This document shows positions 1 through 64,000 of a stretch of 64,000 nucleotides of DNA, piece after piece. This DNA comes from Corallochytrium limacisporum Hawaii (Eukaryota; Protista; Pluriformea): assembly GCA_002811645.1 (NCBI GenBank), contig PDIP01000036.1, positions 266,985-330,984 of the forward strand, given 5' to 3'. The translations under genes and the position numbers were made by a program. Position 1 is the first letter of the stretch; the number at the start of each line of letters is the position of its first letter. The notes beneath the pieces were generated by a model. That model was not told where the DNA came from. It searched no databases and worked only from the letters and a program-made list of their open reading frames with translations.

Positions 1-890
1 TATGTCTTGAAAATGTGATAAGGCCGCTCAGCAACATTGAAAATCTCTACCTTCCGATGATAGGACCGTGTCTCGTAATGGCGCTTATGCTGTTTCTTTA
101 CAAAAGGTGCCTTGAGCAGAACGAATTTCTCAGTTTCGCGCTCGACCACACCAATCTTCTTCATGCCAATATGCAATTCAATTGCGGCCCTCTGCATGAG
201 CTCAACAAAGGCACCGATTGTTTTGGGATCGTGAGACTTAATCTCAAACACACCCCGCATCACTTTGTCCTTCTCAGGTACTCGGCACAATTTTATCCAT
301 TCCTGCTTCTTGACTTCCCATTCACTGGGAGCCGGCTGTCCTCCGCCCAGCATATGGTCCAGTACACCTCGAGCCGGTAAGCTGTCGTCTCCTTGGAAGC
401 CAGTAGGTACTTTGTGGAAGATGTAGCCCATGTCATCTGGTAATAATTCACCTTCACTTTCAGGCACAGCTTCTGACTCTATGGGCTTCTCGTGCTCCTT
501 CTCAGCTCTGACACTTTGGAAGGGCTGCTCGGGCTCGGGATGCATGGGTGCCTGTCCAACAGCATCGTTAGCGTCGAGCGCTGAATCCATTTCCACAACG
601 GGTTCCTTAGGATGTGGATCATTCTCACTTCCTTCCATACCGTCATCTAGGGGCGCCTCACCTGTCACTTTTGCCTTGATTCCCTTGTCCTTCTTTGCCG
701 TGGGATCTTTCCCATTGCTGTCGCCACCCGTTGTGCTGAAACTTCGACAAAACAAGTCTGTTGAGTGTTGCGTACCCCATATTTTGACCAGATTCTGAGA
801 ATATTCTGACTTTGGCTTGACCAAGCCGGCCGAAATGCCTTGGCGAACCGTTCCCAGTCGCAGCGTCCGGGACAGAATTGTCCGCCTCAT
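1..890 (-). CDS. MRPS10: Mitochondrial ribosomal protein uS10m (3' end runs off the window)
   Basis: Not in the ORF track. Manual translation from ATG 890: MRRTILSRTLRLGTVRQG... (Arg-rich presequence), a long acidic extension, then an S10 core FEIKSHD...AAIELHI...EKFVLLKAPFVKKQHKRHYETRSYHRKVEIFN. Frame is open to position 1. Confidence 0.8.
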   Translation of the reverse strand, partial: MRRTILSRTLRLGTVRQGISAGLVKPKSEYSQNLVKIWGTQHSTDLFCRSFSTTGGDSNGKDPTAKKDKGIKAKVTGEAPLDDGMEGSENDPHPKEPVVEMDSALDANDAVGQAPMHPEPEQPFQSVRAEKEHEKPIESEAVPESEGELLPDDMGYIFHKVPTGFQGDDSLPARGVLDHMLGGGQPAPSEWEVKKQEWIKLCRVPEKDKVMRGVFEIKSHDPKTIGAFVELMQRAAIELHIGMKKIGVVERETEKFVLLKAPFVKKQHKRHYETRSYHRKVEIFNVAERPYHIFKT

Positions 891-1218
891 GATGTTTCTA
901 CAGTTTAGGTTCAGTCCCCTACACCATTGTTCTCCAACCGTCACAATTTTTGGTAGATCTCGACTTGGCCAAATCCCAACATACGATCATTCTTAGACAC
1001 ACCAAATACAGCCTGAAATAGTCGTTTTGTTGACCAGTGTGCAAATAAACTGCTACTGCTTCGTCGCTCCCCGGTGTCCTAGTTCGCCTTCCCTTTTGGC
1101 CGTCGCCGTCGCCACCCATCCATCCACGCGACCTGCGCACCACCGACCTTACATTCACTATTGCCCATTGCTGCAGAGGCCATGTGATAGCCAACAAGCC
1201 AACGGGCCAAACGGGAGA

Positions 1219-1236
1219 CCCCCCGGGGGGGGGGGG
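1219..1236. promoter_or_regulatory. C6G12 palindromic tract in the divergent uS10m/fumarase spacer
   Basis: GACCCCCCGGGGGGGGGGGGAGCC. Same element recurs upstream of several genes. Function is inferred. Confidence 0.4.
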
Positions 1237-1880
1237 AGCCAGTGCTCCCCAACACTGCAGGCACAGAGAAAGAGGAGTTTGGCATTTAATGATCATAAAA
1301 TATTGATCATTTCCAAAATTCTGAGGCAGGTGAGGTATTCTTTTTATTTTGGGCAACACTGACTAAGGGGGAGGTCTCGGTCACCATGGGCTCTCCTCTC
1401 TCGCTGGGGGGAGGGGAGGGGGGACCCCCGTTCTCAGGGGCTCCGGATAGCACGAGATGTGTTCTTATCCTTGTGAACAGTTTGGGTCCTTTCTATTTTT
1501 ATTCCGCTGAACGGATCGTACATTTTGAACTGTGGTTTGGTAACACTTCCTGGTGCGGGAGGGGTGCGGATCTCGCAAGGCGGTGGAAAGAGCACGGGGT
1601 TGGAACAAACTGCGTGCGGATCGTGGAATGGAGGCTGGGGACACGGTCATGTAAACATCTCCAAAGCAAGGTTCTCTGTGGATACTGGAAATGATACGAG
1701 AGCATCGAACAAAGTGTAGAATACGAACATATTGTTGCCTTCGTGTCCTACAGGTAAGCCTGCACTTCGGGGTACGAGAAGCAGTAATGTTTCATATCCC
1801 CACAACGAACATAACTGAAAAAGTGTTACATCTGCCAGTTTGAGTCGAACTGCAGATCGTGGATTCGGGCAACAGTTACA

Positions 1881-3617
1881 ATGCTTTCCCTCGCAGCTCA
1901 GCGTGCCAATTCAGCTCAGCGCACTCTGAGCACAGTGGCGAAGACCGTCGGCTGCTACGCTACAGCAGCGAGCAAGCCTAAACCGGCTGTGCCTGACTTC
2001 CACTACCAGCCTCTATTGGAGACGACGGGCCCTCATGACGTACCATGGAAGAAGGTCACTAGCGACGGTGTTCAGGTGAAGAACATCGATGGTAAGAAGA
2101 TCTTGGAGGTCGACGGTTCCGCCATCACTGCTCTTACCACGGAAGGATTCATTGATATTGCTCATCTTCTCCGTCCGGCCCATTTGGAGTCTCTGGCCAA
2201 CATCCTGAAGGATCCGGAGGCTAGCAAGAATGACCGATTCGTAGCCCTGGAGTTGCTCAAAAACGCCAATATTGCTGCTGGTATGGTCCTCCCTGGATGT
2301 CAGGACACAGGCACGGCCATCGTTATGGGCAAAAAGGGACAGTACGTGTGGACCGATGGTCAGGACGAGTCTCATATCTCTCGAGGTGTCTACGAGACCT
2401 ATACCAAGAAAAACTTACGCTACTCTCAGGTTAGCCCGGTGGATATGTTCACTGAGAAGAACACTGGAACTAATTTGCCAGCCCAGATTGATCTCTACGC
2501 CACCGCCGGCAACGAGTACAACTTTCAATTCATCGCCAAGGGCGGCGGCAGTGCCAACAAAACATTCCTGTTCCAACAGACCAAGGCTGTTCTGAACGAG
2601 GAAGCCCTCACCAATTTCCTCTACGAAAAGATCCAGACCCTTGGCACTGCTGCTTGCCCACCCTACCACCTTGCCGTCGTTATTGGTGGTCTCAGTGCTG
2701 AACTGAACCTTAAGGCTGTGAAGATGGCCTCCACTAAGTACCTCGACAACCTGCACACATCTGGTAATGAGTTCGGACGGGCGTTCCGGGATCTCGAATG
2801 GGAAGAGCGTATCCACAAAATGACTCAAAAGCTTGGCATCGGGGCTCAATTTGGTGGCAAGTACTTCTGCCACGACGTACGAGTGATTCGCTTCCCCCGC
2901 CACGGTGCCAGCTGCCCCGTTGGCATTGGTGTTAGCTGCAGTGCTGACCGTCAGGCACTTGGAAAGATTACTGAGGAGGGAGTCTTCCTTGAACAACTGG
3001 AGACTAACCCCTCAAAGTACCTCCCGGATGTCAGTGAGACTCATCTTGATGAAAATACTGAGGTCGTGCAAATCGATCTGGACCAGCCCATGAGCAGCAT
3101 TCTCAAGACTCTGAGCCAGTATCCAGTCGCTACCCGTGTGAGCCTGAGCGGTTCTCTGGTCGTTGCCCGCGATATCGCCCATGCTAAGCTTTTGGAGCGC
3201 ATGAAGTCGGGCCAAGGCCTTCCTGACTACATCAAGGACAAGATGATATACTACGCCGGTCCCGCTAAGACCCCTGAAGGATACGCCAGCGGTTCCTTTG
3301 GTCCTACCACGGCTGGTCGTATGGACTCCTACGTCCCAGAGTTCATGAAGGAGGGAGGTTCCATGGTCACTTTGGCAAAGGGTAACCGGAGCCGCGGTGT
3401 CACGAAGGCCTGCAAAGAACACGGTGGTTTCTACCTCGGATCTATTGGTGGCCCTGCTGCCATCCTCGCGCAAAACAATATTAAGAACGTTGAGGTACTG
3501 GAGTACCCTGAGCTGGGCATGGAAGCCATCTGGAGCATTCGTGTGGAGAACTTCCCTGCATTCATTGTTGTTGATGACAAGGGCAATGATTTCTTTGCCA
3601 AGTGGCAGGGAGCTTAA
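1881..3617 (+). CDS. Class I (4Fe-4S) fumarate hydratase, mitochondrial precursor
   Basis: FumA/FumB-type motifs [48 protein letters not shown]-terminus is basic and free of acidic residues (presequence-like). Confidence 0.95.
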
Positions 3618-3729
3618 ACTGCAAAGTCCACAGATATACACACCATGCTTGAAAAGTTAAAAACTTACATTCAATACATCTCTGACATTTCTACTAGGTG
3701 TATATTATCATAGAAGATTTTCAATTCCG

Positions 3730-6381
3730 TCAGGAGTTGGCTTCCAGCATGGCAAAGTGCTGGGCCCATGCATCAAGTGAGCTCTGATTCGCAGCGCGGA
3801 AGAACCAGCTTACACTCCCCTGTCCATTGATTCTGAAGGCCAGGGACTCGTCACGAACCCTCCCTTTTTCAATAACTTTGGTGCTAGGATCGTCCTTTGG
3901 AAGACAGCACAGCTGGAATTTGGACTTCTGGGCTACCGCCTCGTTCCAGGTACCCTTTGGCTTTTTCTTGAACACAAAGAGGCAACCATCCCGACTAACC
4001 AACCAGACTTGCTTCCATTTGTTCTTCACTCGCAGTTCAACTGGTCCCTCACAGGGTAGGTAGTCAAGGTTCGCGGGCGAAAGAGATTTTGATGGAACAA
4101 ACAGCTGTTCTTTGACGGCACCATCGGAGTCTTTTTCGGCGGCGTCAACTAAGGCTTCATTGCCTCCCGGAATAGTACCGACAGTGACAGGCGCGGGTTT
4201 GCCCGCCGACACGTCAGAGGGACTCCGCCTCGCAACCACAGGCGCAGTTGATCCAGTCTTCAGCACCACCAGGGAAGGCATGTGCTCGTAAGGCTTCAGA
4301 CCAGCAGCATCGGTTGCTTCAAGGTCTGCACCGTTCCACACGAGGAAGTGACACATCTTCTCAAACCCATTCCTAGCTGCTTCATGGAGTAGCAAAGTCG
4401 TGCCATGGTCAACAGAACTATTCACATCGGCGTTATGTGCAACTGATACATGAGCCAATTCCAAATTATTCTGCTGTACGGCAAGCCTAAGGGTATTGTT
4501 TGGGCTGTCCGTTAATTCCCAGGTGCCAAGTCCCACACGGTCTGCATATTTGGACTTCACAAGCGCGGGACGATCGCTTGGGACAGGCTCAGGCGGATTT
4601 GCCCAGTAACTGCGGTTGACGATAGTGTTTCCAAGGTCCGCTAACATACGCAGTGTGGCATCACTCCAGCGATCAAGAGCAAACGAGCGCACCTTCGAAA
4701 CATGTGTGCCAACCTGGCGATGGGCCCCTGAGCACTCAATGCACATCAGGGCCCCTAAATTGAGCGATGCCCATTCAGGATTAGGCTGCCCGCAATCAAC
4801 ACACTTGTCATTGCCCGGTGCGTTCTTAACGACTTTGATGAGCTCAGGGTCAGCCTTCACCTCACGCTGCGTACCATCGTGAAATTGATCCAGGGCAGAC
4901 AGGATTCCAGCTTGCAGACGCTGAACCCATAGGTTGAAATCACTCGTGGAATCCGCCTGTAGCTCAATAGTTTGATTTGGCCACACAAGTTGGAAGCAAT
5001 TTCGGCGCACCGTGTGTTCCAATGGTTTCACAGTGCACAACTGCAAGGTTCCCAGGGGACGAAGGGGGGCGAGGTCATCATCGTTTGTAAATTCGTCGCC
5101 CTCTGGAGAATCCGAAAGGTTTGACTGCTGTGACAGTGATCCGGCATCATGGTCTGGATGGTCGTTGTCATCCTCAGTAGCGTAGGATTCACTTACAGAT
5201 ACCGGCAAATCATTCTCTTCATCGTCCCGCAGAATACTGGGACCATTTTCCATTACACTAGCTCGCCGCATGTTGGGTACGTTCCAAGGCTCATCGCCAG
5301 GGTCAGGGTCATGCACATTCGGTTGGCTTGAGGATTGGGTTTCCTCTGCAACATCCGGGACTGATTGAGGTGGCACCACCGTCGGTGTGGCCGCCTTGTT
5401 TCCGAGGCTGGTGTAGACAGGATCTTCGAGGGCAGCGTGCATCTGGTCCTCCATTCTCGAAATGCGTGTGCGGAAGTTCGCCTGTGCGACAGCCCTGCGT
5501 TGCGAATACAGGGTACCATCCGCAATGGTGAAGAACCTTCTCGCCCATCGAGGCTTCTTCGCAGTGCCCGTGTTAATGTTGAGATATCCACGGAAAACTT
5601 CTCGTGGGTCCGATTTCTGATGAGAATTCGAAGCACCAGACTCGATCTGCGCAGTGAGCTCCTGTTTTGTTGCGGCAAGGATTCCAGCCTCCTTCTCAGT
5701 TCTCTCGATGCATTTCTGCTTGGCTTTTTGTAGCTCCTCGACTACTATTGCCATCTCATCACGACGTTTCAACAACTCACTACAGTAGTGCACTTCCGTT
5801 TCGGCCAGGGCAATGAACGCATCGAGAATTGCAACTTCCGAGTCTTGCATAGCAGCATGGATATGTTGGACAAGATTTACAGATTTCATGCGATATTTGT
5901 TCTCACTCTGTTTCGCAGTGCTTTCCAGCCCAGTGTAGTCAGTAACTTTCTTATCAGCAATCCAACAGGCCTTCAAGTCTTCGATAGCTTGTTTGTCGGC
6001 CTTGTCGAACTGTCTCCAAGCTGCCTTGGCCTTTGGCAAAGTTTCGTTCCGCAATTGCAATTTTGAGTTTTCCGCTAATTTACGTCTCTCCAATGCAAAT
6101 TTCACCTCAAGATCGCTTCGTACCATTGAATTCTCCTTCAAACGTAAAAGTGGCTTTTCCCATTCTGCTCCGGGGACCATTATACTGTCCATTTCGTCTG
6201 AGTACCGCTTCTGTGCCGTGCTAAACATCTGAGAAACCTTGGTCTGCTCTTGGGCCAAGTCATAGATGGCATACATTGCCCCGCCCCGATTCTGCAAGAC
6301 TGCAGCATACCCCTTGAGGGCGGCGCGGAAGGTGGGACTGTCCTCCACCGCTTCCTTCGCGAGGTTTGCCATACGATCCAT
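3730..6381 (-). CDS. ACAP/centaurin-beta-like ArfGAP (BAR, split PH, ArfGAP, ANK, extra PH)
   Basis: N-terminal EDSPTFRA BAR start. PH halves GYLN...WARRFF and NCFQLV...LQADS...WV. ArfGAP zinc finger CVDC...CIECSGAHR. Ankyrin LLHEAARNG. Second PH-like domain at the C-terminus. Confidence 0.9.
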   Translation of the reverse strand: MDRMANLAKEAVEDSPTFRAALKGYAAVLQNRGGAMYAIYDLAQEQTKVSQMFSTAQKRYSDEMDSIMVPGAEWEKPLLRLKENSMVRSDLEVKFALERRKLAENSKLQLRNETLPKAKAAWRQFDKADKQAIEDLKACWIADKKVTDYTGLESTAKQSENKYRMKSVNLVQHIHAAMQDSEVAILDAFIALAETEVHYCSELLKRRDEMAIVVEELQKAKQKCIERTEKEAGILAATKQELTAQIESGASNSHQKSDPREVFRGYLNINTGTAKKPRWARRFFTIADGTLYSQRRAVAQANFRTRISRMEDQMHAALEDPVYTSLGNKAATPTVVPPQSVPDVAEETQSSSQPNVHDPDPGDEPWNVPNMRRASVMENGPSILRDDEENDLPVSVSESYATEDDNDHPDHDAGSLSQQSNLSDSPEGDEFTNDDDLAPLRPLGTLQLCTVKPLEHTVRRNCFQLVWPNQTIELQADSTSDFNLWVQRLQAGILSALDQFHDGTQREVKADPELIKVVKNAPGNDKCVDCGQPNPEWASLNLGALMCIECSGAHRQVGTHVSKVRSFALDRWSDATLRMLADLGNTIVNRSYWANPPEPVPSDRPALVKSKYADRVGLGTWELTDSPNNTLRLAVQQNNLELAHVSVAHNADVNSSVDHGTTLLLHEAARNGFEKMCHFLVWNGADLEATDAAGLKPYEHMPSLVVLKTGSTAPVVARRSPSDVSAGKPAPVTVGTIPGGNEALVDAAEKDSDGAVKEQLFVPSKSLSPANLDYLPCEGPVELRVKNKWKQVWLVSRDGCLFVFKKKPKGTWNEAVAQKSKFQLCCLPKDDPSTKVIEKGRVRDESLAFRINGQGSVSWFFRAANQSSLDAWAQHFAMLEANS

Positions 6382-6724
6382 GGCCTACCACTTTATTTGA
6401 TAAGCATGGCCTATTTTCCTGCCGTATGTGTCATGTCATCATATTCTGTCTCATGGAATATTATCTTGCCTGTGTGAAGTTTAGTACCCGTCACAGACGC
6501 CTACGACGTCGTTTGTTGGCGAGCAAACGATACTCCTTGCCCTCGCAGAGACAAAACGTTCCCCCACCACACTAGCAGCCGTGTTCGTCCCTACCCGATC
6601 GCATCTACCACTGCTGACTGGGCATGGTGAGGTGAGATGTAGGGTGAATGAACTTTGTGAGTACATGAAATTCTTTTTGAGTTGTTTTTATTACATCATG
6701 GTGACAGGGCCTCAGTCACAGAAT

Positions 6725-8896
6725 TCACCGGCGTTGCTGCTGGTTGTAATATGAATTGTGGTAGTAGTGTTGACCCTGCTGTGGGTAGTGTCCGTGCTGA
6801 GGGTACTGGTGCTGTTGGTAGTACGGGGGTCGTCCTACTGGGTTGCCATAGGCCGACGTCGCAGAACCAGGCTGTTGTGGACGGTACGCAGAGTGACCGT
6901 ACTGAGGATGATGTGCATATCCCGGATGGGGCTGTTGGTACTGGGTATGAGTTTGCTGATGCGGTTGCTGTGGAGGCTGTGGGGCCTGAGGTGCTGCTTG
7001 TGCTCGAGGGGGAGCGTTTGCTGTAGGCGCTTGTGGCGGGACAGTTGGTGGCCGTCCGCCTCTCACCGGCGGCTGAGCAGCCCTGGGCTTGGGACCAGGT
7101 GCCACTGGGAAGGAACCATGGAACTGTTTGTCGGTTTGTCCAGACTGGCCTGCATTTGTGTTTTGTGGCAGAGTTTGGTTCTGATATCCACTAGATTGGG
7201 TCGATGGCGTAGACTTTGAAGCGCCTCTTGGTTGCGGTGAGTGTGACGGCGACAAAACCGGTCCCCTGTTGTTCGGGTCAGCAGCTGGTTTCTCATCTTT
7301 TTTGTTGTACTGTTTCGGTGCTGAACCTCCCTGCGCCACTTGCTGTGGGTGTTTCGGCGGTGCAACCACTGGAGAAGCTGGGGCTGGGGTGGATGCACTT
7401 GCAGCTACCGCAATAGGTGCGGGCTGTATGGGATTCTTTGACTTTGGAGGATTCTTCGGCTTGCTTGGCCCTGACGCTCGCGCAGCTGCTGCGTCCCTTT
7501 CAGCCTCAGTGACTGGAGCTTTACTGCCTGGTTTGTCACCGGCACCCTGGACAGAATCTTGAGGTTCTGTTTTCACCTTGGGCTTCGATGGGGTTGATCT
7601 ACTCTTTTGTTCCTTCTTGGGCTTCTTCTTCAGGTCCTTTTCGTTTTCCTTTGGTCCATGTCCGGGTTCGTCATCCTCGGAGATGCTCTCAGCTTCACTA
7701 GCATCTTCTAGGACATCTTTAGGGTCCTGAACGCCCTTCTTTTGGCGCTGCATAAAGTTGGGATCTTCTTGGTTGTGGTATACACGCAAAACTTGGTCCA
7801 GTCTTAAATTGAATTCCGGATGGAGGCGCATCAATTTCTTGCGCCATAGAGTTCGGATTTCCTCCTCGACGACACCGCGTTTCCTAGCTCTTTCTTTGCG
7901 AATATAGTCACGAAGCGTCTGTTTCGAGGTAAACTGACGATTGTCATAGAAGCAACGTTCACCAATCGCATCAAACATGATTCCCAGCGTATGTCGAATA
8001 TCATCATTGAGGGGAATGTTTCGCCGCCGTCCTTCCTGCTTCGCAAGGGCTGTGAAAGCTTCCTTGTTGGCTTCGACATGTTCGGAGAGCTGTGTCTTAA
8101 GGACGCGTTCCATGTTTTCTAGCAGTTTACGTGCCTTCTCTTTCGATACCTCTGCCTCATAGCGATTGATGCGCTTTCTGATGGTCAACTCGGTGACGCC
8201 GGTACGACGGGCAATCCATTGGATGGCATCCTTACGTTCCAGGCCGACCTTACTGCATGTCTGTGAGATAGCCAACATGACATCATTGAGATCCTCCCAG
8301 CTGCCACCCTGCTTCTCGAAGAACTCCTTCGTAAGGTGTGCCATGGGACCATCAACCATAAACTCATCAACTTCCTGTTCACGCTCCGGGTCATCACCTT
8401 TCTTTTTCATAGACCTGGGTCTGATTGCGCTCTTGGGCTTCGCGGTTGGGGACTCCTCTTCCGACTCTTCGTCAGTGTAAACCTCTAGCTCGCCACTGTG
8501 CACAAAAAAGCCACCATACTTCGTGGTCAGCTTTTTCGTTGCCCTTTCATCGAAATTCTCTTCATCATCGATAAATGAGTCTGCTGTATCGTAGTCATCA
8601 TCGTCCTTTTTTCTTGTGACTTTTCGAGGCGGCGGCGGTTTAACGACACCGTTCTTGTCCTGTTCGAGGGCTTCCTCCTCCTCTTCTTCACCTGCAGCGT
8701 TCACAGTCTTTTTTGTCCGCCCGGCTAAAGTGAAGTAGTCGACATCGTAATTGGTGGTGATGTCGACCTTAATGCGTTTGAGCTTTACTGAAGGCTCCAT
8801 TGACTTGTCTGTTTCCAGGTCAGTACCATTCGGCACGGTGCCTTGGTCACTTGATTCGTCCACGGCCTCAGACGACCTCTTTAATTCTGCAACCAT
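6725..8896 (-). CDS. UBN1: Ubinuclein/Hpc2-like HIRA histone chaperone subunit
   Basis: HUN/HRD motif DDYDTADSFIDDEE...YGGFFVHSGEL, a helical middle region, and a long P/Q/Y-rich disordered tail. Confidence 0.8.
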   Translation of the reverse strand: MVAELKRSSEAVDESSDQGTVPNGTDLETDKSMEPSVKLKRIKVDITTNYDVDYFTLAGRTKKTVNAAGEEEEEEALEQDKNGVVKPPPPRKVTRKKDDDDYDTADSFIDDEENFDERATKKLTTKYGGFFVHSGELEVYTDEESEEESPTAKPKSAIRPRSMKKKGDDPEREQEVDEFMVDGPMAHLTKEFFEKQGGSWEDLNDVMLAISQTCSKVGLERKDAIQWIARRTGVTELTIRKRINRYEAEVSKEKARKLLENMERVLKTQLSEHVEANKEAFTALAKQEGRRRNIPLNDDIRHTLGIMFDAIGERCFYDNRQFTSKQTLRDYIRKERARKRGVVEEEIRTLWRKKLMRLHPEFNLRLDQVLRVYHNQEDPNFMQRQKKGVQDPKDVLEDASEAESISEDDEPGHGPKENEKDLKKKPKKEQKSRSTPSKPKVKTEPQDSVQGAGDKPGSKAPVTEAERDAAAARASGPSKPKNPPKSKNPIQPAPIAVAASASTPAPASPVVAPPKHPQQVAQGGSAPKQYNKKDEKPAADPNNRGPVLSPSHSPQPRGASKSTPSTQSSGYQNQTLPQNTNAGQSGQTDKQFHGSFPVAPGPKPRAAQPPVRGGRPPTVPPQAPTANAPPRAQAAPQAPQPPQQPHQQTHTQYQQPHPGYAHHPQYGHSAYRPQQPGSATSAYGNPVGRPPYYQQHQYPQHGHYPQQGQHYYHNSYYNQQQRR

Positions 8897-11800
8897 GTTG
8901 AAGCTAATGATTCAACTGCACCTTCTTGTCATTTTCATGTCATCATATTTATATTCTCTTAAATTATGCTTGTTGTGTACGTTGAGTATGAAGTCTTTGC
9001 AGGTCCCTTGATTTGCAAACGTGAGGTCTTATCAAGGTACTGATTATCGGTAATTTTCCTACCTTTTCCGTCACCGAAGAAACAGTTTCACTTGGAGAGT
9101 ATTTTTGTCTTCGAAAAGAGGAAGATAATCACCGAATTTGTTCAACGAAGCAAATATGATGCATGAGGTCTCTGCCCATTCTCTACACATCCAAACATGA
9201 CCGCGGAAACCAAGCAGGCCCTTCATCGCCGGCAATGCGCCTCCACTGTTGCCGGGCCCGTGTCTTGGTGCCGTCTTTTCGCTCCCTCCAAACTCTTTTG
9301 CCTTCCCCCTTCGGTCCTTGCGATGCTTCTTTTCGCGCAAAGAAGCTTGCGAATGGTCGCCTGTACGAAGACGGTCCACGTTCCCTATGTTATGAACTAA
9401 TTTTTCCCCCGTATGAAACGTATCCCATAAATTTCGCTTTCGTGGGGTGAGGGAAGGAGCTAAATAAAATAGACCGCCATGCAAGCCATGCCCTTGCGCT
9501 CATAGTTCGACAGACTTTCGGGGAGCGGGTCATGGTCATGTAAAACCTATAGTATATTTTGAGTAAAACTTCAACAGAAGAAGTCAAAACAGGCTACCGC
9601 TTCTTTCATTTTCTTCTGTCCAACTTTTTTTAAGCGATTAGCCTTCCTCGTTGGACAGTCGTAACATTCACTATGGGAATGGTCCCGTTACACAGAAACA
9701 TGCTGCTTGCTAGCTCTGCGCTTTGTCTGACGAGCGAGTGCATGCGTTGTGTATCTCATTGAACACAGCACGGGTACCAATAATTAGGACCCCATATAGA
9801 GTCATAGGCTTTACAGAGCAGAGGAAATAAAAAGAGCAACGAAAACGTATCGAAGCAAAGAAGGAGGATAAGGAGGGGCAACTACCCGGTTTAGGAAAAA
9901 AAGACACAGGACACGTCGGTGGATTCGTTCGTAAGTGAGACTCCATACTCAATATATGAACAAAATTATGGTCATGGTATCAACATGGTTCTACAAATTC
10001 GCTCCTGGATACCGTGACAGCAGGATGCTAGTCTCCAGTGTGATCATTTCCTCAAGTCCCGAATGTCCGACCTCTTCCTCGCACTGGCCACCCCAAATTT
10101 CTTCTCAGACAGTGCCATAATAAATGTGCCGACATGCATTGCGGAACTCAGCAGCGAGAGCGAAGGATGGTACGAAGTTTGGGGGGTGCGGGCGCTCAAT
10201 TTTGAGAACATGGAACATCTCGATGCTCGCATGTGGGAGGACATGTTTTTTTGACATGTTGCCTGCGTGTATTTTTGTGGTCCTTGAGGGTAGCGGTCCA
10301 TGTCAGTAGTTGGTTTTGTTTGTTGTTCTTTTTGTCTCATGATGATGTCTATTGCCTGGTCACGTTCAAGGGGGGAGCTTTTACGGCAGGCGCGGGAACG
10401 ACAACGGTGGCAGCAGAGAGGAACTAGTCATTGACGTGGTTGGAAATCGGACGTATGCGCAAAAGATAAACTTCTCTGGTGTAACGCGAATGATAAGGGC
10501 ACAGTCAGATTTTATCATCCAAAAAGTAGAAATGTTGCACAGATGCTTTCTCCGACAGTTAAGCAAAATTCAGATTACGCGTCGCGTACGAAAATACACG
10601 TTCATTCATGCCTGTTGGCAACATGGCAAATATTCTGTGCTCCTGGGCGTATTCACGATACACAACGAACACAAGGACGCAATTAGTCATCATCATCATC
10701 AACATGTTACCATGCCTTGCTTCCCTATTGCACCGTTCGTTGGTGATACCATATTTCTTTAGTGTGATCTAAACGCTCTTCATGCCACGCTTTCACTATA
10801 CTGTCAGGGCAGGGCAAACCAAGGGCGGCGTCCGCGCAAGGCATAGATCTCCTGTTGTTGGTCTCTCCAGATTGTGGATGCAGAAATTGATATATAAAAT
10901 TGACCACGGATCATTTTTCTCGTTTCGAAAATTTATTCTTCACAGAAGTAGAGATCTCAGTTGGCAGTCGCCAGCCACAAACAGGACACACAGAGTATCG
11001 CGTACGATCGAGAGCGCCCAGGGGCACTGGGCAGTATAGGATCGGTCGTTCACAGCCGACGCGCGGCTTGAATCAGACGAGCCTTCACGAAACGGTTGCG
11101 GTTTCCAAGCATGCAAAAGAAATCTACTCTGTTTTCATTGCCCGCCGAGGCTGTTTCACTGGCTCACCGTATGCTATCACGCAAGAAAAAAATCATTCAA
11201 ATACTTTCACTATGACCCCAGTATACGTAAAGAAAACGTCAGGAAGATCTGCGGACTCTGTCGCGGAAAGCATGGAGTCATTTGTCTGTTTGCGAGCCTA
11301 GTAGCATTGACATCTGTTTGCCTGTCAAGAATCTGCCATGGCCTGGCCTCCCTAAAATCCCCATTCTCTCACGCCTTGAGGATGTCCAGATCATGTTTAC
11401 ACTGGGAAAGCTACCAATCCCATGGAGGACTTTGGCCAATCCACATGCTGTTCAAGTACTATGGGCCGGGCACATATGCACACAGGAACTGACCCGACCC
11501 AAAATGGGAACTCATAGCTCCACTATACCCGGCTGCAAACCCCACGAGTCTGAAACCCTTCTGAACATGCACAGCGGACATCGTCTGCTTTCAAAGGAAA
11601 CGAAAGAAAATCCTCTACAGACATGGACCATCCATCCATATTGGAAGAGATACCACACCGTGTCCTTTCTCGTAAATCTCCGTTGCTCTGCTACGGGAGT
11701 GTAAACGTGCAACCAAATCATTTCCCCGGACGTGGTATCAGAGAACACGAGCATCCAACGAGTAAGTACTACTTCACTTTAGTTGTTTCAATATGGTTGC

Positions 11801-13941
11801 ACACTACGTTTGTGATGATGTTAATATGTATGGATGGCTTGAAAGCTCCCAGATTTTGAAGCAAAGGACTGAATTGTCAACCGAACAATCAGCGCGTTTT
11901 CTTTACTTGTTTAAGTGCTTTAGAATTCTCGGAAGGACGCACGTCTTTCGAATTCTGCAATAAAGCTAATTACCCACAGTCGAAGCCAATTCGGACAAGT
12001 AGGAGGTTCCATCAGTTTGAACCTCCCGCACCCACACGCGCACCCACACACAGCAAAAAGAACAATTTGCAAGGAACGCATGAAATGAGTTTCGATATTG
12101 AACTGGTGAACGCACATCCCGGTATACGCACTCTTCTTTCCGTCCTACGCACAGAGTACCGGGACGACCGACCCATCGCGTGCCCCGACGAGAAAGATTT
12201 CTCAGTGTACCGAAGAGAACTCATTTCTATAACAAAGCAATCGAAGGAATGTAACATGTTTCTCCACCATGAAGTCACGAGTGTTTTGCCAGATTGCAGC
12301 CGGAAGCGAAGCATGTCATGTGTATTGCTATCGTTATAGGACCTCAACACCACCATGTCTATACTACCAATAACTGAATGGTTCCTGATCCTGTCACATT
12401 TGCCTCCCCTCAACAATTTTGTTACTTCGTCCCGGTTTCCTCTTTGTCGTCGATTTTCGTCTGCGCTCTGTCTGTTCCTCGGCACGCAGTCATTTTCCTA
12501 ATCTATTACACGCTTTCTGTGGTTGAATACCCAGGTGTGACCATGCGCGTCGGAAAGTATTTTCCCGCGACTACCCTGCAAACCCAACAAGAAACAGAGA
12601 ACAATCCGCTTAATCATCGCTGGTGGAAACAAACGCGATATATAGTCCACGATCATCCTCTAAACTCGGGTAGAGAAGATACCAAATGCTGAAGACCAAA
12701 CAATAAGACTACGCACACTGGGGTCTGTTCCGCACGGAGGTGTACAGGACCTTCTCCGGTGACGTTGTCCACAGTTACAAATTCTCACAGTTTGACGCAA
12801 AGTCATACACAGGTAAACATAGGGCAAGGAATGTCACCTCACCCCTGGACATCCAACATCCATGGCACTATGCGGTGATGAAATTCCTGACGTTCGAAAA
12901 TATCGCCTGTACGTTTAGTATATATGTCTCCGTTGTTTGCTCATGCGGCTGCATGATGATAAAGTGGGGTTTGCTTGCGGGACATCAGCAAAAATCCACA
13001 CGAATCGACAACTGTTGGACTCCTTGCAAACCGTCTACGTCTTTCATAGATTTCGTCGCAGTGTACTATTCGGACGGCTTGCCCCTCCCCTCTGGTGTGG
13101 GCCTCTGCTTATCATGCGTTGCTGTATTCCAGCAAATTAGAAAAGAAAAAGAAAAAGATTAGAAAAAATTCAACGGGATTTGAAGGAAGAAAGAGAAAAC
13201 ACACAAAAAAAACTGAACAACTAAGCGTTGGCAATTAAATATCAACAGCGAAATGTTACCATGTCCGTGACCTTGTGCAGTGCTTTACCAAATAATGGCA
13301 ATATATTTTGTATAAAAAATCGACTTTTTGGAATCTGTCGACCTATCTAATGCTTGACATCCACCGACATGCAGAATTAGTGGACGGGTCCCACTGGGCC
13401 CCGGCCCGGAAACTCCTTTGGGGCGCGAAATATTTTTTTGCGGTCGATGAATTACTGGTCCATTCATTCCCTATTGGAAGGAGTTCTCCGAATTTCTCTG
13501 GAAGAGACTATTCGTATCTCGCCCCTTCCAGCGCAACAAGGCCGGATTGCACAAGAGGCCCCGCCCCGTCATCGTCGCTCAATCGGGGTGCCCATTCGTT
13601 GACACCTTTCGATAATTTTCGGCTTGGTTCGTTAATGAGTTTATTGTGGTTTCAGTTAGTGTGACAAGGGTGGGCGTTTGGAGTGACCCGCGCGAAACGT
13701 TTGAGTTGAGGGGTCAAAAAATGTACCCAGCCCTGCCCCGAAGTGAGAACCCAGGAACTTGACCAGTACTTTCAACGACAAAACTGGTCTGTTATTTCAT
13801 TCAGAGCAGGTACACAAGAAGCAATGAATTCGTTGTGACTTTGCCGCTTTCAATGTAGGATTGTTTTGGAAGCTGCAGCGCCCTATGTGGTGCAACACCT
13901 AGCGCAATGAATGATCCAATGTGAGGGCGTTGTAGGTTTGC

Positions 13942-16900
13942 ATGAAAATGGTAGGTCCTGTACCATGCTCGGCAAATTCCAGCATCCCTGGGTATCACCC
14001 TATCACAGGATTTTCAGAGAAGCTGGTGGAATGGTATCGCTCCCCACTTATTGAGTACAGCTTCCATAAACCGTCATGTCCCCGCCACATAGCAAAGACA
14101 TGGCAAATAGAATACAGCTCGGTCGTGCCCAGTAGGGGCGATTTCAAATTCAATTTCAGACTGGCACAAGCTGCACTTTTAGCATTTCTTGCCACGTGCA
14201 AGTCGTTTGGGACTTCAGACATTCAGAGATCAAACATAATGAAGATCCAGACCGCCTATGACGACCTCGGAAAGCACCTCGTCGCCTTGTACAACAGTGT
14301 TGGGCTGAACGCAGAGCATGCTGATGGTCGTGTGGAGACAGTGGTCACTTTCTTCTCAAGTGCCCTACGTGAGGCCATAGGCAATGCTTTTGCTTCGGAC
14401 AGGATAGGTGATTGCGCCGTATTATTTCTTTACGCGGACATCATCAACTTCATGAACGAATTGATACAGCTGGCCACATGCACGTCTCTGTCAGATTGTT
14501 ACCGGGCTATGATTCGGGACATAATGACCTATCTGGAGAAACCGGGACGCGAAGGCAACAATGAAATTTTGTTTCTATGTCTGCATCGCGTCTGTAAGGG
14601 CGCTATTTTAATGGATCATCTGTCTTGTGAAGACGTGCTCAACTCAATATCGATGCGAAATACAACAAACTTGGCAGATCTTATGTGCTGGTGGGACATC
14701 GTCCAAGGCCTGAGCGAGAGCCTGCCGGCATCGCATGCGCCGAGCATGCCGGAAGGACTACCAATGATGGTGAAGCGAATACTGTCATGCCCCGATACTA
14801 GCTGTTGTGAAGACAACAGTGAGGTGGCGAATACAATACATCAAATGGTCCGCAAGATAGAAACGGTAGCGATCTGGCTGGATCGACCAATTGCATTGCT
14901 GGACGCCTTGCAACGTGTGGTCCAATGGATCGCAGGTGAGTGCAACAACTCATCTTTGCTCTTACAACTTTGTGAGACCTTCAATTCCTTGCTTTCCAGC
15001 GCGAGAGTGAAGGACGTCTCAGAGATGAAACTACTCTCCACCATGTTTGCACGCACAATCCCTTTTCTAGCAAATCCACCGACAGGGGACAGCTCCATGC
15101 TCCATGACATGCTTCGTGTAAGATTGGAATGTACAGCTTTGTTTGGCAGCTTCCCAAAGTTGTTTCAAAAGTGCAGGATGCTAGTTATTGAATTGTATGA
15201 TTCCACCACATGGGATCTCACTGCGACTCTCTTGTTTTGTCGATCACCGTTTTTGTTCCGAAATCACTGGACACATCCCCGCCTCAAGATTGCAATGTCC
15301 GAAATCGATACACTGAAGATCGATGATCATCTGCTGTTCCTGAAAGAGCACAAGCTCAATGCAGAACGCTGTCTATTGTACATCCATACCATGCCCCTGT
15401 TCATCCCCGACCCAAACGGCTGTTGCCCAAGGAAAAGTAGCGCTTTCATTCAAAGCTTAGAGACTATCCTTTACGCTTGCGAAAGCTACATGAGAGGCTA
15501 TTTCAAAGATTCCCGTGCCCTTGCGGAGAGCTGGAGAAAATGTCGTGCACATGGATGCGAGTTGGACGGTACAAAGACATGCACGCGGGCAAGGTCACAT
15601 GAAGGCAGAGCAATCTTTAGCTACCTTAGGAAGAACCTGTACTCTATCTTGCTCAGCCTCATCTTCCCAGGGTTACCGGGGGAGCAGTCCCCCTATTGTG
15701 TTCCCGGCTATCAGGGTCCTGATGTGCCTTTCCGGGCATTTGCTTGCCTTGGCACCCTTTGTCACTGTTGGTGTCCTTCGGAGTTCACGTATTTCTTGGA
15801 TGATCTCGGTGTCAGATCGTCATATGGTCTTCAGCAATCTCATAGGAGGCTGATGTCTGCACTGCGATGGTCTTTTGAAAGCATGCACCTTCAAAGCCTG
15901 CTCTCTTGCAACCATGCCCTCCTCTTCCAGGCATACGAAGTCGCTATGAACCAACGAGCCACTCAGCAGGATCTCAATGGTCTCTACTCCGCTATCTTGG
16001 AACACAAATGGTCCGGCGAACCCGTCAATGTATCCAGTTGGGTAAGGTTCTTGTCCCAAACGCCAAAATCATTTGCAGGCCTTGTGCTTGTGGGATACTT
16101 CCGGAAGACGACCTCTGTTGATGCACCACACCATAGATCCATCGAGAATGCCTTGATTGATATTACCAATGCAGGTGATGAAATTTCGGGGACCACCCTG
16201 TGGGTTGATGAACACAAAGTTTTCACCGCTGCTGACAGTCTCCTTCCACTATCACGCTCAATGAAGTTGTGTGCTACGGACGTCATGTACATGCTTGCTC
16301 AAGAACCCCCTTTGGGGGATACATCGCCTCCATCTGTAGCTCTACTTTCCCTGCTAAGCGTAGCCGATACTACCACGGACGATGATCCGCTGTCAGTGGA
16401 CAAATGGCCTGGCGGACCTGCAAAGGCATGGAAAGGGTTGTCTGCATTTTGTAGATTGCTGTGGAGGTTGAACTATTTTACAGACTTGGTTTATGAGAAG
16501 CTTCCCGGCGAGAACAGTCTGCGCTGGCATCGGGACCGAGGTTTGGATCAACATGGACAGTTACTTTGCCGTCTACATAGGCGCCTCATGCACCTTGTCA
16601 TTGTCCACTTTCCAGAGTACGCCACTAAGCAACCCATACTGCCTGACTATGAAGAATGTGCCGTGCTTCTGTTTGCGACAGGATGCATGAGCGATGATTC
16701 CAAGTTTTCTGAATTGAACACAGACTACGTAATTCAACTTCTCTTGGCTGTGTCTAGGGCTGAGGGTTCCCAGATCCTCAATCCAATTCACATGGTCCAA
16801 AACAACCGGATAGCCGTGCCGCGACTGAGGATAAAGGTGTGGGACGAGTGGTGGACAACCGACTCCAAACCGCGAAGGGGTGACTGCGAAATGCGTGGCC

Positions 16901-17109
16901 CGGAACCGTGCACTAGGGAAGAGGCTGAATTTCTTGCCTACAGAACCCGTCGTAGAGGCTGTGAACCACTGCCAGGCCATCTTCCACGGCGCATTGTCAT
17001 GGCCGCCATTGATCTATTTCACCTAGCCAGTGTCAAAGACTTCATTGAACAGGAGTTCATCCGAATCGATCCAGAGTGGAAAAGGAATCTGTCTGACCCA
17101 CTGACATGA
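13942..17109 (+). CDS. Hypothetical 1055-aa Leu/Cys-rich, probably alpha-helical protein
   Basis: 3.2-kb uninterrupted ORF with no overlapping gene. No family recognised. Confidence 0.75.
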   Translation: MKMVGPVPCSANSSIPGYHPITGFSEKLVEWYRSPLIEYSFHKPSCPRHIAKTWQIEYSSVVPSRGDFKFNFRLAQAALLAFLATCKSFGTSDIQRSNIMKIQTAYDDLGKHLVALYNSVGLNAEHADGRVETVVTFFSSALREAIGNAFASDRIGDCAVLFLYADIINFMNELIQLATCTSLSDCYRAMIRDIMTYLEKPGREGNNEILFLCLHRVCKGAILMDHLSCEDVLNSISMRNTTNLADLMCWWDIVQGLSESLPASHAPSMPEGLPMMVKRILSCPDTSCCEDNSEVANTIHQMVRKIETVAIWLDRPIALLDALQRVVQWIAGECNNSSLLLQLCETFNSLLSSARVKDVSEMKLLSTMFARTIPFLANPPTGDSSMLHDMLRVRLECTALFGSFPKLFQKCRMLVIELYDSTTWDLTATLLFCRSPFLFRNHWTHPRLKIAMSEIDTLKIDDHLLFLKEHKLNAERCLLYIHTMPLFIPDPNGCCPRKSSAFIQSLETILYACESYMRGYFKDSRALAESWRKCRAHGCELDGTKTCTRARSHEGRAIFSYLRKNLYSILLSLIFPGLPGEQSPYCVPGYQGPDVPFRAFACLGTLCHCWCPSEFTYFLDDLGVRSSYGLQQSHRRLMSALRWSFESMHLQSLLSCNHALLFQAYEVAMNQRATQQDLNGLYSAILEHKWSGEPVNVSSWVRFLSQTPKSFAGLVLVGYFRKTTSVDAPHHRSIENALIDITNAGDEISGTTLWVDEHKVFTAADSLLPLSRSMKLCATDVMYMLAQEPPLGDTSPPSVALLSLLSVADTTTDDDPLSVDKWPGGPAKAWKGLSAFCRLLWRLNYFTDLVYEKLPGENSLRWHRDRGLDQHGQLLCRLHRRLMHLVIVHFPEYATKQPILPDYEECAVLLFATGCMSDDSKFSELNTDYVIQLLLAVSRAEGSQILNPIHMVQNNRIAVPRLRIKVWDEWWTTDSKPRRGDCEMRGPEPCTREEAEFLAYRTRRRGCEPLPGHLPRRIVMAAIDLFHLASVKDFIEQEFIRIDPEWKRNLSDPLT

Positions 17110-17528
17110 GCGCTCGGGAGCGCGTATCGCAGGTGTTTGAATTCTCCACATACACAGTAGACCATAGCATGTACGTAACCATAACTATTGTGAAATAAAG
17201 GATACATGTAGATCAAGCTGGGAAAGGTTCATGAGGTCCTTTCCGAACAAGTTACTCCTTGTCTCGCACTCCCTGCTCTCCCAAAAAAGTTTCAAACCCT
17301 TCCCGCCCATTAACGAAATGGCCCTGGCCCGGATAGTGCCGACCGCCAAGACTCTCCCACAGCACGCCTCTCTCACACCAAATGGAAAGAAAATTTCTCT
17401 TGAATCGAGTACTGAACGTCCTGAAGTTTCTGGAGCACTTTCCGCCGCCCGACTTTTCTAGCCCCTTTCCTCGCTTGATCGGAGATCAAGGGCACACGGT
17501 CCATACAAACGAGGGGAGGGAGGGGTCT

Positions 17529-17557
17529 CCCGACCCCCCGGGGGGGGGGGGGTCGGG
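17529..17557. promoter_or_regulatory. CnGn inverted repeat about 270 bp upstream of TRAP1
   Basis: CCCGACCCCCC-G7-GGGGGGTCGGG, with perfect 11-bp inverted arms. Confidence 0.4.
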
Positions 17558-17818
17558 TAAGGGGCGAGTAGTGGCCCGCGGGAGAACCCATGTGAACGCG
17601 GTGGCTGCGGGCGGTCATGCGTGGAGTTGAAATGGCACATATTGACAGGTGAGGACTTGAGCCAATTGCTTGTGACAGCAAAGAAGAGGGCCAAAGTGGC
17701 TTAGGTGCTTAATGCAGGTCCATTGATATACTGAGAATAAGATCTTCATGAGGCTAAGAATAGACTGTGAACAGTACTTTAATTAAAAGCGGACTAGGGT
17801 CGATCCTCATTTCAAACA

Positions 17819-19948
17819 ATGTGGGTTCGTGCTTCAGGTTTGCTAGGTTCCGCTGGGAGGTCCCTGTGGCGGTCGCGGTCCCATTTTGTGGCTACCTTGC
17901 CAGCCAGTGCTACTGCTGCGCTGCTCGGCGGTTCTATCGTTCAAGCACGAAAGGGAGCCACCAAGTTCGGGGGTCTGGACAACTTGATCAGGGCCTACTC
18001 CACCGACACAGGGGCTGACGACAAGAAGGAGGGCGAGAACTCGGAACATGCTGTGACAAACACGGAGAAGGTTACTGGAGACATGGAAAGCCAGGAGTTC
18101 CAGGCCGAAACTGCGAAGCTTTTGGACATTGTCGCTCATAGCCTGTACAGTGAGAAAGAGGTCTTCGTTCGTGAGGTCATTTCCAATGCGAGCGATGCCC
18201 TGGAAAAACTGCGCCACTTCGAACTCGAGGGTAAAGGCCACGAGGACCCGGACCTGCCTCTAGAAATTCGCATCACCACCGACGAGGAAGCAGGCACTAT
18301 TACTATCCAGGACACCGGTATTGGTATGTCCAAGGACGAGCTGATGCGCAATCTTGGTACCATTGCTCACAGCGGCTCCAAAGCCATGGTCAACAAGCTG
18401 GAAGAGGCATCTGGGAACAGCGAGGGGGACAAACAGCTGCGCATGAACATTATTGGTCAGTTTGGTGTAGGTTTCTATTCTACCTTTATGGTCGCAACTA
18501 AAGTCAATGTGTACTCTAAAAGTGCCGAGCCTGGCTCCAAGGGATACGCCTGGGAGAGTGATGGCCGTGGAAAGTACACCATTGCTGAGGCTGAAGGAGT
18601 CCAACGCGGTACAAAGATTGTGATCACTTTACGTGATGACGACAAAGAGTATGCGAAGACTGGCCGCGTTGAAGACGTGATCAAAAAGTACTCCAACTTT
18701 GTTGGGTTTGGTATCTACTTGAACGGACAGAAAGTAAACACTGTGCAGGCGCTCTGGACCAAACGTACTTCCGAGGTTACCACAGATGAGCTGAATGAAT
18801 TCTACCGCTTTGTTGGGAAAGCTTGGGATGATCCCCTGTTTACCATGCAATTCATGGCCGATGCCCCCATTGATATCAAGACTCTGCTGTTCTTCCCCAC
18901 CACCCACACCGAGAAGTTCGGAATGGGCCGACTCGAGCCCGGGGTCCACCTGTACGCTCGCAAAGTGCTGATCAAGTCTCACATTGACAAGCTTCTGCCG
19001 CAGTGGCTGCGCTTTGTGAAGGGAGTTGTCGACTCTGAAGACATTCCTCTCAATATTAGCCGTGAAATGCTCCAGGACAACCGGCTCGTCCAGAAGATTG
19101 GTGATGTGGTTACTGGCCGCATCCTGAAATTCTTGAACGACAAGGCAAAGTCTGACCCCGAGGACTTCAAGAAATTCTACAACGAATTCCAGCAGTTCCT
19201 CAAAGAGGGTGTGCTCACTGACATGTCCCACAAACAGGATATTGCATCTCTTTTGCGATTTGAGTCTTCTGCCATGCAAGCTGAGGAGAGTGTTGGTCTC
19301 AAGGAGTACATTGAGCGTATGAAGGAGGATCAGGAGGAGATTTACTACCACCAGGCTGCTTCTCGCGAACTGGCTGAATCTTCTCCATACTTCGAGGTCT
19401 TCAAAGACAATGGCTACGAAGTGCTCTTCTGCTATGACAACATTGATGACATTGCATTGACCAACCTCGGCGAGTTCTCCGGCAAGAAGATCAAGAGCAT
19501 CGAGTCCGGTGATGTCAAGATTGGTGATGATACCGGTAATACCTTGGAAGGCAATGAAGACCTCGTGGAGTACCTCAAGGAGGCCCTCGGCGAGGACCGC
19601 GTTAACGAGATCAAGGCCAGCCAGCGTTTGGTTGACTTCCCGTGCGTCATCGTTGATCACCAGAGCCAGTCCACTCGCCGTATCATGCAGATGATTGACT
19701 CCAAGATGGGCAAATGGCTTGGTCCCCAGACCCTTGAGGTCAACTTCAACCATCCTCTAATCAAGCAACTGAACGAGGTTCGCACTGCGGATGCTGACTT
19801 TGCCAAGATCATGGCAGAACAGCTGTGGGATAATGCCCTCATTGCGGCTGGCCTTCTGGACGACCCCAAGACGATCATTAAGCGTGTGAACACTATCCTG
19901 GGTCGCGCTGCCAAGGTAGCTGGTGCCACGACTGAGGAGTCTAAGTAA
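17819..19948 (+). CDS. TRAP1: Mitochondrial HSP90 (TRAP1)
   Basis: FQAET..LLDIVAHSLYSEKEVFVREVISNASDA, IGQFGVGFYS, GVVDSEDIPLNISRE. Presequence present, no charged linker, no C-terminal MEEVD. Confidence 0.95.
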   Translation: MWVRASGLLGSAGRSLWRSRSHFVATLPASATAALLGGSIVQARKGATKFGGLDNLIRAYSTDTGADDKKEGENSEHAVTNTEKVTGDMESQEFQAETAKLLDIVAHSLYSEKEVFVREVISNASDALEKLRHFELEGKGHEDPDLPLEIRITTDEEAGTITIQDTGIGMSKDELMRNLGTIAHSGSKAMVNKLEEASGNSEGDKQLRMNIIGQFGVGFYSTFMVATKVNVYSKSAEPGSKGYAWESDGRGKYTIAEAEGVQRGTKIVITLRDDDKEYAKTGRVEDVIKKYSNFVGFGIYLNGQKVNTVQALWTKRTSEVTTDELNEFYRFVGKAWDDPLFTMQFMADAPIDIKTLLFFPTTHTEKFGMGRLEPGVHLYARKVLIKSHIDKLLPQWLRFVKGVVDSEDIPLNISREMLQDNRLVQKIGDVVTGRILKFLNDKAKSDPEDFKKFYNEFQQFLKEGVLTDMSHKQDIASLLRFESSAMQAEESVGLKEYIERMKEDQEEIYYHQAASRELAESSPYFEVFKDNGYEVLFCYDNIDDIALTNLGEFSGKKIKSIESGDVKIGDDTGNTLEGNEDLVEYLKEALGEDRVNEIKASQRLVDFPCVIVDHQSQSTRRIMQMIDSKMGKWLGPQTLEVNFNHPLIKQLNEVRTADADFAKIMAEQLWDNALIAAGLLDDPKTIIKRVNTILGRAAKVAGATTEESK

Positions 19949-20375
19949 ACACGGGGTGCTTCTAAACTCTACGTGTACATAAATATCATACAGCATCTCA
20001 CATTACAAACAAAATAACAAAGCAACTTGTGATTCTTTTCTGGGTGTCTCATTTTACAATTACGTATTGCTTCTTTCTTTTGGATTTTCAAATTCATTGA
20101 AAGGCGGAATGAAAAAATGCAGAAGGATGTATCTTTAAAAGTTTCGGAAAAGTTGCACTCTCAAGTCACAGAAACTTGCGATCCCCACAGAGTCACCATG
20201 CCCGTGGCCAAAAGTTCAATGGCTCTACCATTGGGGATGTGCCTTTCGTGTTCATGGATGGTGTGCATGTATAACGGTTCATTCCCCTAGGATGAGTGCG
20301 GGGCCTCCTCCGAGACGCGTGTCAACCAAACCAGGCCGGAAGATCACAGTGAACAACAGCTTGCTTGTCATTGAT

Positions 20376-20888
20376 CTACTGGCATCCCGGCAGGTCAGTG
20401 CCATTTCCACCGTTAGTGTTGAGAATCAGAGCAACAATCAGACCGTACAGACCCAAAACTTCGGCAAAAATGAGAATCAGAATCATACCGACAAACAAAC
20501 GGGGCTGCTGCGCGGTACCACGAACGCCAGAGTCACCGACAATACCGATGGCGAAGCCAGCGGCCAGACCGGAGAAGCCAACGGCCAAACCGGCGCCCAT
20601 GTTCACGAAACCGCGGAACAGGGTGTATGCCTGGAGATCACCTCCGAAGTCATTAGCGATCAGGACAGCAACGACCAGACCGTAAATAGCCAGAATACCA
20701 GCCATGACGACGGGAATAATGGACTTCATAATAAGCTCGGGGCGGAGCACGGACATGGCAGCAATGCCAGTGCCAGATTTGGCAGTACCGTAGGCAGCAC
20801 CCAGGGCACTAAAGATCATGGCAGAGCTCGCGCCGAGCACACCGAAGAAAGGTGCGTAGACGGGGCAATAGTCCTTCTCGTCAGCCAT
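20376..20888 (-). CDS. ATP6V0C: V-ATPase 16-kDa proteolipid subunit c
   Basis: From ATG 20888: [16 protein letters not shown]...[10 protein letters not shown]...[28 protein letters not shown], with the conserved Glu in TM4. Confidence 0.97.
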
Positions 20889-22375
20889 TGTGTTGGTTAG
20901 GTAACGTAAACACACGTAACTAGAATAAATATGTGCAGAAAAAAGAGAAATTTCAATCAACAAAAAGTATGCTGCAGAAAGGAAGATCAACTGAAGCGAT
21001 ATCAGGAGTCTTAGTTAGTAACAGTTCGTTGACAAGAGTGTTTGCATCCAAATACATGAGCAAGATTTGACGTATCCGTTGATGAGAAGCCCTATTTACT
21101 GAAACCCACGCAGCCACTGATTTGTTTGCACCGTAGGCTGCCTTGTATTCCCAACGAGTCAGTAGAGACGTTGATTCGAAACCTACCATCGACAAAATAA
21201 TCAGTCACTGCGGCGCTTGTGGCCCGCTGCCGTAAACCGGCTTCTTCCCGCTGCGATCTTGTTAGTTCTGCTACGCGCCTAAAGGATTTTCCGCACCATA
21301 GATAGTCTTCTCACTCATTTGTTTGCTCTTGCAATTACTTACCTTTTGTCAATTGATCAGTGGTACACAACCCGAGAAAATCCAGCCACATCAGAGTCAA
21401 CAACCTGCAACTTGTAGCTTTTCATTCATTCTGGTGTATATCGAAACAACACTAGGTCAATCATCTGGTCCGAATATCAGAGTCTGTGCAATGCATCAAG
21501 CTCGTTGCTGCACGTTCAACAGACTCATGCACTAACGCCGGTGGCACACCGCTTTGGTTCCTCGTCCCGAGAGTGGAGCGCTCTCCACAGTTCCCAGAAC
21601 AAGCAAATCTACGGTGCCTGTAGAAGAGCGGTGTGTGTGTTCCGAGTGCGGTGGTCGCGACACAAGGCTTCGGCCACGTCAGATGAGTGACACGGTCAGA
21701 CACACAGCCCACTGCAGAGCACAGAAGTACCGAAGTCGCGTGCAGTTCAGTACAGTGGGACAGACTTAAAAAAAAGCAAAAACACCTCTTGGCTCTCCGC
21801 AATCGCAGAGTAGGCACGGGAAATCGAGTATCGATCCCCCCCCCCTCCTTCCGGTGTACTCACCGCCAGGGATGTGTATCCCAGCCCTGGGGGCATGAGA
21901 AGAGAGTCAGCCACAGGGCCTTTTTTTCGGTGAGGAAGAGAAGGGAAGGGGGGGGGGTTAGTACTGAGTGGCGGGTCTAAGACTTGGGCCACTGCGAGTT
22001 TTTTTTTCTCGGTCGTTCCTTATTTTGTTTTTGTTTTGGTCTTGCCGCTCTACTGAACATACTGCACTCACCGTCGCTCCCGGTGGGAAGAATCGCCTGA
22101 AAAAGCTGCCATAAAATTTTCTGGGTGTCCAGTACCCAAAGTCCCCCTCCCTGGGGTCGAATGCAAGGGAAAAAAAGAGCCGAAAAAAGCCAGTCTCGCT
22201 TCTCTTCACAGTAGAGAAGGGAGGGGTGGGGCAATACCGATGCTTTTAGCGCCTCCGGGTTTTTTGTTTTGTTTTGGCCTTCCCGGTGCTTTGCGAGCAA
22301 ATGGGCAGAAATGAGGGGGAGCCTTGGTGCCTGTCGGGGTCGGCGTTTGGTCCCTTTGTCCTTTGGGGACCAAGC

Positions 22376-22376
<1 letters not shown>

Positions 22377-22446
<70 letters not shown>
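22377..22446. repeat. (AC)35 microsatellite
   Basis: Perfect dinucleotide run followed by a short CT run. Confidence 0.98.
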
Positions 22447-22448
<2 letters not shown>

Positions 22449-23251
22449 GCGCTCTCTGTCTCTCTCTCTGTATGGGCAGAGATTGATCGAGGGTCTCCGT
22501 CCGTCGCCTAACCCCCCTCATTGCCAAGGATGGCTGTGTCCACTCTCCGCCTACTCAACTGCTTGGCCTCGTTTGTCCCAATGTCGCTGTGCCGCCGTGC
22601 TGGAGACAAAATGAGTCAGGCGGACCAACCAAACCCCCCCCCTCCCCGCGGGGTCCTCCACCGCACCTCTGTGCCGTATGTTTTGAAGCTGAGCCACAGT
22701 GGGACCGGCGCGCTAGTTCCCGAGTTGGGTTCTCACCCTCGCTTTATAACAGCCCCAGACCTGAGCCTCTTTGCGGGGTATAAACATTGGGCTTGAGCAG
22801 GAGGGGTTGTTTTCGTTAGAGGGAAGCCCGTCGCTTGGGGGGGGGACCGCCCTGTCCTCCCTTTCGTCCTCCCTTTTTTTTTGTTTTTGTATTTCTTTTT
22901 GCAACACGGGTTTTGGTTTATGCGTCGGCCCCAGTGGATTGATTCCTTTGATTTCATACGTCTGGATATGTGATATGGTTCTTTGTTGTCCAGAGCAATG
23001 TGAAGCTGATTCAATATCTTTATGTGAATGTATTGCTTGCGCTTGGTTGTGATTGGAAACTTATGAATCAATGTTAGAGCGCATAGGGGAGAGGACCTAA
23101 GCGATGGCGGGTTCGCGGACCCAGTTGTAGCGCCACCAGGCGATGTTCAGCGAGGTAGTCGGGTATTTGATGAAGCCTACATGTGTAGTGGAGTGTGAAG
23201 ACACTAAGGCAAGTTCTGTTCCAATACACAACAAAGAATTTAGACGGTATT

Positions 23252-24084
23252 ATGAGTGTACCTTTAACGGAACTGTCTCCCATCAAGCTTACGCTTGTAC
23301 AGTACACGACAGGTGACAAGCTCGGCCATCTCTTGGCCTATGCGAGTCTCTTGCCCGTTGCTGCGGTAGTTGTGGCGATCAGTGCGGTCGCCTTCCGGAG
23401 AGACATACATTCAGTAAGTGTTTGACTAATTTGGTCGACAATTTCGACAAGCAGCCGAGTATACTAACGAAATCCTATTATCACAAATCGTAATCTTCAA
23501 TTCAGGCATTCGTCTTTCTGGGGATTTGTGCATCTGAAGCTTTGAACATCATGCTGAAGAATTACATTAAGGAGCCAAGGCCTCCGTCTGGTAAGTATTT
23601 GATACGTTTTTGGAGATCAGAAGAATGACAAGAAACATTGACCTAACATAAGGAGACACTCTACATCACTTATAACAACACAGGTGTATGGGGAAGCTAT
23701 GGAAAGTACGGAATGCCTTCCGACCATGCGCAGGTCAGTGCCTTCCTGGTTGTGTACCTGACAATCTACGCTTTGGCCAACCTTACCATTACGCCATCTG
23801 CACTGAAGTACATAGGGATTATGTGCATGTGGGTCTGTGGTGCGGCAGTGATGTATTCTCGTGTGTACCTGACATACCACACAGAGAGGCAGGTCTATGT
23901 CGGAATGGGCGTCGGAGCCGCGCTTGGTTTGGCATGGTGGGCTCTGTACAATGCAACCGTGGGATACTTCCCTGTTATCGCATCAACCGTCCCATTCCGG
24001 CAACTACACTTCAAGGACACCACCCATATTCCCAATGTCCTCGCGTTTGAACAGGCGCAGGTGCAAAAGAAAAAGAAAAAGTAA
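23252..24084 (+). CDS. DOLPP1: Dolichyl-pyrophosphate phosphatase (PAP2 family), 3 exons: 23252-23413, 23506-23590, 23684-24084
   Basis: Two GTAAGT...CAG introns (92 and 93 nt; branch sites TACTAAC and ACCTAAC) join the exons in frame. Product has C1 KNYIKEPRP, C2 GMPSDH, C3 SRVYLTYHTERQ, N-terminal LTLVQYTTGD and a C-terminal poly-Lys ER-retrieval-like tail. Confidence 0.9.
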
Positions 24085-24200
24085 ACAGCTAAAGAAACTC
24101 CTTGATCAACAGACATGCAACAAACCACTTCGATCGTCCTCGATATCTTGGATGCTAATTCGTTCTATATTCGATGGCTTACCCGCCGATATGCAGCAAC

Positions 24201-24572
24201 TTAGTGCTTCTCCTGTTGGCCACCCTGCTCACGGCGCTTGAGTTCCTTCTCGATGTGCTCCCGCATGTGCTCGAGTTCTTCCTGATTCTGGAGTGTTAAA
24301 AGTAGAGAAGAAAAACAGTCATAAAACAGGTTAGCCTACCCTGTCCATAACAAAGGATTCTTGATACAGACACAACAAGTACTTACCTTCTTGCGGAAGT
24401 AGGACTCTTCCATGAAGTGGGCACGCTCACCCAGAGTGCCACCGCCACTGCGGACGTTACCACCGCCACCGCCACCGTGGTGGGAACCAGAGCCAGCGCC
24501 ACCGGTGGAGCGCAGAATCATAGAGCGCTGGGCCAGAGACACGGCCCGGTAGGAAGCAATGCGATAGGTCAT
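24201..24572 (-). CDS. ATP5IF1: Mitochondrial ATP synthase inhibitor IF1, 2 exons: 24572-24387, 24287-24201
   Basis: 99-nt GTAAGT...GGCTAAC...CAG intron. Spliced 90-aa product: MTYRIASYRAVSLAQR...GGNVRSGGGTLGERAHFMEESYFRKK|NQEELEHMREHIEKELKRREQGGQQEKH, matching the IF1 pattern G.iR.aGG.f..r....E..YFR. Confidence 0.88.
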
Positions 24573-25651
24573 ATTTATCGTTAAGGTTTGCGTAAACAAC
24601 CCAAAAACTTGCTACTTCGGAAGGTGGAAGCAATACTTTGATGCTGTCCTTCGATTTGAAATACCTGTGTCACGTTCCAGAGCAATCCAAATGTTGGTTG
24701 TGACGCCATCCCAGACCGGCCATAAATGGTGAGGATCGGCTCCTGGATGAACAATTTAAATGAACCATATGACCGCCTCGTCCGCAATTTCTTGCAGCCA
24801 GTGACTTAGCAAGTGCAGCGCACCCAAACCCACCGTCCCATACGCACAAAGGTACCTGCTGACCTAGCGATCTCCTCCCGTCCTCGTAGTAGTGGTATAG
24901 CCGACCCACACCCATCGCGTGACTGTTCTATGACTAATGTTAGGCAATTTTGTTGTTGTTTTGCCACCTCGCGTGGTGGCCACAGACGGTCAGCGGGAGC
25001 AGCGCGCCGCCAAAGGAAATTTAGGGGGAGAGATGGCAGGTGAAAACTAAACGAGCCACCCCTTGGAAAACGGGGAAAAAGTTCCGCTGCTACCGTCTGC
25101 TCTCTTTGCGGTGTGCACAGACCATGCAGCACTACTACAGACGGTAACGGGTGCGCGTCAATTTATCTCGCACCGGGCGGCTCCTCACCGCCCCGTTCCG
25201 TTCCGCAGTGGCTGTGTCCACCAAGCCCGGTACACTGCGCTCTGCTCTGGCTGACTTGGCAATTTCCTGCGGAGGCCGGGTAGTACATTCACTACTGATG
25301 ACCCAAGGGAAAACAAAACAGAAAGCTGAGCGCAGTAGAGTCTTGGGTTGCTGAGCGGAGCAAATCTAATAATTAGTTAGGGTATCAGTTATATGATTCA
25401 TGAGCCAAACGGCGTCACCGCCACTTCCTGGTTCGGTGTTTGATCTCTTCTGATTTTACAATGTAAAGACTCTGGAACACATAGGGATCACGGCATGTCA
25501 TAAGATGGCAGATTGATGCTAAAATGATGAGTGTCTGTAAATCTATCTATTACATTCGATATGTCACTCTGAACCAGAATGTTCTGGGTTTGATCGAGAA
25601 CGATTTGACAAAGGGATATGAGGAAAGGATTTTTTGATGAATACGATTAGT

Positions 25652-26071
<420 letters not shown>

Positions 26072-26593
26072 CTATGTTTTAAATACGAAACTTAAATTTT
26101 GTGATATTTGCTGACATTCGACCCCGTTTCTGCGAGCATACAGTGACAAGGGCCAATACGCTGAGCCCTATTCGTCGAGGTTGTCATTCCTTTTTCCAAC
26201 AGCGGGCCCCCCTACCCCCCCCCCCCCCCCCCCTCGCCCGTTCCATACTGAAAGCACCACCTGTGACCAACTGCCCTCCACTGCACCTTTCTTCAGCCCG
26301 GTCGCAGGTGTTCTCTTCGCGAACTCCCCCTTAGGCAAGCGGGCCGACAATCCACCCAACCATCCCGAGGCCCGGGCCAACTCAAAGTCTCCAGGGCTGG
26401 GTGAGGGAAGGGCGGCCCGGGAGTTGCCGTGCCAGCACAATCTGACTCTCGTCTTCGTTTACACTAACATGTTTACACAGAATAAATTACTGGACATCAA
26501 GGGTATTTACATATGCTATTATTCCATGTCATTTGCCGCAAAATTACGGGCCATTTGGTAAACGGGTCAATATTTTCTAAATTCATTTCGATC

Positions 26594-26935
26594 ATGGACG
26601 AAGATAAACACGTGCTATCGGCAGAGGCAGATAAGCGTTTCCTAGAAAGCATTGTGCCGGACAAGAACAGAGATCTGCGGGCATGTCGTCGTTGCTACTT
26701 GATTAAAACAGCTCGCCAATTTGATGAAGCAGGGTGCGAGAACTGCCAGGACGCCTTTGAAAAGGAAGACTCTCTCACAACAAATTTTGACGGCTATGTC
26801 TCGGTCCTTGAGCCATCGAAGAGCTGGGTTGCACGGTACCAGGGTCTGACTGTGGAAGGAGGCCACGAGCCTGTACCCGGCCTCTATGCTGTCTCGATAC
26901 CTGAAAGTGATAAAGTCGGTCCGGTTATAGGATGA
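26594..26935 (+). CDS. SUPT4H1: Transcription elongation factor SPT4
   Basis: LRACRRCYLIKT..QF...GCENC zinc finger, TTNFDG, SWVARYQ, PGLYAVS. Confidence 0.93.
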   Translation: MDEDKHVLSAEADKRFLESIVPDKNRDLRACRRCYLIKTARQFDEAGCENCQDAFEKEDSLTTNFDGYVSVLEPSKSWVARYQGLTVEGGHEPVPGLYAVSIPESDKVGPVIG

Positions 26936-27243
26936 AAGTTGCATTTCAAAATTTCCATACGCGCGTCCGTCACGTACGCGTTCTAGCACCCATAGTGAAC
27001 CGTTTGGTGCTCTCTTGTGCCTGCATGGGCAGTAACATAACACATAACATAAATACATACATGATCATAGCGAATCACCCTCACGCAACTCATCTGATCT
27101 GTGATAACGGGAACGAAGTGGAAGGGAGGCTACAGATCTAACATGGAAAATGATGAATCATTGTTTAATTTTCATACAATATAAACATGGGCAAGATGAT
27201 GTGTGGTGCTAGGAGCCATGACCTCCTGAGCAGAAAGTTTGCC

Positions 27244-28830
27244 TTAGTCCACAGTGCTTGAGGGCTGGTAGTCCTTCTCAGCGGTTGCGTAGAAGTCTTC
27301 AAGCTGGAACTTAAGGCTCTCAAACGTGGGACGCTCGTCGGGATTGGCATCCCAGCACTTCTCCATTATCGAATAAAGCTCATCGGGGCATCCCTTGGGC
27401 TGAGGCATGCGGTAACCCTTCTGTACCATGTCGAGGACTTCTGCGTTGGACATGGCAGGGTAAGGGTTGCCACCACCAGTGACCAATTCCGTCAAAAGGA
27501 TACCGAACGACCAGACATCGGACTTGATGGTGAACTTCGACCGCAGCATGGCTTCCGGTGCAGTCCATTTGATCGGAAACTTCGCTCCCTCATGTGCGGC
27601 GTACTCAGAGTCGTTTTCAATCAAACGAGCGAGACCAAAATCAGCAACCTTGACAATGTTGTTCTCTCCAACGAGAACGTTTCGCGCCGCCAGATCACGA
27701 TGGATGAAGTTCCTGGACTCTAAGTATGCCATACCATCAGCAACCTGAGCAGCAATGTCGATTAGAATGGGCAGAGTTAGATCAGCATGGCCCCGCAGGT
27801 AGTCCAGAAGCGAACCGTGCTTCATCAATTCCGTAATAATGTAGAAAGGTTCCCGATCAGTGCACACGGCGTAGAGACGGATCAGCTTGTCATGGCGCAG
27901 TTTCTTCATCACCTGAGCCTCAGCCAGGAACTCTTGGGGTTGCATGCTACCCGGCTTGAGGGTCTTCACAGCAACGGGAGTAGTTCCGCGCCACACTCCG
28001 GCCCATACTTCTCCAAACTGTCCAGCACCCAGCTTCTTCTTGAGCTTGATATCTGTGCGAGGAATTTCCCACTGATCTTTAAGGTTGTATGCCAGATCGG
28101 GCAAGACGGGTCTCTCTGCAGGGGGACATGCCTTGCCCAAGCGACAGCACAGACCATCAGGATCGTTGCGGTAGTGATCAACCAAATCGTTCAGAGTTGC
28201 AAAAGCCAGGCCACGACTAATAAAGTAGCTCTTATCGTCCATACGACGGATGCGGTAGTGCTTGACAGTCTGACCATCGCGAACACTGAGAGAGTAGTCA
28301 CCTGGACGAGATTCACTCTCGCGAATAAGGAACCCGGCAGGCCCGACAGTGTGTAACAGCAGCTTCTCAGCAACGTTCCGGCTGATGCTTCCGTGGAACC
28401 ACTCCTCTTGTTGCAAAGAACGAACAGGGGCAATGAAATTGCTCGGAATGTAACCCTTCTGACCTGTGGATAGACTTTCAGCCTGCCACCAATCGCCGTC
28501 TGCGTTGTTGATAATTCGCAACTTCTCCCCCCGGCGGAAGCTTAAGTCTTCCGGAGTCCGTGCCTCGTAGTCATACAATGCCTGGAAGAGTTCTTCTTCA
28601 GCAGGAGGTGGTGATGTCGCCAGCTGACGAGCTTCCATGACTGGAGGTGCATGCATCTGCATAGGAATTTTCTGAGGTTCTTGCTGCTGGGCCATGCCGG
28701 GAGGTCTCTGGACCTGACCTTGGGACTGGGCAAACTTCTGTGCATTAGGTTGTCCGTTTACGAACCCGCCATTTTGAACCCGTACAGGCTGCTGCCGCTG
28801 TTGAGTCTCCGTACTACAGCAACCGCCCAT
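27244..28830 (-). CDS. SRC: Src-family non-receptor tyrosine kinase
   Basis: MGGCCS lipidation motif, SH3 ALYDY, SH2 FLIRES, kinase motifs GAGQFG / HRDLAARN / [10 protein letters not shown], and a C-terminal tail Tyr (DYQP). Confidence 0.95.
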
Positions 28831-30113
28831 TGTGTTTGTTCGTGCTCAAAGTAATTTCGAGTAGTCTATAGTATTGTCTGGCAAAGGAAAGACCTTTCAA
28901 TTCCCAGGAACCCCCAGTCTTGTAGACTGTCTGAGTATGTGAACAATAGTGTGTTCTATCTGGAATAAGAATCACCCTAACACAGACACAGCATACGAAA
29001 GTTTGACTCAGGTATACTGATCGGTAATTTTTCCGAACCGCCTATGGTCCTAAGGAAAGTTTCCCGCGTTAACTCTATTCAGTGGTGCATGTTATACATG
29101 CTATGTAATGGTTTTGCAGTTGTGAATGAAGACCATAGCATATATTTTAGAGACAATCTCCCACCTATACCTTCTTCGCGACTGGATCGGAACTCCATGA
29201 ACACTCTGTTCACTCCAAATGGACAGGCTCTAAAAGTTGACTCCAACGATACCTGAAAGCAACAAGCAAACGGTTCCGCCTATTTGCGATGTGGCTCACC
29301 CCGTGTTTTGTCTCATAAAAGCCAGCCCTCCAGCGACTTTTTTTTTGCTCCCTTCTCCAATGGCTTGGCCCGTTTCCCCCCTTTGGTGCTGAGGTTGTGT
29401 CTCTGGTTTTTTCCCGGTTCACAAAATAAACACATCCTCCTCTGGCCTCTTCGTTTTGGGCCTCTTTATGTGAGTCCATTCCATACATGGCATTCATACC
29501 GTCGACAGCAACACTGACCAAGAAAGCGAGAACGAATTGAGGGGAGAGGGAAGAAAGGGAAAATGGGCCACCTTACTTTTTTCCTTTCTTTTTTTCTTTC
29601 AAAAAAGATCAAAATCAATGAAAGGAAACTGGCAAGAATGCAAACATAGCGGTCACCGGTATCAGTACATTAAGTATATACCTATGTGATTCTCCGGAAC
29701 ACCAGAGCACGTAACAAAGAACGACAAAGAGGAATACCGGAGAGACACCGGCCATCTGCTGCAGTTTCTGTCCGCCCGTTGCGGCGAACCTCCAATGCTT
29801 ACCAAAGAGAGAAGGTGTCCGATGTTTCCATACTTAATATACTGAATCGCCACGTCTCCAGAGGGGTCCTAATGTACTTTATTGGGAAACCGTTCGGACC
29901 ATTTCCGTTGGTACCAGGGTCTTAGCTTCTCTCCCTGGCCTTCGGGAAAACCCTCTCGGACCTCGTTAGGGCCTTGGCTGATAATACTCAATGAACTGTT
30001 CCAAAACCACAAAACAATCAAAAAAATGAAAACGAGAGAAACAAGGTGAACGGACATCGGGGTCGGTCCCCCCCTCCACTTCTCCTTTTCTAACGCTGGC
30101 GGGCCCACTGTTA

Positions 30114-30144
30114 CTGCTGCTGCTGCTGCTTGCTGCTGCTGCTG
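30114..30144. repeat. Imperfect (CTG)n trinucleotide repeat
   Basis: ctgctgctgctgctgct-tgctgctgctgctg in non-coding DNA upstream of Src. Confidence 0.85.
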
Positions 30145-30908
30145 GCCTTGGGACGGCGCTTGGAGTTCGCCAGAGTTGGACCAGCCAATTCTACTGCACT
30201 ACCAGCTGGTAGCCAGTCAGAACTGGGGGAAACCCAAGGGGGGAGGAGGAAGGGGACGGAGAGAAACAAAGGGGAAAAAAAAGGCCCAAAAAGAAATACG
30301 AAAACACGCGAGCGGTGTGAAGGGAAGGAAACCGGGGCGGTTGGGGTGGCCAAACAGTTCCGACCCGGGGCGAGGGAGGGAGGGGGCCAACCAAGCACCA
30401 CAGAAAAAAAAATGTGATTTCCGGGAAGTTTCCGGTTATTCAGAAAAAGGCCCGGGGAGGGGTGGGGAGGGAAAGTAGTTTTCGGCGAGGGGTGAGACCA
30501 ATGGATGGCCCGCGCGTCCAACTCACCAACGGCCAGCCAACCCTCTCCCGTGGCTCTTTTTCTGCTGCGGAGGCTGGTGTGGTGAGTGGCGGCGCGCCTC
30601 CATGGCCGTTGCTTTCTTTAACCTTTCGTTTTTCTTTTTTGGTTTTAGAATTCCAATCAGCCCCGTTTCTTCTGTTGTCCGCTCCTTTTTTTTTTCTTTG
30701 GTGCCTCTCTCTGTCTTTTGGCTTGTGCGCCCCACTGCCCATCATTCTCATTTTTTGCGAGAGACCCCCGCTGAGAGAAAGAAGCTCCCGGGCCCGGGGA
30801 ACCACAGAACTAAAAGAAAAAATGGGAAATATAAAAAAAAACACGAGAGAGACTGAAGAAGGGTGGGTGGGTGGAAGAGAAAAGAGTAGGTCCCCCCCCC
30901 CCCTCCCC

Positions 30909-31133
30909 NNNNNNNNNNNNNNNNNNNNNNNNNNNNNNNNNNNNNNNNNNNNNNNNNNNNNNNNNNNNNNNNNNNNNNNNNNNNNNNNNNNNNNNNNNNN
31001 NNNNNNNNNNNNNNNNNNNNNNNNNNNNNNNNNNNNNNNNNNNNNNNNNNNNNNNNNNNNNNNNNNNNNNNNNNNNNNNNNNNNNNNNNNNNNNNNNNNN
31101 NNNNNNNNNNNNNNNNNNNNNNNNNNNNNNNNN
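30909..31133. other. Assembly gap (225 N)
   Basis: N run flanked by poly-C and poly-G. Confidence 1.
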
Positions 31134-32154
31134 GGGGTAAAAGGGGGGAGGCGGTTCTCCCCGTTCCCTGTTGCCCACTGTCCTTCCCGTCAACCTCATG
31201 CCGCCCCCCCCCTCCCTCCAACCCCTATTTCACTGCTCGTACTGATTCTATCAGCACCTAACCCCCTCCCCCTTTTTCTTCTCCTACTTTGGTATGTTTT
31301 CCCCTTCTCCTCGCCAACCTTTTCCCATACATTCTCTAGCGTAAGGGTGTGATATGTTGAAGGGCGGTGTGTTTACTTTGCCAAGGGCCCAACTCACCCT
31401 CTGCGGACTGGTTCCCGGCCAACCAGCCGTCCGGGGATAAATGATTTGAACCGGGGCCGGCCAACAGTAATGAGTGTATGAACTGCCGATGAATGGGCCC
31501 TTTTTATTTTTCGTTTTGGGCTGGAACCAATTACAGCCAACCTCCGAGGGCAACCGCCTGCAAGCGAAGCACGATCGATATCTGTGGTGGCGGGCTTTGG
31601 GAAGTGCCCGCTACATTGATTATGAATTTGCGATCCCCCGGGCATGGGGAGACTGGGAGGGAAACCTGCGCCCTCCCTTCCGTCCCTCCGATCGGGAGAA
31701 GGGCAGCTGGCCTCCAGGCAGCGCATAAGAGAAACCGAAGGAAGGGGAAGTTTTTTTTTCTTTGTTTTCAGAAATTTAAAGTCAGCCTTTTTGGCCCCAC
31801 AACCGTAACTACCACGTCTCAGCTCAACTTTTTATTTCTGCTTTTGTCTTTTCTTTTTTTTTTCTTGCTGGAAACAGAAAAGGCCCGTGTGGGCCTTCGT
31901 TTCAACTCCCCAGGTCAGTGGCTTTTTTACGCGCCAGATCCGTCCGATTGGCTTCGTTCCCCCTGTCTACTAACTACCGGCGACGAGGGAAGGGTCCCCC
32001 CCCCTCTCCCGGGGGACCCAGAAAGAGGTTGACTAATTAGATAGCGAACTTAAAAAAAGCAGATTGCACCGGCGGTGAAAAGAAAAAAAAAGGGAAAGAA
32101 CTGAACCCCCATATGATCGGTTTAATGAAATTGATTCTGGGCACGCAGCTGCCG

Positions 32155-32838
32155 TCATCGATTCTTCCGTGGTCGCCGGACTGCTTTCAGCACCTTGAGG
32201 TGTTCAGGTCCAGCCCTACGCTCCACAATGGTGCTGACCTCAAGTTCCTGTGTCGAGAGTTGCTCAGTTAAATCTGCTAAATCGTTTTCTGGTAATGCAA
32301 TCATGTACAGTGTACCACCGTCCGTGAGGAGCATTCCGATGTCCGGCAGGATGCGATCCGTTACCTCACGGCCTTTAACACCCCCGGCCCATGATCGAGC
32401 CAAACTTGAGCTGTTGATTTCCTCCGTTGAAGTTGGAACGTAGGGTGGATTAAAGAGGATCACATCAGCAAACCCCACGGATGGTGAAAAGCGAAGGGCG
32501 CTATGTAAATCTGAGGTAATAGTGTCGATTGGTATCTTATTAGCTTGTCCTGTTTTGTACGTCGCATTTGTCGCCCTGGGATTTATGTCGATACCTACAA
32601 AATGGCACGGTATCTCGTGTGATGTTTCCTCTATCGCTTTCAAAACGATACCCAGATGAGAAAGTACCACACCGCTCCCGCAGCCGATCTCCATGGCCAA
32701 TGCCGGTTTCAAATTTGCTAAGTGTTCCAGGTCTCCTTCGATTGCATCCATGAGAAGAAACGTGTCCTCAGCTGGTTCATATAGATGATTAAAGTCCTCA
32801 GAACCCAGGTGCGCCGTTTTGGGACTTGGAAACTTCAT
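32155..32838 (-). CDS. N6AMT1: eRF1 glutamine methyltransferase HemK2/Mtq2
   Basis: YEPAEDTFLL, EIGCGSG SAM-binding motif, FNPPYVPT, WAGG..GREV. Confidence 0.95.
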   Translation of the reverse strand: MKFPSPKTAHLGSEDFNHLYEPAEDTFLLMDAIEGDLEHLANLKPALAMEIGCGSGVVLSHLGIVLKAIEETSHEIPCHFVGIDINPRATNATYKTGQANKIPIDTITSDLHSALRFSPSVGFADVILFNPPYVPTSTEEINSSSLARSWAGGVKGREVTDRILPDIGMLLTDGGTLYMIALPENDLADLTEQLSTQELEVSTIVERRAGPEHLKVLKAVRRPRKNR

Positions 32839-33113
32839 GATGAAACTCTGTCCTCTTGTTTAACGTCTTGATCCTCATTCTTCGCGGCCCTTGGGAAAAA
32901 GAAAGGTGCCCATGTGGAAAGGCTATTCTCTGTTGCTTTTACGCCCCGCAGATTTCCCTCTGTTGACGCCCTTTGGCTCAGTGTATCTACCTCAGTTTCG
33001 ATATCTTTCAAATGTGATATCGTTGTCTGCAATTCCTTCACAATGGCGACGTCAACCTGCAAGTCTCTATCTTGTTCGATGGCCGCATTGATTTCCTCCA
33101 AAGTCAGTGGCAT
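32835..33113 (-). CDS. Small coiled-coil protein, putative DASH/Dam1 complex subunit Ask1
   Basis: 92 aa from ATG 33113. The pattern D..I...LQ...S.L followed by W..FF resembles the Ask1 N-terminal domain (by-eye comparison). Its stop overlaps the N6AMT1 start (ATGA). Confidence 0.5.
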   Translation of the reverse strand: MPLTLEEINAAIEQDRDLQVDVAIVKELQTTISHLKDIETEVDTLSQRASTEGNLRGVKATENSLSTWAPFFFPRAAKNEDQDVKQEDRVSS

Positions 33114-33237
33114 GGTCTGCACGGACCAACTGTTAGCGTCTACTTGTACGATTTAAACCTCACTAACTAACTTTATCGAAATATAAAGCAAATCGAAAGC
33201 AAAATTGTTGGGTGTGGTGGTCCACAGCGGTATCGTC

Positions 33238-36200
33238 TCAACTAGCTGCAGGCGCAAGGGTGATAGAGACATTGCTTCCTCTCCCTCTCCGCAATGTCGC
33301 AGGTTCGGTGGGGGCCCAGGTGCGCAGGCGAAGGAAACACAGTCCTATGCCAACCACACCAACAGTAATATCCTGGGCAATGTCATCTGTGTCTTTTCGA
33401 GCACCTTCAGCTTCCTTTTCCACTGGGACATCAATTGGGACATTAGAAAAGAAATCCATGTCCTGTGGATCGGCCACATGAATGATAGTACTGGCGGTTA
33501 GCGAGAAACTCAGGACAGTCTCATCGACGGTCCAAATATTGAGTCGTTGGTCGATTGATAAGCTCATGAACATCAAGGGATCTCGCTTGTTCTTGCGACG
33601 TGGCAGCCATTTGATGCATGTCACCATTGAGCTGTGGGCAGCTTCTTCGACAAAGAAATCCACCTTGCGGGCGTCATCCGCGTACACCTCGGTCAAGGCT
33701 ATGGCATTGTCATCTCCTCCCGAGGCAACGAGCCACGAGTCTTTGGCATGCTCCACCACTGCGATAGCGTTCACGCCAGACTGATGAGGCCGAAACTTAC
33801 TACGGGGCGTGCCAGTGGCCGGATCCATCCGTTGCACTTCACCATTGGTAAGTCCGACCAGAACGATTTCTTCAGGACTTCCTTCAGTTCGCGTGATCCA
33901 TTGCATACTGAGGATACATCGGCCAGCCTTGTATGACCAAATCACATTGTGATGGCGGCTTTCTGCATCTATTTCCACTCTGAATAGGTGCATATTGGAG
34001 GATCCGGCCAAGAACACCAATGGATTTTGCGGGCTGGTGGTGATGGCCATGTAGCGCGCTTCATCGTTTTGTCCAAGGGAGTCACCCACGGACTTTACCA
34101 AATGTTGTGGCAAACCAGAGCGGAACAAGAATCGGAGGCGCCGGTGCCTTCCCTCCAGAACCTGACCTTCCCAGGAACGAATTTCCTCTTTCGCACCTGC
34201 AGAATACATCCAGATCTGCTGATCCTGCCCAGTCACAGCGAGGGACGTAATTGTGCCCTTGTGACGTTCAAGGATGTGTACGTTCATCGGAGGTTCTCGT
34301 CGTGAACGCGGATTGCGATTCACCGATGCATCCCAGTGATGAACCATGGCGTATCCTGCATCTCCGCCACTGATACCACATAAGGTCGTGTCATCTAGTT
34401 TGCGAAGACAGAGAGCACGGCTCTCTCGGGTATGAGACGGAGGGAAGTGCCGCTCAATCAAGCGCCAGTGACTCTTTGTATGGTCCAAATTCTGGGCAAT
34501 GGCAATGTTCAATTTAGAGTCGCGGATGTATCCAAACCAATACCTGAGTGTTCCAGATTCAGTCTGGTAGTAGCTCGATGTCCAGGATCTGTGATGACCT
34601 CCACAGGGAACAGAAAGCATCAGTTTCTTATCCTGCAAATTGTACAGGTTGAATGATTTGTTGAAGAAACATCCAACGATGACAACAAAATCGTCCCGGA
34701 TTCCGAGTTGCTTGTTGGTCCGATCGTGTACAGATGAATTGCCAAGCGGCAAGAGGCATGCGATTAGATTTGCATTTCTTGCCACCTTGGTCATTTTGAA
34801 TATTTCAATCCTTTCAATGACCCACGTAGTCGATTCGTCGGCATTGGTGTTCTCTTTCACTGCAAACAAGCAAATTGCACCGTCCATCATACCACAGCTC
34901 AAATAGTGTCCCGAGTCTGTCACGTAAATGCTTGCAATTCCTCTTTTACTGTGAACGCTCGCAGTGGTCACCGTCGACTCCACAACACCAGTGGTATCGG
35001 CAGAGATCTGGAAAGCCCGCACGAAACCATTGCGCATACCAGTGACAACTAGATTCCTTTCTGCATCAAAAGCTGCAGAGGTAATCATTTCGTCCACAGA
35101 GGTCTCCCATTGGAAGATCATCCCAGGGACTGTGCTAGTCGGGTTGTTCACATCGCACGTCCACAGTGTGTGTTGGCCTTGTGAATCACATATCAGCAAC
35201 ATTGATGGGGAGAGTGGCTCCATCACTGAGACATTGGCAATATTCAGCCCCGCGAACTCTTCAATATTAGCAGCCTGATCGATGCGAAGAATTACTCCAG
35301 CAAATGTTGCACATAGAATGCACTGTCCATCTGCTGTCCCTTTGCTTACGAGGCACCGACGCAAGAACTCGCTGTGCGAGGAAATTGCATGGGCCATAAA
35401 CTCATCAGGGCCATGTGCCATACTACCCACTGAGATTCGACCGTCATCATAAAATACACATGCAAATGATGAGGAACCTCCAAATGCCTGGATGCGACTC
35501 ACACTTGCTTTGCTGTCGTCTATGACTACTTCAATCTCCGGATGACTCTCGTCTATACCGACTGCCGACGCCGTCTGCCATACCTTAATCTCACCATTGT
35601 CATGACCTAGAAGTACATCATTTCCGCCTGTATCATTCGTACACTCAGCCGTTGGGATGACTGTACTGGTCCAAATGCTGTTCCCTGCAAGTCCCACCCT
35701 CTCCGCCACACGGGTAACTTCTTTACTATTGGAGGCATCCCAGAGTATAGCACGGCCGTCTTCGCCAGTCGATAGCAATTCGACAACTGTAGCTGCATGC
35801 CACGATACATTCCAAACACGTCCATGATGACCGCGAAGCACTGCATACGGAACCAAAGTTTCGTTCTCCGTGATATCTTGGAGATTCCACAACCGTACCG
35901 TACGATCATCCGAACCGGACGCCAGTAGGCTGTGTTGATGAGGATTAAATGACAAAGTAAAGATGGCGCCTTCATGGCCTTTGAGAAACACAGGGGTACT
36001 ATACTTTCCTTCCTCAAAACTCCATAGAAAGATTTCCTTGAAGACGGTACCGATAGCAACCGTTGGCTGATCGTCGGGTTGGAATGCCGCCGCGTACAAA
36101 ATTGAGCAATACTGTCCTTCATGTGTTACGGAGCTTCCAAAACAGATACTGTCATCTGATACATGCACAGGTACCCGGATCACCTTGTTATGCGCCGTAA

Positions 36201-36672
36201 TGGTGTCCATGATGATAGATCCGTCATATTGGTCTGTCCGCGCCAGTCTGACATCTAGAATACGATCTCCTACTCTGTACGCTTTGTGCTGTGTCACTGT
36301 CACTGTGCGTTCGCTCTTGACGGGCAGAACCACGACCTCCGTTACACATTGACACAGGAGATACTCGGCACGTCCATCATCTCCATGAACTACAAAGCTG
36401 CGAATCTTATGGATACGCTCGAGGCCATGGATTTGTCGTTCAAGTACCTTGATGCCTGACTTTCCGTCAAAAATCCGAATAAAGGGTCCAATGCCGACGC
36501 AAAGAAGTGGACCGAGAGTGAATCCCTGTCCTGGATCTGTTTCACTGCTGGATATCCAGTGTAAAGCAGTGATAGGCCCAATGAATGCACCATCGAGGGG
36601 TTCAACATCGAGATTGCCCCACGTTGCAACGGGTCGTTTACTTCCTGGTCTCGGCATCTGCGAACCGATCAT
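33238..36672 (-). CDS. WDR6: WD40 protein WDR6/Trm734 (tRNA 2'-O-methylation cofactor)
   Basis: About 1140-aa multi-propeller with GPITAL, LKGHEGAIF...SGSDDRTVRLW, GHHGRVW, VPCGGHHRSW, HQSGVNA...SGGDDNA, SLSIDQRL. First in-frame ATG is 36672 (alternative 36657). Confidence 0.88.
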   Translation of the reverse strand: MIGSQMPRPGSKRPVATWGNLDVEPLDGAFIGPITALHWISSSETDPGQGFTLGPLLCVGIGPFIRIFDGKSGIKVLERQIHGLERIHKIRSFVVHGDDGRAEYLLCQCVTEVVVLPVKSERTVTVTQHKAYRVGDRILDVRLARTDQYDGSIIMDTITAHNKVIRVPVHVSDDSICFGSSVTHEGQYCSILYAAAFQPDDQPTVAIGTVFKEIFLWSFEEGKYSTPVFLKGHEGAIFTLSFNPHQHSLLASGSDDRTVRLWNLQDITENETLVPYAVLRGHHGRVWNVSWHAATVVELLSTGEDGRAILWDASNSKEVTRVAERVGLAGNSIWTSTVIPTAECTNDTGGNDVLLGHDNGEIKVWQTASAVGIDESHPEIEVVIDDSKASVSRIQAFGGSSSFACVFYDDGRISVGSMAHGPDEFMAHAISSHSEFLRRCLVSKGTADGQCILCATFAGVILRIDQAANIEEFAGLNIANVSVMEPLSPSMLLICDSQGQHTLWTCDVNNPTSTVPGMIFQWETSVDEMITSAAFDAERNLVVTGMRNGFVRAFQISADTTGVVESTVTTASVHSKRGIASIYVTDSGHYLSCGMMDGAICLFAVKENTNADESTTWVIERIEIFKMTKVARNANLIACLLPLGNSSVHDRTNKQLGIRDDFVVIVGCFFNKSFNLYNLQDKKLMLSVPCGGHHRSWTSSYYQTESGTLRYWFGYIRDSKLNIAIAQNLDHTKSHWRLIERHFPPSHTRESRALCLRKLDDTTLCGISGGDAGYAMVHHWDASVNRNPRSRREPPMNVHILERHKGTITSLAVTGQDQQIWMYSAGAKEEIRSWEGQVLEGRHRRLRFLFRSGLPQHLVKSVGDSLGQNDEARYMAITTSPQNPLVFLAGSSNMHLFRVEIDAESRHHNVIWSYKAGRCILSMQWITRTEGSPEEIVLVGLTNGEVQRMDPATGTPRSKFRPHQSGVNAIAVVEHAKDSWLVASGGDDNAIALTEVYADDARKVDFFVEEAAHSSMVTCIKWLPRRKNKRDPLMFMSLSIDQRLNIWTVDETVLSFSLTASTIIHVADPQDMDFFSNVPIDVPVEKEAEGARKDTDDIAQDITVGVVGIGLCFLRLRTWAPTEPATLRRGRGSNVSITLAPAAS

Positions 36673-37328
36673 GGTCCCGTTGAAGCAGCCATATTTTCTC
36701 AATCTCTGCTGCTGATTTTCCGTCCTCTAGCCCATTGTAAAGTAATTTATCGAAACTTGAGTCGTTCAGGGTGTCGACATCCTGTTGCTTAATACCAGTA
36801 CTCGTGTGTTAACGAAGTACGCCATGTGAGACCCGCAATTTACACGAGTCCCTCACTAGTGCTGCCTTCACTATCAAATTCCCCATTGTGATAAGCAGTC
36901 TCGTAGCATTCCATTTTAATCGTTCTAACCACGAAAACGTTTGAAACCTACGGGAGGTGCTCCTCTCTGTGGGTAAGAAAGAGAAAACTTCGGTACATTT
37001 AGGCCCGGGCCAGGGCATCGCCAGAGACAGGACGTCGGACATACCGGGTTTCGCGCTCGTTGGGGGTTTTCCCATCACCTGCATTTTACGCAATTCGGAG
37101 GTGAGGTGATCGTCCTTTACTCGTTCGGGTCCGACTGTGCCGCGCGGCCCACAGACATTGTAAGTTACCACCGAGACCGCGCCAATGATCGCCTCCAACG
37201 AGCCTTTCAAAGGTCTTGTACGTAAATATTATTGTGCCCCATGTGTTGGTATTAGAGGCAACAAGGTCATGGGTCTCTCACAGAGAAATACTGATCCTGC
37301 TACGCTCCCAATCACAAGTGATTCCCCA

Positions 37329-38000
37329 ATGCTAAAGGTTTTGCAACGCTTCACCGGGCGGCAAGTACACACGGGTAGTGTCCGACAGATCCGCTTTCGT
37401 AGTTACAAGATGAGCGAGTCGGTGCCGCAGATCATTCAGGAGGCCCAGAAGCCGTCCTTTGTTACAGAGCATGCCGCCAAGGGCCAGAGTCTGTTTACGG
37501 GAGGGTTCAAAATGAAGGTGTATGGAGTTGCCTTTCTTGGGGAAGGTGAGCCCGATACCGCTATTGAGGGAGTAGGTGAAGACTTGTCTGAGCTCAAAGA
37601 GCTAGCAGGACCAGCCAGTGAACTGATTTGGCAGTCAGAGACGGACTATGAGCTTGTGCCCTTTTTTGCAACTAGGAAGAGCAGTGGGCCTTTGACTGCC
37701 GAAGACCTGGTGAACGAGGCAGGGCTGAACACCGCTGTCTGGAATAGCAATAGAGAAGAGGTGCTGCGAATGGGTGATCCAGGGTCGGTCGATGGATTTT
37801 TGGTAGATCGCTTGCGCAGATGGAATGGCAGTGATGCGGATGGTGAAATAGAATGCATTCGTGATTTTGTCTTGTCTAAAAGCGACTGTATGGCAGTATG
37901 GTTAGGGAAGGGAATCTGCAATCCGGCCTTGCTGATGTTTGCAGGCACTGGCAAAAGTGGTCATATCGTCGGCTTCCTTACTGGAGCTGTCGAAACCTGA
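37329..38000 (+). CDS. Nuclease A inhibitor (NuiA)-like protein with putative mitochondrial presequence
   Basis: C-terminal domain: LIWQSETDYELVPF...LTAEDLV...VDGFL...G...SGHIVGFLTGAVET-stop, compared with Anabaena NuiA LLFMSESEYPFEVF...G...AGNLAGISTKVVET-stop. The start is uncertain (37185, 37269, 37329 or 37410). Confidence 0.7.
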   Translation: MLKVLQRFTGRQVHTGSVRQIRFRSYKMSESVPQIIQEAQKPSFVTEHAAKGQSLFTGGFKMKVYGVAFLGEGEPDTAIEGVGEDLSELKELAGPASELIWQSETDYELVPFFATRKSSGPLTAEDLVNEAGLNTAVWNSNREEVLRMGDPGSVDGFLVDRLRRWNGSDADGEIECIRDFVLSKSDCMAVWLGKGICNPALLMFAGTGKSGHIVGFLTGAVET

Positions 38001-38081
38001 ACAGAGCGATATATTTCACTGTGTATACTACTAGTTTCTATATAAATGCATTTAAGAATTTGCCATGTACTCATTGGCGTG

Positions 38082-38810
38082 TCACCCTGTTGTCGATTTC
38101 GACGATGGTGAGAGTCCTCCGCTTTCCACGTGTTCAATCCATGGATTGATTATTCTTTTCAGAACCCGATCCATTAACCACGCAGTCAGGCCCCAGACGA
38201 TCTCTGGCCCGCCCGTCCATCGAGGGACCTTTCCCGATATTCTGTAGGTGTTGTAGGTGACATTCTTGGGGTCCAGCAAATGACTAATGGGAAAAGTAAA
38301 CGCTTGCTCAACTTCATCTGGGTTGAGTTTTAAGGATTTCATGTCCAGGTCACCAAGATAGCCAACCACAGGTGTCACTGATGCTGTCTTGGTAATTTCC
38401 CATGCATCATTATCTATTCCAAGGATTCTAATGTTCTTTGGATCCCACCCTAGTTCCTCCTCCATTTCCCTAAGTGCAGTGAACGTCAAGTCTTTGTCGG
38501 TGTCGTCCATCATGCCTCCTGGGAAACTAACCTCGCCGGAGTGCTTGTTCAACTTAGCAGACCGTAGTGTAAAGAGCACTGATGGAACACCATTGATCTT
38601 GCAGAAAGGTACCAGGACTGCAGCCTGACGTTCTAACGTGACCGACTCACGCTTCCGTTCACTAAAAACTTTCTCACAAAACTGGAGGTGGTCCTCGCTA
38701 AGCATGGTATCCATGGCCCGCTGCGTTAGACATCCATGTGCGTACCTGCGTACGAAGAAGGTCCCAGGAGTGATCCTGCCTACGTAGGGTCGAACCAACA
38801 GGGGTAACAT
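38082..38810 (-). CDS. NUDT8: Mitochondrial CoA diphosphatase (Nudix, NUDT8-like)
   Basis: CoA-binding motif LFTLRS..L..HSGEVSFPGG, Nudix box ALREMEEELG, VWGLTA, and a presequence ending RRYA. Confidence 0.85.
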   Translation of the reverse strand: MLPLLVRPYVGRITPGTFFVRRYAHGCLTQRAMDTMLSEDHLQFCEKVFSERKRESVTLERQAAVLVPFCKINGVPSVLFTLRSAKLNKHSGEVSFPGGMMDDTDKDLTFTALREMEEELGWDPKNIRILGIDNDAWEITKTASVTPVVGYLGDLDMKSLKLNPDEVEQAFTFPISHLLDPKNVTYNTYRISGKVPRWTGGPEIVWGLTAWLMDRVLKRIINPWIEHVESGGLSPSSKSTTG

Positions 38811-41800
38811 GCCTGTTGTCCGGTAAAGTAGCAACCATTGGTTCCTATGACGTGCCCACGGTCATGTTTCTAGTTAATCACACAGCCCAACCCAAAGAAC
38901 AAATTTTTCCGTTTGAGAAGTTCAACATGTTTGAAGTACCTTGTCATTGTGTCATATAGGTTGCCACAAATGCACGAATCCTTGCAGCGTCTCTGACCTT
39001 GGGACGCCAACACGATATGTGCAGAATCCCTGCCACTTGTTTCTAAGCCAGTCAGTAGTACCGGCAGCCAGCATGACGACAACGCCCGCTCTTGGAGGGT
39101 GATTCTATTCAAATCTTCCATATCCCGTCGAAGGAGGGTGTCTGGACGACCCGGCCCGCCGATCACTTCGTTCCAATTAGGGGTTTTTTTGGTTTGGTTT
39201 TTGTTTGTTGGGGGGAAGGAGGAGAGGGGATGATGAGCTTGACCGAAGCTCACTGATCGCCTTACAGTTAAGGGAGCTTGCTGAAAGAGAGATGTGGGAG
39301 CGGTCCAAAGGGTGCTATGAAGAGATCTTTCACCGCCACCACCCAACCTCTCGTGATCGGCTTTAGGATGGCCGAAGGATGTCGATCGCCAACCCAAGCA
39401 ACTAAGAGGAAAATCTTAAGCTTCAATTCGTGAGGTATCCATCGTCCTTCGTGGCCTCGACATTGTGAACAATTGTGCGCATCTCATACATGGTGGATAC
39501 CAGGGATATAGGACAAGCATGACGCTCTGTGATCCGGTTCGGGACCTCTGAGGATTCTCGAAGTGGACCTGAGGCGCAGGTGGGATCAGATATTGCACTC
39601 GAGAACCAAGAAAGCGGACTCCTTTGTATCACCCCTGCTCTCTAGTGAGCAAAAAGGATCCCCATCCACACCTGCTCGTTTTAGAGGTCCATTTCACACG
39701 CGACGGGTGTTGTTTGACAGATGCAGCAAATGTACGCGCAACTGCCACAGTGGCTCCACAAGGGATAGTGTGCCCCCGTTCGTGCCGTTGACTTCGACGT
39801 ACGCGCACCGCCCCCCGTTCCCCTGCACTTACCATGTGTCCCCAACAACTCCGGAGCTTGACTCCTATTCCACTCCGACCACCAGTGCTTGCAAGACAAG
39901 TTGGCCCTCATATCCTGAGAGCTGGCTGTCCCGCTGGTTTCTTCGTTTTACTCCTCTTTCTGGCAAAGCGAGTTCCCTATGGAGCCACAATGGGATTGTC
40001 GCAGCCCGGCGATCACGAAACCGTTAGGAGCGCCAGACACGGACAGTCTATGTGTCACATAGGGCGCGCGACAACAAGCAGTGCCCTTAGGGCCGGCCTA
40101 CTGGACCCGAGGTCTAGGACTACTTCCATTGGCCGCTTCCACATTCTGTGGAAGGGTGACTAGGGGTGACAAGCTTTCCGTCCGCCTCTTCCACTACGGG
40201 TCGGTCAAGAGAACTGAGCGTTCCACGTCCAACTGCCCCCTTCTCACTCGTGCCCGGTTTCTCGTCGAACCCAAACAGACCGAAGGGAGAGTGAGAAGGA
40301 AAAAAACCTTCCACGTACGACGTTGCCCGCCTCCACAAAGCCATTGAAAACGGACACCTAGGCTGTGGACGGTGCCATTTTTGGAGGAGGATAGATCGTA
40401 AACGGCTTCTGCAGTTTCTGTTTTGTTCGACAGTATCCAAACAATGGCGAATGTACGAGTAAAGGAGCCAAAGTCAGCGAAAGTAGTGAGGCCATAGCAA
40501 GGCACAATTAAGCCACGGATGAAGAAAAATCGACTTCGCCCCAAGAAATGGCTGGAGTTGCGAAAGGACCGACACAGGAAGTCCTCACTTCCAGTATAGA
40601 ATATGGTATCGACGCATCCTTGGAGACGAGAAAATGAGCGAACGATCACAATGCACTTGCAAAACGGATGATTAGGCCAACTAACACATCAAAAAGCCGG
40701 AGACATCAGCAGGAACAAGGGGGGTGGGGTTGAACCTCGAAACCACACACTCATAGTCCAGAACACGCCCAGTGTCACGATAGTCACCATCAGTACTAAA
40801 TGTACTGCTATCTTCACAACCTCTTTCGCCCAGCCCCAAAACCTCAGGCGAACGGTGTGATTTCTTGCTCTCCTCTGAGATATCCATCACGATTCTTGCA
40901 TTGGTTGCTGAGAGGTTGCTACTACTGGAGCAGTGGTAAAACTACTTGCCTGGATACCCAATCGATAGTACAGCTACCTTGTTCCGTACGAGTCATGTCA
41001 AGTTCACTGTTGCGATTTTCATGTATTTAATATTGAATGTACGGTCATATTTCTCAATGTTTATGTGTGCATTCTCGATCCACATGGTGTCAATTGGGAT
41101 CACCTTGTTGTCTGCGCTGTACCGCGTGTGTCCTCCAAATGTCGATTCCTCCTGGCCACAACACCATCAGTAATTAATGTGCTAGACTTTTTGGCCCGTG
41201 TGTATATTCTCATGGCCTTGTGGTGAACTGTTCGTGCTTGGGTCCTGTCCCGTTCGCACACTCGTAAAGAGCACCCATTCTCCTATTTTTCTTCTTCATT
41301 CCGTGGTTACCAGTCGTGTTTCCGTATTTAAAGTATGAATTCTGTAGACAGCATCAGCAGATCGACAGTATATGTTTTTGCTTACTTCTGAAACAGCACT
41401 CGAAAGACTGATGGAGATTGATTGTTATTGATGGCAGTTTACAACGACTATGAGTTGGTGCGGTGGTTTTGCGCAGGGTACGAGAGCAAAATTTTGCGTG
41501 GTGAAAAGGGAGTGAGAAACTGCGCAAGAGTTTCGGGACTATTTCACCACATGGTAAGGACCTCCTTTTCCTAAATGTGTACAATCACAGTACTGAATCA
41601 GTGGGTGGAAACTTCGTCAGGGCGCACGCGGCTCGCATACCTGCGTGTTGGGAAAATCATTCCATTCCTTAGAGTCTCTCCCTCTCCCCTCCCCACACTC
41701 CTCAGGCGGGACCCGGTGGGGCCCTGTCACCCACACAATTCTGCTCCAGGCATGGTTCTGTGCGCCAGATATAAGAATTGGAGATCCGCCATTGGTGGGG

Positions 41801-42939
41801 CGGCACCGGAGACCAACCTGACCGAAACAAGAATGAAAAAAAAAAACGAATCAAAAGCAGGCAAACGGGCAGAAGAAATATAAGGACAAGGGCTTGGGGG
41901 AGGGGGGCGGGGGAACCGGAAGAACGGGGAATGAGAAAGCGTGAGCGGCGTTGGTCCACTTGTCCCCGCCGAGGGAAGGGCAGGACTTCTTTTGGGTGTA
42001 TAAAAGTCGATAAGTTGAGGGTTATGGCCATGAATTGTACCGCAATGGCGCATATCTACGACCAAAACCAACAGATCGTCGCGGACGGTCGGGCGAGGGA
42101 AAAGCAGGACAGGGGGTAACGGAGTGGACGTGGGGATAACGAGTGATTGTGATGTGGTGTGGTGAGACCATACCAAATCAAGCACCTCCTTGCGAAAAAA
42201 GGGGTTGAGGCCATAGAAAAAATGACTGGCCAGGTCCCCTATACGAGGGAGAGGAGGAGAGGGAAAGAGGGTCCGGCTGTTTATTTCCAGAGAACACCGG
42301 AGACGATAGGCGGGGGAGGAAGGAAGGGAGGAGGGGGAGAGGGGGAAGAAGAGGGACATTGAATTTGCATCTCCATGAAAAGCGCTGGTGAAATTTTCCA
42401 TTGAAAGGGTATGCGCCTGTCGCTGGCTTTCTCCAACAGATTTCAGAGAAGATGAGGGGAAGGTCCCCATCCAATTAAAACGGGACGACCGGAATTTCCG
42501 AGATTTGGTGGAGCTGTCAAATCTATCGTTGGGCACCCAGAGTCGGCTGGAGTGAGAGCAGAGAGTCACAAGTGCACGACGATCTAGTAAGGCCGCTCTG
42601 GATACCAAGTGCGCACAAAATCAAAAAATACCGGTGCCCTCAACTGTTTACCTCGAGTTCGTCGCTGTGTTGTGTAATGCTTAGTATCACATAGTCTTTT
42701 GTTTCGTTTCCTTTTGCGACACACACAGTGATTTGCTTAAGTGGTAGTTACGAGTTTCGTTGGCTACTTGAAACCTTTAATGGTATTCAGGTTGCTAATG
42801 GAAGATAACGATCCCAGGTAGAATACTAGACTATTGATAGCGAGGGGATCAAATCTTCCCCATCCGGTGAGTACGACGACGGTACATAATTATGAAGTAG
42901 AAAATGCAATAATCAACTAGGGCCAAAGGGAAGTCAGAT

Positions 42940-45900
42940 ATGCCGCAAGTCTTGCGGAATACTTGGCGTTTAGTCCTTTTAGGACTTTTATTTGAGGCAG
43001 CCAACGGACAGATCGAATGTCAGAATGGGGACCGGTTATTTCACCAGTTGACTGCTGGTTCCCCAAACATAACGTTACAGCATACGCGGACAAGTACCGG
43101 AGAGTACTTTGACAACTTCATATGTTCCGCAATCGTTGAAAGTGATACAGATGCCCCGGTGTACGTCACATTTAGTTCCCTAGAATTGGAATGTATTTGG
43201 GACAAGTTGTTCATTTGGGATGGCCCTAACCCTACACCAGATACTTTGCTAGGTGCCTACTCCGGAGCAAACGTCGCTCCAACAACGGTGACTGCTGACA
43301 GTGGTGCAGCTCTCGTATATTTCTACTCAGATCTCTTTGAAACATTTAGTGGATGGGAAATCAGTTTTTCATTGGAGGAACCTTCCGGGTTTGACTGTAG
43401 GGAGCAAACAACACAAATATGTAACGACCAAGGACTTTGTTCACCTGGTGATGGTACATGCACTTGTGATGCAGATATAGAGGGTGAGAATTGTAGTATT
43501 GATGCCGCAGGAGATCATTTTACCATCGACATCAACGAATCCTTCTCAGAATTTACAGATTTTGCTCGTGCACGAGCAGTGACGGTCGATACCGACCTTG
43601 GTATACTGAGTTTCGGTGGATATAACCCAAGGGCTGAGGCTGACGGAACGCAATTTTCATATAAATATGACCCGGAGACTTCTGCTTGGGCCCCCGCAAT
43701 TGTGACTGGACCGGAACTGTCATATCGGTATGGACATGCTGCCATAAAACGAGATGGGCGTGTGATCATTCACGGTGGTACAACGGCCAGTACATTGACC
43801 TCAAATGGATTGGGAATTTATTCAGATGTTGACCTGCCTACCATTGCTTCCGAGGTTGTGGATAACGAGAGCTACCCGAGCCTCACTGGACATTGTGCCT
43901 TTGTTGATCCCAGCGACGATTCCTTGTTACTACTATTTGGGTATGGTGATACTCTTGGATTTTTCCCCGGAGCAGTTCGCATTGACTTAACTGATCCTGA
44001 AGCCGCTGCGCAGTACATAGTTGGCGAGTTCAACGGTGACATACCAGCGCCACGCATGTTTATGAGTTGTGTACAGGATCCCACTACAGGCATCGTGTAC
44101 ATCCACGGCGGTCGCACACGGACAACTGTCAGTAGTGAACTTTTCATGTACAATCCAGTCACAATGACTTTCAGTCTGTTGACTTCGGGCGCTCCGCAAA
44201 CTTACTCGTCTTCTCTCACTCTCATTGGGAATCGTTTGCACATTATCGGTGGATCCGGTCCGACAACTCAGGTAGACGAATGCTACAGCAATGAATACGC
44301 TGTCTTTGACTTGAGTTGTCGGCAATTTGTTAGCAGCGCAGGAGAAACTCCGGGCTTGTCAGAGTTGCAAATTTTGCATCGAAAGGGCCATACTGCAGTG
44401 TTTAGGGAGACCGACCCGAAAGAGATTTTTATCGTTGGAGGTTACGCTGGACGTCCTCTGGAATCCGTCGTAAGACTAGAGATTAATGGATGCAATGGGT
44501 TCAGTACTCGGGATCGCTGTCTTAAGGCTCTGAGTACTTGCTGCTGGAATAACGGCACAGACACTTGTGACGAAGCTTCTGACTCAATTAGCACCTCAAC
44601 TTGCGAGGCCTTCTGCGCAGACATTCCTCCTCAACCCTGCAATTCCATTTTCGATGCGGATGCGTGCAATGCAGACACAGCCTGTCAGTACTGCTATTCC
44701 GGCGGCGAGTGTCAAGCCGAAGAAGCAGATTGTAGCTCCCTCGTGCCTGCCACACCAAGCTGTGACAATATCTTGCCAGATGGCCTTGCCACACTGGTCA
44801 ATGTAGATGTGTCGGAGCTTGACTGTGCTTCGTGTGCCGCTAGACAGGGATGCACCCTTGGTGAGAACGACCGTTCTCTCGATTGTGTCGACTGTGCGCA
44901 GACCACACCTGAAGGTGACTGCACAGCAGGCGAACCTGACTGCAAACCGAGCTGTGCAGACTTCACAACTTGCTATTCTTGTTTGGAAGAGGCCCCGGCT
45001 GACTGTTTGTGGTGCGAGGGCGAGAATCGATGTGTGGACACACAAGCATACTCAGCTGTGCTCCCGTTTGGTCAATGTACCAGCTGGCACAACAGTGTAG
45101 CCACTTGCCCGTCCTGTAAAGCCGCAAAGTCTTGCGATGAATGTCACGGCCTGCTAGGCTGCGGCTGGTGTCCAGACCCGGAGGATACTGGCATTGGCGT
45201 TTGTACAAGTGGCACCCGCGACGGACCGCTTGACTCAGCTGAATGTGATGCTGAGGATTGGCGCTATGATGACTGTCCTCTCTGCCAGTGTAATGGACAC
45301 TCGTCATGTGATTTAGGTAGTGCGGAATGTCTCGTCTGTGAAAATGACACCGATGGAGAGAATTGTGAGACTTGCATGTCAGGGTTCTTCGGCGACCCGC
45401 GTAATAATGGCACATGTTCGGAGTGTGAGTGCAATGACCAGAGCACTAAGTGTGACTCACAAGGAGTTTGCGTTTGCCCTTTCGGCTACGGAGGTGACAG
45501 TTGTGATACCTGCGTAAACGATTACGAAGGGAATGCTACAGCTGGTGGCATTTGCTATCAAGTTTTCGAAACTCATCCCTCCATCTTTACATACGACGTA
45601 CGACCGCAGCCGCGCTATGGTTTTGCACTGCGAGCAGAGACGTCTGATTCAGATCTCCAATTGCAGTTTGTTACCAACCCTACTGAGGGCTCGCCCAGCG
45701 TTGTCAACTATACGTTGTCTTACAGCCCCACGAACGAGTTTGACACCGCAGTGCCCTTACAGTCTGAGGTTGTGGATCGCGCCTTCTTCACCATCAGCCG
45801 CAATTCCGCTTTTGACCTCTCCAACTCAACGTTCTACTTCGGTATTGAGGTTCAGAATCCGGACACGGAATCTTTGCCTGTTTTTCGCATTCTCTGGGCT

Positions 45901-46260
45901 GAAGTGCAGCCGAATCTTAACCTTCTGCAGTTCTTTGCCACCTTCTTTGCGTGCTTCTTTGCCTTGCTCTTCATCGCAATGGTTGCCTGGCGCATAAAGG
46001 TCCGTATTGCAGCCAGACGCACGCAGATGGACCGTACTATTGAGCTCCAAATGCGTGTCCGGCGCCCTCTTATGCGCATTGGGCTCTTGCCCATGGAGGT
46101 TCAGGAGAAAAATGTCTGTACTGACAAGCCGCACCTGTTGGCAGTTGAGGACTACTATGGCGACAAAAAGAGCCGTGTTGTGACCGTGATGGTACAGATG
46201 CCAACAATGGAGGGTGAAGTACGCCATGTTCAACTGGCCTCCACGGTCGTTAAACTGTGA
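42940..46260 (+). CDS. ATRN: Attractin/MEGF8-like type I membrane protein
   Basis: Signal peptide, CUB (LECIWDKLFIWDG), EGF, Kelch repeats, PSI domains (CGWC...G.G.C..G), laminin-EGF (CQCNGHS), TM LNLLQFFATFFACFFALLFIAMVAWRIK, short cytosolic tail. Confidence 0.9.
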   Translation: MPQVLRNTWRLVLLGLLFEAANGQIECQNGDRLFHQLTAGSPNITLQHTRTSTGEYFDNFICSAIVESDTDAPVYVTFSSLELECIWDKLFIWDGPNPTPDTLLGAYSGANVAPTTVTADSGAALVYFYSDLFETFSGWEISFSLEEPSGFDCREQTTQICNDQGLCSPGDGTCTCDADIEGENCSIDAAGDHFTIDINESFSEFTDFARARAVTVDTDLGILSFGGYNPRAEADGTQFSYKYDPETSAWAPAIVTGPELSYRYGHAAIKRDGRVIIHGGTTASTLTSNGLGIYSDVDLPTIASEVVDNESYPSLTGHCAFVDPSDDSLLLLFGYGDTLGFFPGAVRIDLTDPEAAAQYIVGEFNGDIPAPRMFMSCVQDPTTGIVYIHGGRTRTTVSSELFMYNPVTMTFSLLTSGAPQTYSSSLTLIGNRLHIIGGSGPTTQVDECYSNEYAVFDLSCRQFVSSAGETPGLSELQILHRKGHTAVFRETDPKEIFIVGGYAGRPLESVVRLEINGCNGFSTRDRCLKALSTCCWNNGTDTCDEASDSISTSTCEAFCADIPPQPCNSIFDADACNADTACQYCYSGGECQAEEADCSSLVPATPSCDNILPDGLATLVNVDVSELDCASCAARQGCTLGENDRSLDCVDCAQTTPEGDCTAGEPDCKPSCADFTTCYSCLEEAPADCLWCEGENRCVDTQAYSAVLPFGQCTSWHNSVATCPSCKAAKSCDECHGLLGCGWCPDPEDTGIGVCTSGTRDGPLDSAECDAEDWRYDDCPLCQCNGHSSCDLGSAECLVCENDTDGENCETCMSGFFGDPRNNGTCSECECNDQSTKCDSQGVCVCPFGYGGDSCDTCVNDYEGNATAGGICYQVFETHPSIFTYDVRPQPRYGFALRAETSDSDLQLQFVTNPTEGSPSVVNYTLSYSPTNEFDTAVPLQSEVVDRAFFTISRNSAFDLSNSTFYFGIEVQNPDTESLPVFRILWAEVQPNLNLLQFFATFFACFFALLFIAMVAWRIKVRIAARRTQMDRTIELQMRVRRPLMRIGLLPMEVQEKNVCTDKPHLLAVEDYYGDKKSRVVTVMVQMPTMEGEVRHVQLASTVVKL

Positions 46261-46695
46261 ATTGTCCTGCATGCATGTAGTTTCCTGCTCGGATGGCAGC
46301 TGGTTCTGCCATGTCATAAGAAATATATTAATATGAGGTACAAGAATCCAGCATAAAGGAATCGTGAGGGTTTTCGAATCCCTGTCACGCTCGCTTAATC
46401 AGGGTTATGCCCTGCTCCTTCCCCTCCTCCCTGCTCGCCCGCAGCGGCCCTCCCCAAGGCCCCGCGGGGAGGGGGGAAGAACAGTACCGGGCTATTGGAG
46501 GGGCGTTTCCGGAAGGTTTTGGCCCTTCTGCAGCATACTCACAAATTGTGTTGAGGTAGCAGATGAAGTCCACAAACACCGAACAAGTTACTTCAAACAG
46601 CTCTATCACAAAGGACATACAGTCAAGCACAATTCCCCATGTTATCACAGCACGTGTATGAAGACTGAGATCGATTGAATACCAGGGATAGAGCC

Positions 46696-47400
46696 ATGAC
46701 GAGTAGTGCACGACACACTTGCCAACTGGCCTTTGAGGGCAAATACGACGATCTCATGCGAGATCTAGAAGATTCTCATGGTGAAAGGGCCAATGTAGTG
46801 GATGAAGATGGTCGCACGCCATTGCACTGGGCAATCAGTGGTGGACACCGCGCCATTGTGGAGACCCTGATTGAGAAGTATGGATGTAAAACAGACACAC
46901 CGGATGACAGTGGATGGTTACCGCTACACATTGCCACCTCAGTGGGTTCAATAGAGTTGGTCACTTTGCTGCTAGATCGCGGAGCTGATCCAAACCTTGC
47001 CAATGACACTGGCCAGACCCCTCTGCACTACGCAGCCAGCAAGAATCGCTCTGACATTGCACAGGTGCTTGTGAGGAGAAACGCCATGGTCAGCCCTCGG
47101 GACAACACGGGCTCGACCCCGTTGCACAGAGCAGCCGCCAAAGGTTATGTCAAAATCTGTAGGTTTCTCATGGATAAGGGAGCAAATCCAGACCAGGGGG
47201 ATAGCGTTGGCGACACGGCCGTTCACTTGGCCTGTGCAGAGAACCACGTCGATCTTGTCATGGACATGGTAGAACGGTATGGTGCGGACTACAAGGATCA
47301 CGAGAATGATGATGGAAAGGTCCCTGTCGACCTGGCGTCAAAGGCTCTCATCCGATTGCTCCTGGAGCACGAAGGACGAGAAGTTCCGGCAGACTTGTAA
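46696..47400 (+). CDS. PSMD10: Ankyrin-repeat proteasome assembly chaperone gankyrin/Nas6
   Basis: 234 aa made entirely of ankyrin repeats: DEDGRTPLHWA, DDSGWLPLHIA.S.G, GQTPLHYAASKNR, TPLHRAAAKG. Confidence 0.88.
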   Translation: MTSSARHTCQLAFEGKYDDLMRDLEDSHGERANVVDEDGRTPLHWAISGGHRAIVETLIEKYGCKTDTPDDSGWLPLHIATSVGSIELVTLLLDRGADPNLANDTGQTPLHYAASKNRSDIAQVLVRRNAMVSPRDNTGSTPLHRAAAKGYVKICRFLMDKGANPDQGDSVGDTAVHLACAENHVDLVMDMVERYGADYKDHENDDGKVPVDLASKALIRLLLEHEGREVPADL

Positions 47401-47454
47401 ACAATTAGATATAGTAGATTTGCATATTTTACAAAATTACTGTGTCGAGTTATG

Positions 47455-48675
47455 TTACCGAGATCCCATTAAATCCACTTCGAAGCATAGGGTAGCATTG
47501 GGGGGAATGACCGGAGGAGCGCCCCGGTGACCGTATGCCTGGTGTGCAGGAATGGTGAGGTGACGCTTACCGCCGACACGCATGCCCTCAACTCCGATAT
47601 CCCAGCCCTTGATAACTTCTCCACCTCCGAGGCGGAACTTGAAAGGCTTGCCCGAGGTGCAGCTGTCGAACATCTTCCCATTCTTCTGCAGAGTGCCCTT
47701 GTAATAAACACTTACATTCTGGCCCCGACGCACCAGGGCACCCTTGCCAATGCGCAGATCTTTAGCGATTGTGCCGCCTTTAAGCCGCATTGCTTTGGAC
47801 TCGGGCGGCTCCTGCTTCCGCTCTTGCTGCTTGGTCTCCGTTGGCTTGAGTGGTGTCTCTTTCTTGGAGTTCTGAAAAGCTTTGATGGCCTGCATGGGAG
47901 AGTGATGTTCATTGGCCGGGCTTCCTTTCTTCATCTGTTGATACTGTCGCGGGTTCCTTGCAGTAGAAGCAGGCTTGCTTGTCTCTTCGTCACTATCCTC
48001 TTCCTCATCATCATCAGTGGCATCGTCGCTGTCGTCGTCATCATCGTCTTCTGAGTCGTCGTTGTAGACGTCCCTTATATCAGCCTCAAATTCTTCATCG
48101 TCCTCTTCGTCACTGTCATCGTCCTCCTCTGCCATGAGGACCTTCTCCATAGCTTTCTTCGAGGACGAGCGGGGCTTCCTCATGCTCATGTCTCGCTCAT
48201 CCATTAGTGCTTCAAGATCTTTCTGAGACTTGCTGTTGGCTATTGCGTGTTCTTCAGCATCTCCTTCGCCACCATTTTCGCGGTTCGCATAATAGTCCAG
48301 ATCATCATCCGAATCATCGTCCGACATGGCCGTTTGGTCACGTAGACTGGCACTTATGTACTTGCCTGTGATGTCCACGTCAATCTCTGCCGGTCCAATA
48401 ATTTCGAATTCCACCTTGTCTCCAATGTCAGCAGTGAATGCTGCATTTCCCTGTAGTGCACTAGCCTGGAAGTGGGCCACTGGGACCTTAATATTGTTCA
48501 CATTGGCCCAAATCTGAATGGATCCCTTACACTTTGTTGCGTCTCGCTTCGGATTGTGTACAACAACAGAACTAATGGTAAAGGCTTGCGTAACGTACTG
48601 TGTGTACTTGACCCCGGGAGTAAGGGTTAGTCCAAAGAAGCCCCATCCCGGGCCGTCACCTCCTATGGCCGGCAT
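47455..48675 (-). CDS. Nucleoplasmin-like FKBP (Fpr3/Fpr4/FKBP39 type histone chaperone and PPIase)
   Basis: N-terminal NPL beta domain (FFGLTLTPG...VDITGKY), acidic tracts, C-terminal FKBP (VYYKGTL..GKMFDS...VIKGWDIG...IPPNATLCFEVDL). Confidence 0.9.
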   Translation of the reverse strand: MPAIGGDGPGWGFFGLTLTPGVKYTQYVTQAFTISSVVVHNPKRDATKCKGSIQIWANVNNIKVPVAHFQASALQGNAAFTADIGDKVEFEIIGPAEIDVDITGKYISASLRDQTAMSDDDSDDDLDYYANRENGGEGDAEEHAIANSKSQKDLEALMDERDMSMRKPRSSSKKAMEKVLMAEEDDDSDEEDDEEFEADIRDVYNDDSEDDDDDDSDDATDDDEEEDSDEETSKPASTARNPRQYQQMKKGSPANEHHSPMQAIKAFQNSKKETPLKPTETKQQERKQEPPESKAMRLKGGTIAKDLRIGKGALVRRGQNVSVYYKGTLQKNGKMFDSCTSGKPFKFRLGGGEVIKGWDIGVEGMRVGGKRHLTIPAHQAYGHRGAPPVIPPNATLCFEVDLMGSR

Positions 48676-48954
48676 GTTAGATTAGGTAAAGTGCGAATGT
48701 GGGAATGCAGCCCCCTAGTGGTCTCCGACCATGTTTCGGACACGTAGAGTGATACTCTGTGTGTCTCATTATTTGTAGTGTATCAGTACCATTATAATCT
48801 TTATAGCCAAACGGCCAAACGTAAGTGTATCGACAAATCAACAAAACAAAAACGGAAATAGGGACGTAGTTTATGACCATCGAAAGCATGTTCACGCAAG
48901 CTTGCCACTTCTTCCCTTGGCATCCCGCCCGGTGTCGCCAGTGGCCAATCCCGG

Positions 48955-48977
48955 CCCCCCCCCCGGGGGGGGGGGGG
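48955..48977. promoter_or_regulatory. C10G13 tract about 280 bp upstream of the FKBP start
   Basis: Same CnGn element as at 1219 and 17534. Confidence 0.4.
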
Positions 48978-49218
48978 CGGGCGTACGGACCCGCACCCCA
49001 CCACGCGGATAAAAGGTGGTGTCTTTGGTCCGGTTTCCACAGCCGAGGAAGACGAGTTGATCAGCGCCCACCTTCCCTGGATTTCCCCCTCTGTCTCAAA
49101 ATTCAACTTGGCAGAATCACAAAGACTTGTTCAAACAGTGCTACAAAGCCAAAAGTGTGTCTACTCAATTATATGCGTGTTGCTGACGCTTAGATCGGTT
49201 TAGGACGTTCTTCGGCGA

Positions 49219-52200
49219 TCAAAAAGCATCAGCAGGGTCTGGGTACCACTGGCGATGCTCCTGGTACCATTCGTTTATATCACCAAAGATGTGTTCGAAG
49301 CCCTCAGGATCTTCCTCTGGCACTTTCCCAGATCCGAGCAACCAAACACACATCTTGCGATTCTTTGTGAGATCTTTCCAATCATTCACGATGTCCTCAC
49401 CTGTGATTTTCAATGTGTTGTCTTCGCCATGTTGAGCCGCATTTTTGAGCTCATATGGCATCGCAAATTCGAAACGTCCAGTACGAATCTCGTCCCAGAA
49501 TTGAGACAGTCGTTGATCATCTAACTTCAAGAGCCCGTCCAAGTCATTTGCATAGCCACTGACGAGGTCCTCGTAGCCCTCGTTCACAAGTCCGGTGTCC
49601 TCAGAGAACAGTTTCCCGCCGACAAGGTAGTCTTCTATGAACTGATCAATGTCTTTCTGCACCTCGGTGGGCTCGTGATCGCCTTGAATGACAACTTGGA
49701 AGAAAGAGAATGGATATATAGTGACACTGAAAGCACTGGCGACGTATCCCAGCTGCTTCTTGGTTCGCATGACATCAAAAAATTCTTCACGCACCGCACG
49801 TTCAAGCAAGTCTAGAGTCGCCAGTTCCGAAACAGTCAGGCGCCAACCCATAGGGTAGACACAAGAAACAACGTTTGTCTCCTGTATTGCAGGAAGTGCT
49901 TGCATGTACAGAATAGTCTCATCGTCATGCATATCAGCAGCGCGATTGAGATCGAAGCGAGGCGCAGCGGAGTTCTCATCAACTACAGGAGGTGGTCCAA
50001 AGACAGAGCGCACGCTTACGGCCCATAAATTCGCCTCACTCTCAGCTACATTTCCGTGGCTGAGCATGTCAATGTCAAACCCAGCGGTCAGAATCTTATC
50101 CCAAGTTGTTAGCACATCCTCACGAGTTATTTTATCAAGAATGGCCAGGTCTTGCTCATAGGGAACAGTACCTTCGATCAGCAAGCTACGCATAACATGA
50201 CCGACTACCTTGTATCCTAATCCGTACATATGGTCCTCTACGTTGGTCCGGAGAATACTAAGTGCATTCTGAAAATCCCCTTCAGGTAAGGAATATGTGT
50301 GTAAAGATCCAACTACCTGAACCATGAGCATGTCAAGTCGGTCACGAGGGCCGGTAAACAGAAGTTGAATACCAGATGACGTGGATGACATTTCAAAAGT
50401 GAAGTCTGCTTGGCGAGCGTATTCATACGTTTCGCTATCACTGACGGCCCACGCGTTCAGAATCACCCGGAGATGCATGTACTCCTCTGCGGTCGCATCA
50501 GCCACAACGGTAGAGCGGGCGTGAATATTGAAGTTTACAATCGGCGATTCATTGGTCATGTTGTTGTAGTAAATGAGGCGGGTGTCCACACGCTCATCTG
50601 GCCCAAGTCCGCTCGGATAGTGCGTCTCTGGATATGCAAAGGGAGTAATGACGTTCTTGGCGTTGAGGTCAACAACGGAGGGGCCCATTCTATCTGCCGG
50701 GGCAAAGGGGTTACCCTGTGGCAACCGCAGCTTCTTGTGCCACAGTTCGGGATCTGCAGCGTCACTTCTCCACTTGTCGACAAGACCAGCTTGATCGTAC
50801 ATAATGCTCTTGCTTTGAATACTATACCACTTGTCGACGCTCCATGTGTCGTCGTTAGCAACATCACTGACGGTTGCATCCGTGTCTGGGGGATATTGGT
50901 ACGGTCCATCTGTAGAGTTAAAAAAGACAGTGACTGTGTTCTCAATGGTCAATCTGTCTACGAATTCCTTGACGCTGTCCTTCTTCCACTCATGGACGCT
51001 TGGCGCGCCAAACAATTCCTGTGTCGGTGTCTTCAAGTATTGCATCTGGGCAGCTAGGTTACTAGCTTCAACTTCCGTCTTGTCTGGCAGCTGCCAATTG
51101 AAAGCGGTCGAAGAGATGCGTTCCAGCTCCCTCCAGCGCCATTGGGCATCATCACTATTTTCGTCCGTTTGGTTCTGGAGCTTAAACGTATCCCGAATCA
51201 GGTCCACGTATGTTGCGACCAGAGCCATGGTGAGGTCGATAGATTTGGCTTGGGCACCAGTGTCTGTGAGCACAATATTCAGTTGCACGATGGTCATATC
51301 GAAAGTTTGCTCGTCAATCGAGAATGAGACCTCGTCTGCCAGGCTTGCGCTACGGAGCACCGATGGCAAGGCGTGCTCTGCTTCATTGGCAAGGAAGCTG
51401 GACAGAAATTTGGTTAGCAGCAGGCTAGAGTCCTCAACAAGAGACCCTGGTAGATCTGGCCAGAATATATGCAGTGACCGCGAACCCGAGGTAACTGGGA
51501 CCATGTTGATCCACTGTCCCAAATTGACCCCGGCTTTGTACGCTGGTGGAGAATCCCTCTCCATGTTTTGTTCATCAGATTCCACATATTCATCGAAACC
51601 TGCTTTTGCAGCGGTGTCGTCTTGCTTGGGGACGTCAGCGAGGGCATCGCTCATTATTTTCTCCAATTGGTCCAAGGTCATGTCGGCCGTCGCAATTGCA
51701 ACTGCGTGCAAGTTACTTGCATGGTAGTGAGTCTGGTAGAACTGACGAAGTTGATCCACTATATCATCTTGACTAAGAGTTTCCGTGCTTCCTGTGCCAA
51801 ACGAGTTCAGCCGACTTTCTTCGGTTGCGTAGTTCTGGAGAGTTTGGTACAGTCGCCACTCGTCCTGCACCTGATTCTTCTGATGCTCACTAGCCACGGC
51901 CTGCTTCTCGCGAGCTGCGCCGCTCTCGGCCAAATTTGCACTCTTGAAGAAGGAGGAGAGTCGCTTGATGCCCTCTTCGAGGAAAGGCGGGTCGACAGAG
52001 AAGTAGTAGTTCGTATTGATACCCGAAGTGTATGCATTGGAGTAGCCCGCATGCTGTGCCAGGAACTTAGAGTACTCATCCTCACCCGGATATTCTTTGG
52101 TGCCCATGAAAAGCATATGTTCCAGAAAATGAGCAAGACCAGGTGTTTGGTCGGGGTCGGAATACGAGCCCGTGCCGACGTTGACGGCCATGGCTCCCTT

Positions 52201-52833
52201 GCTGGCGTCAATATCAATCACAGCGAGGCACTGTACACCACTAGGAGCTCTGAATAGACGATAGTGGCGACGACCAGTAGCACTCAACGGCCGGACAATA
52301 TTGCTTCGGTTCTCGGCAGGCTCTGAAGCGTTGTCCGCACCATCAAGGGGGTTCCTCAAATAATTGGTGTCAGAACCGTTCACAGCAGGTGCTGGGCTTG
52401 TACTCGTCTCTGTTACTGTGGTCGTCTCTGTGACATGCTCAGCGGTGTCCTTGCCTTGGTTCTCAACCGTTGTGGTAACGGTGGTGGTGCTCGTCTCCGT
52501 TTCTGTTGTTGTCGTCATTGTAAGGGCGTCTTTGCTGCCGTCGTTGCTGGCACCATCGCCGGCATCCCCTGCCGGAGGAACGCTATTTTCGGTAGCCATT
52601 GTGATGATCACAATCATCAGCAGTACGAGACCACCGGCAGTGAGTAATACAATAGTGATGCGCTTCCGGCTCGCCTTGCAGATCTGTCCTAAGAACCCAC
52701 TCGTTCGGGCGCCCGGGTTGAAGTCAACCTCGAATGGCTGAGCTCCCGTGGGTGCTGGGAGCTCTGTATCACCGTCCCACAGGTCATCGTCATTGTCCAT
52801 CAGACGATGGCCATTCCGTCCACCTCGGGGCAT
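49219..52833 (-). CDS. M16A insulinase-family metallopeptidase with N-terminal signal-anchor
   Basis: GS.SDP...GLAHFLEHMLFMGT..YP inverted zinc motif, NAYT, and downstream SEH. TM ITIVLLTAGGLVLLMIVIITMA follows RKR and precedes a Thr-rich stalk. First in-frame ATG is 52833. Confidence 0.92.
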   Translation of the reverse strand: MPRGGRNGHRLMDNDDDLWDGDTELPAPTGAQPFEVDFNPGARTSGFLGQICKASRKRITIVLLTAGGLVLLMIVIITMATENSVPPAGDAGDGASNDGSKDALTMTTTTETETSTTTVTTTVENQGKDTAEHVTETTTVTETSTSPAPAVNGSDTNYLRNPLDGADNASEPAENRSNIVRPLSATGRRHYRLFRAPSGVQCLAVIDIDASKGAMAVNVGTGSYSDPDQTPGLAHFLEHMLFMGTKEYPGEDEYSKFLAQHAGYSNAYTSGINTNYYFSVDPPFLEEGIKRLSSFFKSANLAESGAAREKQAVASEHQKNQVQDEWRLYQTLQNYATEESRLNSFGTGSTETLSQDDIVDQLRQFYQTHYHASNLHAVAIATADMTLDQLEKIMSDALADVPKQDDTAAKAGFDEYVESDEQNMERDSPPAYKAGVNLGQWINMVPVTSGSRSLHIFWPDLPGSLVEDSSLLLTKFLSSFLANEAEHALPSVLRSASLADEVSFSIDEQTFDMTIVQLNIVLTDTGAQAKSIDLTMALVATYVDLIRDTFKLQNQTDENSDDAQWRWRELERISSTAFNWQLPDKTEVEASNLAAQMQYLKTPTQELFGAPSVHEWKKDSVKEFVDRLTIENTVTVFFNSTDGPYQYPPDTDATVSDVANDDTWSVDKWYSIQSKSIMYDQAGLVDKWRSDAADPELWHKKLRLPQGNPFAPADRMGPSVVDLNAKNVITPFAYPETHYPSGLGPDERVDTRLIYYNNMTNESPIVNFNIHARSTVVADATAEEYMHLRVILNAWAVSDSETYEYARQADFTFEMSSTSSGIQLLFTGPRDRLDMLMVQVVGSLHTYSLPEGDFQNALSILRTNVEDHMYGLGYKVVGHVMRSLLIEGTVPYEQDLAILDKITREDVLTTWDKILTAGFDIDMLSHGNVAESEANLWAVSVRSVFGPPPVVDENSAAPRFDLNRAADMHDDETILYMQALPAIQETNVVSCVYPMGWRLTVSELATLDLLERAVREEFFDVMRTKKQLGYVASAFSVTIYPFSFFQVVIQGDHEPTEVQKDIDQFIEDYLVGGKLFSEDTGLVNEGYEDLVSGYANDLDGLLKLDDQRLSQFWDEIRTGRFEFAMPYELKNAAQHGEDNTLKITGEDIVNDWKDLTKNRKMCVWLLGSGKVPEEDPEGFEHIFGDINEWYQEHRQWYPDPADAF

Positions 52834-53365
52834 TGTCGTTTCTGGTGATGGGTCGTGTTGATGCTTGAATGTGGTCTTGAATGCTTTCCCCAATAGTTCA
52901 CACTTACATTCTATTCGAATTCCCGGACAATGACAACGCCAACGGTGACTGCAGCAAACGACGCCCCATGAACTCAAGTGTTAAGTAACCAAACTGATCA
53001 CAAACGGGGTTGCCACTCTCCATCCTGTGCTCCCAACAAGGGCTCCAATATCTTCATACCGAAAGACGAAATCTGTGCTCATCCGGACCCCAAATCTGGG
53101 GTCGCCACAACCTGATTGGGAGCGGTCAAATCACCACGGGGCGTTACCCCTCCCCAAGCGAGCGGTCGGCGGACCAGACATTGGACCGGAGAGACGGCCA
53201 GCTTGGGGATAGGGACGAGGGGGAGGCACGTATGTTCGCACAGCCCAGAACCCAGACTGCAAGTCGGGAGGCGCCGACAGAGGCCGGCCGATGTCGACCA
53301 AGGCACAGCGTGCAGGACGCAGAGCCCGCAAGCCACTGAGGGACACCCCATCCCCCCGCCGGGGG

Positions 53366-53543
53366 NNNNNNNNNNNNNNNNNNNNNNNNNNNNNNNNNNN
53401 NNNNNNNNNNNNNNNNNNNNNNNNNNNNNNNNNNNNNNNNNNNNNNNNNNNNNNNNNNNNNNNNNNNNNNNNNNNNNNNNNNNNNNNNNNNNNNNNNNNN
53501 NNNNNNNNNNNNNNNNNNNNNNNNNNNNNNNNNNNNNNNNNNN
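53366..53543. other. Assembly gap (178 N)
   Basis: N run between CCCCCCGCCGGGGG and C7G16. Confidence 1.
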
Positions 53544-55007
53544 CCCCCCCGGGGGGGGGGGGGGGGAGCCTTCTTCGCTCCCACCAGAACAACAACAGAC
53601 TCCGCGACCAATCTATACCCCTCGTAAGTCTTCCCAATTGGTATGTTTGTTTTAGCTTTTTCATCTAATTTGCATTCTTTAACGTAATCCCCCTGTTTCA
53701 ACCACATACCACTTGTTCCGCTCCTTGTTCATTGGTGGTACGCGCCTCCTTTCCGCATTTTTCCCTGTTCGTTTTCCTCACCGTCTCTCTGATCCCGCGG
53801 CGTACTTTCCGTTCAGAACCTCGCAGCTGGCTTCACTTCTGCTCGACGGTATTTTGCCCTGGGGCCCCCGCAGAGAAGATAAGCGTGGAAACCTGACACT
53901 TTTTGATCGCTGCTTACATTCTTGTGGCTGGTGGACTCTGGGAAGCCCAGGTGGTTTTGAGGGGAACTTGTGGTTGGTGATGTGAATGTGCGTGTGGGTG
54001 CGAGAGTAGTGGTCAACTCGGGAGGACACACACACGGCACGGCTCATCCGCAAGGGTTCTCAATGATGGGGCGATGAAAGGGTGATGGCCGTCCCAAGGG
54101 GCCCCCGGGAGGAAAAGCGAAAAGGAGGGCAGCGGGGTTTGTTGTTGAGCGTGCCGGAAGAGAGGAAAAGAGGAGATCCCAAGCGGGGGTTGCCTACTGT
54201 TGCTGCTATTGCTGCCGGTCCTCTCAATTTTTATTCATTTCCGGGAGTCAGACATGGCAGCTGCGGGGAGCCGGTTGCTCTAACAGCTCTAGCATACTGC
54301 GCGGCACCAACCGCATGCCATCTCCGAACAGCCGCAACACCAGCATCAGGGTTGGGACGTCGGGTGGGTCTGGGCTTTACAGCCAGCGGGGCTTTACTGG
54401 GTATCAGCACTGCTGTGCATCGTTTTGCGTGCATGCTAGAGGCCGCGATGGTCCCTCTCAGTGGAATTTGGGCCACTTATGGGGATCAACCACCGACTGT
54501 TTGGTGTAAATAGTTCCGCCGACAACCTAAACTTGCAGGCGACGATGCCAATCACCGACAAAAAGGGAAATGGCCCCGTTTCTGCTGGTCTCACCGTGCC
54601 CTGTGAAGATCTCCCCATACAATAACTACCGCCACAACAGCAAAGTGGTGATCTCGAGAGGGAATGGGAAGAGATGGGGACGAACACTGTGATTCGCAAG
54701 AGTGCGTAGGAATGAGCAGGACTCATTCGACAGTGTTCGGTTTGCGAAAAGTTGCGATGACATACAATGCGGGAAGGCGTGTGGTGGTGTGGTATCATGT
54801 CCTTGCATGGAAGACCAAAGGGTAGCATGACACTGAAGGTAGAAGTTAATGCCAGGTTTCGTGTGGAAGCGTAGAGGCCAGTGCGTCCTCCATAGCAATC
54901 GTTCAAGTTTCAAGTTTAACTTCGCCGGAGCACAACAGGATGAAGTTGAGGCTTAGCAGGGGAGGTGCATAGCTGAAACAACATCAAGACACGACTCAAC
55001 ATACACA

Positions 55008-56621
55008 ATGAGTGAAGGAGGCAAAGAAAACGGTTCTGCCACTGACCTTAACCGGGCGGGGAATCAGCATGATGACAAAGAACATAAGCAAGCAGAGCTC
55101 ATGGCCCAGCGCATTGATTCGATCACTGGGCGTCGGGTTAACAGCATGGAGAAAATGATCGAAAAATTGAGGCATACTAGTGGTAAGCACAACAATTTTG
55201 ATCACAGTGGGAGTACGTCGAAGCACGGTGATGCTTTCTTGCCAGCTGCACGTCGCAGGGACTCCACCATAGCTACTCTCAATCGATGCAGCAGTTCGAG
55301 TGTCTTCAGACTTTCCACAAAGTCTGATCTGTATACCGAGAAAGCGCTCATTCTGGTCATGGTTGGACTTCCAGCACGGGGTAAGAGTTTCCTGTCACAG
55401 CGGATTGTACAGTATTTCAGGTGGAAAGGAATTAGCGCTAGATTATTCAATGTGGGAAACAAACGTCGCGTAGCAGCTACTGGTGAGCAAGATGCCAAAT
55501 TCTTCAGTGCAGAAAATAAGAATGCAGCGAAGCAAAGGGATGAGCTCGCTATGGAAGTGTTGGACGAGCTTCTTGATTGGATCGGGGACGGTGGACAGGT
55601 TGCAATCTTTGATGCTACGAACACAACCAAAGCTCGGCGCAACATGGTCCGCGATCGGACGTGTAACCATTCTACCGATCCACAAGTTGTATTTTTGGAA
55701 TCGATCTGCGATAATGATGATGTCATCCAACGCAACCTGCGGCAGAAGATTCGAAACTCGCCCGACTATAGAGATAAAGATGAGGAGGCTGCGTTGCGGG
55801 ACCTGAACCAACGCATTGCCAACTATAAGAAGGTCTACGAACCGGTCGACGATGCTGAAGAGGCCAGCTATCTAAAACTCATCAACATGCAATCCAAGGT
55901 AATCATCAACAAGTGCTATGGAACAAAAATTCAGCAGCTAGTCGCACTCATGATGGCCACTTGGGTTGGAGACCGAAGCATCTATCTTTCCCGCGCAGGC
56001 GCCACAGAGAAGATCAGCCAAGAAGAACTGGACGAACTGGAAGACAATGGCTCCATCAGCAGCTTCAAATCTCGTGCAGCATTTACGGACAGTCTTCCGT
56101 TGTCACAAACTGGCCGGGAATATGCAGAGGACCTTGCGGAATTTATGCACCGGGAACTCCGCGACGAAGTAGATGATTTGAAGATCTACACTTCCACCTT
56201 ACCGCGTGCTATACAAACAGCACAACCGCTCCAGAAAGATATCAAGACCATGTCTTCGTTGAATCCACTTGATACAGGAATTTGTCATGGTATGACAGTC
56301 GAAGAGATTAGAAAGGAGATGCCTGAGGAGTACGCCAAGTTCATTGCCGATCCTTTTAACTACACGATTCCCGGCGGAGAGAGCTTTAAAGATCTGATTC
56401 ACGCTGCGGAAAATCTCATCATCGACATCGAGCGCCAGCGGGCCCCTGTTTTGATCGTCTCTCATTTGAGTACCCTGCAGATTATTCTTGGTTATTTCGG
56501 TGGGTTAGACTTTACGGACTCCTTGAGAACTCCCATTCCGGCTCATTCGGTGGTCAAAATTACCCGGACAGTTGAAAAGATTGGTGTGCATGTGTCCTGG
56601 ATGGATATTCACGAGAGCTAA
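55008..56621 (+). CDS. 6-phosphofructo-2-kinase/fructose-2,6-bisphosphatase family protein (phosphatase domain degenerate)
   Basis: MVGLPARGKS P-loop, FNVGN.RR, AIFDATNTT..RR. The C-terminal histidine-phosphatase fold has RAG in place of RHG. Confidence 0.92.
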   Translation: MSEGGKENGSATDLNRAGNQHDDKEHKQAELMAQRIDSITGRRVNSMEKMIEKLRHTSGKHNNFDHSGSTSKHGDAFLPAARRRDSTIATLNRCSSSSVFRLSTKSDLYTEKALILVMVGLPARGKSFLSQRIVQYFRWKGISARLFNVGNKRRVAATGEQDAKFFSAENKNAAKQRDELAMEVLDELLDWIGDGGQVAIFDATNTTKARRNMVRDRTCNHSTDPQVVFLESICDNDDVIQRNLRQKIRNSPDYRDKDEEAALRDLNQRIANYKKVYEPVDDAEEASYLKLINMQSKVIINKCYGTKIQQLVALMMATWVGDRSIYLSRAGATEKISQEELDELEDNGSISSFKSRAAFTDSLPLSQTGREYAEDLAEFMHRELRDEVDDLKIYTSTLPRAIQTAQPLQKDIKTMSSLNPLDTGICHGMTVEEIRKEMPEEYAKFIADPFNYTIPGGESFKDLIHAAENLIIDIERQRAPVLIVSHLSTLQIILGYFGGLDFTDSLRTPIPAHSVVKITRTVEKIGVHVSWMDIHES

Positions 56622-56692
56622 GGTATAACACGTTCGTTTACTTCTATGCCTTCCATGTATTGTACAAGTTTAATCACATACACTCGTTTCCT

Positions 56693-58423
56693 TTACGCTA
56701 TTGCACCTGAGAGTTTTTGCTGCCATAGTCCGTGGTAACCGTCTTTGTGATATGCGACCAGGTCAGCCAGTGCCAGTGCCGTACCATTCAGAGATACTTT
56801 GCCACTGTCGACGCGGGCAATCAGGAAATCACCGGCAGCGGGCTGCCGCTTGCCGCCATTGACCAGGTCTGGCACTTCACGCACGTCCACAACCACCCGT
56901 CGGTTTCCATCGTCCCGGGTATAAATCTTACTCGGGTCTTTCTTGCCATACTTTTCCACCAAGACCATTTTGTGTGTGCCATGGAGGGGTTTGGTCTTAG
57001 CTTCCACGTCGGTATAAAACTGGTCGATCATCGCCTTCAATCTCTCTTGCTTCACCTCTGCTGGAACGTCATCTTCATAGTTTCTGGCAGCGTGGGTTTT
57101 ACCACGATCTGAATAGGCGAACATGAAGGCATAGTCGTATCCAACTTCCTTCATGAGCACCATACTCTGCAGATGGTCTTCTTCGCTTTCACCACAAAAT
57201 CCAACAATCATGTCTGTAGACAGGGCAATGTCAGGGATCTTGCTCCGGATGTCCATCACCAGTCGCTGATAGGCATCCCGAGTGTACCCACGTCGCATGC
57301 GCTGCAGCATGTAGTCCGATCCACTCTGTGCAGGGAGATGAATTTGCTTACACACATTGTGCTTTTCTGCAATTACATCTATCAGAGCCGGAGGAAAGTC
57401 CTTTGGATGAGGACTCGTGAAGCGGAATCTGACATCTGGGCAAGACTCGGCCACCTGGTAGAGCAGATCTGCAAATCGCGCACCTCCATCTTTCCGACGG
57501 TAAATTGTACGGAAATTCTCATTGGAAAGCAAGGCAGAGTCTTCTAGAACAGGACTAGCCCTCCGATCATTATATGAGTTGACATTCTGGCCAAGCAGTG
57601 TGATATCTTTGATGCCCGCATCCCGAAGATACCGCACTTCGTCTGCAATGGAGCCCACATCCCGACTGCGCTCGCGGCCACGTGTAAACGGCACAATGCA
57701 ATAAGAACACATGTTGTTACAGCCACGCATGATGGACAAGAACGCGGTAGGCTTGTCGGGATTGATACGCACAGGTCTAACATCGGCATAGGTCTCGTCA
57801 AGGGAGAGAGCGACATTGACTGCCTGATCACTGGAATTGTGAATCGCGCTCAGCATGACTGGGAGGTGTCGATAACTGTCAGGGCCAGCCACCAAATCGC
57901 AAAGACCATCCTGCTCTAACAGCTTTGTCTTCAATCTTTCTGCCATACATCCCAAAACGCCCACTGTGACTTCCTCTGCATCAGCTGCGAATCTTTGTTT
58001 ACGCTTCCAACCACGAAATTCTTTCAGTCTCCCCCAAATCTTGCTCTCTGCGTTTTCGCGGATGGAACATGTGACCAACAAGATCACTTCTGCTTCTTCT
58101 GGAACGTTTACCCGTTCATATCCAGTCTGTTTTAACATGGCCCATGCAACTTCTGCGTCACTGACGTTCATTTGACACCCATATGTTTCAATGTAGACCT
58201 TTCTTCCCAAGCCATGCACGTCTGCATGTTCCAAGTACGGCATGACTTCGGGATTTGTTGGCTTCCCAAAGTCAAGGATCTTATTGTCTCCCTTGCTACC
58301 CATGAAGTTCTTTAAGGTCAAACCATCGTCTTTGATGGACCGGGTGGTGTAAGGCCGCCAGGCAATCCTACCGGAAACCAATCTCAAGACCGGCCTCCAG
58401 TCCCGCCTCCGAAATGCCTGCAT
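56693..58423 (-). CDS. CDK5RAP1: Mitochondrial tRNA methylthiotransferase (MiaB-like)
   Basis: TYGCQMN, TCSIRENAE, radical-SAM CNNMCSYC, FTSPHPKDF, TRAM-like C-terminus, and an Arg-rich presequence from ATG 58423. Confidence 0.95.
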   Translation of the reverse strand: MQAFRRRDWRPVLRLVSGRIAWRPYTTRSIKDDGLTLKNFMGSKGDNKILDFGKPTNPEVMPYLEHADVHGLGRKVYIETYGCQMNVSDAEVAWAMLKQTGYERVNVPEEAEVILLVTCSIRENAESKIWGRLKEFRGWKRKQRFAADAEEVTVGVLGCMAERLKTKLLEQDGLCDLVAGPDSYRHLPVMLSAIHNSSDQAVNVALSLDETYADVRPVRINPDKPTAFLSIMRGCNNMCSYCIVPFTRGRERSRDVGSIADEVRYLRDAGIKDITLLGQNVNSYNDRRASPVLEDSALLSNENFRTIYRRKDGGARFADLLYQVAESCPDVRFRFTSPHPKDFPPALIDVIAEKHNVCKQIHLPAQSGSDYMLQRMRRGYTRDAYQRLVMDIRSKIPDIALSTDMIVGFCGESEEDHLQSMVLMKEVGYDYAFMFAYSDRGKTHAARNYEDDVPAEVKQERLKAMIDQFYTDVEAKTKPLHGTHKMVLVEKYGKKDPSKIYTRDDGNRRVVVDVREVPDLVNGGKRQPAAGDFLIARVDSGKVSLNGTALALADLVAYHKDGYHGLWQQKLSGAIA

Positions 58424-59609
58424 CGTTGAAATCTTGTTACCCGAATTCACATTCTGCAAGAAGTCGTCTACATATGAATTTCACTGACATGAGGAAGGAG
58501 CGCCATTGAGGCACGACGGCGGATGGTTTACCTTACATAGCCGGTTCTGTACTCGCTCTTCCAGACTACTATCCCATCACTTAGCAATGCACGGCCTGCC
58601 CAACCCGCACCTCTACGGCGAGCGATGACTGCGTGTGCGGCGCAGAAGTATAATAACTGAACACCTGAAAATATTCTTTAATATGAATTAAGCTCTTATC
58701 CGCAAAAATATTGATTATCGTGTCGACCGCCTCTTTCCTCTATCGCAGTAGTTCTCGAGTAGTGGATCGATCCTTGGGGCGCATCCACACTGTGTCACCC
58801 ACACTCACACAAACACAGTCAACCACAGAGCAGATTGGGGTACATAACAGACCCTGATGCCCGCGTACAGGTGCGCTCCTTGCACGCTCCTGAGTTCCGC
58901 GTGTGAGGCCGTGTTTGCCTCAGGGGTCTGCGGTGTTTTTTTCGCGTCCGTTGCGACGAAACTCACGACACGGTCAGAAGCGAACCGACACCTCAGCCAG
59001 TGAAGGCACACCTGGGCCTCATCATTTCTTCATGAACAATTCTCCTTTCTAACTTGGCTGCTGTGGGTAGTACAGCTTGAATCGCAGACGTTAGAAACTG
59101 AAGTAGAAAAGCAAGCAGAGTGGAATAAATAGTTCTAAGAACGAGGCACGAAGACAGGAAGTAAAGAAACCGAAACGTTTCTAACCACAGCGCCCTTGAT
59201 TTATATAGCAGAATCCTCAGTAATTCTTGGACGGCGCGGACTTCAAAAAATATGAATCTATTTGTATGAAAGTGGGCGACCTGGCAAACATGGACGACAG
59301 TAAACGTAATAGACCGTGTTGTTCTTGTTTTTCAAAAGAGGAGCCTGCAAACAGCACACCTTCCTCTACTTTGCATCTTAGGAAACGCACCGAGCAACTT
59401 AACCGAGGAGGACACAGACGAAGTGCGAAACAGGGAGAGCAGATCTGCGTTGAAGACTTTGCAAGGTCCATCTATGTGCAAATTTATAACAGGCATTAAT
59501 TTAATCCAACATGGTGTTTCCTACTCTTTGATGATCTGTTGATGAACACACAACCACAAAAAGCGCAGTGGAACGAAAGATCGAGTCGAACCAAAGGCCT
59601 GTGAACATC

Positions 59610-59615
59610 GAGAGC

Positions 59616-59646
<31 letters not shown>

Positions 59647-59652
59647 AGAGAG

Positions 59653-59694
<42 letters not shown>
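59610..59694. repeat. Imperfect (GA)n microsatellite
   Basis: About 85-nt GA run with a few GC interruptions. Confidence 0.95.
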
Positions 59695-60085
59695 GGGGGG
59701 CCAGGCGGCGTGCGGTGTTGAGGGAAGCGAGGGGGAGGGGTGGCGGCAGGGAGTGTGTGTGTGTGGGGTGCGGTCATGGTTCAATGAAAAGTGTCGAGTG
59801 GCGAGTTTCCTTTGCAATTGCGGAAAGTGCGCGGTGGACAAATAGACTTTGGGACGGGGGCCCATATGCATAGGGAATCCCTGTTTGAGGAGTAGCTTTC
59901 AATTCTTATGGGAATGGGTAACAGTACAGGGTCCTGTTGTCCTGCGTTCCGATCTTGCACCTTATAGCATACTTAAGACACATGAGGGAATATATTTGCT
60001 ACAGTGCTTCAACGTAATTGTTGGATTTACATTGATCACTACGGTAGCCTGTTTTACACCCATACCCCTACATATAAACACAAAG

Positions 60086-61765
60086 ATGCCACACGTTTTG
60101 AGTTCACTGGCCGGTTTGGAGTCGGCTAGCGACATACCACCCCTGTCCAGTCCGGACCGGCGGCGACGCTCAGTTTTGTGCACGATCCCTACAACGGAAA
60201 ATCCCGTGGACATTGAAGCTACTCAACAGAATTTGGAGCATGATGTGCTCTTGACTCGCTTCCAGTCCTTGTTTGGATTCGATCCCCGGACGATCTTGAG
60301 TCCGCGCATGTGTATTGCAGGTGGTAGCCTGGTTCTCAGTGCTGTCCAGTCGCGTGGAGGATACTATGATGAAGCGGCGATTGCGAGCAAGGCGGCCAAG
60401 AGTGACATTGATATCTTTCTCTTTGCCGGTGGCGGTGAGGATGTGCGAGATGTGGTGCAAAGGCTTGCTGACCACTTTTGCATAACCACCTCCGAGATGA
60501 CTGTGGTACAGAGCCCGATGGCTTTCAACGTTATCATCCCCCACGGTCCTCTGATCCAGTTCATTACTGGTATACGCGAATCCACCCAGGATGTGATTGA
60601 TGGCTTCGACTTTGGAGGATGTGCCGTAGGTTTTGATACCGTTAACGGCATTGTTGTGAGTGACAGGTTCACTCAAGCTTTGTCAACTGGTTTGAATGTT
60701 GTAAACCCTGAGCATTGCGGTTTCCGAACCTGGAGTCGGGTTCTCAAGTACATGAGCCGTGGATTTGGGGTGCAAACCCCTGCATCAACATTCGATCAGC
60801 TCCTGGACGTTGCGGCACGACCCAAGACACCGGAGGCGGAGAAGCTCGGCGATACCGACTCTGAGGAATCCGGTGAAGCCGAACAAGAGGATGATGCTAC
60901 TAGTGGTGGAAGCGTCCGGCTTTCTACTCTCATTGATGACTGTCGCGGAGTTGCACCTGACCAGGCTCGTGCGATGCTGACTGAGAACATGGCAGGATGG
61001 GTCACAGGAGACATGTTGGTGGCCATGGACAACCTGTCTAAAACCATGAGCGTTCTGCAAATTCCACGAGTTAGTGGTTTGCCGATGGGCTGGTACACTG
61101 ACAGCAAAGAATTACCGAAATCGTATGGAGTGACCTATGATGGCCCGATTGTAGCCCGCGGCGCCGCCATCGGAGACACGGTCAGTCGTTGTTCAGACGT
61201 GTGGACAGATCTACTGACTGGCCATGGATCCCGCATGGCCACGCTAGCGGCGCAGGCCACGACCTTCCTGGACGAGGAATCTTACGTTAATAAGGAAAAT
61301 TACCGTTACGTCAATGAAGGTGCGGTGTCGGCCGTCTTTCAATTGCTGCTTGGCCAGTACGTGAAGGGTGAGCACTGTCTCTCTCGCCTGATCGACGTAG
61401 GAGCCATCCGTGCAGACTATTTTGGCATCGACCCTGAGTCCCAGACCGCCGTCATCATTGAGCTGAAGTATGTTCCGCACCGGATACTTCGTCACGCCGA
61501 CATGCCAAATTCCGCTATTACCGCACCCTTCCTCCGCAGCATGTCCGACGATGATCTTCTCAACCTACGGCGACTTGACAAATTTTGTCGGCCGCCCACA
61601 ATGCGAGAGTTTGCCGAGTACGTGCACTTCAATCAGACTAAGCGGTACGAACGCGAGCTCATGTTGAGTGGTCTGGTCCCCAAGAATGTGACAAAGTGCC
61701 ATTCATACTCGTTTGTGGTCGTTGCGGGCATAACCGTACTGGTCCATTCCAGCGTTACAGTTTAG
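60086..61765 (+). CDS. Pol-beta-type nucleotidyltransferase fused to PD-(D/E)XK nuclease-like domain
   Basis: N half: CIAGGS...SDIDIFL...IQFI...FDFGGCAVGFD...RVLKYMSRGF. Acidic linker. C half: YVNEG...RADYF...VIIELKY...QTKRY. First ATG is 60086 (559 aa). Confidence 0.7.
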   Translation: MPHVLSSLAGLESASDIPPLSSPDRRRRSVLCTIPTTENPVDIEATQQNLEHDVLLTRFQSLFGFDPRTILSPRMCIAGGSLVLSAVQSRGGYYDEAAIASKAAKSDIDIFLFAGGGEDVRDVVQRLADHFCITTSEMTVVQSPMAFNVIIPHGPLIQFITGIRESTQDVIDGFDFGGCAVGFDTVNGIVVSDRFTQALSTGLNVVNPEHCGFRTWSRVLKYMSRGFGVQTPASTFDQLLDVAARPKTPEAEKLGDTDSEESGEAEQEDDATSGGSVRLSTLIDDCRGVAPDQARAMLTENMAGWVTGDMLVAMDNLSKTMSVLQIPRVSGLPMGWYTDSKELPKSYGVTYDGPIVARGAAIGDTVSRCSDVWTDLLTGHGSRMATLAAQATTFLDEESYVNKENYRYVNEGAVSAVFQLLLGQYVKGEHCLSRLIDVGAIRADYFGIDPESQTAVIIELKYVPHRILRHADMPNSAITAPFLRSMSDDDLLNLRRLDKFCRPPTMREFAEYVHFNQTKRYERELMLSGLVPKNVTKCHSYSFVVVAGITVLVHSSVTV

Positions 61766-62778
61766 TTTCGGGCTGCGGACTCCCGCCCGATCTTCTTGTC
61801 CCAACTAGAATACGTAGCATCTATAAAAAGTTAAGTCCAAACACAACTCTATACGCGCACATTTCAAGTCATCGATGGCTACATTGTCTTGGTGTGCATG
61901 CAATTATATAAAGTCACATCCTCGCACAGTATCCGAGCGTCAATAAAATGGAAGTCTCGATGCCAAATTGTGATCGTCCTCGCACCCAAATCCACAATAC
62001 TCTCTCCCCCAACGGGGGGGTTGGCCCCACACAAAACAAAGGGGGGGGGCTCGCCCCTTTGAGAGACGTTGCGGTGACAGGAAAGGGCTTTTGCGAGGCA
62101 GAGGCCCCCCGCTCCCCCCCCCTCTCTCTCTCGGACGAGGGAGGGGGAGAGATTACCCCGGGGGGGGGGAGGGGAGGGGGTTTACCGGTGGAGAAATCGA
62201 GCGAGTTCTGTTTTCACCCCGTCATCAATTTAATCCATCACGGAGAAACGATGGGCTTCGTCGCCTGTTCAGAGATGTTAACTTTCGATAGCGCTCTATC
62301 ACTTGGATGCCAATGACCATTCCAGACGTTCCATCTGCTTTTTTTGTTGTGTGCTCCAAGACGATCCGCACGGGAAAGGCAAAAAGGCGGGCGGGTTGAG
62401 TGGTGGTTGGTGGTGGTGGTGGTACCGGCGATTAATGCAGCGGTCACCTAACCCACCCACCGCCCCCCCCCCCCAAAGCAGGGCCACAGCCCCGGGTGAC
62501 CCGTCAGTGGGCCCATGTTTTACTTTTTAGCCTTTTTTTTTGGGTTGTGAACCCCTCCCTTTTTTTTCTCTGCCACAAATCGCTCGCTCGGGTGTGTTTT
62601 TGAACTTTTTTTATTTCCTTTTTTTTTTCTTTTTAAGATCAGTTGGTATTTGTTTTTTTATTGGGCCCTGTTCGATCTCAATCTGGCCTGTTCGGGTAGT
62701 AAGAGAAGAAAGTTTAGAAAAAATAAACCAAACCACTCTTGCTACTGTCCCAAGTAGCGAACGCCTTGTGGGGAGGAA

Positions 62779-63445
62779 GAGAGAGACACAGACACAGAGA
62801 CACAGAGAGAGAGAGAGAGAGAAGAGAGGAAGATAAGGAGAAAGTGGAGAAAGAAGGGAAATTGACAGTGGGGCCGGAGGGGGGAGAAGGCTTAGAGTAC
62901 GCAGCCGCCCCCCGGAGAGGTAGGAGACTTGGGCTGTCAATTTTTGCGACGCGATGGACAGCGAAACTTTTAAGGGAAAATTTTATTTAAATTTGGGACA
63001 AATTTAAAAAGAGAGAGAGACACAGAGACACGCAGCGAGAGAGAGTGGTGAAAAGTGACAAAACACTCCCAGCCGGGAAAAATTCACCGTCGGACTTTCA
63101 ATTTTTCAATTTTTTTTTTGGGTGCTGTCGGAGAGGCACGGAAGGGAGTGGCGCTCGGAAGGGGAATGAAACTTTTTCAATTTTCATTGTGGGTGGTGGG
63201 GGACCCACTCCCTTTTTTCTTTCTTTGATTTCGGTGCTTGGCCCTTTGTTTCCTTTGCTGCGCTCTCCGGGCTCAGTTTTCCAATAAAAAGAAAAAGAGG
63301 AGAGAAAAGAGAGAATAAAAATAAGGGGGGCAAAAACTTTCTCTCTATCTCTCTCTCTCTCTGTTTTCTTTTTTCTTTTTCTTTTCGTTCTTCCTTTGCT
63401 CTCTCGCTCTCTTGTGCCTTCCCCCCCCCCTTCCCTCCCTCCCTC
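62779..63445. repeat. Cluster of GA/CT-rich simple repeats and homopolymers
   Basis: GA runs at about 62779-62830 and 63010-63045; CT, T and C runs at about 63340-63445. Confidence 0.8.
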
Positions 63446-64000
63446 CGGTCTGTGGCCAAGGGGCCGCTCACCGTAGAGTAAGGATTCGTTAGTGCCCCCG
63501 GGCTGCGCGCCCCACCGTAGCCACACATGCGCCGCAGTTTTTGGCTGTGTGTTCTTGGAAACTCGACCCGGGGGATAATTCATACCGAACACACTGCTAC
63601 TAAGCACACGCGAGCACTGAACTACGGAGAAGAACGCACTCTCTGGCTTGCCACGGTTTCAGATTGGATCGATGGCTTTGTTTCATAGCCTTCGTTTCGT
63701 GTCAGCATGCACACGATACTAAGCGTTGTTGCTCCACCGTGCTGCTCTCTTTGCAGATGGCTTCGTGCAGGCTGTCGAGCTGCCCAGCTGTACCATCTGC
63801 AGCATGCCAAGAGGAAAGCTCCTTGAAAATTTGGTTCGAAGGCCCTTTTTTACTTGTTCTTCACTTTGCCAAATGATCCCGTACAGTATCTATAGCAAGG
63901 CAATGCCCACTCGGATCTCCCGACCGGAGAAAAGCAAGTAAAAAAGGCGGGACGGTAAAGGTGGGGTGGACGGCGGAGTGTGTGTGTGTGTGTGGGGGGG

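Follow-up and report, generated by a model that had tools for sequence, protein, structure and literature searches.

The phage protein Gad2 is needed to overcome the Gabija defence system, is toxic when over-expressed and is predicted by AlphaFold to be a nucleotidyltransferase (bioRxiv 10.1101/2023.05.01.538930). Its mechanism has not been described in the literature so far, nor has a biochemical function been described there for eukaryotic members of its family. The gene analysed here lies within a 64,000-nucleotide stretch of the Corallochytrium limacisporum genome (the window) and shares with Gad2 of SPbeta-like Bacillus phages both the Pfam family PF26128 and a predicted nucleotidyltransferase (NTase) domain. 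However, the phage protein has about 400 residues, whereas the present one is encoded by a eukaryotic chromosomal gene of 559 codons with a unique C half; as Gabija is absent from eukaryotes there is no target for an anti-Gabija activity, and none is expected here. In this gene a known, functionally obscure family takes on a new domain architecture. We see a roughly even chance that it is an expressed, native, single-copy gene of two modules, a Gad2-family NTase and a PD-(D/E)XK-type core, that acts on nucleic-acid ends.

The open frame extends from 59849 to 61765 on the forward strand, its first ATG at 60086 opens the 559-codon reading frame, and a search of the organism's own genome (24.1 Mb) recovered a single copy. 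The gene is real, and codon usage (cosine 0.949) and GC3 (0.57, against 0.48-0.63 across the genes of the window) mark it as native. The preliminary description of this DNA had placed the gene in isolation between repeat-rich flanks. No long neighbouring ORF is indeed close by, the upstream neighbour being a divergent radical-SAM MiaB/CDK5RAP1-like gene that starts at 58459 on the reverse strand, 1.6 kb away, and no long ORF being present 3' of 61765 up to the contig end; the downstream gap of 'over 2 kb', however, is truncated by the assembly because position 64000 is that end. The repeat content comes down to one (GA)n array at 59610-59694 and another at 62778-62828.

Contigs from a small public run (X1), presumed as a guess to be RNA, fall on the ORF in fragments at 60061-60605, 60623-60905, 60921-61175 and 61329-61847, so that both halves of the protein are covered; they also cover the neighbouring gene and leave both intergenic stretches bare. 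This coverage, with its gaps and without joints, agrees with a transcriptomic source, with an intronless mRNA and with a start at the ATG at 60086, and the intronless ORF initially proposed is thus upheld by a single open frame and by contigs free of joints. The gene is very probably transcribed, and contigs this fragmented are compatible with one continuous transcript without proving it. In another run labelled as the same species (X2) the neighbouring gene is seen but nothing on this ORF, which would suit a gene recently taken up from a giant virus or phage, that is, a viral conflict gene resident in a eukaryotic genome, as would the position of the gene 2.2 kb from the contig end and the abundance of its family in phages and giant-virus metagenome-assembled genomes (MAGs). 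Such an origin, which had been raised at the outset, is nevertheless distinctly unlikely: the gene resembles the others of the window in codon usage and GC3, it lies among ordinary cellular genes, and its best matches are roughly equidistant (25-34% identity, none closer than about 34%) with many cellular eukaryotes among them, including Naegleria, Protostelium, Heterostelium, Pedinella and Globomyces, so that no donor can be named.

Features of the gene and its predicted protein, with positions in the window
Feature	Position	Strand	Basis or remark
Full-length intronless CDS, 559 aa and stop codon	60086..61765	+	ORF list, own-genome search, codon usage
Extent of run X1 contigs, four pieces, no joints	60061..61847	+	Probable transcriptome
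Pol-beta-fold nucleotidyltransferase domain, aa ~50-245, PF26128 (Gad2)	60233..60820	+	AF2, Foldseek, sequence matches, label
A-G-G-S, aa 78-81, hG[GS] NTase motif	60317..60328	+	G79 in 94%, G80 in 99% of family
D107-I-D109, metal-binding DxD (then I)	60404..60412	+	Invariant, 69/69 relatives
Q158, within I-Q-F-I, aa 157-160	60557..60559	+	Family-invariant Gln, 69/69
G-F-D-F-G-G-C, aa 173-179; F174 and D175 invariant	60602..60622	+	G177 where Asp is 91% conserved
R218...K221-Y222..R225-G226-F227, family signature helix (K-Y-M-S-R-G-F, aa 221-227)	60737..60766	+	Family alignment
Acidic linker, aa 246-290; 13 D+E vs 4 K+R	60821..60955	+	Low AF2 confidence
Middle region, aa 291-397, low-confidence helical prediction, no relatives	60956..61276	+	AF2, sequence search
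Orphan C-terminal module, aa 398-559, candidate PD-(D/E)XK nuclease core	61277..61762	+	hhalign
E429, aligned to conserved Glu ahead of PDDEXK_9 GRxD	61370..61372	+	Profile alignment
R441-A-D443, aligned to GRxD / raD motif	61406..61414	+	Profile alignment
E459-L-K461 (I-E-L-K-Y, aa 458-462), aligned to (D/E)xK motif	61460..61468	+	Profile alignment
Q517-T-K-R-Y521, QxxxY of the preliminary description	61634..61648	+	Adds no profile score
Hydrophobic last 19 residues, aa 541-559; mean Kyte-Doolittle value 1.77	61706..61762	+	Last beta-hairpin or possible tail anchor

That the N half (aa ~50-245) adopts a Pol-beta nucleotidyltransferase fold can be regarded as settled. The AF2 model of residues 50-245 has a pLDDT of 80-95, and Foldseek matched it in the PDB to 3wfq, 4wby, 5hc9, 1miv, 3aqm and FAM46 (E 7.5e-6 to 1e-3, probability 1.00), the top listed neighbours of solved structure being class II CCA-/A-adding enzymes, bacterial poly(A) polymerase and TENT5/FAM46; in BFVD the structural matches are proteins of giant viruses and phages. 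Both model and matches bear out the NTase that had been proposed from motifs, all of which are found where they had been placed. Class II CCA-/A-adding enzymes and bacterial poly(A) polymerase (PF01743) provide the best solved-structure matches across the domain and align with it by profile at GG...DxD, but identity is only 12-16%, PF01743 does not match the protein, and an hhalign comparison of the family profile with PF01743 members is limited to this motif A. The neck, body and tail domains with which CCA-/A-adding enzymes hold tRNA are absent here, and where class II motifs would stand the Gad2 family has a GFD motif and a Gln that never varies. The TENT5/FAM46 proteins, eukaryotic enzymes of template-independent RNA tailing, are likewise fold neighbours (E 1.5e-4 to 1e-3) but at 10-13% identity share no kinship at the sequence level and carry other C-terminal domains. 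Neither the protein nor the family profile, searched against PDB sequences, gave anything beyond chance matches. The strand expected to bear the third carboxylate carries Q158, for which the invariant D175 may be the alternative candidate. The caveat first attached to this position, a Gln within IQFI, holds; with Q158 invariant in 69/69 relatives, the Gln is a family trait rather than a flaw peculiar to this protein.

Membership of the Gad2 family is given by a PF26128.2 annotation already assigned to this very sequence, by the PF26128 label also found on its second-best match (P0003) and by look-alikes in the Atlas, which are Gad2 clusters. Sequence search gave 235 matches at E<=1e-3, and all of the 150 listed fall on aa ~27-276; the N-terminal motifs are more than chance, since they correspond to conserved columns of a family of this size. 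An exhaustive search found NTases of the PF26128 type in protists, chytrids, giant viruses (many of them giant-virus MAGs) and phages, which bears out the distribution first given for the KY..RGF subtype, namely giant viruses, phages and fungi. Pfam (in a model collection that lacks PF26128), NCBIfam and PADLOC gave no family match to the whole protein or to either half, and the sole PHROGs match was phrog_1614 ('nucleotidyltransferase', E 0.07-0.23). A Pfam match to DUF1236 was discarded as spurious. With tblastn the N domain had no match at E<=0.01 in 50,697 phage records, from which we take kinship to Gad2 itself to exist at the level of profile and fold only. The short relative P0023 did not match phages by tblastn either.

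Within the family this protein is the most divergent of the 70 aligned members. Nine of the 30 columns conserved at >=80% are altered, among them R142Q, R162G, D177G, G185T and Y215T, and the loss of conserved basic and acidic positions (R142Q, R162G, D177G) marks a divergent Gad2-family member whose NTase, with two Arg and one Asp among the changes, could be altered or weak. Taken further, these changes might describe a degenerate or re-purposed pseudoenzyme, in a protein that works by binding alone. That reading is unlikely, given that the six family-invariant residues (D107, D109, Q158, F174, D175 and R218), both metal-binding Asp included, are all kept together with the GG motif, so that across the family signature AGG, SDID, QIILR, GFDxDxC and KYxxRGF every invariant column is retained. 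Moreover some of these substitutions recur in the nearest relative, P0017, and so point to a subfamily more than to decay.

The structural comparison of the N half also bears on the idea, drawn from the analogy made in the preliminary description alone, of a CBASS-like single polypeptide in which the NTase would make a cyclic or linear oligonucleotide messenger that switches on a fused nuclease effector. In CBASS there are two genes, the NTase is of the cGAS/DncV kind and the effector contains a nucleotide sensor domain; none of these features is found here, and the likeness is confined to the general idea of pairing an NTase with a nuclease. The abundance of the family in phages and giant viruses would be compatible with such a role, but the neighbours listed by Foldseek for the N half are RNA 3'-end tailing enzymes (CCA-adding, poly(A) polymerase, TENT5) with no cGAS, DncV or CD-NTase among them; PADLOC gave no match, and a SAVED, STING or CARF-like sensor domain was found in none of the libraries searched, just as had been noted of cyclic-nucleotide sensors from the outset. 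Signalling of this kind is highly improbable.

The C half is an orphan. For aa ~285-559 no relative was detectable in 1.84 billion representatives, word-index searches, whether started from the full sequence or from aa 385-559, recovered only the protein itself, and the ESM Atlas held no usable match. The same was true of tblastn against plasmids and phages at E<=10, of phmmer against 155 family proteins and of tblastn against giant-virus and metagenome loci, while none of the Pfam, NCBIfam, PADLOC or PHROGs models matches this half. PF08011 (PDDEXK_9, formerly DUF1703) gave no match at E<=10 by hmmscan and none in a six-frame search of the genome, the C half not reaching the curated cut-off of 25.5 bits. 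Prediction of structure is unusable here, with a pLDDT of 32 for the C half alone and below 50 within the full-length model, and the low-confidence model is mostly helical, with helices drawn over D443.

Profile alignment is nonetheless suggestive. In hhalign the C half scored 22.6-22.7 against the PDDEXK_9 profile (P 0.0036-0.0042, HH probability 8-9%), a profile that the preliminary description had picked by eye from that same motif, and in the alignment the conserved vE..GRxD..ELK columns are occupied by E429, R441, D443 and E459-L-K461. None of 960 controls, whether shuffled or real sequences, reached this score. E429, D443 and E459-L-K461 together match five PDDEXK_9 positions of strong conservation, four of which are catalytic; a match to five conserved columns occurred in only one of 340 controls. 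The profile of a second PD-(D/E)XK family, PDDEXK_3, aligns the same RxD...ELK residues in the same register (score 19.1, where the null sequences peak at 17.1; P 0.022), although the two results are not independent because both see one short hairpin; PDDEXK_1 gave no signal. The resemblance to the PDDEXK_9 nucleases that follow an AAA-ATPase-like domain in Bacteroidota is one of register, helix...E...(G)RxD...hhhELK, and of position, the domain forming the C terminus of proteins of about 520-600 residues and the C half being likewise terminal. In contrast, an insertion of about 40 residues follows the ELK here, the Q-to-Y spacing differs, and the N-terminal partner is an NTase, not the usual AAA-ATPase-like domain. 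The initial proposal that an NTase took the place of an ATPase is conjectural. N-E-G is present at aa 410-412, and the QxxxY tail does not raise the score even with the insertion deleted.

A PD-(D/E)XK nuclease in the C half is therefore plausible but unproven, since no Pfam model matches; the proposed PDDEXK_9-type nuclease stands as far as the register of the profile and its P of about 0.004 go, but not in a Pfam match, in its HH probability or in a usable AF2 model. It is quite possible, short of probable, that the C half is instead a non-catalytic, lineage-specific extension serving substrate binding, regulation or localisation, for instance as a membrane anchor, with E...RxD...ELK a look-alike by chance. 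The want of a family-model match, the unconfident and largely helical AF2 prediction and the low HH probability would all fit such an extension, as would the hydrophobic terminal 19-mer and the many unrelated non-enzymatic partners (BTB, Ank, TPR, RING) that relatives carry. Chance resemblance accords less well with a PDDEXK_9 score unmatched in the controls, with the joint hit on the five conserved positions and with the recurrence of the same residues in the PDDEXK_3 alignment.

If the C half is a nuclease-type core, the two modules may be read together as follows. Module 1 (aa ~50-245), a Gad2-family NTase whose GG, DxD, Q, FD and R..KY..RG signature is intact, would add nucleotides to a 3' end without a template. 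Module 2 (aa ~398-559), which follows the acidic linker and a helical spacer and is most likely a PD-(D/E)XK-type nuclease core, would cut DNA or RNA at a metal site predicted to consist of E429, D443, E459 and K461. The substrate would be nucleic-acid ends, because the fold neighbours point there and so do the fusions of the family to PARP/WGR/BRCT and PNKP modules in other eukaryotes. Among 149 family representatives the partners comprise BTB, ankyrin, RING, TPR, PARP/WGR/BRCT and PNKP modules, those related to DNA breaks occurring in four (PARP/WGR/BRCT) and in one (PNK3P+AAA_33). None of the 149 had a nuclease domain of a recognised type or a counterpart of the present C half, and the fusion is thus not an architecture already common in annotation. 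A precedent for adding plus trimming on one chain is the E. coli CCA-adding enzyme, whose polypeptide also includes a phosphoesterase (HD) domain. The purpose of such an activity could be repair, RNA turnover or genetic conflict, and the company that the Gad2 family keeps gives no more than a hint of a role in defence or conflict. The more specific proposal of a one-polypeptide eukaryotic 'cut-and-tail' enzyme, engaged in conflict with giant viruses or mobile elements or in the processing of damaged ends, is unlikely.

The analysis shows the Gad2 NTase family, known for a verified phage anti-defence protein, to be widespread in cellular eukaryotes and giant viruses and to occur in many fusions, some of them with DNA-break modules. 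Should the C half not be a nuclease, the gene would still be a member of an obscure family, divergent and private to its lineage, and of modest interest. Should its nuclease-like character be true, nucleic-acid ends would be indicated as the substrate of the family and the protein would offer a compact test case. The cut-and-tail reading, if correct, would provide a first handle, open to experiment, on what the widespread Gad2-like NTases of protists, chytrids and giant viruses modify and could show how phage Gad2 disarms Gabija.

In this 559-aa protein an intact-looking but divergent Gad2-family nucleotidyltransferase (NTase) domain, folded like enzymes that tail RNA 3' ends, is joined to an orphan C-terminal half. 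Searched exhaustively with HMMER (E<=1e-3), 1.84 billion representatives yielded 235 matches; all of the 150 listed fall on aa ~27-276 at 24-43% identity, the lowest E among those listed being 3e-9. The family signature, drawn from 70 aligned domain pieces, is AGG...SDID...QIILR...GFDxDxC...KYxxRGF. All six family-invariant residues are retained (D107, D109, Q158, F174, D175 and R218), but of the 30 positions with >=80% conservation 9 are altered, including R142Q, R162G and D177G, and no other of the 70 aligned members diverges as far. Some of these substitutions recur in the nearest relative, P0017 (34% identity), whose C terminus is unrelated. The glutamine that the preliminary description flagged at the usual third acidic position is present, but it is no defect of this copy, Q158 being invariant in the family.

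Given the 70-piece alignment, AlphaFold2 reaches pLDDT 80-95 over aa ~50-245, and Foldseek matches the model in the PDB to class II CCA-, CC- and A-adding tRNA nucleotidyltransferases (3wfq, 4wby, 5hc9, 1miv), a bacterial poly(A) polymerase (3aqm) and TENT5/FAM46 (E 7.5e-6 to 1e-3, probability 1.00). In the protein collection, this protein and its second-best match, P0003, carry the Pfam label PF26128, named Gad2 (Gabija anti-defence 2) in the Atlas; model, fold matches, signature and label together uphold the NTase assignment. The CBASS-like scheme also proposed, in which a nucleotide messenger activates an effector, is unlikely because the fold neighbours are tailing enzymes, with no cGAS-like enzyme among the PDB matches listed, and neither a sensor domain nor a defence-library match was found. 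Gad2 was discovered in SPbeta-like phages, which need it to defeat Gabija; its over-expression is toxic, and an AlphaFold prediction made it a nucleotidyltransferase (10.1101/2023.05.01.538930). A review from 2026 (PMC13670838) does not yet describe how it works.

Named cellular relatives occur in Naegleria, Protostelium, Heterostelium, Pedinella and the chytrid Globomyces, with others on MAG contigs of giant viruses, up to 730 kb long, and Foldseek against viral models finds proteins of tailed phages and of giant viruses, the latter named 'ankyrin repeat' and 'BTB', in agreement with the occurrence of this subtype in giant viruses, phages and fungi given in the preliminary description. It is this abundance in phages and giant viruses alone that suggests a possible role in conflict. 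Two tandem PF26128 genes (6001-7881, 626 aa; 8828-10801, 657 aa) lie close to phage-integrase and PNP_UDP_1 phosphorylase genes on a 26.5-kb metagenomic contig, L136. A Pfam scan of 149 family representatives identified as partners BTB_2 (18), ankyrin (about 7), PARP+WGR+BRCT (4), RING (3), TPR, MYND and protein kinase (2 each), and PNK3P+AAA_33 and PP2C (1 each); NTP_transf_6 also matched in one member. The DNA-break modules among them offer a hint, the sole one, to the substrate. None of the 149 has a recognised nuclease domain, so fusion of the NTase to this C-terminal half is an uncommon architecture.

Features of the NTase gene and its surroundings
Feature	Window position (strand)	Residues (aa)
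Single open frame	59849-61765 (+)	
First ATG	60086	
A-G-G-S		78-81
D-I-D		107-109
I-Q-F-I		157-160
G-F-D-F-G-G-C		173-179
K-Y-M-S-R-G-F		221-227
Acidic linker		246-290
N-E-G, R-A-D, I-E-L-K-Y, Q-T-K-R-Y		C half
Hydrophobic C terminus	61706-61762	541-559
MiaB/CDK5RAP1-like methylthiotransferase gene	56693-58459 (-)	
(GA)n/(AG)n microsatellite, 42 copies	59610-59694	
(GA)n/(AG)n microsatellite, 26 copies	62778-62828	
X1 contig cover of ORF, four pieces	60061-60605, 60623-60905, 60921-61175, 61329-61847	
Contig end (contig position 330984)	64000	

The C-terminal half resists ordinary searches. No match to aa 285-559 was found by the exhaustive HMMER search, two word-index searches recovered nothing but the query protein, and neither an Atlas search (no usable match), tblastn against plasmids and phages (E<=10), comparison with other family members and fetched viral loci, nor Pfam, PHROGs and PADLOC models matched this half. 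AlphaFold2 gives it pLDDT 32 alone and below 50 over most of its length in the full-length model. The PF08011 (PDDEXK_9) model has no match in this genome, although it does in the Bacteroides control.

In hhalign, a profile of PDDEXK_9 domains from Bacteroidota genomes (n=28 initially, 34 with wider sampling) places E429, R441, D443 and E459-L-K461 of aa 385-559 on the conserved vE...GRxD...ELK columns at a score of 22.6-22.7 (P 0.0036-0.0042, HH probability only 8-9%), all the profile tests resting on one short hairpin from whose motif the family was picked by eye. That score was reached by none of 960 controls (470 query shuffles and 490 random 175-aa stretches cut from real proteins; maxima 22.04, 22.48 and 20.05), and only 1 of 340 controls matched five strongly conserved columns, as the query does. 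The same RxD...ELK residues align with a thin PDDEXK_3 profile (score 19.1; highest null 17.1), no signal comes from PDDEXK_1, and deleting the 40-residue insertion after ELK neither aligns the QxxxY tail nor raises the score. Of the proposed fusion the NTase stands, and the nuclease is plausible: from these alignments we lean slightly towards a PD-(D/E)XK module. The last 19 residues, the protein's most hydrophobic (Kyte-Doolittle mean 1.77), could be a tail anchor instead of the final beta-hairpin. PDDEXK_9 itself is present in only 7 of 121 sampled Bacteroidota genomes; a single Segatella copri genome, G003, has at least 23 copies, nearly all C-terminal in ~520-600-aa open frames.

The ORF is confirmed as first described, with every quoted motif in place. 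Its isolation holds as regards non-coding flanks and a divergently oriented radical-SAM neighbour 1.6 kb upstream, but the 'over 2 kb' downstream is cut off by the assembly, the contig ending 2.2 kb past the stop codon, and the flanking repeats are only two (GA)n arrays (Tandem Repeats Finder). The neighbour's best 80 prokaryotic matches are almost all from Bacteroidota and Rhodothermota (42-50% identity over ~440-500 residues). Whole-protein, C-half and family-profile queries show one copy in the 24.1 Mb genome, with no C-half paralogue. The gene is native in codon usage (cosine 0.949 against the other long ORFs of the window, range 0.78-0.97; GC3 0.57 versus 0.48-0.63) and no close relative appears among the matches listed; the suggested horizontal acquisition is neither needed nor supported.

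In X1, a small public run (13-14 Mb of contigs) whose RNA nature is only guessed, contigs cover the ORF and the MiaB-like gene (up to 58695), with none on either intergenic region, where the microsatellites were skipped as repeats, and no joints. Cover confined to two genes is the pattern expected of a transcriptome, and fits an intronless mRNA starting ~25 nt before the ATG and ending ~80 nt past the stop; transcription of the gene is very probable. As the pieces are separate, one transcript spanning both halves is only likely. Run X2, which bears the same species label, covers the neighbour at ~98% identity and higher depth and has no contig on the ORF (58400-61847 compared); the cause could be presence or absence between strains, divergence above 5% or lack of expression.

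Bacterial CCA-adding enzymes offer a precedent: their NTase shares its polypeptide with an HD phosphoesterase domain. The C-terminal module here would be a metal-dependent nuclease, and the protein may both cut and tail nucleic-acid ends. The gene is a new domain architecture within a known, functionally obscure family, of moderate interest now and of greater interest if its C-terminal half proves an active nuclease.
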